Shown here: in pieces, positions 1 to 32,000 of the stretch
Layout: every line of letters starts with the position of its first letter
Numbering within the stretch: the first letter of the stretch is position 1
Origin: Candidatus Arthromitus sp. SFB-rat-Yit
Lineage (GTDB): Bacteria > Bacillota > Clostridia > Clostridiales > Clostridiaceae
DNA length: 32,000 nucleotides
Direction of reading: 5' to 3'
Assembly: GCF_000283555.1 (NCBI RefSeq)
Contig: NC_016012.1
Coordinates: forward strand, 475,497-507,496
Position numbers and translations under genes: made by a program
The notes under the pieces: model-generated
The model's input: only the letters and a program-made list of their open reading frames with translations
What the model was told of the DNA's origin: nothing
Database searches by the model: none

Positions 1-2850
1 AAATCAAGAGTTTTATTATATGAACATAAGAAAAGTGGAGCTAAGGTTATTCACATAAAGAATAATTCGAAGGTAAAACTTTTTGATATAACATTTAAAG
101 TTCCTACGATTAATAATAAAGGGACTAATCATATTTTGGAGCATATATTTTTTTCGGGGTCTGAGAAATATCCGATTAAAGATGTGTTTCCTGCATTATT
201 TTATTTAAATAATTTGGAATATATAAATGCAGCGACGGACACAAACTATGTTACATATTATGTATCTTCAAGAGATAATAATCAATTAAAGACTATTATT
301 GATTATTATTTAAGTGCTTTATTTTATCCAATAGTGTATAAAGAAGAAAATATTTTTAAACAAGAGGGATGGAGATTTGAACTGGAAGAAATGAATTCTC
401 CATTAAAATTAACTGGAGTTGTTTTAAATGAAATGAAAGGGTATGTTTTTAACAATGAATTTTATAAATCAATTGCAGCTGTAGATAGTTTGTATAAAGG
501 TGCCCCAGGTTCATTTAATGGGGGTGGAGATCCTTATACTATACCAGAATTGACTTTAGAAGAACTTCTAGAATCTCACAAAAAATACTATGTTCCATCA
601 AATTGTTTGGTTATATTATACGGTGATATAAATACAAATGAGGTCCTTAAATTTATGGATAAGGAGCATTTTAGTTTACACGATAGGAAAGAGAAGATTC
701 AAGAATATAATATTAATGAAAATATTAATGAAAAGGTTTATATGAATTTGAAGTATCCCGTGCCAGAGAAAGAAAATAGATACAATAAACATATTTTTGT
801 TAACTCTTTTGCTACAGGAAATATTAACGATGTTAAAGAAAGTTTTGCAATTAAGTTTTTAGTTTCTATGATGGGTGCAGAATTTTCAGGAATAGAAAAA
901 CGATTTAATGAAATGAATATTGGAACGGATTTTTCAATTGATTTTAGAAATGTTGGATCGAAACAATCTTATGTAATGTTCTCTGCTAATTCGGAGAAAG
1001 AACTTGGTGCAGAATTTGAAAAATTCATTTATAAAGAGCTTGAGCATTTTAGGGATAATATTTTAAATGAAGAGTATATTGAAAATTATTATAATATAAC
1101 GAAAAATATTATAAATAAGAAAATAACAGATACACCAGATAGTCTTGTTATGTGGAATATAATAAATGCTTGGTCATCTGGTGGAGATATTATAGATAGC
1201 GTAAGATTTAATGAAAATTTGGAGTATTTAAAAGAGTATGGAGTAGAAGATTTTATCAATATACTTGATATGCATTTTATTAATAACAGACATTCATCGC
1301 TTGTAATACTAGAGCCTGATTTCGGTATAATTGAGGAAAAAGAAAGAATTTTAAGAGAAGGTCTTAACAATTATAAAGAGTCTATGAGTGAAAATGAAAA
1401 AGTTAATTTAATTAACGAAACGAATGAATTTAATTCATGGATTGAACAAGAAGATTCTATGGTTGTGCTTGAAAAATTATCTAACCCATTTAAAAATGAA
1501 CATGATAAACTTGGTGACGCTAAAATTCAGAGTAAAAATGGAATTTATGAATATGTATGGGGAAAAATTTCTGAAAATGATTTTATAAATGTATCTCTCA
1601 ATTTTGATTCACGAACAGTTCCTAAAAGTAAAGTTCATTACTTAGCTTTATTTTCTGATTTAATGAAAGAAGGATTTGGAAGCTTTGATAAGACAAATAT
1701 AGAGCTTATGAGCGATATTAAGCAGACCTTATTTAACCTTAATATAACGTTAGAGGAAAATTTAAATTGTTTTGATGGGAATATTTATAATCCAACCTTT
1801 AAGATATCATTTGATACGAACAAAAATAATTTGGATAAGTCCATAAAATTATTAAATGAGCTTATAAATAATATAAATTTTAAAAATGTTGATCTGTTAC
1901 AAAATAATTTTAATAAGTTGAAGTACTATTATGAATCGAATTTAATTAATCCTAGCATAGTTTATTATGAAATCGATGGTTCAAATTATGATGGTGGTAA
2001 GTATAAAAATTATACGAAAGGATTACCTTATGTAAAATTTTTAATTAATATATTTGGGAAATATGGAGAAGATCATAATTATATACATACTATAAACAAG
2101 GAAATACAAAATGTTAGCAATATAGTATTTAATATAAATAATTTAAAAATTGGTGTGGTTGCAAATAACGATAATTATAAACTCGTTAAAAAGAATTTAG
2201 AGGCAAATTTACTTTGTAATTTAAATAATAGTGTAAATAGAAAATATAAATACAAATTTGATGCAGTTAGAGAAAGAATATCAATAAAAGCTCCATCCAC
2301 AAATGTAACATTGTATGCACTTTTAAATTTTAAAGCTAGCGGTAGAAATTACACACCTAAGTTTTTGGTCGCAGAATCAATTTTAGGGGAATATCTCTAT
2401 AGAAATATAAGAGTTAAGAATGGTGCATATCAAGTTAATTCATTAGCTACAACTCAAGGAACATTTGCAGTTGTTGCAGGATTTTCTCCAGTTTTGAAAG
2501 AACAAATAAGAGTTATAAATAATATAGGCAATTATTTAAGTGAGATAGATATAAGTGAATCTTTGCTTGAAAAATATAAAACTATAACAATTTCATCTCT
2601 TGCAACCAGCTGTGATGAAATTGATAGGGCAAAGACTGAAGTACATAATTATTTAACAGGAATGAAAAAGAAAGATTTTAAAAATATGATAGATGAAATT
2701 AAATCAACAACAATTCAGGATATTAAGAGTATTGGGAAAACTATCTCAGATATCGGATTTAATAAGATAGGTGTATTTGGGAATGTAAATATAATAGAAG
2801 ATAGTAGCAAAAATTTTAGCAATATATTTACTTTACCAATTAAAGAATAA
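1..2850 (+). CDS. M16-family zinc metallopeptidase (insulinase/pitrilysin-like, long PreP/M16C-type); 5' end lies outside the window
   Basis: Frame 1 is open from nt 1 with no stop. The ORF-track start at 136 is therefore an artefact: that TTG is the Leu inside the inverted zinc-binding motif HxxEH (H-I-L-E-H, nt 130-144). A length above 900 aa fits the long M16C subgroup. A hairpin terminator follows at 2855-2888. Confidence 0.85.
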   Translation, partial: KSRVLLYEHKKSGAKVIHIKNNSKVKLFDITFKVPTINNKGTNHILEHIFFSGSEKYPIKDVFPALFYLNNLEYINAATDTNYVTYYVSSRDNNQLKTIIDYYLSALFYPIVYKEENIFKQEGWRFELEEMNSPLKLTGVVLNEMKGYVFNNEFYKSIAAVDSLYKGAPGSFNGGGDPYTIPELTLEELLESHKKYYVPSNCLVILYGDINTNEVLKFMDKEHFSLHDRKEKIQEYNINENINEKVYMNLKYPVPEKENRYNKHIFVNSFATGNINDVKESFAIKFLVSMMGAEFSGIEKRFNEMNIGTDFSIDFRNVGSKQSYVMFSANSEKELGAEFEKFIYKELEHFRDNILNEEYIENYYNITKNIINKKITDTPDSLVMWNIINAWSSGGDIIDSVRFNENLEYLKEYGVEDFINILDMHFINNRHSSLVILEPDFGIIEEKERILREGLNNYKESMSENEKVNLINETNEFNSWIEQEDSMVVLEKLSNPFKNEHDKLGDAKIQSKNGIYEYVWGKISENDFINVSLNFDSRTVPKSKVHYLALFSDLMKEGFGSFDKTNIELMSDIKQTLFNLNITLEENLNCFDGNIYNPTFKISFDTNKNNLDKSIKLLNELINNINFKNVDLLQNNFNKLKYYYESNLINPSIVYYEIDGSNYDGGKYKNYTKGLPYVKFLINIFGKYGEDHNYIHTINKEIQNVSNIVFNINNLKIGVVANNDNYKLVKKNLEANLLCNLNNSVNRKYKYKFDAVRERISIKAPSTNVTLYALLNFKASGRNYTPKFLVAESILGEYLYRNIRVKNGAYQVNSLATTQGTFAVVAGFSPVLKEQIRVINNIGNYLSEIDISESLLEKYKTITISSLATSCDEIDRAKTEVHNYLTGMKKKDFKNMIDEIKSTTIQDIKSIGKTISDIGFNKIGVFGNVNIIEDSSKNFSNIFTLPIKE

Positions 2851-2854
2851 TTTT

Positions 2855-2888
2855 AAGGCATATCAAGTTAATTTGATATGCCTTTTTA
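2855..2888 (+). terminator. Rho-independent terminator after the M16 peptidase gene
   Basis: 12-bp perfect stem aaggcatatcaa / ttgatatgcctt (2855-2866 / 2873-2884), 6-nt loop, followed by a T-run. Confidence 0.8.
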
Positions 2889-2905
2889 TTTGTATTTAAC
2901 AAGTA

Positions 2906-2933
2906 ACAATTAATATTAAATTTTCATATAGTA
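2906..2933 (+). promoter_or_regulatory. Candidate sigma-K-type (late mother-cell) promoter for the CotS-like operon
   Basis: AC (2906-2907), a 17-nt spacer, then CATAtagTA (2925-2933). This matches the B. subtilis sigma-K consensus AC-N16/17-CATAnnnTA and sits about 32 nt upstream of the ATG at 2965. AT-rich DNA makes chance matches plausible. Confidence 0.35.
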
Positions 2934-2964
2934 ATCATGTACTTAAATTGTAGAGAGGCTATTC

Positions 2965-3969
2965 ATGGATCAATATGTAAGAGATTTGAAGAGAGTAGTA
3001 GAGGTAAATTATGACATAACAATATTTGATATAATTAAATTTAAAAATGTTTATAAAATATCGGCTGTTGAAGGGAATTTTTGTTTAAAACAATGTAAAT
3101 GTAAATTTGATAAATTTAAATATATATTGGATGTTCTTGATTATTTGAAAAAACAGGAATTTGATAATATTTTAAGTATAGTTGAAACATATTCAGAGGA
3201 ACAATACATTGAGTTTAATGATGTTTATTTTTACATGACCGAATGGATCGAAAGTCGGGAATTAAATTATAGTAACTATTATGATATTATACGTGCATCA
3301 CAAAATATTGGTAATTTTCATAATTATACACAAGGATATAAACCATCGAAAAATATTTTACCAGATTATAGGTGGATGAAGTGGGGAGACATATTCAATT
3401 TAAAGCTTATGGATATTATTTCATTTAAAGAATCTTTGAAATATAGAAGTGATTTGGATATATTTGATAGGATTTATTTAGAAAATGCAGATAAGAATAT
3501 TGATTTAGCAAAGGAAAGCATTGAACTATTATATAAATTTGAGTATGAAAAAATTGTAAAAGAACATTTTGAGATAGGTTATATTTGTCACCATGATTTG
3601 GCAAATCATAATGTTTTAATTGATTCAAAAGGGAAAATTTATTTTATAGATTTTGATTATGTTATTTTAGATACCTATCTTCATGATTTAGGAAGTTTTA
3701 TTAATCGATGCTTAAAGCTTGGGAGTTGGAATGAATATAAACTAAATTTGATAATTAATTCTTATAGGGATATTAAACGTTTACCTAAACGTGAAATTTT
3801 ACTTACACTTTCTTTTATATTATTTCCAAATGACTTTTGGCAAATAGGAATTCAACGTTATAGAGAAAATATTAGATGGAGTGATGAAAGGTTTTTAAAG
3901 CGTTTGAATAGATCCGAAAATGATAAGCAAGACAAGACGAATTTTATAAAAAGTATAATTTTTAAATAG
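2965..3969 (+). CDS. cotS: CotS-family spore coat protein kinase (aminoglycoside-phosphotransferase-like fold), catalytic motifs intact
   Basis: ATG preceded by an AGAGAGG RBS. Catalytic loop H-H-D-L-A-N-H-N (HxDxxxxN) and metal-binding I-D-F-D-Y are present. N-lobe Lys lies in NFCLKQ. The 334-aa size is typical of CotS/CotI/YutH proteins. Confidence 0.8.
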   Translation: MDQYVRDLKRVVEVNYDITIFDIIKFKNVYKISAVEGNFCLKQCKCKFDKFKYILDVLDYLKKQEFDNILSIVETYSEEQYIEFNDVYFYMTEWIESRELNYSNYYDIIRASQNIGNFHNYTQGYKPSKNILPDYRWMKWGDIFNLKLMDIISFKESLKYRSDLDIFDRIYLENADKNIDLAKESIELLYKFEYEKIVKEHFEIGYICHHDLANHNVLIDSKGKIYFIDFDYVILDTYLHDLGSFINRCLKLGSWNEYKLNLIINSYRDIKRLPKREILLTLSFILFPNDFWQIGIQRYRENIRWSDERFLKRLNRSENDKQDKTNFIKSIIFK

Positions 3970-3985
3970 TTGTGTAGGAGTTCTT

Positions 3986-4714
3986 ATGAGTTTAAAAAGT
4001 TTTGCTATCTCAAAAAAGGTATATGAATTTAAAGAACTTGGGAAAAACAGGATTAGGAGTTATACAAATGGTGCCATTTTTGAGCATATTAACATACTTT
4101 CTGATTTACATGGGCGTTTGAAAGGTTGTCCAATACCGTTGAATAATTTGGTTAATAAAATGGTAGATAATTTTAAATTTGCTGAAATTATGTTAAATCA
4201 AGACATAAACAGGTATAAGATTAATCCTAAAAATGAATTTGAAGAAAATGTATCACAACTTGGTGAAGGTGTACTTTTTAGGATAAGAAGGATACTTAGT
4301 ATAATACATGAAAATAATTATGAAAACCTCATTTTAAGGAGTATGAAAAATAAAGAAGTGTGTGTTTATAATGTTGGACTTAGCGATCTTTATGTTGATT
4401 CAGATTCCAAAATATATGTTAGAAATATAAATGATTTTTGTGAAAATATTGTAGAGTATGATTATGTTAAATTTTTTACTAGACTTAAAAGATTGAACAA
4501 GGATGTTGAATTTATTAAAATGTGTTCTTATGTTTGTAGTAAAGAAGATTTAGGAATTGACAGCTATAATTTTATATTGGCTTGTACAAGTTTTCCTTAT
4601 GAGTTTGTGAGAGTTATATCAAGATATAGGGATTTGGGGCGAGAATTATCTAATTACTCTAAAGAATGCAATTTTGATAATGTTTTAAGTAAAGATGGAG
4701 ATAGTCTTATATGA
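3986..4714 (+). CDS. Hypothetical protein, CotS-related C-lobe-only paralog without catalytic residues
   Basis: TAGGAG RBS 5 nt upstream and a 16-nt gap after the previous gene. The region EVCVYNVGLSDLYVD...IYVRNINDFCE lines up with the HxDxxxxN and IDFD segments of CotS proteins, but the His, Asp and Asn are replaced. There is no N-lobe-like segment (242 aa). Confidence 0.5.
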   Translation: MSLKSFAISKKVYEFKELGKNRIRSYTNGAIFEHINILSDLHGRLKGCPIPLNNLVNKMVDNFKFAEIMLNQDINRYKINPKNEFEENVSQLGEGVLFRIRRILSIIHENNYENLILRSMKNKEVCVYNVGLSDLYVDSDSKIYVRNINDFCENIVEYDYVKFFTRLKRLNKDVEFIKMCSYVCSKEDLGIDSYNFILACTSFPYEFVRVISRYRDLGRELSNYSKECNFDNVLSKDGDSLI

Positions 4715-5757
4715 TTAATCCTAATTTTTGTATTTTAAATTTGAATGAATATAATTTATCTTATGATTTTTTGAAAATTGTTGTTGGGATAGATGTAAGT
4801 GAATGTTATCCATACAAAAATGGATTTTTTATGGTTGATCAGAATGGAAATAAATATTTACTCTTTAAAATTTTTAAGGAAGATGTGGGAAAATACATTC
4901 AAATATTTGAGGTTTTGAAAAATATAAATTCTTCAAACAAATTGATTCAAGATATGTATTGTTTTAATGGGAAAAAATATTTTACAGATAACATTACAAA
5001 TGAAGATTATATTGTTTTTAATTATCCAAATGGAGAACATAATAAATGGAATGATTTTGATTTTAATTTAATCAAAGAAATTTTAATTGATTTTTATAAT
5101 GCATCTAGGGACATTTTGAAAGATTATTATAATTTCAATTTAAAAGAAGATGTAAAATTATTGACCATAGGTGATGAGATAAAATATATAGATAATCATC
5201 TTTTAAATATACAAAATATAGAGATGTTTATTTTGTACAAGCACAGAAAAAATAAGATTGATAATTTGTTTTTAGAAAATAAGATTTATATGGAAGATGA
5301 GCTTATAAAAATTAGGGAGTTTTTTACTAGTTATAAATTTAAGAATTATGTAAGTGATTATAAAAATATAAGATTTATAAATGGAAATCTATCAAATAAA
5401 TCTTTTGTATTTAATGACGGAAAGTGTTATATGGCAAACTTCTATAATGCTTCTATTGATTTGTTTGTTAAAGATATAGCTGTGTTATCTGAAAAGGTAA
5501 TTTTTAATTTTAATATAGATAGATTCAAAACATTTCTTATAGATTTCTTAAATAATTTTGAAGGAGATATTAAAGAACATTTAGAGGTATTATTTAATTA
5601 TATAAAACTCAATAACCGTATGTTTAAGTGGTTTGATAACCAATATAAAGATGATTATCATAATAGTAATAATTCTGATTTGGATAATAAAATGCAAGAA
5701 ATAAGTGATTACAAACAAAAAAGAAATTATTTTATAAATAAAGTATCCTTCACTTAG
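4711..5757 (+). CDS. CotS-family-like protein with degenerate catalytic loop (putative pseudokinase / coat protein)
   Basis: The start overlaps the upstream stop (ATGA, 4711-4714), which suggests translational coupling. An N-lobe-like NKYLLFKIF is present. The catalytic-loop position reads I-N-G-N-L-S-N-K-S-F and the DFD position reads A-N-F-Y-N-A. The 348-aa length is like CotS. Confidence 0.55.
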   Translation: MINPNFCILNLNEYNLSYDFLKIVVGIDVSECYPYKNGFFMVDQNGNKYLLFKIFKEDVGKYIQIFEVLKNINSSNKLIQDMYCFNGKKYFTDNITNEDYIVFNYPNGEHNKWNDFDFNLIKEILIDFYNASRDILKDYYNFNLKEDVKLLTIGDEIKYIDNHLLNIQNIEMFILYKHRKNKIDNLFLENKIYMEDELIKIREFFTSYKFKNYVSDYKNIRFINGNLSNKSFVFNDGKCYMANFYNASIDLFVKDIAVLSEKVIFNFNIDRFKTFLIDFLNNFEGDIKEHLEVLFNYIKLNNRMFKWFDNQYKDDYHNSNNSDLDNKMQEISDYKQKRNYFINKVSFT

Positions 5758-5769
5758 AGTGAAGGATAC
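5743..5769. terminator. Bidirectional hairpin between convergent genes (CotS-like operon / phosphatase)
   Basis: 12-bp perfect stem gtatccttcact / agtgaaggatac whose 3-nt loop is the TAG stop codon (5755-5757). A T-run lies downstream on the + strand. The hairpin ends 1 nt before the stop of the minus-strand gene. Confidence 0.7.
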
Positions 5770-5770
5770 T

Positions 5771-6232
5771 TTATAGTTTTTTATCGTTTATAATATGTTC
5801 CAAAATAGAATCACATCCAGCCTTAATAAGCTCGAAGGTTAAATTAAAATCTCCAGTATAATAAGGGTCAGGAACAAAATTATGAGATGAATTTTTGATA
5901 AAATCTGTTAACTTATGTATTTTTATGTTAGGATTTATATTTGTTACATCACGCATATTTGAATCATCCATAACAATTATATAATCGTTTGTACTTAAAT
6001 CTTTTTCTGTAAGTTTTTTAGATATGATATTTGAAAAATCTATATTTAATTTATTAAGGATTGTTTGAGTTCCATGATGAGGGGGATTACCTACGTTATA
6101 ACTAGATGTAGCTCTAGATGATACGTTGATTTTATCACTAAGATTATTTTGTTTAATGATATGTCTCATATAAGCTTCACTCATTGGAGATCTACAAATA
6201 TTACCTAAACATATAAATAAAACATTGACCAA
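5771..6232 (-). CDS. Low-molecular-weight protein tyrosine phosphatase (LMW-PTP; YfkJ/YwlE-like)
   Basis: P-loop C-L-G-N-I-C-R-S-P (CX5R-S) sits near the N-terminus, with a D-P-Y-Y general-acid motif near the C-terminus. I prefer the TTG start at 6232 because GAGGTG lies 6 nt upstream. The ORF-track GTG at 6241 is itself part of that RBS-like sequence. Confidence 0.85.
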   Translation of the reverse strand: MVNVLFICLGNICRSPMSEAYMRHIIKQNNLSDKINVSSRATSSYNVGNPPHHGTQTILNKLNIDFSNIISKKLTEKDLSTNDYIIVMDDSNMRDVTNINPNIKIHKLTDFIKNSSHNFVPDPYYTGDFNLTFELIKAGCDSILEHIINDKKL

Positions 6233-6262
6233 ATTAATCACCTCAAATATAATTTTCTTATG

Positions 6263-6271
6263 ATTATAACA
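6263..6271 (-). promoter_or_regulatory. Candidate extended -10 promoter element for the phosphatase gene
   Basis: The minus strand reads TGtTATAAT (reverse complement of 6263-6271), about 25-30 nt upstream of the start. No convincing -35 element was seen. Confidence 0.3.
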
Positions 6272-6380
6272 TAATTACAAATGAGTATTGGGTTTTTATT
6301 ATTATGTTTGTATAAAATTAAGTATAGACTCAAATACTAATTATTAATATTATAATCAGTAATAGAGGTGATGGTAGAAA

Positions 6381-7205
6381 GTGTACATATATTCACATTT
6401 AAATATAACGGATGTTTTAGAAATAATTAGAAAAGTAAATCCCGTAAAGATATTAGACGTTAATGTTGGTTTTGGACGTTGGGGAATTTTATGCCGAGAA
6501 TTATTAGAGCGAGATAACATGGGAAAGGTTCGAAGACCTGACTTATGGAATATTAAAATAGATGGGATAGAAAATATTACTAGTTCTTATATACAAACTT
6601 ATCATGATATTTTCTATGATAATATATATAGGCAAGATTTAGAGGGGTTTTTAAAAAATCACTTAGCTTTATATGATTTGACTATCTTTTCACACGTATT
6701 GGAATATAGATCAAGAGAAGAAAGTATAAGAATGTTAAGTAATGCAATGGGAATATCAAGATTTATATTGATCTATGTTAAACTTGGAAAACACAATAAA
6801 CAATATACACCAGATGAAATACAAGTTAGTGTATGGGAAAAAGAAGATTTTGAAGGGTATGATGTTGTTAATAATATAATTTTAAATGATAGATATGGGA
6901 ATAAATATGGAATTTTTTTAATTGAGTGTAATACGATTAAGCGTATATATAATAAAAATGTTGTGATATATGGAATTGATGAGTATTTTGATTTATGTGT
7001 TAAGCCATTCATAGATGAAAATAAAATTATATGCTTTATGGAAGAAAATGTTTTTAAACAAGGACTCTTTCATATGGGGAAGATAATTCATACTATAAAG
7101 GGAGTTAAAAAAATAAAGGATGATTTTATAATAATAATAGCTAGCGTGTTTTATAGAGATATAAAAAAGAAGCTTGAAGCAGCTAGTTTATACAATTTTA
7201 TATAA
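6381..7205 (+). CDS. Putative class I SAM-dependent methyltransferase with an extra C-terminal Rossmann-like segment
   Basis: GTG start with GAGGTGA 9 nt upstream; there is no nearby in-frame ATG. Motif I-like I-L-D-V-N-V-G-F-G-R-W-G, then YDLTIFSHVLEY (motif IV/post-II-like). The C-terminal roughly 90 aa begins VVIYGIDEY, which resembles a nucleotide-binding beta-alpha-beta start. Confidence 0.55.
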   Translation: MYIYSHLNITDVLEIIRKVNPVKILDVNVGFGRWGILCRELLERDNMGKVRRPDLWNIKIDGIENITSSYIQTYHDIFYDNIYRQDLEGFLKNHLALYDLTIFSHVLEYRSREESIRMLSNAMGISRFILIYVKLGKHNKQYTPDEIQVSVWEKEDFEGYDVVNNIILNDRYGNKYGIFLIECNTIKRIYNKNVVIYGIDEYFDLCVKPFIDENKIICFMEENVFKQGLFHMGKIIHTIKGVKKIKDDFIIIIASVFYRDIKKKLEAASLYNFI

Positions 7206-7223
7206 TTGTGGTATTTGATTTTG

Positions 7224-7249
7224 ACACAGGATTTAATTCTTGTGTTTTA
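7224..7249 (+). terminator. Rho-independent terminator after the methyltransferase-like gene
   Basis: 8-bp stem acacagga / tcttgtgt (one G-U pair), 6-nt loop, then tttt. Confidence 0.5.
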
Positions 7250-7367
7250 TTATTTTTTTTGTGATTTATGTTTTACAAATAAATATTTTAAATAATGTTG
7301 TAAATTGGTTAAAGTTTTAATAAAGAATAACATCTATTAAATTATTTGTTTGAGGGAGATTAATATT

Positions 7368-7922
7368 ATGGTTGATTTAAGTACAGAGGTAATTACTGGA
7401 AGAGTTTGTTTTGATGATGTAAATATTTGGAAAGATAAGGCTATTAATGTAGACAATTTTGAATATTCAGTGTGCTTATTAATACCCAAATCAGATGGTA
7501 AGACATTAAGTGATATTAGAAAAGCTATAGAAAATGCAAAAAAAATAGGAATAAATATTTTAGATAATAAATTGAATTTAAATATTGAAAGTCCGTTAAA
7601 AGATGGACTTGAGAAATCTAAAGATGAAATTTATAAAGGTTGTTATTTTATAAATGCCATTAACATCAACCAGCCAGTTATATTGGATAAATTTAATAAA
7701 CCAATTAATAATAAAGAAGAATTTTATAATGGATGTTATGGATATGCTTCAATTAATTTTTACGCTTTTAATGATAATGTGAATAAGGGTATAACATGTA
7801 AAATCAATACTATTATAAAGACTGATGATGGAGATTTACAGAATAATAAGTTAAATGATTTGGTAGATATGTCTTGTATAGAAGCTATAAAATTAGAGGG
7901 TAGTGGAAGTTTTATGGTTTAG
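7368..7922 (+). CDS. DUF2815-family protein (phage-type single-stranded-DNA-binding-like protein)
   Basis: I prefer the ATG at 7368 because a GAGGGAG RBS lies upstream. The track TTG at 7350 overlaps that RBS. N-terminal VITGRV...YSVCLLIPKSD..T...I..AIE.AK and C-terminal FYNGCYGYASINFYAFN...NKGI.C match my recollection of the DUF2815 family found in phage replication modules. Confidence 0.7.
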   Translation: MVDLSTEVITGRVCFDDVNIWKDKAINVDNFEYSVCLLIPKSDGKTLSDIRKAIENAKKIGINILDNKLNLNIESPLKDGLEKSKDEIYKGCYFINAININQPVILDKFNKPINNKEEFYNGCYGYASINFYAFNDNVNKGITCKINTIIKTDDGDLQNNKLNDLVDMSCIEAIKLEGSGSFMV

Positions 7923-7991
7923 TTAAATTATAAAGTTTAAGGATAATATTAAGTTTTGAGATTTTGAAATTTGTTTGTTACGAGTATCTAA

Positions 7992-8023
7992 TAGGGTAAA
8001 TCTAAGAGATTTACCCTATTTTT
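7992..8023 (+). terminator. Rho-independent terminator after the DUF2815 gene
   Basis: 12-bp perfect stem tagggtaaatct / agatttacccta, 3-nt loop, then ttttt. Confidence 0.8.
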
Positions 8024-8225
8024 CTGTAAAAAGATACAATAATATTAAGATAATATTATTAAAAGATACTATTTTTTAATATTTAAGCATTAAAAGATAT
8101 TAATTTTTAATAATTTCTTAAATAGAAATTACTATTTCAAAAATTTATATGGATATATAATTAAAACATCAAGTAGGACAAACAAAATTTAAAAATAAGA
8201 AATAAAAGTTTAGGAGATGTTTAAT

Positions 8226-9572
8226 ATGTTAAAAAATAAAATTAAGAAAATATTATCAGTTGTAGCTTTAGGAGCATTAATAACAGTTGGAGCAGGAAGT
8301 GTAAAATCAATGGCAGTTAATACGCAACAAAATACAGCAGCAGTTGTTGCAGAAGATTATTCATATAGTAATTATGGATATGAAGATCTTATACAAGAGA
8401 TGTTGGATGAAGGATATATAGATCAAAATAGAGCTACTACTCTTAGAAGTGGTATTAATTCTGAAAATGGACAAATTGAAATAGATAAAACGTATGATTT
8501 ATATTTAGTTGATTTAGATGTAAAAGAGGGATATTACAGCAAAGAAGCTGGAGAAATTTATAAAAGAGTGATAGAAGCAGAATATGCAGGAAATTATGAT
8601 TTAGCTGATCAAATATATGACGAGCTTATTGTACAGTTAGATAAAGAAGGAGTAACAGCAGACGAAGATTTAGCAGGGTACTATAGTGAACTTGTAAGTG
8701 AAATGAAAGATGCTGGATATATAGATCAAGATAGAGCTAATACTTTCACAAATGATATTAATTCTGAAAATGTACAATTTGAAATAGAGAAAGCTTATTA
8801 TTTATATTTAATTGATTTAGATGTAAAAGAAGGGTATTACAGTAAAGAAGCTGGGGAAATGCATAAAAGATTGATAGAAGCAGAATACGCGGGAAATTAT
8901 GATTTAGCTGATCAAATATATGATGAGTTTATGGCACAGTTAGAGAAAGAAGGAGTAACAGTAAATGAAGATCTATCAGGGTACTATAGTGAGATTATAA
9001 GCGAAATGAAAGATGCTGGATATATAGATCAAAATAAAGCTAATACTTTTACAAATGATATTAATTCTGAAAATGTACAACTTGAAATAGATAAAATGTA
9101 TGATTTATATTTAATTGATTTAGATGTAAAAGAAGGATATTACAGTAAAGAAGCAGGAGAAATTTATAAAAGAGTGATAGAAGCAGAATATGCAGGAAAT
9201 TATGATTTAGCTGATCAAATATACGACGAGCTTATGGTACAGTTAAACAAAGAAGGAGTAACAGCAGACGAAGATTTAGCAGGGTACTATAGTGAACTTA
9301 TAAGTGAAATGAAAGATGCTGGATATATAGATCAAAATAAAGTTAATACTTTTACAAATGATATTAATTCTGAAAATGTACAACTTGAAATAGATAAAGC
9401 GTATGATTTATATTTAATCGATTTAGATGTAAAAGAGGGATATTACAGTAAAGAAGCTGCAGAAATAGAGAAGAGGTTAGTAGAAGCAGAATACGCAGGA
9501 AATTATGATTTAGCTGATCAAATATATGACGAGCTTATGGTACAGTTAGAGAAAGAAGGATTATTCCAATAG
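8226..9572 (+). CDS. Secreted acidic tandem-repeat protein of unknown function (4 x ~101 aa)
   Basis: I prefer the ATG at 8226. AGGAG at 8212-8216 directly abuts the track ATG at 8217 but lies 9 nt from 8226. Signal peptide MLKNKIKKILSVVALGALITVGAGSVKSMA, probably cleaved after SMA. The rest of the protein is four repeats. I recognise no known domain. Confidence 0.8.
   Translation: MLKNKIKKILSVVALGALITVGAGSVKSMAVNTQQNTAAVVAEDYSYSNYGYEDLIQEMLDEGYIDQNRATTLRSGINSENGQIEIDKTYDLYLVDLDVKEGYYSKEAGEIYKRVIEAEYAGNYDLADQIYDELIVQLDKEGVTADEDLAGYYSELVSEMKDAGYIDQDRANTFTNDINSENVQFEIEKAYYLYLIDLDVKEGYYSKEAGEMHKRLIEAEYAGNYDLADQIYDEFMAQLEKEGVTVNEDLSGYYSEIISEMKDAGYIDQNKANTFTNDINSENVQLEIDKMYDLYLIDLDVKEGYYSKEAGEIYKRVIEAEYAGNYDLADQIYDELMVQLNKEGVTADEDLAGYYSELISEMKDAGYIDQNKVNTFTNDINSENVQLEIDKAYDLYLIDLDVKEGYYSKEAAEIEKRLVEAEYAGNYDLADQIYDELMVQLEKEGLFQ
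8352..9569 (+). repeat. Coding tandem repeat, period 303 bp, 4 units (starts 8352, 8664, 8967, 9270; first unit 312 bp)
   Basis: Unit boundaries were checked codon by codon (the E-D-L/Y... starts). Alternate units are more alike than adjacent ones. 8521-8700 vs 9127-9306 differ at 8 of 180 nt by my count, while 8521-8580 vs 8824-8883 differ at 7 of 60 nt. Confidence 0.9.
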
Positions 9573-9616
9573 ATTAATTTAGGAAATTTATCTATTGAAA
9601 GGTAAATAAATTAATT

Positions 9617-9649
9617 AAAGAAAGCTTTGTTTCAAAGCTTTCTTTTTTT
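9617..9649. terminator. Bidirectional rho-independent terminator between convergent genes
   Basis: 13-bp stem aaagaaagctttg / caaagctttcttt with a ttt loop. An A-run lies on the left and a T-run on the right. It overlaps the stop codon of the minus-strand small ORF. Confidence 0.8.
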
Positions 9650-9878
9650 ATGTGAGAGCATCACGTACATAAATGACGTCACAGTTTAAATGAGTAAATA
9701 AAGGTTCTATTGATGTTTTGAATTCTCCAAGTTCATAATTTAAAGATTGATTAAATAAAACTTGATTCGTTGTGTTGTTAACAACCAATAAAGTTCCATT
9801 TGTAATGTCGTATGTGATTTCCATCTGTGAATCATTGGACCTTATATAATTTAATAAATCGTTAATTGAATTAAACAT
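9648..9878 (-). CDS. Small hypothetical protein (76 aa)
   Basis: ATG at 9878 with GGAGGTG 5 nt upstream on the minus strand. The track start at 9905 lacks an RBS. I recognise no motif. Confidence 0.55.
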   Translation of the reverse strand: MFNSINDLLNYIRSNDSQMEITYDITNGTLLVVNNTTNQVLFNQSLNYELGEFKTSIEPLFTHLNCDVIYVRDALT

Positions 9879-10001
9879 AATTACACCTCCTAAATTTATA
9901 AACACTTTAATTATTTCAAGTAAATTAGAAACTATTCAATATGTTTTTAAAATTATAGTTTATATGTTAGAATTGCAGTATGAATTTAATAGGAGGAGTG
10001 T

Positions 10002-11774
10002 ATGTTAGAACGGTGGATTTTGAGGAATAGAAATACTTTGGTTGAAGGATTAGAAACGCTTAAAATATCTAATAAAATTTTGAAAATACTTATAAATAGA
10101 GATTTTAAAAATTTTGATGACATTAAAAATTACATATATCCGAGTGAAGTTTTGTTGAATGATCCATTTAAATTAAAAGATTTTCAAAAGGCTATAGATA
10201 TTTTGATTTCATTAGTTGAGAGTGGAGATAGGTTAAGAATTGTTGGAGATTATGATGTTGATGGTATAAGTAGTGTTTACATATTGTATAGAACTTTTAA
10301 AAATATTGGGATTAATGTTGATTTTGTAATACCTGATAGAGTTAAAGATGGTTATGGAATAAATACAAGGATAGTTAGTGAAGCAAAGAATGATGGTATT
10401 AAATTTTTAATTACATGTGATAATGGAATTGCTGCTATTGATGTAATAAAATTTGCAAAAGAAAATGGATTTACGATAATTGTAACTGATCATCATGATA
10501 TTCAAATTGTTAATGGTGAGAATGGAAATTTTGAAAAGGTTTTGCCAGATGCTGATGTGATTTTGAATCCAAAGCAAGATGATTGTACATATGAGTTTAA
10601 AAAACTTTGTGGTGCGGGAGTTTGTTTTAAACTATGTTGTGAGTTATACAGGAAGTTTGGATTGGAAAATAAAATAAATGAGTTGATTGAAATAACTGCC
10701 ATTGCAACTATTTGTGATGTTGTAGATTTGGAAGGGGAAAATAGATTTTTAGCAAAGAAAGGTATTGAGTTATTGAGGACAACAAATAACATTGGGCTTA
10801 ATGCTATAATAGATGTAAATTCTATATCGAGAGAAAATATTTGTTCATATGATATAGGTTATGTGATTGGTCCGTGTTTAAATGCTTTGGGAAGACTTGA
10901 TAGCGGTATGAAAGGATTGGATATCCTTTTGTGTGATGATAAGGAGAAGGCTTATGAGCTTGCAAGTGAGATAAAAGATTTAAATGATAAAAGGAAGTCC
11001 ATGACCTTAGAGGGATTTGTTGAAAGTTTGAAAATAATTAAAGAGGAGAATTATCTTAATTCAAATGTGATTGTTATCTACAATGAAAATATTCACGAAA
11101 GCATAGCGGGTATAATTGCTGGAAGAATCAAAGAGAGATTTTATAAACCCACGATTGTTTTAACAAAAGGTGAGGGATGTTGTAAGGGATCGGCTAGGTC
11201 GATTGAAGGAATAAATATTTTTGATTTAATCTCTGAGAATCGAGATTTACTTGAGGCTTTTGGAGGACATCCTATGGCAGCAGGATTATCTATAAAAGAA
11301 GAGAATATAAATTTGTTTAGAGATAGATTAAATAAGTCGAGTAGAATTGATAAAGATAAATATATAAACACTGTATATATTGATATTTTTTGTCCAATTC
11401 AAGAAATAGATTATGATTTTGTTAAGGATTTAGATAAACTTGAGCCGTTTGGGAAATCAAATCTAAAACCAGTTATTGGCGATAAGCATTTGAGAGTGTA
11501 TTCTATCAAGAGAATTGGAAAAAACAAGAATTACATTTCTATTAAATTAATTTCTACAGATGATAAAATTTTTGATTTTGTATATTTTGGGGATGCTGAA
11601 GAATTTGATAAATCATTTAGTAATTCTTATTCAAGAGTTGAACTTGAGAGGTTGTATTCCGGAAAATGTAATATGAACAATCAATTTTTTATTGATGTTT
11701 TGTATGAAGTGAGTATAGATAATTATAATTTTAGTGAAATGATAAAGTATTTCTTATTAAAATATAGATTTTAA
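10002..11774 (+). CDS. recJ: Single-stranded-DNA-specific 5'-3' exonuclease RecJ
   Basis: AGGAGGAG RBS. DHH-family motifs are present: G-D-Y-D-V-D-G (I), C-D-N-G (II), V-T-D-H-H-D (III) and G-G-H-P-M-A-A-G (DHHA1). Confidence 0.9.
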   Translation: MLERWILRNRNTLVEGLETLKISNKILKILINRDFKNFDDIKNYIYPSEVLLNDPFKLKDFQKAIDILISLVESGDRLRIVGDYDVDGISSVYILYRTFKNIGINVDFVIPDRVKDGYGINTRIVSEAKNDGIKFLITCDNGIAAIDVIKFAKENGFTIIVTDHHDIQIVNGENGNFEKVLPDADVILNPKQDDCTYEFKKLCGAGVCFKLCCELYRKFGLENKINELIEITAIATICDVVDLEGENRFLAKKGIELLRTTNNIGLNAIIDVNSISRENICSYDIGYVIGPCLNALGRLDSGMKGLDILLCDDKEKAYELASEIKDLNDKRKSMTLEGFVESLKIIKEENYLNSNVIVIYNENIHESIAGIIAGRIKERFYKPTIVLTKGEGCCKGSARSIEGINIFDLISENRDLLEAFGGHPMAAGLSIKEENINLFRDRLNKSSRIDKDKYINTVYIDIFCPIQEIDYDFVKDLDKLEPFGKSNLKPVIGDKHLRVYSIKRIGKNKNYISIKLISTDDKIFDFVYFGDAEEFDKSFSNSYSRVELERLYSGKCNMNNQFFIDVLYEVSIDNYNFSEMIKYFLLKYRF

Positions 11775-11785
11775 AGGTGATTACT

Positions 11786-13444
11786 ATGGAACTGAATGAA
11801 ATTGATATTATTAATTCATTTAATGATATTGTTTTAATTACTGATCTCAATAATATTATAAAATCTTATAATAAAAAGGCTTATGAATCATTTTCATTTG
11901 ATAAGGACTTTTTAAAAGGCAAAAGTATAACTGATTTTATTGATGCGTTTGAAATAGGTATACATGATGATGTTATAAGTGATGAGGATTTTCATTTTGT
12001 TAATAAAATATCGAAAAATATTTTAAACTATGATACAAGAACTGTTGTGTTTAAGAGGGTTTTCAAAAGAAAGGAACTATTTTTTAAACTTGGAATTTAT
12101 GAACACAAATTATATGGTAATGAAGTAGTGGGAAATATTTATATATTAACGGATATTACAGATATTTATATGGATTATAGAGATTTAAGTAAAAGTAATG
12201 AGTCGATGAGAAATTATATTATTGATATGAAGGGACTTATTGATATAAAGCATAGATTGAATAAAAAGAAACATAATCAGTTTATTCATATAAACAATAT
12301 AATTAACAATTTGCACGATGGAATTATAGTAGTAGACAATATGTTTTCTGAGATTTATTGCAATGATGTGTATAAGAATACTTTTGATTTTACAGCTAGA
12401 GAATTTTTATCTTTAAAATTTTTAGATAATTATAAGGTTGATGCTATTGGGAATACTACGATTGATATTAGGGAGTTTTTAAGGAATATTAAATTCAAAA
12501 ATGAAAAGAGAACAGGCCAATTCTTATTTAAGAATATTGAAAAAAATATTGAAAAATATTTTCAAATAACATTGAACACTATAGATTATCATGATAATTC
12601 TAAGCTCAAATATCATAATATTATTATATTTTCTGATATAACTCAAATTAAAACCCAAGAGTTATTAAAAGATGATTTTTTCAACATGGTATCTCATGAA
12701 TTAAGAACGCCGATTACTTTAATAAAATCATCTCTTCAAGCACTTGAAAATTTGTGTAGAGATGAAGTGACAATAGGAATGAAAAAATATTTAAATATGA
12801 TGAATAAAAATAGTTCAAGGTTGTTAAAACTTATTAATAATATTTTAGATTTATCAAAAGCGGAATCTGGTTATATGTTACCTATTATGAGTTATTTTGA
12901 TATAGTTATTATAACTGAAGACATAGTTACGTCAATAAATTTGCATGCCAATCACAAAAAAAATATAAAAGTTATATTTGAACCAAATGTTGAAGAAGAG
13001 TATTTGTATTTTGATAAAGAAATGTATGAGAAGATTTTATTAAATTTATTATCTAATGCAATTAAATTCACCCCAAACAATAAAATGGTGTATGTTAACC
13101 TGATTATAAATAGTGATAATTTTGTATTGAAAGTAAGAGATCAAGGAATTGGAATACCTAAAGATAAATTAAATGGAGTTTTTGATAAATTTAATCAGGT
13201 TAGTTCTGTTTTGAGTCGTGGTGCAGAGGGAAGTGGGATAGGTTTATCCATAGTAAAGAGATTTGTTGATATATTAGGGGGTAAAATTGTTATTAATAGT
13301 GATATTGGAATTGGAACGGAATTTATTTTAACGTTTAATAAAACTATTATTGATAATGATTTTGAGATGATTGAGGAAGATATATTGATAAATGATGATG
13401 TTAGTTCAAAAGTAGACATCCATTTTTCTGATATTTATTCTTAA
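11786..13444 (+). CDS. Cytoplasmic PAS-domain sensor histidine kinase (orphan: no response regulator nearby)
   Basis: ATG at 11786 with an AAGGTGA RBS, 11 nt after the recJ stop. H-box F-F-N-M-V-S-H-E-L-R-T-P, N-box LLNLLSNAIKFTP, D/G1 box VRDQGIGIP and G2 box GSGIGLSIV are present. Two PAS-like segments lie in the N-terminal half. No hydrophobic TM segment was seen. Confidence 0.85.
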   Translation: MELNEIDIINSFNDIVLITDLNNIIKSYNKKAYESFSFDKDFLKGKSITDFIDAFEIGIHDDVISDEDFHFVNKISKNILNYDTRTVVFKRVFKRKELFFKLGIYEHKLYGNEVVGNIYILTDITDIYMDYRDLSKSNESMRNYIIDMKGLIDIKHRLNKKKHNQFIHINNIINNLHDGIIVVDNMFSEIYCNDVYKNTFDFTAREFLSLKFLDNYKVDAIGNTTIDIREFLRNIKFKNEKRTGQFLFKNIEKNIEKYFQITLNTIDYHDNSKLKYHNIIIFSDITQIKTQELLKDDFFNMVSHELRTPITLIKSSLQALENLCRDEVTIGMKKYLNMMNKNSSRLLKLINNILDLSKAESGYMLPIMSYFDIVIITEDIVTSINLHANHKKNIKVIFEPNVEEEYLYFDKEMYEKILLNLLSNAIKFTPNNKMVYVNLIINSDNFVLKVRDQGIGIPKDKLNGVFDKFNQVSSVLSRGAEGSGIGLSIVKRFVDILGGKIVINSDIGIGTEFILTFNKTIIDNDFEMIEEDILINDDVSSKVDIHFSDIYS

Positions 13445-13492
13445 ATTAAAGACTATATTAAAATTTATTTCAGTATAAAGAGGGCATTATAG

Positions 13493-14560
13493 ATGAATAA
13501 GAAAATTATATTAACTGGTGGTGGAACGGCAGGTCATGTTATTCCGAATATTGCAATAATACCTAAATTGAGAGAAATGGGATATGATATTGTTTATATT
13601 GGGAGTAGGACTGGGATAGAGAAGGAATTAATAGAATCACAAAAAATAAAATATTACGGTATAAGTACAGGTAAGCTTAGGCGTTATATTGATATTAATA
13701 ATATTAAGGATCCTTTTAGAGTTATTAGGGGTGTTTTTGAGGCAAGTAGTATAATTAAAAAAGAGAAGCCGAATATTGTATTTTCAAAGGGTGGATTTGT
13801 TGCTATCCCTGTAATATTGGGTGCATTTAGAAATAGAGTGCCTATAGTTTCTCATGAATCGGATATTACCCCAGGACTTGCAAATAAGATTGCTATGCCA
13901 TTTATAAAGAAAATATGTACAACCTTCCCAGAAACAGAGAGATATATTGGAAGTAAAAAAATCGAGTTAACGGGAACTCCAATACGAAAAGAATTGTTTC
14001 TCGGAAGTGAGATAAAAGGTAAAGAAATTTGTAAATTTAATAGTAATAAACCTATTATATTTGTAATGGGAGGTAGTCAAGGATCTGTTTTTATAAATAA
14101 TTTGATACGTAAGAATTTGGATAAACTTTTGGATAAATTTAATATAATTCATATTTGTGGTAAAAATAATTTGGATAATTCCTTGGAAAATAAGGATGGG
14201 TATATTCAAAATGAATATATTGGATATGAATTGCCACATTTATTGAAAATAAGTAATTTGATAATATCAAGAGCAGGATCAAATAGTATATATGAAATAC
14301 TTGCATTAAAAAAACCAAATATACTAATTCCATTATCAAAGCGAGCTAGTAGAGGGGATCAAATTTTAAATGCAAGGTCTTTTGCTGATAGAGGATTTAG
14401 TGAATTTATTGAAGAAGAAGATATAAAGAGTTTTGATGATTTGGGTAATCTTATAGATAAGGTTTACTCCAATAGAGAGAAATATATAAATAATATGAAT
14501 ATAAATTCTGACAATTCAATAGGAAATATAATTAATGTTATAGTTAAATATTCAAAATGA
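13493..14560 (+). CDS. murG: UDP-GlcNAc:lipid I N-acetylglucosaminyltransferase MurG
   Basis: N-terminal L-T-G-G-G-T-A-G-H-V-I-P glycine-rich loop. The C-terminal half has GGSQGS and the RAGSNSIYE...P.ILIP motif characteristic of GT28/MurG. 355 aa. Confidence 0.88.
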   Translation: MNKKIILTGGGTAGHVIPNIAIIPKLREMGYDIVYIGSRTGIEKELIESQKIKYYGISTGKLRRYIDINNIKDPFRVIRGVFEASSIIKKEKPNIVFSKGGFVAIPVILGAFRNRVPIVSHESDITPGLANKIAMPFIKKICTTFPETERYIGSKKIELTGTPIRKELFLGSEIKGKEICKFNSNKPIIFVMGGSQGSVFINNLIRKNLDKLLDKFNIIHICGKNNLDNSLENKDGYIQNEYIGYELPHLLKISNLIISRAGSNSIYEILALKKPNILIPLSKRASRGDQILNARSFADRGFSEFIEEEDIKSFDDLGNLIDKVYSNREKYINNMNINSDNSIGNIINVIVKYSK

Positions 14561-14597
14561 AAAAGGAGAATTCAATTTTAAGTTGAATTCTCCTTTT
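14561..14597. terminator. Bidirectional rho-independent terminator between murG and the convergent membrane-protein gene
   Basis: 15-bp perfect stem aaaaggagaattcaa / ttgaattctcctttt with a 7-nt loop. The A/T runs are part of the stem ends. Confidence 0.8.
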
Positions 14598-14600
14598 ATA

Positions 14601-15185
14601 TTAAAAATTTTTGTATATACCAGATGTTAGTATGTTTAGGAGTTTATCTGACACAATTATATTCCATTGGTTATTTTTCTTGGATAGTTTCACATCTAAG
14701 ATTACAGAAGATTTATATTTTGTGGATTCTAATGATTCAAGAAATTTTTCGTATTTATTTTGACCATCATTGTTTAGGAATGATGATTCATTTTTAAAAA
14801 AGTTTAATATGTGTTTTCCAAGATCAAAATATGTAAATCTTATTTTTAGAGTTGATGAGTTTAAAAATGTTTTTGAAGATAATATCTCATAATTTATATT
14901 AAACATTATGTTTCGTAGTTCAGTAATTATTTTTGATTTAGTCTCATTATCTAATTGATTTAATATATTATCAAATACATTGTTTATATCTGGTATTGAT
15001 ATATTTGATAAGTAGGTATTAGCTTGATTGATATCTTTTGATGTATATGAGTACATAAAATCTTTAAAGGCTATTTGACTGTTTTTAGATACTGATAAAG
15101 AAAAGTGGATAATAAGACCTAATGCTATAGAAATTAATATTACACAACATAGTTTTAATAATATATTTTTACCTATAATTTTCAC
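14601..15185 (-). CDS. Hypothetical N-terminally membrane-anchored protein (194 aa)
   Basis: GTG start with a GGACGGA RBS-like sequence upstream. There is one N-terminal hydrophobic helix (LLKLCCVILISIALGLIIHF) followed by a soluble domain. I recognise no motif. Confidence 0.5.
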   Translation of the reverse strand: MKIIGKNILLKLCCVILISIALGLIIHFSLSVSKNSQIAFKDFMYSYTSKDINQANTYLSNISIPDINNVFDNILNQLDNETKSKIITELRNIMFNINYEILSSKTFLNSSTLKIRFTYFDLGKHILNFFKNESSFLNNDGQNKYEKFLESLESTKYKSSVILDVKLSKKNNQWNIIVSDKLLNILTSGIYKNF

Positions 15186-15235
15186 GCTAGTCCGTCCTTT
15201 ATATTAGATTATTTTAGAAGTTTAAAGGTGATCTT

Positions 15236-16345
15236 ATGAAAAAGAATAACAAAAAATTAAAGAATTATACTGATAAAAAATTAATTAATTTAAGATTGTT
15301 ACAAATAAGGTTAATAAGTAGGCTGAACGCACCCGATTTAGAGTATAAAATCTATAACCTTCAACAATTAATTAAACTTCTTGAAGGAGATGAATTTTAT
15401 GATCCTACATTAGGTAGACAGTATTTGGAAGAAATAAAAAATAATAATTTTAATTGTATTGAGCAAATTAAAGAAAATAATTTGACATTGGATTTAAATT
15501 TTAAAAGTGATTTTAAGGAATTAATATATAACCTTAAGAAAATAATTTACGATGGAAATTACGAAAAAGCAATAGAACTTGGAAATAAAATAGGAGAAAT
15601 ATATCAAAAAAAGGATTTGATATGGTTTTTAATAGCTTTATGCCATGATTTAAATGGAGATAAAGAAGAGAGTATATTCTATTATAAACGATCCATACTT
15701 TTAAATGAATTTGAAGTTAAATATTATTATTATTTAGCAAATGTATATATAGACATAGGTGATTTAAAAAATGCTAATAAGTATATTTCATATGCTTTAA
15801 AGTTGGATTGTGAAAGTAGATATATACTTGAATCTCATGCATATATTTTGTTGCACAACAATCAGTATGATGCTGCAATTGGTATTTTTAAAGAATTTAT
15901 ATCTGATACGGATCAGTACAAAAATGTTAATAGAATAATTTCAATAATATATTTCCTGAAAGGTATCAATTATTCATATAAATCGAAGGATGGATATCTT
16001 TATAATATAGATAAGAACGATACATATAATGTTATTGCTTGTATAGACAAAGCTATGGAATTTGATAATAGCGATTTATATTTTAGAGGACATATTGAGA
16101 ATGCGAGAAATTCTTTAAAAATGTGTTTTGATTTAAAAAGAATATGGATTCTATTGATAACGAGTTTATTTTATATATTAAACATTCCATTTATTAAAGT
16201 TTTGGTTGTTATTATGTTGTTTGTGATATTCATATCAAGTTTTAAAATGGTTTGTGTGCTTGAACGATTTAAAATAACAAATGATGGAAGTAAAATTGAT
16301 AATTTTTGTGATAAAATAAATAGGATATTTTATTTTAAAAGATAG
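15236..16345 (+). CDS. TPR-like repeat protein with C-terminal transmembrane segments
   Basis: AAAGGTGA RBS. The central region has TPR-like helical-pair periodicity (e.g. YYYYLANVYIDIGDLKNANKYISYALKLD, HAYILLHNNQYDAAIGIFKEFI). The C-terminus has a hydrophobic stretch WILLITSLFYILNIPFIKVLVVIMLFVIFISSF. Confidence 0.5.
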   Translation: MKKNNKKLKNYTDKKLINLRLLQIRLISRLNAPDLEYKIYNLQQLIKLLEGDEFYDPTLGRQYLEEIKNNNFNCIEQIKENNLTLDLNFKSDFKELIYNLKKIIYDGNYEKAIELGNKIGEIYQKKDLIWFLIALCHDLNGDKEESIFYYKRSILLNEFEVKYYYYLANVYIDIGDLKNANKYISYALKLDCESRYILESHAYILLHNNQYDAAIGIFKEFISDTDQYKNVNRIISIIYFLKGINYSYKSKDGYLYNIDKNDTYNVIACIDKAMEFDNSDLYFRGHIENARNSLKMCFDLKRIWILLITSLFYILNIPFIKVLVVIMLFVIFISSFKMVCVLERFKITNDGSKIDNFCDKINRIFYFKR

Positions 16346-16365
16346 TTGAAATTGGAGGTATCAAA

Positions 16366-16854
16366 TTGACTACATTGTACGAACATAATATATTGGGATC
16401 TAAGATTTCGATGATCAGTACTACTTTTAATATACCATTTCTTTTTGGAGAGGGTACGATATGTTTATATGAACAGGGAGTAACTTTTTCTGATGAAAAT
16501 GGAGATGAGAAATACATTATAGGTTTAGATGAACTAGTTATCTTTTATGAAACATTTGTTAATATTAGAAATTTAAAATACATCCCAAATGTAAAAATTT
16601 TTACATCTGGTGTTTCTTTTAAATTTAAAAATCTGAATAAAAGATTAAGGTATGTTAAAGGAAGTTATTATGGGAAAATGGTTATTAACATAGATAAAAT
16701 AGGTAAAATAGAACTTTTGGATAATCAATCGTTTAAATATAGAAAGTTTTATAATATTGTTAATGATTTAAAAAATGGAATTAGTCCTTTAAATAATTTA
16801 GAGAAACAGAAAGAAACTTTTTTATCAAAGTTATTTAAATATAAATTGTTTTAA
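16366..16854 (+). CDS. Hypothetical protein (162 aa)
   Basis: TTG start with GGAGGT 6 nt upstream, 20 nt after the TPR gene stop, so it is probably co-transcribed. I recognise no motif. Confidence 0.45.
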   Translation: MTTLYEHNILGSKISMISTTFNIPFLFGEGTICLYEQGVTFSDENGDEKYIIGLDELVIFYETFVNIRNLKYIPNVKIFTSGVSFKFKNLNKRLRYVKGSYYGKMVINIDKIGKIELLDNQSFKYRKFYNIVNDLKNGISPLNNLEKQKETFLSKLFKYKLF

Positions 16855-16889
16855 AAACTTTTGGCAATTATTTGCCAAAAGTTTTTTTT
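16853..16889. terminator. Bidirectional rho-independent terminator between convergent genes
   Basis: 15-bp stem aaaaacttttggcaa / ttgccaaaagttttt with a 4-nt loop and an extended T-run. Confidence 0.8.
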
Positions 16890-16936
16890 ATAAAAATGAA
16901 TATTACTTTACATAATTTTAAAAAATATTAAGGAAT

Positions 16937-17323
16937 TTAATCGTTGAGTTCGAATGAGTACGTACCAACACCATTATCATATTTTAAATCTATGTAATAT
17001 GTTTTTTCGCTATTAGGGCTTAAGGTTATTTCTTGTTCTGATGGAGAGTTTATATTTAGGTATTCGTTATTATTTTCATCTACAATTGTTATTGATGTTT
17101 TACCTGTTCTAAGTTTTAGTGAAGTTTTTAAGGTGGATTCTTTTGAAATTGTAAATTTATAAGACTCATTTCCAGAAAATTTTGAAAAGTCTTGTGTTAT
17201 TTGTGAGTTTGGTTTGAGTTCACCTATTATTGTTCTCTTAGTTTTAGGAGCATTGGAACATGAAGTTAAAAATAAAGTGAGTGTTACAACAATTGTACCG
17301 AGTATTAAATATTTTGATCTCAT
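16937..17323 (-). CDS. Small lipoprotein of unknown function (128 aa)
   Basis: AAAGGAGAA RBS. The signal peptide MRSKYLILGTIVVTLTLFLTSC has the lipobox L-T-S-C. The mature part is beta-rich and Ser/Thr/Asn-rich. Confidence 0.7.
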   Translation of the reverse strand: MRSKYLILGTIVVTLTLFLTSCSNAPKTKRTIIGELKPNSQITQDFSKFSGNESYKFTISKESTLKTSLKLRTGKTSITIVDENNNEYLNINSPSEQEITLSPNSEKTYYIDLKYDNGVGTYSFELND

Positions 17324-17455
17324 AAATAAATTCTCCTTTTAATTGCTTTGGATTTAGTATTGCACAAAAATAGAAAAAATTTCAAATGATTTTATGATTT
17401 AACAATTATTTTAAGAATGTACGGATTAATTAAATCAAGAAAGGAAGGAATTAAG

Positions 17456-20400
17456 TTGAGGAAATTAGATTTAAAAATTTTTAAATTTATGATTTTGATG
17501 TTAGTTGCGATTAGTTGTTTGAAAATTTATAGTGTTTATTCTAAAAATAAGGTGGTTAAACAATCTAGATCATATGATTTTGAATTAAATGTTGAAGATT
17601 TGAAATTTAATTCTGCTAGATTTAGTTGGGTTTATCCAGATGATTTTGAATTTATAGTTGGAGATTACATAAATTTATTTTTGATTAATGAAGAAAGTGG
17701 AAGTAATGGAGAAAGTCCGATTTTTTCTGCTATTCATGGTAAAGATGGAAATGATCTGTCTAATATTACGAGTCTTGATTTTGATTCGCTTACACATTCA
17801 ACAAAATATCAATTGAAATTAGAATTTAATCAAATACATGGAGATTATTATAGTGTTGAAAAAAACTTTGAAACAAATGATTTTGAGATATCGGATATCC
17901 AAATAGATGGGATAGAGGATGGGGTTGTTAAAAATAAATTGATAAATGTTAAATGGAAAACAAATCCTGAATCAATATCCTTTGGAGAAAATGATAAAGT
18001 TGAAATACTTTTAAAAGAGTTGAGTGATGAAAGTTTTAGAAGGAATCCAATTTTTTCATCAAATAAAGATGTTAAAAATGCAGAATTTTCTCTTCCGGTA
18101 TTTGAAGGCATGTATGACCTTCAAATAGTTTATTACATAAAAGATGATATTATTTACAGTGATTTATTTTATTGTGATTTAAAAAGTGGGGGGATAGAGC
18201 TTATTACTCAAGATATAAAAACATCTTCTGCAAAACTTGTTTTAAATTATCCGAATCAGGATATTTTAAGCGATAATACTAAGGTTAATATTTATATTAG
18301 GGAAGATATGAATCTTGATTATAGTAAAGATCCGATAATTTCATTTAGTGGAAAGGAAGACATACTTAAAAATAAGGAGTATGTATTTAATAAGCTTAAA
18401 TTCTCAACAAAATATTACGTTAAAGTTCAATTCATCATTGAAACTTTTAACAAATTTGGTAAAGATGTTCCAGTTGTAGTTGAGAGTAATTGTGAATTTG
18501 AAACGAAAAAATTTGGTGTAAAAGATTTGAAATTTACTGATGGAAATGAAAATATATCAAAGCTTAGTTGGGATTTTGATGGTGAGGAAATCTTATTTTC
18601 TGAAGGGGATAGTTTAAAAGTTTACATAAAAGAGAGTTTGGAAGATAGTTATTCTGAAAATATTTTAAAAGATATTAGCCTGAGTGCAGAAGAATTATTA
18701 ACTAAAAAGGATTTAGATATTACATTTCCAAAGTACGATACAAAGTATGATATTAAGTTCAATTATAATATCGGAGGAAGAAATCTCTTTGAGTATTTAA
18801 CTCACACGGTTTCTTTACCTAAAATTGATTTTGGGGTTAAGGTAATAGGTGAGGATAGCTTAAATTTTAAAATTAAATTTGATCAAAATAAAACTAAATT
18901 TGAAAAAAATGATGATGATAAGATAGAAATTTTTGTTAAAAAATATGGGGAAAACGATGAGGCTTATAGATCTATAAATTTTACGGAAAATCAAATTACT
19001 GCTGAGCCAGAAAAAGCAAAAGAAGGGGATGCGGAAAATATAGTAGAGAGGGAACTTAAACTTGAAACAATTTCATCAGTTTTTGGGGAAAATCAGCCTT
19101 CTACAGTAGAAGGAGATGGAAACTCACAAAATACTCAAACAGAGAAAAAACAATATGAATTTAAAATTATTGTTAGGAAAGATGGGGCGATGTTTCAAGA
19201 AAAGTTTTATAGAGTTTCAATGGAGGAAAATTCCCTTCAAATTGTTGATGTTGTATTCAAAAGGATAAGTGAGAAAAAAATTGAGGCAAGTGTTGAGTAT
19301 GCTCCATATGATTATGAATTTTCAGATAAAGTTGAATCGCTAAGTTATACAAAGAGTAAGGACACAACTGCTAAGTCTGTACTTAAAAAGAGAACATCAA
19401 CTGAAAGTCAAATAACAAGTGAATTTAAAACTAATAGGAAGTTTGAAATAAGTTTTGATGATTTCGGAGTTTATAAATTGAAATTTTCATACAAGATGAA
19501 GGAAACTCAGGCTACAAATAGAGATGGGAGTGAAAGTTCAGAAAGTAAATTTAATATAACTGAGATGGAAAAAGTTTATAATAATAAATTTGATGTTTTT
19601 AGACTGGAACTTAGAGATGATATTTTTAATGAAATAAAGCTAAATTTAGATTTTGATAGCTATTACACTCCTAAAAATGGAGATAAGGTTGAAATATTTT
19701 TTAAGGTTAATAGTGAAGACGAAACAGATAAAAAGAGCGAAGACTTTAGTAAAGATCCATTAGTTACATTTGTTCATAAAGATAATGAACTTAATTTATC
19801 AAATATGGGAGCTTTTGATTTAGCAGGATTAGATGCTGGAACTAAATACAGTTTTAAGGTAATATTTACTCCTAAAGATTCACAATCAAATGCAATAGAA
19901 AAATATAAAGATGCAGAAACTAAAGATATTAAAATTTCTAATTTAGTAATTGATCATGTATCGGACATAATTGCGTATGCAAGATGGGAACTCGAAGAAG
20001 GATGTGAATTTGGAGTTAATGATAAATTGGATATTTTTTATAAAAAAGATGGTGAGGAGTATCCCAAAGATCCAAATCAGCAAGAAGAAGATTTGTATAT
20101 TAATGATGGGGTTATTCTTTATTTAGATACGGTTGATACTCAGTATAATATAAAATTTGTGTTTAGAAGTGGAAGTAAAACTTTTGAGGAAGAGGTGGAT
20201 TTCAATAATAAGATAAATGATTTAGAAGTTGAAATTTTAGATATATATGAAACCTCAGTATATGTGAAATGGGATTATCCTGAAAATTATAGTATTACAG
20301 ATGGTGAGAGTATTTCAATATTTTTAAAAAGAAAAGATGGAGTTTATGCTGAAGAGCCTGATTATTTTGTTGAACAAAATGATGAGGAAGGAGAAGATAT

Positions 20401-21772
20401 AGAAACATTTAAAAGTGTTAAGATTACAAGTTTATGTCCAAATATGGAATATGATATAAAGCTTGTATTAGATTTTGGAGATGTAGGGAAAAAAGAAAAG
20501 GAAATCAGTTTTAAATCTAAGGAACTTGATATATCAAATATCTCACTGAAAGCATTAACAAATAAATTCTTTGATGTATCTTGGGAGTTTTCTTCAGATA
20601 CGCTAGAATTCGATGATGAGTTGGATTATATAAATATTTATAAAAAAATTGAGGATGAAGAATTTTCAGAATCCAATATTGTTTTTGAAATTGATAAAAA
20701 TATTGATAAACGAAACAGTGTAAGAATTGAGGTTGATGATATTTCTAAAAATTATGATGTTAAAGTTGAATATGAATTTTTGTTTGGAAGTATAGAGAAA
20801 ACGATTTCTGGAGGAGGATTATTTTTAGAATTTGAGGAAGATTCACCAAACTTAATTTTGAAATATCCTAAATCTTTAGTATTTGAAAATGGGGATTCTA
20901 TAGATATTTTTTCAAAGCATGAATCTGAAGAAGAATATAAAGAGTTTATGAATATAAAACATTCATCTTCTAAAAATTTAAATGAAATAGGAAGTATAGA
21001 GCTTGATAATCCAGTTTCTGGAACATCATTTATTTTAATTATTAACAACAAGAATACTCAAGTATTCCCTGTTATGGCTAATTATGGAAATGGAGAATAT
21101 GAAGGAGATGAGTCAGAATACCCAGTTTTGGATATTGTTAGTGAGATGAAGGGAAACTGGGTGGATATACAGATTCCTGATGAATACGAAGTTGATATTT
21201 CATCAGAAGTTTTAAATAGTATTGGTGGAAATTCTTATTATGCTGAGTTAGAGGATGGAAGCTATGTAATTGTAATAGATAGGATTGTACCGAAAAAAGT
21301 TTATTCTAATGTGTTTGTTTTAACTTCAGATATAGATGGAAATGAAGTTAGATTTGATATAGGTGAATTTAAGCTTGAACCATATAATTTGCTAGAAGAT
21401 TTCTTATATAATTCTTATTATTTTGCATTTGATAGAGAGCCTGATGAAAACGGATACAATTATTGGAAGGATCAACTCGAAGAGGAAGAGAGCAGTATAT
21501 CTGGTAAATATTTTTTAATTAATTTGATGTTTGCTGAGAGGGAGTTTGCAGATAGAAATTTAAGTGATGAAGATTTGATAAAAGTTTTATATCAAATTGT
21601 GGTTAATAGACAGTATGATACTGAAGGATTAAATTATTGGATTTCTGTATATGGAGAGTATTTGGAAGAGTTTGGTGGAGATAAGTATGAAGCAAAGAAA
21701 ACTATAGTTTTAAGAATGGCTTATGAGCCTGAGTTCGGAAGATTGTGTGATAAGATGGGAATAGCTTGGTAA
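17456..21772 (+). CDS. Giant secreted multi-module protein (~1438 aa) with doubled DUF4214-like C-terminus
   Basis: I prefer the TTG at 17456 because GGAAGG lies 7 nt upstream. The track ATG at 17417 has no RBS. The N-terminus is basic then hydrophobic (RKLDLKIFKFMILMLVAISCL). About 11 modules of roughly 100 aa follow. The C-terminus has FAFDREPDENGYNYW and VNRQYDTEGLNYW, the DUF4214-type signature ([LF]-x-R-x-[PY]-D-x-x-G-x-x-Y-W). Confidence 0.8.
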   Translation: MRKLDLKIFKFMILMLVAISCLKIYSVYSKNKVVKQSRSYDFELNVEDLKFNSARFSWVYPDDFEFIVGDYINLFLINEESGSNGESPIFSAIHGKDGNDLSNITSLDFDSLTHSTKYQLKLEFNQIHGDYYSVEKNFETNDFEISDIQIDGIEDGVVKNKLINVKWKTNPESISFGENDKVEILLKELSDESFRRNPIFSSNKDVKNAEFSLPVFEGMYDLQIVYYIKDDIIYSDLFYCDLKSGGIELITQDIKTSSAKLVLNYPNQDILSDNTKVNIYIREDMNLDYSKDPIISFSGKEDILKNKEYVFNKLKFSTKYYVKVQFIIETFNKFGKDVPVVVESNCEFETKKFGVKDLKFTDGNENISKLSWDFDGEEILFSEGDSLKVYIKESLEDSYSENILKDISLSAEELLTKKDLDITFPKYDTKYDIKFNYNIGGRNLFEYLTHTVSLPKIDFGVKVIGEDSLNFKIKFDQNKTKFEKNDDDKIEIFVKKYGENDEAYRSINFTENQITAEPEKAKEGDAENIVERELKLETISSVFGENQPSTVEGDGNSQNTQTEKKQYEFKIIVRKDGAMFQEKFYRVSMEENSLQIVDVVFKRISEKKIEASVEYAPYDYEFSDKVESLSYTKSKDTTAKSVLKKRTSTESQITSEFKTNRKFEISFDDFGVYKLKFSYKMKETQATNRDGSESSESKFNITEMEKVYNNKFDVFRLELRDDIFNEIKLNLDFDSYYTPKNGDKVEIFFKVNSEDETDKKSEDFSKDPLVTFVHKDNELNLSNMGAFDLAGLDAGTKYSFKVIFTPKDSQSNAIEKYKDAETKDIKISNLVIDHVSDIIAYARWELEEGCEFGVNDKLDIFYKKDGEEYPKDPNQQEEDLYINDGVILYLDTVDTQYNIKFVFRSGSKTFEEEVDFNNKINDLEVEILDIYETSVYVKWDYPENYSITDGESISIFLKRKDGVYAEEPDYFVEQNDEEGEDIETFKSVKITSLCPNMEYDIKLVLDFGDVGKKEKEISFKSKELDISNISLKALTNKFFDVSWEFSSDTLEFDDELDYINIYKKIEDEEFSESNIVFEIDKNIDKRNSVRIEVDDISKNYDVKVEYEFLFGSIEKTISGGGLFLEFEEDSPNLILKYPKSLVFENGDSIDIFSKHESEEEYKEFMNIKHSSSKNLNEIGSIELDNPVSGTSFILIINNKNTQVFPVMANYGNGEYEGDESEYPVLDIVSEMKGNWVDIQIPDEYEVDISSEVLNSIGGNSYYAELEDGSYVIVIDRIVPKKVYSNVFVLTSDIDGNEVRFDIGEFKLEPYNLLEDFLYNSYYFAFDREPDENGYNYWKDQLEEEESSISGKYFLINLMFAEREFADRNLSDEDLIKVLYQIVVNRQYDTEGLNYWISVYGEYLEEFGGDKYEAKKTIVLRMAYEPEFGRLCDKMGIAW
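17576..21382 (+). repeat. Array of diverged ~95-130-aa beta-sandwich-like (Fn3/Ig-like by pattern) modules, alternating two classes
   Basis: The repeat is visible only at protein level. Class A examples: VYVKWDYPENYSITDGESISIFL, AKLVLNYPNQDILSDNTKVNIYI. Class B examples: INVKWKTNPESISFGENDKVEILLK...YDLQIVYYI, SKLSWDFDGEEILFSEGDSLKVYIK...YDIKFNYNIGG. Confidence 0.65.
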
Positions 21773-21795
21773 TTTTGTATTTATGGAGGAGAAAA

Positions 21796-24700
21796 ATGAA
21801 GACATGTATGAAGAAATTCATTATTAATCTCATGATTCTTATATTTTTATTTGAATTAATTCCGCTTGGAGATATGGGTATTAAATTAGGATTTGTTGAA
21901 AAATCTAGTGCTTATTATACCCAGCTTGATTCAGTTGCTCCAGGTTATGTGATAAGTGCTGAGGAGGGAGGGATTGTATTTGATTTAAGTCAAAGATTAT
22001 CAAGCTCGATGAGTGTTGAATCATTTAGTATAAAGAATATGAATCCAGAACAACAGAAAAAAGATTTGAAAGAAGAATCTTCAGATGGAGTTAGATGGTT
22101 AACAAAAGATGAAATGATAAATGGTCATATCTATGAAATTGAAAGTAAGATTTATGATTCTGAAATCGATAAGACATTAACATTTATAAATTCTTTTAAA
22201 TTTACAGATAAAAATACAGCGTACAATCCTAAGGTATCTTTTTCAAATTTTGATGCTAATAGGATGATTACTCAAGATGTTTTTTTTGATTTTTCAAATT
22301 GTAAAGAATTGATAAATAATTCAAATAGATTAGATCTTGAGATTTTAAATTCTGATTTAACAAAGGCAGAAATAGATTCAGTTTTTGTTGATAAAAATGA
22401 CCTTGTAAATGCTGGTTATAGATATAAACTTTCCAGAGCAGCATCTATTTTTAAACCGAACAAGGATTATATAATTAGACTTAATGCAGATGGTGTTATT
22501 TGGGATAAGATGATTTCTTGTTCATTAAAGGCAAATCCTACATTAGTTGAAAATATTAGACCTACAGAGATAGATTTTAAATATTATGCTAAGCAAAGAA
22601 ATCTTTTCATTCCGACATTAGATTTTGGAATTTGTAAAACGTTTACTGATAGGCATCATGTTGAAGTTAAGATTATTTTAAGTAATTCAAAAAAAGGTCT
22701 TGTTCCAGTTGAAGTAACAGGTGAAATACCACGTTTAGCAGAAATTAATATTCCAGAAGAATATTGTTCAACAATAATACCAAGTGATATAAGAGTTTAT
22801 TTTTCTGATAAATATACTGGAGCTTTACTTGCTGAGTATTTATTTCAAGTTACATTTAAAGAGGGCGGGTGTTTTATGTGGACTGGACTTTCTTATTATG
22901 GAGAAAAAGATATATCAGGTTATCAAATAACTAAAATAACACCAGTTCATGAAGAAAATGATACTACAACTGTTCCACATTCATGGGATGAATTTCCACG
23001 AGCACATTATATAACTTTATATGATAATAAATTAGAAAATCAAATAGGTGGAGAATATAGATTTGATGTTACAAAAACTAAATATGAATATGTAGGTGCG
23101 GAGCAGAATGTTAAAGGTGCTAACTTTAAAGTGCCGTTTAAAGATATGAGGCAAGGTTTTAATAGTTATAATTTTAAATTTGAATCGAGCAATCGTTATC
23201 CAGAATGGGGATATGCGTATATACCATTTGGTTTTTATGCGGATATAGTTGAAATAAAAGATTTAGACATTGAGGTAAAGGATTTAAAAGTAAATTCTTC
23301 AGGTAAATATGATTTTAGTTTCGAACTGAAAAATCAAAATGTTATCACAGGTGATAAGATGAGCATTATAGATGATAATGGTAAAGAATATATAGCTAAT
23401 GTAAATACTTCAAAGAGATTTAATTTTAAAGATATTCCATTAGTGTTTGGAGGTAAATATGTAGTTACTTATAATAAAATAAGTTCACTTTTTCACTTTA
23501 AATCTACGGATATGTCTATATTATTTAATCCAGTTGTAATAGGAACTTCTTCAAATGGTCAAAATGTTGTTGAAATTGATTTTGATAAGAAATATGAGAA
23601 GATCCTAAACTCAGATAGGATGAAAAATCGTATTAGAATATTGCACATGAATGGTAATAGCACAGGGAATGAATTTACGGATTTTAATGTAGGAAAACAT
23701 AAATTTACATTAAGTTCAGGACTGACTGAAGGACAAAATTATATAGTGGAGTTTTCAAACTCTAAGGAGGAAACGTATAAAACTACGTTTCAGTATACTA
23801 CAATGAAGCTTGACTTGTCAGACGTAACAGGGACAACAGCGAAATTAAATTGGGAATATCCTAGTAATTATCTAATAACAGATGGAGATGTATTAAATAT
23901 ATATTTCAAAAAAGAGGATGCTAACTATCCAGCTATTCCTGATGCTAAAATAATGCATGGATTTCAGGGTATAGATTTTAATGATGTGACAACATATACG
24001 ATTAGAAACATGAGTCCAAATATAAATTACGTTGCAAAACTTGAACTTGTAACTAATGAGGGTATGACCTATGTAGATGAAACTGAGTTTGTAACAAGTA
24101 CTTTTAAAATATTGAATGAAGAAATTGAAGGTATTTCTGAGGATGGTACTGTAAACAGTAAATCTATAAATTTTAAATGGGATATAAATCTTGGTGATAT
24201 AGAATTTAATGCAGGAGATAAGGTAGAACTTTTTCTTAAATTGCGTTCTCATAATGCATTCCCTAAAACGCCAGTATCGACGATAGATCAAGATTTAAAT
24301 AGAAATAAACGGATTAAATTTGATGTATCAAATTATTATGAAGATTATAGTGCAAAAATTGTTTATACAATAGGTGGAGTTCGTCATACAAGTAAAGTTT
24401 TAAATTTTAGTGTAGAGCCGGAAAAATTAGAATTATCTGTAAATGATATTACAGATTATTCGGCTGTCGTTAATTGGAAATATCCAGAAGGTATAAATAT
24501 AGAAAATAATCATGAGATTAGGGTTTATTTAAGAAAAGCTGGTGATTTAGATTATAGACTTGAAAAGACATATAAACAGTCTGAAACTTCTCTTAAAGAT
24601 GTAACTAAATATAAGTTTGATAAACTTAGATTTGAAACTACGTACCAAGTTAAGCTTGTTTATAAAGTTGGAGATAAGCAAGTTGCAGGAGTAAGTGAGG

Positions 24701-27700
24701 ATGTAACACAAGATATCGAAATAGAATTTAGGACGGAAAGTTTTGTTATAAATAATCTTCGTTTTGAAAAGGATATGAATAATCTTGTAAATGTAATGTG
24801 GAATTTAAAAAATGATAATTATCCTTATGTTAATGGTGATTCAGTAGAATTATTTTTAAAAGAAAGAGGAGCACCATCACAGAATTATAAAAAATTCCAA
24901 TATGCAACAGGGAATATTTCAGCAGTGAGAGCATTTAACATAATGATACCTAAATTTAATGTAGATTATGATATGAAATTGACTTATACTTTGGGTGGTA
25001 AACAAGTTAGTGCTTATGGAAATTGTAGACTTGATATGGGAGATATAGGTTTTAATGTTGATGAGATAACAGATACTAAAATTAAAGTTTCTTGGACATA
25101 CCCAGATAATTATAGTATTTCAAATAATGATAAGATTGAAGTATCTTTGAAAAATCTTGAAGATGGAAATAATGTGGAATCTGAATCGAAGACACAAAAT
25201 TATGATAATAATAATACTACTATGATTAAAGATTTTAAGGAAAAAGAATTTACTTTAACTAAAGATAAAATGTATGAAGTTAAGATTAGATTTTCATCGG
25301 TATATGCAGAACCTATTGAGAAATCGTTTAAATTTAAAGCTACTTCTGGATTTCAAATTTTAGGTTTAGTTGGTAAGTCTTTAGATTCTAAATCATTTAA
25401 ACTTGAATGGGATTTTTACAATAATAATGAGGAATTTGATTCAAATAGTAAAATTGAAATTTTATACAAAGAAGAACCAAAGGGAAGTTCACAAGATGCT
25501 TCACAAGACAATAATGTTGAAGATAAATTATTTGAAAATGTTAATCCTGTTTCAACTCGTACTGGAAGTGAATTGAAAGAATTTAAGTCTTATGTAGTTG
25601 AGGGACTTGATGTAAATAAAAATTATTTGTTTAGAGTTCGGTATACTATTACTGGAGATTCGGGAAAGGTAGTATACAAAGATTTGGTAGGTAAAACAGA
25701 AGCAAGAAAAATAACTTCGAGCGTAATTGATACACAACCTACAGGTGTTAAAATTTCAGTTGAGTATCCGGAGAACTATGAAATATTAGAAGGTGATATC
25801 TTAGATATATTTATAAGAAGAAAAGAAGAAACGAATTATTCAGTTAATCCTAATTTTACTGGAAAGCATGGCAGTGGGGAAGATGATGTTGACTTAAATG
25901 AAGTAACTGTACTTGATATACTTGGATTATCTCCAAATAAAGAATATTTTTCTAAAGTTGTATTTTGGCCAGATGGTGGTTCGGGAATTAAACAAGAGAT
26001 GGAACTTAGCTTTAAAACAGACGTAGTAGAAGGTATAGGAGAAGTAATTATAGGTGACGTTTTAGATTATGTGGTAAAAGTAGGAATTAAGATGGAGCCA
26101 GATGAGCTTATTTTAAGTGATAAAGATAGTTGTAAGGTTTTTATAAAGAAGAAAGATCAAACTCATTATCCAGATAAATCAAATGGTGAAATTCGTGGAG
26201 ATATATTTAATGAAGAAAAATTTATATCAGCATATTTTGATGAATTGAACGCAGAGTACGATGTGAAGGTTATAGTGAATATTGGTGGCAATGAGTTTGA
26301 AAAGGAAACTAGTTTTGTAAGTAAGATTGATGATTTTAATATTGATGTTAAAGAAATTAATCCGATGACGACGCAAGTAGAATGGAGATATCCAAATAAT
26401 TATACACTTGTGGATGGTGAAAGTATTCAGATATTTATCAAATATCAAGATGAGGATGATTTTTTAAGTGAACCTGATCTTGAACTTATTCAATCAGATG
26501 ATTTGAATTTATCTGATATAAATTTGGTTGAATTATATTCATTGATTCCTGATACTAGATATGAAGTTAAGGTGAAATTGAATTTATTAGAAGCGGATGT
26601 AAAACCAGTTATTAAGGAATTTACTACAACTGTTTTTGAGATAGAGAATCTTGAAATACAGGACATAAGTAGTGATGGAATGTCTATTAAATGGGATCTG
26701 AGTACAGAAGAATTAGATTTTATAGATGAGTATGATAATTTATCTGTTTTTATTAAGAATAGCAATGAAGAAGATTATGATTTTTCAAATCCTGTGGCAG
26801 AGTTCACAGAAGGTTTAAATGATATAAGGTCAATATCTTTTCAAACAGAAGATAGCATAGCAGATGTTGATATTTATTTATCATATTTAATTGAAGATTA
26901 TGAAGCTGCTATGGAAATATCATATACAGCAATTGATTTAAATGTTGAAGTGCAACAAGAAGGGGTATTAGTTGAATGGACGTATCCACCTGGAATAGAA
27001 TTTGAAAAAGATGATAGACTCGATATTTATTTGAAACATGCTAATAAGTCGGGATATAAGACAGAACCAAATTTTAGATATACTAATGGAAAAGATGGCG
27101 ATCTAAGTGAATTAAATGAAATATTTTTCAAAAGATTAGGAATTGGAAACTATGTGATGAAGTTTTCATTAATCACAAGTGATATGAGATATAATCCTAT
27201 AGAAATCGAGTTCAATGTGCAGGATCAAGATGTGGTCGGAACAGAACTTAAGTTTAATGGAAAATCAAGTAATAGAAAAATAGAATTAGATATTGTTGGT
27301 GATAATGAATTTGATTATGAAAAAGGGTTTAACATTAATCCTGAAGGTTTGGATCTTGAGATAGATGAGGTTAGAAATAAATTTATAGTTAAGAATCTGG
27401 TTCCAGGGAAAGATTATAAAAATATTGTTATTACTTTTTACACAGAAGAAGACGATGAAATTAATTTTGTAGTTAAAAATGTAAAGATAAATCCTGAAAA
27501 TCTTTTGCAAGAATTTATAACAAATATTTATAAATTTGCATTTGAGCGTTATCCAGATGAGGAAGGATATGGATATTGGCTTGGAAGACTTCTTGAAAAA
27601 GGAGAAGTTACAGGTAAGTTTGTTTTATATAATTTGATGTTTGCAGAACGTGAATTTTCTGAAAGAAATCTTTCAGATGATGAATTAATAAAAGTTTTAT

Positions 27701-27885
27701 ACCAAATAGTAGTTAACAGAGAATATGATGAAGGAGGATTGAATTATTGGATAGGTGAATATAGAAACACATATTTACCACAAGCTAATAATGATAGTTA
27801 TGAGGCACAAAAAGCTATAGTTGCAAGAATGTTACATGAGCAAGAGTTCAAAGATTTGTGTAACAAAATGGGTATCTTGTGGTAA
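21796..27885 (+). CDS. Giant secreted multi-module protein (~2029 aa), paralog of the upstream gene, with doubled DUF4214-like C-terminus
   Basis: ATG at 21796 with a GGAGGAG RBS, 23 nt after the upstream stop. The track start at 21766 would overlap the upstream gene and has no RBS. Signal-like N-terminus MKTCMKKFIINLMILIFLFELIPLG. A roughly 669-aa non-repetitive head is followed by about 12 modules, then a C-terminus (FAFERYPDEEGYGYW, VNREYDEGGLNYW) co-linear with that of the upstream protein. Confidence 0.85.
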   Translation: MKTCMKKFIINLMILIFLFELIPLGDMGIKLGFVEKSSAYYTQLDSVAPGYVISAEEGGIVFDLSQRLSSSMSVESFSIKNMNPEQQKKDLKEESSDGVRWLTKDEMINGHIYEIESKIYDSEIDKTLTFINSFKFTDKNTAYNPKVSFSNFDANRMITQDVFFDFSNCKELINNSNRLDLEILNSDLTKAEIDSVFVDKNDLVNAGYRYKLSRAASIFKPNKDYIIRLNADGVIWDKMISCSLKANPTLVENIRPTEIDFKYYAKQRNLFIPTLDFGICKTFTDRHHVEVKIILSNSKKGLVPVEVTGEIPRLAEINIPEEYCSTIIPSDIRVYFSDKYTGALLAEYLFQVTFKEGGCFMWTGLSYYGEKDISGYQITKITPVHEENDTTTVPHSWDEFPRAHYITLYDNKLENQIGGEYRFDVTKTKYEYVGAEQNVKGANFKVPFKDMRQGFNSYNFKFESSNRYPEWGYAYIPFGFYADIVEIKDLDIEVKDLKVNSSGKYDFSFELKNQNVITGDKMSIIDDNGKEYIANVNTSKRFNFKDIPLVFGGKYVVTYNKISSLFHFKSTDMSILFNPVVIGTSSNGQNVVEIDFDKKYEKILNSDRMKNRIRILHMNGNSTGNEFTDFNVGKHKFTLSSGLTEGQNYIVEFSNSKEETYKTTFQYTTMKLDLSDVTGTTAKLNWEYPSNYLITDGDVLNIYFKKEDANYPAIPDAKIMHGFQGIDFNDVTTYTIRNMSPNINYVAKLELVTNEGMTYVDETEFVTSTFKILNEEIEGISEDGTVNSKSINFKWDINLGDIEFNAGDKVELFLKLRSHNAFPKTPVSTIDQDLNRNKRIKFDVSNYYEDYSAKIVYTIGGVRHTSKVLNFSVEPEKLELSVNDITDYSAVVNWKYPEGINIENNHEIRVYLRKAGDLDYRLEKTYKQSETSLKDVTKYKFDKLRFETTYQVKLVYKVGDKQVAGVSEDVTQDIEIEFRTESFVINNLRFEKDMNNLVNVMWNLKNDNYPYVNGDSVELFLKERGAPSQNYKKFQYATGNISAVRAFNIMIPKFNVDYDMKLTYTLGGKQVSAYGNCRLDMGDIGFNVDEITDTKIKVSWTYPDNYSISNNDKIEVSLKNLEDGNNVESESKTQNYDNNNTTMIKDFKEKEFTLTKDKMYEVKIRFSSVYAEPIEKSFKFKATSGFQILGLVGKSLDSKSFKLEWDFYNNNEEFDSNSKIEILYKEEPKGSSQDASQDNNVEDKLFENVNPVSTRTGSELKEFKSYVVEGLDVNKNYLFRVRYTITGDSGKVVYKDLVGKTEARKITSSVIDTQPTGVKISVEYPENYEILEGDILDIFIRRKEETNYSVNPNFTGKHGSGEDDVDLNEVTVLDILGLSPNKEYFSKVVFWPDGGSGIKQEMELSFKTDVVEGIGEVIIGDVLDYVVKVGIKMEPDELILSDKDSCKVFIKKKDQTHYPDKSNGEIRGDIFNEEKFISAYFDELNAEYDVKVIVNIGGNEFEKETSFVSKIDDFNIDVKEINPMTTQVEWRYPNNYTLVDGESIQIFIKYQDEDDFLSEPDLELIQSDDLNLSDINLVELYSLIPDTRYEVKVKLNLLEADVKPVIKEFTTTVFEIENLEIQDISSDGMSIKWDLSTEELDFIDEYDNLSVFIKNSNEEDYDFSNPVAEFTEGLNDIRSISFQTEDSIADVDIYLSYLIEDYEAAMEISYTAIDLNVEVQQEGVLVEWTYPPGIEFEKDDRLDIYLKHANKSGYKTEPNFRYTNGKDGDLSELNEIFFKRLGIGNYVMKFSLITSDMRYNPIEIEFNVQDQDVVGTELKFNGKSSNRKIELDIVGDNEFDYEKGFNINPEGLDLEIDEVRNKFIVKNLVPGKDYKNIVITFYTEEDDEINFVVKNVKINPENLLQEFITNIYKFAFERYPDEEGYGYWLGRLLEKGEVTGKFVLYNLMFAEREFSERNLSDDELIKVLYQIVVNREYDEGGLNYWIGEYRNTYLPQANNDSYEAQKAIVARMLHEQEFKDLCNKMGILW
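23803..27495 (+). repeat. Array of alternating class-A / class-B ~100-aa modules (about 5.5 A-B pairs plus one terminal divergent module)
   Basis: The repeat is visible only at protein level. Class A examples: AKLNWEYPSNYLITDGDVLNIYF, AVVNWKYPEGINIENNHEIRVYL, IKVSWTYPDNYSISNNDKIEVSL, VKISVEYPENYEILEGDILDIFI, TQVEWRYPNNYTLVDGESIQIFI, VLVEWTYPPGIEFEKDDRLDIYL. Each is followed by a class B module ending in YSAKIVYTIGG, YDMKLTYTLGG, YLFRVRYTITG, YDVKVIVNIGG or VDIYLSYLI. Confidence 0.7.
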
Positions 27886-27889
27886 TATA

Positions 27890-27925
27890 TTAACCATCAA
27901 TTTATATTGATGGTTAATTTTTTTT
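27890..27925 (+). terminator. Rho-independent terminator after the giant-gene pair
   Basis: 11-bp perfect stem ttaaccatcaa / ttgatggttaa with a 6-nt loop, followed by 8 T. Confidence 0.85.
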
Positions 27926-28053
27926 GAGTAGAGTATGAAATTTTTGTAATAAATAAGATGAATATATTTGGTAAAAAATAGTAATGAGATTGGAGGAATT
28001 ATTATATAAAGCAAGATATTAAATGATTGAATAACAAATGTAGGAGGTGCCTT

Positions 28054-28560
28054 ATGAATATTGTAACAATTAATATAAACGGTATAGAGTATAAGTTAAA
28101 AGGTGAGGAGTCAGAGGAATATTTAAATAATATAGCAAGAGAAGTGGATGATAAAATAAAAGAAATGATGACAAAAAATGTAAATCTTACTGCACAATCT
28201 TCGTCTATATTATTGGCAATAAATTATTGTGATCAATTATATAAATACAGGACTGAAAAAGAAGATTTAAATAATAGCATTGAAAATTGTAATGTTAAAA
28301 TACAATCTCTTATTGATGAAAAAAATGAACTTAAAGAGAGAATGATACATATTGAAAGTGAAAATTCTAAACTTAAATTAATAAATAAAAATCTCGAAGA
28401 GGAGATAGAGGCGTATAATACTGTTTTGAAAGAAGATAATAAAAACATATTTTCAGATAATAACGAAATTGAGGAATTGGAAAAAGAGATAGAGCTTCTC
28501 AATGAAACTGTAAGAAAACTTAAGGAAGAAAATGTTAAACTACAAGATAAGTTAAAATAA
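28054..28560 (+). CDS. zapA: Cell division protein ZapA with extended C-terminal coiled coil
   Basis: ATG at 28054 with an AGGAGGTG RBS. The N-terminal roughly 75 aa (VTININGIEYKLKGEESEEYLNNIAREVDDKIKEM...LLAINYCDQ) follows the ZapA pattern (V.I.G..Y.L.G.ES.E.....A..VDDK). The remainder is a heptad-like stretch rich in E, K, N and L. Confidence 0.72.
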   Translation: MNIVTININGIEYKLKGEESEEYLNNIAREVDDKIKEMMTKNVNLTAQSSSILLAINYCDQLYKYRTEKEDLNNSIENCNVKIQSLIDEKNELKERMIHIESENSKLKLINKNLEEEIEAYNTVLKEDNKNIFSDNNEIEELEKEIELLNETVRKLKEENVKLQDKLK

Positions 28561-28634
28561 AAAACCTTTTAATCATTATCAATATTTTGAAGAATTTTAG
28601 TAAATACTAAAAAGATAATGAGGAGGTATTGAAA

Positions 28635-29219
28635 ATGAATTTATCTAATAGTCAAACTAAGGAAAATTTAATGAGGGCATTTGCCGGTGAATGTCAAGCA
28701 CATGTGCGATATGATTTTGGAGCTAATCTAGCAAGAAAAGAAGGTTTCTATGTTATTGAAAAGGAAATTAGAGTTATTGCCATGCAAGAGATAGCACATG
28801 CTAATGTATTTTATAAATTTTTGAAAGGTTTTAATACTCAATATATAACATTGCAAGGTGCGGCATATCCTGTTGACTTGTATGATAAGACATTGGATTT
28901 TTTGAAAGCTTCTCATGAAAGAGAATTGGAAGAGCATGATAACATATATAAAAGTTTTTCTGATATAGCTGTTAAAGAAGGATTTAATGATATAAGTTAT
29001 AAATTTAAAGAAATTAGTGAAGTTGAAAAATTACATGCAGATAAATTCATTAAAATATATAACGATTTATCTAGTGGTATGATGTTTAAGAAAAATGTTA
29101 AGACAAAATGGTTTTGTACAAATTGTGGTCATGTTCATGATTCTGAGGATGCACCAGAATATTGTCCTGTTTGTGCTCATCCACGTGGATATTTTACGCC
29201 ATACATTAACCAATCTTGA
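28635..29219 (+). CDS. rbr: Rubrerythrin
   Basis: ATG at 28635, 8 nt after GGAGG. N-terminal ferritin-like four-helix region (ENLMRAFAGECQAHVRY..., QEIAHANVF, ELEEH). C-terminal rubredoxin-like C-T-N-C-G-H...C-P-V-C. Confidence 0.88.
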   Translation: MNLSNSQTKENLMRAFAGECQAHVRYDFGANLARKEGFYVIEKEIRVIAMQEIAHANVFYKFLKGFNTQYITLQGAAYPVDLYDKTLDFLKASHERELEEHDNIYKSFSDIAVKEGFNDISYKFKEISEVEKLHADKFIKIYNDLSSGMMFKKNVKTKWFCTNCGHVHDSEDAPEYCPVCAHPRGYFTPYINQS

Positions 29220-29225
29220 TTTAAT

Positions 29226-29269
29226 TTAAGAGTATGATGATATTTCTATCATACTCTTAATTTTTTTTT
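29226..29269. terminator. Rho-independent terminator between convergent rbr and CDF-like genes
   Basis: 13-bp stem ttaagagtatgat / atcatactcttaa (29226-29238 / 29248-29260) followed by a 9-T run. It overlaps the stop codon of the minus-strand gene. Confidence 0.8.
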
Positions 29270-30165
29270 AGAGCATTTGTAAATGTTATAAAAATTTGAG
29301 TATTTATAACTTTTGAATTAATTAGTTTTTTTAATTTATGTCTTAATGTGTCTAATTCATCTATGGAAAATTTACCGTTTAAACTTAATGTGATGTAGAT
29401 TTCTGTAAATTTACCGAGTTTTGATATAAAAATATCGTAGATTTTAATTTCTGGATAATTATAGTTAATTAATGATGCAAGTTCTTGTTCAGATTTGTAA
29501 TGGATTCTTTTATAAGTTAGGATATTGATTTGATTTTTTAAAAGTTTTATTGGTTGATATGCAAAGAACATAGTTAAAATGATAACAAGAATTGCATCTG
29601 AGATTGGAAATAGAGGTTTAAGAAAGGGTATTACATTAAATAAAATAAATGCAATAGATGTACCGAGGCTAAGTAGTGCGTCAATATTTGCACCGATTGC
29701 TTCAGATTTTAATACTTCTGAGCAATTATTGATTTTTTTGTTATAATGTTTATAAATTAAATATAAAGCAAAACAGAGAATGGTCATTAATGTCCCGTTA
29801 AGGATGATTAATTTTAAATTTACTTCAGGAATTTGGTTCGGATTAGAAATAAATGCAGAAATAGTTGTTATGCTTGAGAAAATAGATGAAACGAGAAGTA
29901 TTATTATAAGAATTGATTTAAATAATACATAAAGAGTTTCTTTACTATATTGTCCCAAAGGATACTGTTTTCTGCTTGAGGTTTCTATATCTTTAGAGAT
30001 TTTTATTGCTACTACAACAGAAATAAATTGTATGAATGAAAATAATCCATCTATTAATACGGCTTTTGATTTTGAAAATATAAACAAAATAATTCCTATA
30101 ATAGTCATTAATAGGTTTAATAGGTTGCCACGTTTTAATGCTTTTTGTTCAATTGATAAATCCAT
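29257..30165 (-). CDS. Cation diffusion facilitator (CDF)-like membrane transporter with atypical metal-site residues
   Basis: AAGGTG RBS. Six hydrophobic segments are followed by a roughly 85-aa cytoplasmic tail, which is the CDF topology. The TM2 segment AVLIDGLFSFIQFIS and the TM5 segment GANIDALLSLGTS align with the usual A-D-x-x-H-x-x-x-D signatures, but His/Asp are replaced at several positions. Confidence 0.5.
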   Translation of the reverse strand: MDLSIEQKALKRGNLLNLLMTIIGIILFIFSKSKAVLIDGLFSFIQFISVVVAIKISKDIETSSRKQYPLGQYSKETLYVLFKSILIIILLVSSIFSSITTISAFISNPNQIPEVNLKLIILNGTLMTILCFALYLIYKHYNKKINNCSEVLKSEAIGANIDALLSLGTSIAFILFNVIPFLKPLFPISDAILVIILTMFFAYQPIKLLKNQINILTYKRIHYKSEQELASLINYNYPEIKIYDIFISKLGKFTEIYITLSLNGKFSIDELDTLRHKLKKLINSKVINTQIFITFTNALKKN

Positions 30166-30260
30166 TTTATCACCTTAATTTTTATTTGTAATTTTATTTG
30201 TAATTATTTTAACATATTTTGGTGATGGTGTTCAAAAATAAAGTTAAAAAGTTTATTTTG

Positions 30261-30269
30261 TGGTAGAAT
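30261..30269 (+). promoter_or_regulatory. Candidate extended -10 promoter element for the MATE gene
   Basis: TGgTAGAAT at 30261-30269, about 45 nt upstream of the TTG start. The -35 element is weak. Confidence 0.3.
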
Positions 30270-30313
30270 ATCGTAAGGTGTATTTTTAAACAATTTATTG
30301 GAGGTTATTAATT

Positions 30314-31669
30314 TTGTTTTTTGTGAAGGATAAGAATTTTTATAGAAAAATATTAACTATAGCTGTACCTATAACTTTACAAAGTCTTATAACTTTTGCA
30401 ACTAATATGATGGACACAATAATGGTTGGAAGTCTTGGTGAGATAGCTTTATCAGCAGCTTCACTATCAGGACAGATCTTTTTTGTACTTAGTGTTCTAT
30501 GTTTTGGAATAGGGGGAGGAGGGGCTGTTTTAACTTCTCAGTTTTGGGGTAAAAATGATACAAAATCAATTTCAAAAACACTATCAATAACGATTAAGTT
30601 AAGTTTGATAGTTGGAATTGTAGCTATGATACTTGCTTTAACCATTCCTGATAAATTACTTGGATTTTATATAAATGATTCAAATGTTATACAAGCAGGT
30701 GTTTCTTATTTGAGATTGGCATCGCTTATTTATCCACTTTTTGCGGTATTAACGATAACATCTATAATACTTAGGACAACATCACAGATTAAGATTTCTG
30801 TTTTAGGTAATAGTATAGCGTTTATACTCAATGTGATTTTTAATTATATTTTTATATTTGGTAAATTTGGAATGCCACAGATGGGTTTAACAGGAGCAGC
30901 AGTTGGTACAGTAATTTCAAGAATTGTTGAATTTTGTATAATACTTGGATATTTATTTTTTATAGAAAAGAACTTAAAGTTTAGAATTAAGGATTTATTT
31001 AGTTTTGATAGAGAAATATTTGTAAAATATCTCAAAAGTGGAATCAATGTTTTAATAAGTGATGCATTATTGGTTGCTGGATTGACAAGCCTCACAATGA
31101 TACTCGGAAGGCTTGGGCCTGAAATGATTGCAGCAAATAGTATTTGTAGTATAGTAATTCAACTATCCACAGTTTTTATAAATGGAATATCGAGTTCAGG
31201 TCTTGTTATAATAGGAAATACAATTGGAGAAGGTAAATTTTCACTTGCAAAAGAACAGTCAAGAACTTTTTTGTTAATTTCTATAATAGTTGGTATGGTA
31301 GCATCACTTTTAATTATGGTAACGAAGCATTTTATTATAGATTTTTATAATGTTGAGCAGGTAACAAAAGATATAGCTTATGAATTAATGAATGGTGCAA
31401 TATTTATTATAATTTTCCAGGTTCCATCTTCTGTTTTAACAAAAGGGATTTTGCGTGGAGGAGGAGATACGAAATTTTTGGTGTTTGCAGATGTTTTATT
31501 TTTATGGTTGTTGTCGATACCACTTGGAATGTTAGCAGCATTTGTATTTAAATTTTCACCAGCTATTATATATATTTGTTTAAAATTTGATGAAATAATA
31601 AAAGCTATTTGGTGTACTTTGAGAATGATGGGTAATAAATGGATCAAAGATGTTACTGTAAAAATTTAA
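30314..31669 (+). CDS. MATE-family multidrug/toxic-compound efflux transporter
   Basis: TTG start with GGAGG 9 nt upstream. The N-terminal pattern ILTIAVPITLQSLITFATNMMDTIMVGSLGEIALSAASL is typical of NorM/DinF-type MATE proteins. About 12 hydrophobic segments; 451 aa. Confidence 0.85.
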   Translation: MFFVKDKNFYRKILTIAVPITLQSLITFATNMMDTIMVGSLGEIALSAASLSGQIFFVLSVLCFGIGGGGAVLTSQFWGKNDTKSISKTLSITIKLSLIVGIVAMILALTIPDKLLGFYINDSNVIQAGVSYLRLASLIYPLFAVLTITSIILRTTSQIKISVLGNSIAFILNVIFNYIFIFGKFGMPQMGLTGAAVGTVISRIVEFCIILGYLFFIEKNLKFRIKDLFSFDREIFVKYLKSGINVLISDALLVAGLTSLTMILGRLGPEMIAANSICSIVIQLSTVFINGISSSGLVIIGNTIGEGKFSLAKEQSRTFLLISIIVGMVASLLIMVTKHFIIDFYNVEQVTKDIAYELMNGAIFIIIFQVPSSVLTKGILRGGGDTKFLVFADVLFLWLLSIPLGMLAAFVFKFSPAIIYICLKFDEIIKAIWCTLRMMGNKWIKDVTVKI

Positions 31670-31696
31670 CGTGTTTTAATTAGAGAAGGGATTTAT

Positions 31697-32000
31697 ATGG
31701 GGTGTTTATTTAGGATAATTAAATTATTTATAATTTTGCTATTTATTATTCTTATTTTTTGTTTATTAAAAGGGTTTATATTTTACAAAGATACTTTGGA
31801 TAAAATGCCATTAAATGTAAAAGTTAGTCAAATTACTTCAAATAAAGATTATGTAAATATAGAAAATATTTCAGATAGTATGAAAAAATTTATTGTAACT
31901 GTCGAAGATAAGAGATTTTATAGTCACAATGGTATTGATATATCTTCGATATTAGGTTCTGTAATTGGAAATTTATCTGCGGGTTACTATAAATATGGAG
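31697..32000 (+). CDS. Peptidoglycan glycosyltransferase (GT51 domain; monofunctional transglycosylase or class A PBP), 3' end outside the window
   Basis: This ORF is absent from the ORF track because it has no stop inside the window. ATG at 31697 follows AGAGAAGGG. An N-terminal membrane anchor (LFRIIKLFIILLFIILIFCLL) is followed by the GT51 motif 1, E-D-K-R-F-Y-S-H-N-G-I-D. Confidence 0.8.
   Translation, partial: MGCLFRIIKLFIILLFIILIFCLLKGFIFYKDTLDKMPLNVKVSQITSNKDYVNIENISDSMKKFIVTVEDKRFYSHNGIDISSILGSVIGNLSAGYYKYG

Follow-up and report, generated by a model that had tools for sequence, protein, structure and literature searches.

Two adjacent genes for giant, putatively wall-associated DUF4214 proteins in segmented filamentous bacteria

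The chromosome of Candidatus Arthromitus sp. SFB-rat-Yit, a commensal segmented filamentous bacterium (SFB) of the rat gut, carries two very long adjacent open reading frames, here ORF1 (RATSFB_0417) and ORF2 (RATSFB_0418). Both translations are 100% identical to proteins of this strain, which NCBI annotates as "DUF4214 domain-containing protein". What are these proteins, and how might they be held by the cell that makes them? An earlier note on the 32,000-nucleotide stretch analysed here (the window) had described them as giant secreted modular proteins of no characterised family, with no recognisable anchor. Features of the locus are collected in Table 1.

Table 1. Features of the RATSFB_0417-RATSFB_0418 locus (positions in the window)
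Feature	Coordinates	Strand	Description
Upstream intergenic region	17324..17455	+	ORF1 ribosome-binding site AAAGGAAGGA at 17440-17449; one weak sigma-70-like match
ORF1 (RATSFB_0417)	17456..21772	+	1438 aa; mature ~164 kDa, pI 4.5; signal peptide, 11 FN3-like modules, pre-C module, DUF4214
ORF1 putative signal peptide (aa 1-29)	17456..17542	+	MRKLDLK, hydrophobic core, VYS/KNK; sole hydrophobic stretch of protein
ORF1 rod (aa 36-1203)	17561..21064	+	11 diverged FN3-like beta-sandwich modules; Pfam fn3 32.3 bits (cut-off 25)
ORF1 pre-C module (aa 1204-1308)	21065..21379	+	~100 aa; no FN3-like HMM match; rat-mouse identity 83%
ORF1 DUF4214 unit (aa 1309-1438)	21380..21769	+	All-helical; Pfam PF13946 E = 1.3e-14; putative wall- or lattice-association domain
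ORF1-ORF2 spacer	21773..21795	+	23 nt; GGAGG at 21785-21789; no terminator
ORF2 (RATSFB_0418)	21796..27885	+	2029 aa; mature ~230 kDa, pI 4.7; signal peptide, orphan head, 11 FN3-like modules, pre-C module, DUF4214
ORF2 putative signal peptide (aa 1-39)	21796..21912	+	Ends SSA/YYTQ; sole hydrophobic stretch of protein
ORF2 N-terminal head (aa 40-660)	21913..23775	+	~Six predicted beta-sandwich domains; no Pfam match; SFB-restricted
Hypervariable allelic cassette, ORF2 head (aa ~147-520)	22234..23355	+	~1.1 kb; two mouse-SFB alleles
ORF2 rod (aa 664-1800)	23785..27195	+	11 FN3-like modules colinear with ORF1 rod; Pfam fn3 73.7 bits, 4 stretches
Second variable zone, ORF2 modules m3-m6 (aa 872-1291)	24409..25668	+	Amino acid identity 50-57%, dN/dS 0.49-0.56 (rat/mouse/L019)
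ORF2 pre-C module (aa 1801-1899)	27196..27492	+	~100 aa, between FN3-like rod and DUF4214
ORF2 DUF4214 unit (aa 1900-2029)	27493..27882	+	Seven helices, phycobilisome-linker-like fold; Pfam PF13946 E = 1.6e-12
Intrinsic terminator	27889..27925	+	Hairpin 27889-27918, 13-bp stem, 4-nt loop, then T-run; closes two-gene unit

The gene pair and its conservation

Open reading frames of 4.3 and 6.1 kb in DNA of 26-30% GC exclude a chance origin. ORF1 starts with a TTG codon (17456) six nucleotides 3' of AAAGGAAGGA. Mouse SFB keeps both this ribosome-binding site and the TTG start, and the NCBI protein WP_242821416.1 is 100% identical to ORF1, with the same start codon. ORF2 begins with ATG (21796), 3' of the GGAGG in the spacer. 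A sigma-70-like sequence upstream of ORF1 (17371-17398) matches at 9 of 12 positions; such sites are no commoner in the window than in shuffled sequences, so this is only a weak candidate promoter.

The boundaries, the 23-nucleotide gap and the common terminator described in the earlier note were all recovered. A scan of the spacer for terminator-like hairpins was negative, and a hairpin followed by a T-run lies 3' of ORF2. The two genes, whose counterparts are SFBNYU_010710 and the gene directly downstream of it, are adjacent in every SFB lineage examined. From the short gap, the single terminator and this adjacency, RATSFB_0417 and RATSFB_0418 probably form one operon.

In six or more SFB lineages (mouse, rat, chicken, MAG) both genes are intact and in synteny, and disruption, which the note had considered, was found in no relative examined. 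Sequence comparison shows purifying selection on both, with dN/dS values of 0.22 and 0.24 compared with 0.07-0.21 for their neighbours. The surrounding genes, such as murG and zapA, have vegetative housekeeping functions. A literature search for the two locus tags found no mention of them, and none of the published SFB peptides and T-cell epitopes that we compared maps to either protein.

Modular architecture and variable zones

A hydrophobicity scan found 19-residue segments scoring above 1.6 only within residues 3-30, in ORF1 and ORF2 alike. This bears out the basic-then-hydrophobic N-termini described earlier, and signal peptides were assigned by eye in both proteins. The hydrophobic cores are long (~18-20 residues). 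In six ORF2 orthologues an AXA-type site (SSA, AEA, AKA or ASA) directly precedes the conserved mature N-terminus [YF]xTQLDSIAPGY. ORF1 lacks a textbook AXA site; its orthologues retain the n- and h-regions and have a small residue at position -1, and rat-mouse identity in its signal region is only 40%.

The rods were delineated with a single-module phmmer seed, which gave 21 module matches, followed by an iterated HMM, which placed 11 modules in each protein. The E-values of this HMM are inflated because it was built from ORF1 and ORF2 themselves; the Pfam fn3 match provides independent support for the module fold. Modules are 8-36% identical in pairwise comparison, and no tandem repeats were found beneath them at the DNA level. 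Module 5 of ORF1 carries a low-complexity acidic insert (aa ~500-590). Between rat and mouse the ORF1 rod is 65-71% identical, with dN/dS of 0.20-0.30. Residues 656-2029 of ORF2 are colinear with the whole of ORF1 (27% identity, E = 9e-128). The view of a paralogous, secreted pair built mostly of ~100-aa beta-rich modules, without a catalytic domain and plausibly fibre- or adhesin-like, is supported by these results, and Pfam identified no catalytic domain in either protein.

The additional ~620-aa head of ORF2 occurs, among 1.84 billion proteins, only in SFB orthologues. Exhaustive HMMER searches with the head returned two full-length orthologues, one fragment, one spurious globin repeat and nothing else, and hhalign detected neither similarity to the FN3-like modules nor an internal repeat. 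An AF2 model from a 4-sequence alignment is of medium confidence (pLDDT 70). In Foldseek it matched multi-Ig/FN3 strings such as gp130, fibronectin and complement MG domains, and also the Bap BSP domain, and the head is accordingly modelled as a string of beta-sandwich domains.

Part of the head is hypervariable. In two mouse-SFB lineages the DNA of this segment is 75.2% identical and its flanks 99.8% (first 2.1 kb of ORF2); dS is 0.50 inside compared with 0-0.012 outside, and dN/dS is ~0.5. Among six orthologues compared it is the least conserved segment of the head. Judged from these alignments, the segment is a recombinant allelic cassette. The modules flanking the second variable zone, m3-m6, have identities of 77-84% and dN/dS of 0.11-0.16.

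The C-terminal unit and proposed attachment to the envelope

Both proteins were said to end in the same ~130-aa unit, and their final 130 residues are indeed 61% identical. The Pfam search that had been proposed identifies this unit as DUF4214 (54.4 and 47.7 bits, cut-off 23.2), and both DUF4214 and fn3 exceed their curated cut-offs. In both proteins the strongest constraint falls on DUF4214, with rat-mouse identities of 91.5% (ORF1) and 93% (ORF2) and a dN/dS of 0.05 in each. The AlphaFold and Foldseek analysis suggested earlier was carried out for this unit and for the ORF2 head, giving a phycobilisome-linker-like fold for the former and beta-sandwich strings for the latter. With the model of the ORF2 copy (pLDDT 87, pTM 0.78), the top 41 Foldseek matches in the PDB were phycobilisome structures or isolated linker domains (TM ~0.5, E 0.01-0.6). 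The units are acidic and 16-19% aromatic, which we infer fits glycan stacking better than charge binding.

Neither protein has an LPXTG, NPXTG or lipobox motif or a C-terminal hydrophobic segment, and Pfam detected no SLH, CWB2, choline-binding or GW domain at E <= 1, in agreement with the earlier note. However, its conclusion that no anchor is recognisable cannot stand. SFB lack sortase, and a C-terminal motif has been postulated as their wall anchor (PMC7474095, PMC12780176); the unit shared by ORF1 and ORF2 is this proposed anchor, Pfam DUF4214. At least 14-19 predicted SFB surface proteins carry the motif, among them the Th17 antigen p3340, located in the cell wall by immuno-EM (PMC7474095; PMC3371716). 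SFB peptidoglycan hydrolases share a domain of unknown function with this antigen (PMC12780176), which we take to be DUF4214. A hypothesis for the anchoring mode thus exists, in which DUF4214 would be the wall anchor of both proteins.

With moderate confidence, we read ORF1 and ORF2 as paralogous, Sec-exported, acidic, wall-associated fibrillar surface proteins of the SFB DUF4214 family. The genes would be co-transcribed and the proteins exported with cleavage of their signal peptides, as the conserved AXA-type site suggests for ORF2. The aromatic-rich, helical DUF4214 would then hold each protein non-covalently at the envelope by binding a glycopolymer of the wall or a partner in a lattice, as its conservation and the literature suggest. 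The ~12 (ORF1) or ~18 (ORF2) beta-sandwich domains would project ~40-65 nm outward. The head cassette (aa 147-520) and mid-rod modules of ORF2 would diversify rapidly, with recombination between lineages, as expected of a region exposed to host immunity, host ligands or phages. Since catalytic domains are absent, the role would be structural, adhesive or shielding. More speculatively, the proteins may be components of the hair-like structures of SFB.

The opposite orientation, in which an uncleaved N-terminal signal-anchor stays in the membrane, the rod crosses the wall and DUF4214 forms a distal tip binding a conserved ligand or partner, is quite unlikely. It would suit the long hydrophobic cores, the lack of a textbook AXA site in ORF1 and the binding of a glycan (O-antigen) by a Pseudomonas DUF4214 protein, which would allow the domain to act as a ligand-binding tip. 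However, the ORF2 site is kept exactly at the conserved mature start while the signal region drifts, and the ORF1 signal region has diverged as discarded leaders typically do. An exposed tip should vary, but no part is more conserved than DUF4214, and variation and recombination are N-proximal and mid-rod. The domain shared by the wall-associated Th17 antigen and the wall hydrolases (PMC12780176) also speaks against a distal tip. We consider it unlikely, too, that the proteins are S-layer lattice subunits, or released matrix or biofilm proteins, in which DUF4214 would mediate protein-protein assembly. Their size, acidity (pI 4.5-4.7), lack of catalytic domains and adaptor-like DUF4214 fold would be compatible with such a role. 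However, Pfam recognised no lattice-forming domain, and a protein with 12-18 beta-sandwich domains in a row is typically a fibrillar stalk, not part of a 2-D lattice. In other bacteria, S-layer components have been proposed among the DUF4214 proteins (PMC11970703), and an S-layer covers SFB intracellular offspring; however, its reported subunits are globular and crescent-like with 8-nm spacing, unlike long rods (PMC12780176).

SFB are spore formers (PMC3371716), and the proteins might instead be made during sporulation for the spore surface (coat or exosporium nap), an option raised in the earlier note, which we regard as highly improbable. Pfam found no collagen-like or known coat domain, and the neighbouring genes are vegetative. 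Although hair-like naps on the spores of other Firmicutes are built from long repetitive proteins, coat and exosporium proteins are assembled in the mother-cell cytoplasm, and Sec-type signal peptides are not typical of them.

Relation to known systems

The earlier note could place this architecture in no characterised family. No characterised adhesin or S-layer family was found to match either protein over its full length, but RATSFB_0417 and RATSFB_0418 belong to an SFB-specific secreted DUF4214 family that is already catalogued: Pfam matches both DUF4214 and fn3, and SFB papers of 2012, 2020 and 2025 describe the family. Its members were presented as secreted, SFB-specific proteins whose common feature is a DUF4214 at the C-terminus; some also have FN3, and they were proposed to form surface structures (PMC3371716). 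The known members, from the same organism group, make up Cluster.1 and Cluster.3 in Pamp et al. 2012 (PMC3371716), with p3340 (SFBNYU_003340) and the CD8 antigen SFBNYU_003240 among them. They share with our pair an N-terminal secretion signal and a helical, phycobilisome-linker-like DUF4214 at the C-terminus, with FN3 reported in one member. Their sequences evolve faster than the average for the proteome and are polymorphic among mouse lineages, and they have been proposed as surface structures or as wall-anchored proteins. In human SFB, hypothetical extracellular proteins range from 57 to 2040 aa (Jonsson et al., PMC7474095). ORF1 and ORF2 are distinct from the antigens p3340 and SFBNYU_003240, are very large (164 and 230 kDa), and consist almost wholly of 12-18 beta-sandwich modules. 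New here are the colinearity of the two proteins, the SFB-only head of ORF2, the synteny in six or more lineages, the constraint on DUF4214 and the head cassette.

Gram-positive fibrillar adhesins (SasG/Aap, Bap-type) have a repeated Ig/FN3-like stalk with a distal region for binding and, at the C-terminus, an LPXTG anchor. ORF1 and ORF2 resemble them in their signal peptide, tandem beta-sandwich stalk, distinct N-terminal region and C-terminal attachment module, and among the Foldseek matches of the ORF2 head are the Bap BSP domain and FN3 strings of fibronectin. In contrast, they lack LPXTG and a C-terminal membrane segment, in organisms without sortase; attachment would be non-covalent, via DUF4214. 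They also lack a recognised adhesive domain. Many of these adhesins have near-identical repeats, whereas the modules of our pair are old and diverged.

Among solved folds, the phycobilisome linker domain (PF00427; PDB 2KY4, 3OSJ, 3NPH) is closest to the C-terminal unit, and our Foldseek result reproduces the similarity to 2KY4 reported in 2012 (PMC3371716). However, sequence identity is 11-20% and TM only ~0.5, the unit has no Pfam PF00427 match, a sequence-profile comparison gave it no relative in the PDB, and the linker is a protein-protein adaptor from the unrelated context of cyanobacterial light harvesting.

Psh, a secreted RTX-DUF4214 protein of Pseudomonas putida, binds LPS O-antigen (bioRxiv 10.64898/2026.09.02.748959). 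It belongs to a Gram-negative bacterium, uses a type I secretion system rather than a Sec-type signal, and carries RTX calcium-binding repeats where ORF1 and ORF2 carry FN3 modules; Pfam found no RTX repeats in our pair, and no T1SS genes lie nearby. Like ORF1 and ORF2, whose export is predicted, Psh is a secreted protein with a helical DUF4214 at its C-terminus, and it sits on a surface glycan, the O-antigen, and shields the surface (bioRxiv 10.64898/2026.09.02.748959).

Gene pair and chromosomal setting

The two genes considered here, ORF1 and ORF2, encode proteins of 1438 and 2029 residues that are already present in public annotation. ORF1 is 100% identical to WP_242821416.1/BAK80979.1 (RATSFB_0417) and ORF2 is identical to WP_014094443.1/BAK80980.1 (RATSFB_0418); NCBI names both "DUF4214 domain-containing protein". 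A spacer of 23 nucleotides, in which a terminator-like site is absent, separates the two ORFs. Both reading frames, the gap and the terminator following ORF2 agree with what the earlier note had proposed.

Features of the ORF1-ORF2 locus (window coordinates)
Feature	Position	Strand	Description
ORF1	17456-21772	+	TTG start 6 nt past AAAGGAAGGA; arrangement also kept in mouse SFB
ORF2	21796-27885	+	ATG start past GGAGG
Cassette in ORF2 head	22234-23355		ORF2 aa 147-520, nt 439 to ~1560; ~1.1 kb, sharply bounded
Terminator	27889-27925	+	13-bp stem then T-run

The window is part of the chromosome of a segmented filamentous bacterium (SFB), Candidatus Arthromitus sp. SFB-rat-Yit (genome of 1,515,556 bp), with a GC content of 22-31%, and ordinary chromosomal genes surround the pair. 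Upstream are a recJ-like gene, a PAS histidine kinase, murG, a TPR protein and three small hypothetical genes, and downstream are zapA, rubrerythrin, a CDF transporter and a MatE transporter. Rfam returned zero matches anywhere in the window, and in a promoter scan candidate sites were rarer than in shuffled sequences, which makes that scan uninformative. Approximately 80 nucleotides located 5' of ORF1 are near-identical between the SFB of rat and mouse (window 17324-17455 versus 8002-8121 of the mouse-SFB locus L001), and judging from this alignment they may contain a conserved regulatory element. The region encoding the ORF1 signal peptide, which lies just 3' of these nucleotides, has only 40% protein identity between rat and mouse SFB.

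Farther upstream, an isolated gene between an LMW phosphatase gene and recJ (7350-7922, + strand) encodes a phage-type Gp2.5/Enc34-like ssDNA-binding protein (PF10991, E = 2e-42; phrog_112), and is followed by a gene for a 451-aa protein (8217-9572, + strand) with weak matches only. Both genes are missing from the syntenic position of L004, the locus from GCA_964271565, which suggests a small phage-derived insertion.

A survey of gene neighborhoods, an approach put forward in the earlier note, showed that all relatives examined carry both genes uninterrupted and side by side, in a shared murG...zapA setting. These relatives are mouse SFB, represented by nine separate contigs, L019, which is a third lineage of rodent type, GCA_964271565, the chicken SFB Candidatus Dwaynia gallinarum, and two further MAGs. 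A scan of a genome collection with highly specific patterns recovered five loci, all of which are close SFB orthologues or paralogues. In GCA_964271565.1 a third gene, a tandem ORF2-like paralogue, directly follows the pair (CAXWUM010000015.1; L004 20416-24272). It is called at 2022 aa and runs past the end of the locus, and its presence indicates that the copy number of the locus varies between lineages. Elsewhere in SFB genomes there is a third family of giant paralogues of ~1900-2011 aa (SFB loci L008 2391-8423 and L009 1-1887; database proteins P0012-P0017), in which FN3 modules occur together with DUF4214 and a short additional tail at the C-terminus (…GIFWRQSDQDAAGVVA). The N-terminal 420 aa of this family weakly resemble the ORF2 head (24% identity, E = 0.008-0.02). 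Published counts of DUF4214 proteins are 14-19 per SFB genome (PMC3371716, PMC7474095); when the last 140 aa served as query, a word-index search retrieved just six close fragments, too few for a census of the family.

Domain architecture

Both products had been read in the earlier note as modular proteins with a signal-like N-terminal segment, a common C-terminal unit and none of the LPXTG, SLH, CWB2, choline-binding or GW repeats, and our analyses bear out each of these points. Its view that the proteins lack a recognizable anchor or family does not stand, since Pfam recognizes fn3 modules and a C-terminal DUF4214 in both.

A single module used as a phmmer seed identified 21 copies in ORF1 and ORF2 combined. 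An iterated HMM, whose E-values are inflated because it was built from ORF1 and ORF2 themselves, resolves 11 modules in each protein (ORF1 aa 36-1203 and ORF2 aa 664-1800). Independent support for the predicted module fold comes from Pfam fn3 (PF00041, cut-off 25), which ORF2 matches at 73.7 bits with four stretches; ORF1 reaches 32.3 bits only as a sum, with no individual stretch being significant. The modules share 8-36% identity with one another, and two kinds of module alternate: a "WxYPxxY" type and one that is longer by a single residue. We found no DNA tandem repeats beneath the modules, which argues that the array is old and that slipped-strand phase variation is unlikely.

The two proteins are paralogues along the entire length of the shorter one. 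In BLASTP all of ORF1 is colinear with ORF2 656-2029 (27% identity, E = 9e-128), so ORF2 consists of an ORF1-like body with an N-terminal extension of ~620 residues. Over the last 130 aa the two proteins are 61% identical. Both proteins are acidic, with mature masses and isoelectric points of ~164 kDa and 4.5 for ORF1 and ~230 kDa and 4.7 for ORF2.

The C-terminal unit matches PF13946 (DUF4214) in two stretches per protein at the extreme C-terminus, with 54.4 bits for ORF1 and 47.7 bits for ORF2 (gathering cut-off 23.2). The units are acidic, and 16-19% of their residues are aromatic. An AlphaFold2 model of the ORF2 unit has seven helices (pLDDT 87, pTM 0.78). The best 41 matches to this model in a Foldseek search of the PDB are all phycobilisome structures or isolated phycobilisome-linker domains, 2KY4 among them, and the likeness is moderate (TM ~0.5, E 0.01-0.6). 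A PDB search with a sequence profile of the unit yielded no match.

The sole hydrophobic stretch of each protein lies at residues 3-30. The signal region of ORF2 closes with an AXA-type site (SSA, AEA, AKA or ASA), and both this site and the mature N-terminus that immediately follows it, [YF]xTQLDSIAPGY, are conserved. LPxT[GASN] and NPxTG are absent from both proteins and no C-terminal hydrophobic window is present, and SFB are reported to be without sortase (PMC7474095). The lipobox pattern L-[AS]-[GA]-C matches neither protein, both lack an SLH, CWB2, choline-binding or GW match in Pfam at E <= 1, and NCBIfam gives zero matches of any kind.

The ORF2 head (aa 40-660) has no Pfam match and is restricted to SFB. 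Exhaustive HMMER searching across 1.84 billion representative proteins recovered just two full-length SFB orthologues and one fragment. The one other match, P0053, is a bacterial globin repeated six times that aligns over a single stretch of 67 aa, and we reject it as a spurious distant relative. At the sequence level we reject the idea that the head is made of extra, diverged FN3-like modules, because hhalign of the head against the rod-module alignment and against itself revealed neither similarity nor an internal repeat (probabilities <= 1.4%). An AF2 model of medium confidence (pLDDT 70, four-sequence alignment) suggests approximately six beta-sandwich domains. Foldseek matched this model to multi-Ig/FN3 strings (gp130, fibronectin FN4-7, complement MG domains and Bap), with no lectin or enzyme fold among the matches.

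Uneven selection and an allelic cassette in ORF2

Between rat and mouse SFB, dN/dS is 0.22 for ORF1 and 0.24 for ORF2, versus 0.07-0.21 for 11 neighboring genes, values that indicate purifying selection on both proteins. This selection is uneven along each protein: DUF4214 has a dN/dS of 0.05 and 91-93% identity, and the rods and head have 0.2-0.33 and 65-76% identity. A further variable zone spans ORF2 modules m3-m6 (aa 872-1291), where identity is 50-57% and dN/dS is 0.49-0.56, versus 77-84% and 0.11-0.16 in the flanking modules. When L019 is compared with mouse SFB, housekeeping genes are 89-95% identical and the m3-m6 zone of ORF2 (window 24256-25713) only 67-74%. In the same comparison the module-5 insert of ORF1 (window 18984-19242) is also hypervariable, with 72% identity.

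An unexpected form of variation is found in the ORF2 head. Across the 22-kb locus, two mouse-SFB lineages (L001/L013 versus L002/L010) differ by zero to three amino acids per gene, and by zero in ORF1, with the exception of ORF2, which carries 141 substitutions and a 5-aa indel. Of the 302 nucleotide differences in ORF2, ~295 fall within the cassette. There the mouse alleles are 75.2% identical in DNA, a distance as great as that between mouse and rat SFB (74-77%); elsewhere in the first 2.1 kb of ORF2 the two mouse lineages share 99.8% identity. For the mouse alleles dS is 0.50 within the cassette and 0-0.012 elsewhere in ORF2, with dN/dS inside of ~0.5. Over part of the cassette the rat allele, and not mouse allele A, is the closer match to mouse allele B. 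This closeness, together with a divergent cassette between near-identical flanks, argues for recombinational exchange of old allele classes and not for recent point mutation. A JGI metagenome scan for further head alleles revealed no relatives. "Striking differences" between mouse lineages in some SFB-specific proteins were described by Pamp et al. (PMC3371716); that the variation maps to a head cassette with sharp limits is a new result of the present analysis.

Probable surface placement and comparison with known systems

The DUF4214 family of SFB, and the hypothesis that its C-terminus is an anchor, are already in print. Pamp et al. 2012 grouped 19 secreted proteins as Cluster.1 on the basis of a common C-terminal DUF4214, whose tandem helices are similar to the phycobilisome linker 2KY4, and defined Cluster.3 with a similar C-terminus and one FN3-containing member. 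Both clusters were proposed as surface structures and are also present in SFB-rat-Yit (PMC3371716). The C-terminal motif has been postulated to anchor at least 14 SFB surface proteins, one of which, the Th17 antigen p3340 (SFBNYU_003340), was located in the wall by immuno-EM (Jonsson et al. 2020, PMC7474095), and Cruz et al. 2025 likewise consider DUF4214 the likely surface-anchoring domain (PMC12780176). Another DUF4214 protein, SFBNYU_003240, has been identified as the CD8 T-cell antigen (2026 preprint). ORF1 and ORF2 are encoded in an SFB genome and combine an N-terminal hydrophobic segment with a seven-helix, phycobilisome-linker-like C-terminus, and we infer that they belong to Cluster.1 or Cluster.3.

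Neither protein is orthologous to the known SFB antigens, as the mouse orthologue of ORF1 is SFBNYU_010710 and not 003340 or 003240. RATSFB_0417, RATSFB_0418 and SFBNYU_010710 are not mentioned in the literature that we searched. The SGLIYVTL epitope is absent from ORF1 and ORF2, as is what we take to be the Th17 epitope. The human-SFB DUF4214 peptides (PMC6034559) have no match in ORF1, ORF2 or their orthologues with up to two substitutions allowed.

Both proteins are predicted to be secreted and surface-associated, and on balance we consider it probable that they are fibrillar surface proteins retained at the wall. ORF1 and ORF2 would be co-transcribed, and their products would be exported by Sec with subsequent cleavage of the signal. 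DUF4214 would keep each protein at the wall non-covalently, through a glycopolymer or a lattice partner, and a rod of ~40-65 nm would project outward. With the ORF2 head and mid-rod thus exposed, immunity, host ligands or phages would exert diversifying pressure on them. The N-terminal segment could instead persist as a membrane anchor, with DUF4214 forming the distal tip. We find this inverted topology quite unlikely, and in ORF2 the AXA-type site kept before a conserved mature N-terminus argues for cleavage and not for a membrane anchor. It is rather unlikely that the proteins form an S-layer lattice or are released as matrix proteins. A location on the spore surface is very unlikely.

A tentative proposal, which we also think unlikely, makes ORF1, perhaps together with ORF2, the structural subunit of the hair-like structures of SFB. 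If each domain spans 3.2-3.8 nm, as in tandem FN3 domains, 12 beta-sandwich domains would give a DUF4214-anchored ORF1 rod a fully extended length of ~38-46 nm, versus 28-34 nm for the hairs. ORF1 could fit, being near the upper range, especially with its C-terminal modules embedded in the wall; ORF2, at ~58-68 nm, is a poorer fit and would be too long unless bent or partly buried. The hairs were observed by cryo-electron tomography (~1.4 nm wide, with 5-nm spacing) and are conserved in mouse and rat SFB; they include an ordered layer, which takes the place of the S-layer on filaments, and transient disordered hairs at the adhesive tip (PMC12780176). The same study judged the Th17 antigen, to which immunogold has already been applied, an unlikely component of the disordered hairs, and stated that the composition of the S-layer and hair-like structures "remains unknown" (PMC12780176). 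If the hair proposal is true, the ORF2 cassette would be a module for antigenic or host-contact variation on the SFB coat.

SFB are the textbook commensal shaping mucosal immunity (Th17, IgA and now CD8) through intimate, host-specific attachment, yet their surface, without sortase and without classical wall-binding domains, is molecularly almost blank. DUF4214 proteins are the main candidates for it, two of them being the dominant CD4 and CD8 T-cell antigens, and the locus encodes very large members of this family. It offers a conserved putative anchor and defined rod and head boundaries for raising antibodies or nanobodies, and the sharply bounded cassette could underlie strain- or host-specific antigenicity. 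Should DUF4214 prove to anchor in the wall, it would represent a new mechanism by which Gram-positive bacteria anchor proteins non-covalently.

In overall organization ORF1 and ORF2 resemble the fibrillar adhesins of Gram-positive bacteria, in which a signal and a head are followed by a beta-sandwich stalk and an attachment module at the C-terminus. However, they lack the LPXTG motif and sortase dependence that define that class. Phycobilisome linker polypeptides (PF00427) assemble phycobiliproteins. The organism here is a non-photosynthetic Clostridium relative, and the proteins have a moderate fold resemblance to these linkers with no PF00427 match. An RTX-DUF4214 protein of Pseudomonas binds O-antigen (2026 preprint, bioRxiv 10.64898/2026.09.02.748959); neither ORF1 nor ORF2 has an RTX or hemolysin-type calcium-binding match, and the window contains no T1SS genes. 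ORF1 and ORF2 stand outside the phycobilisome-linker and RTX-Psh families, and within Pfam DUF4214 and the SFB-specific family of secreted DUF4214 proteins.
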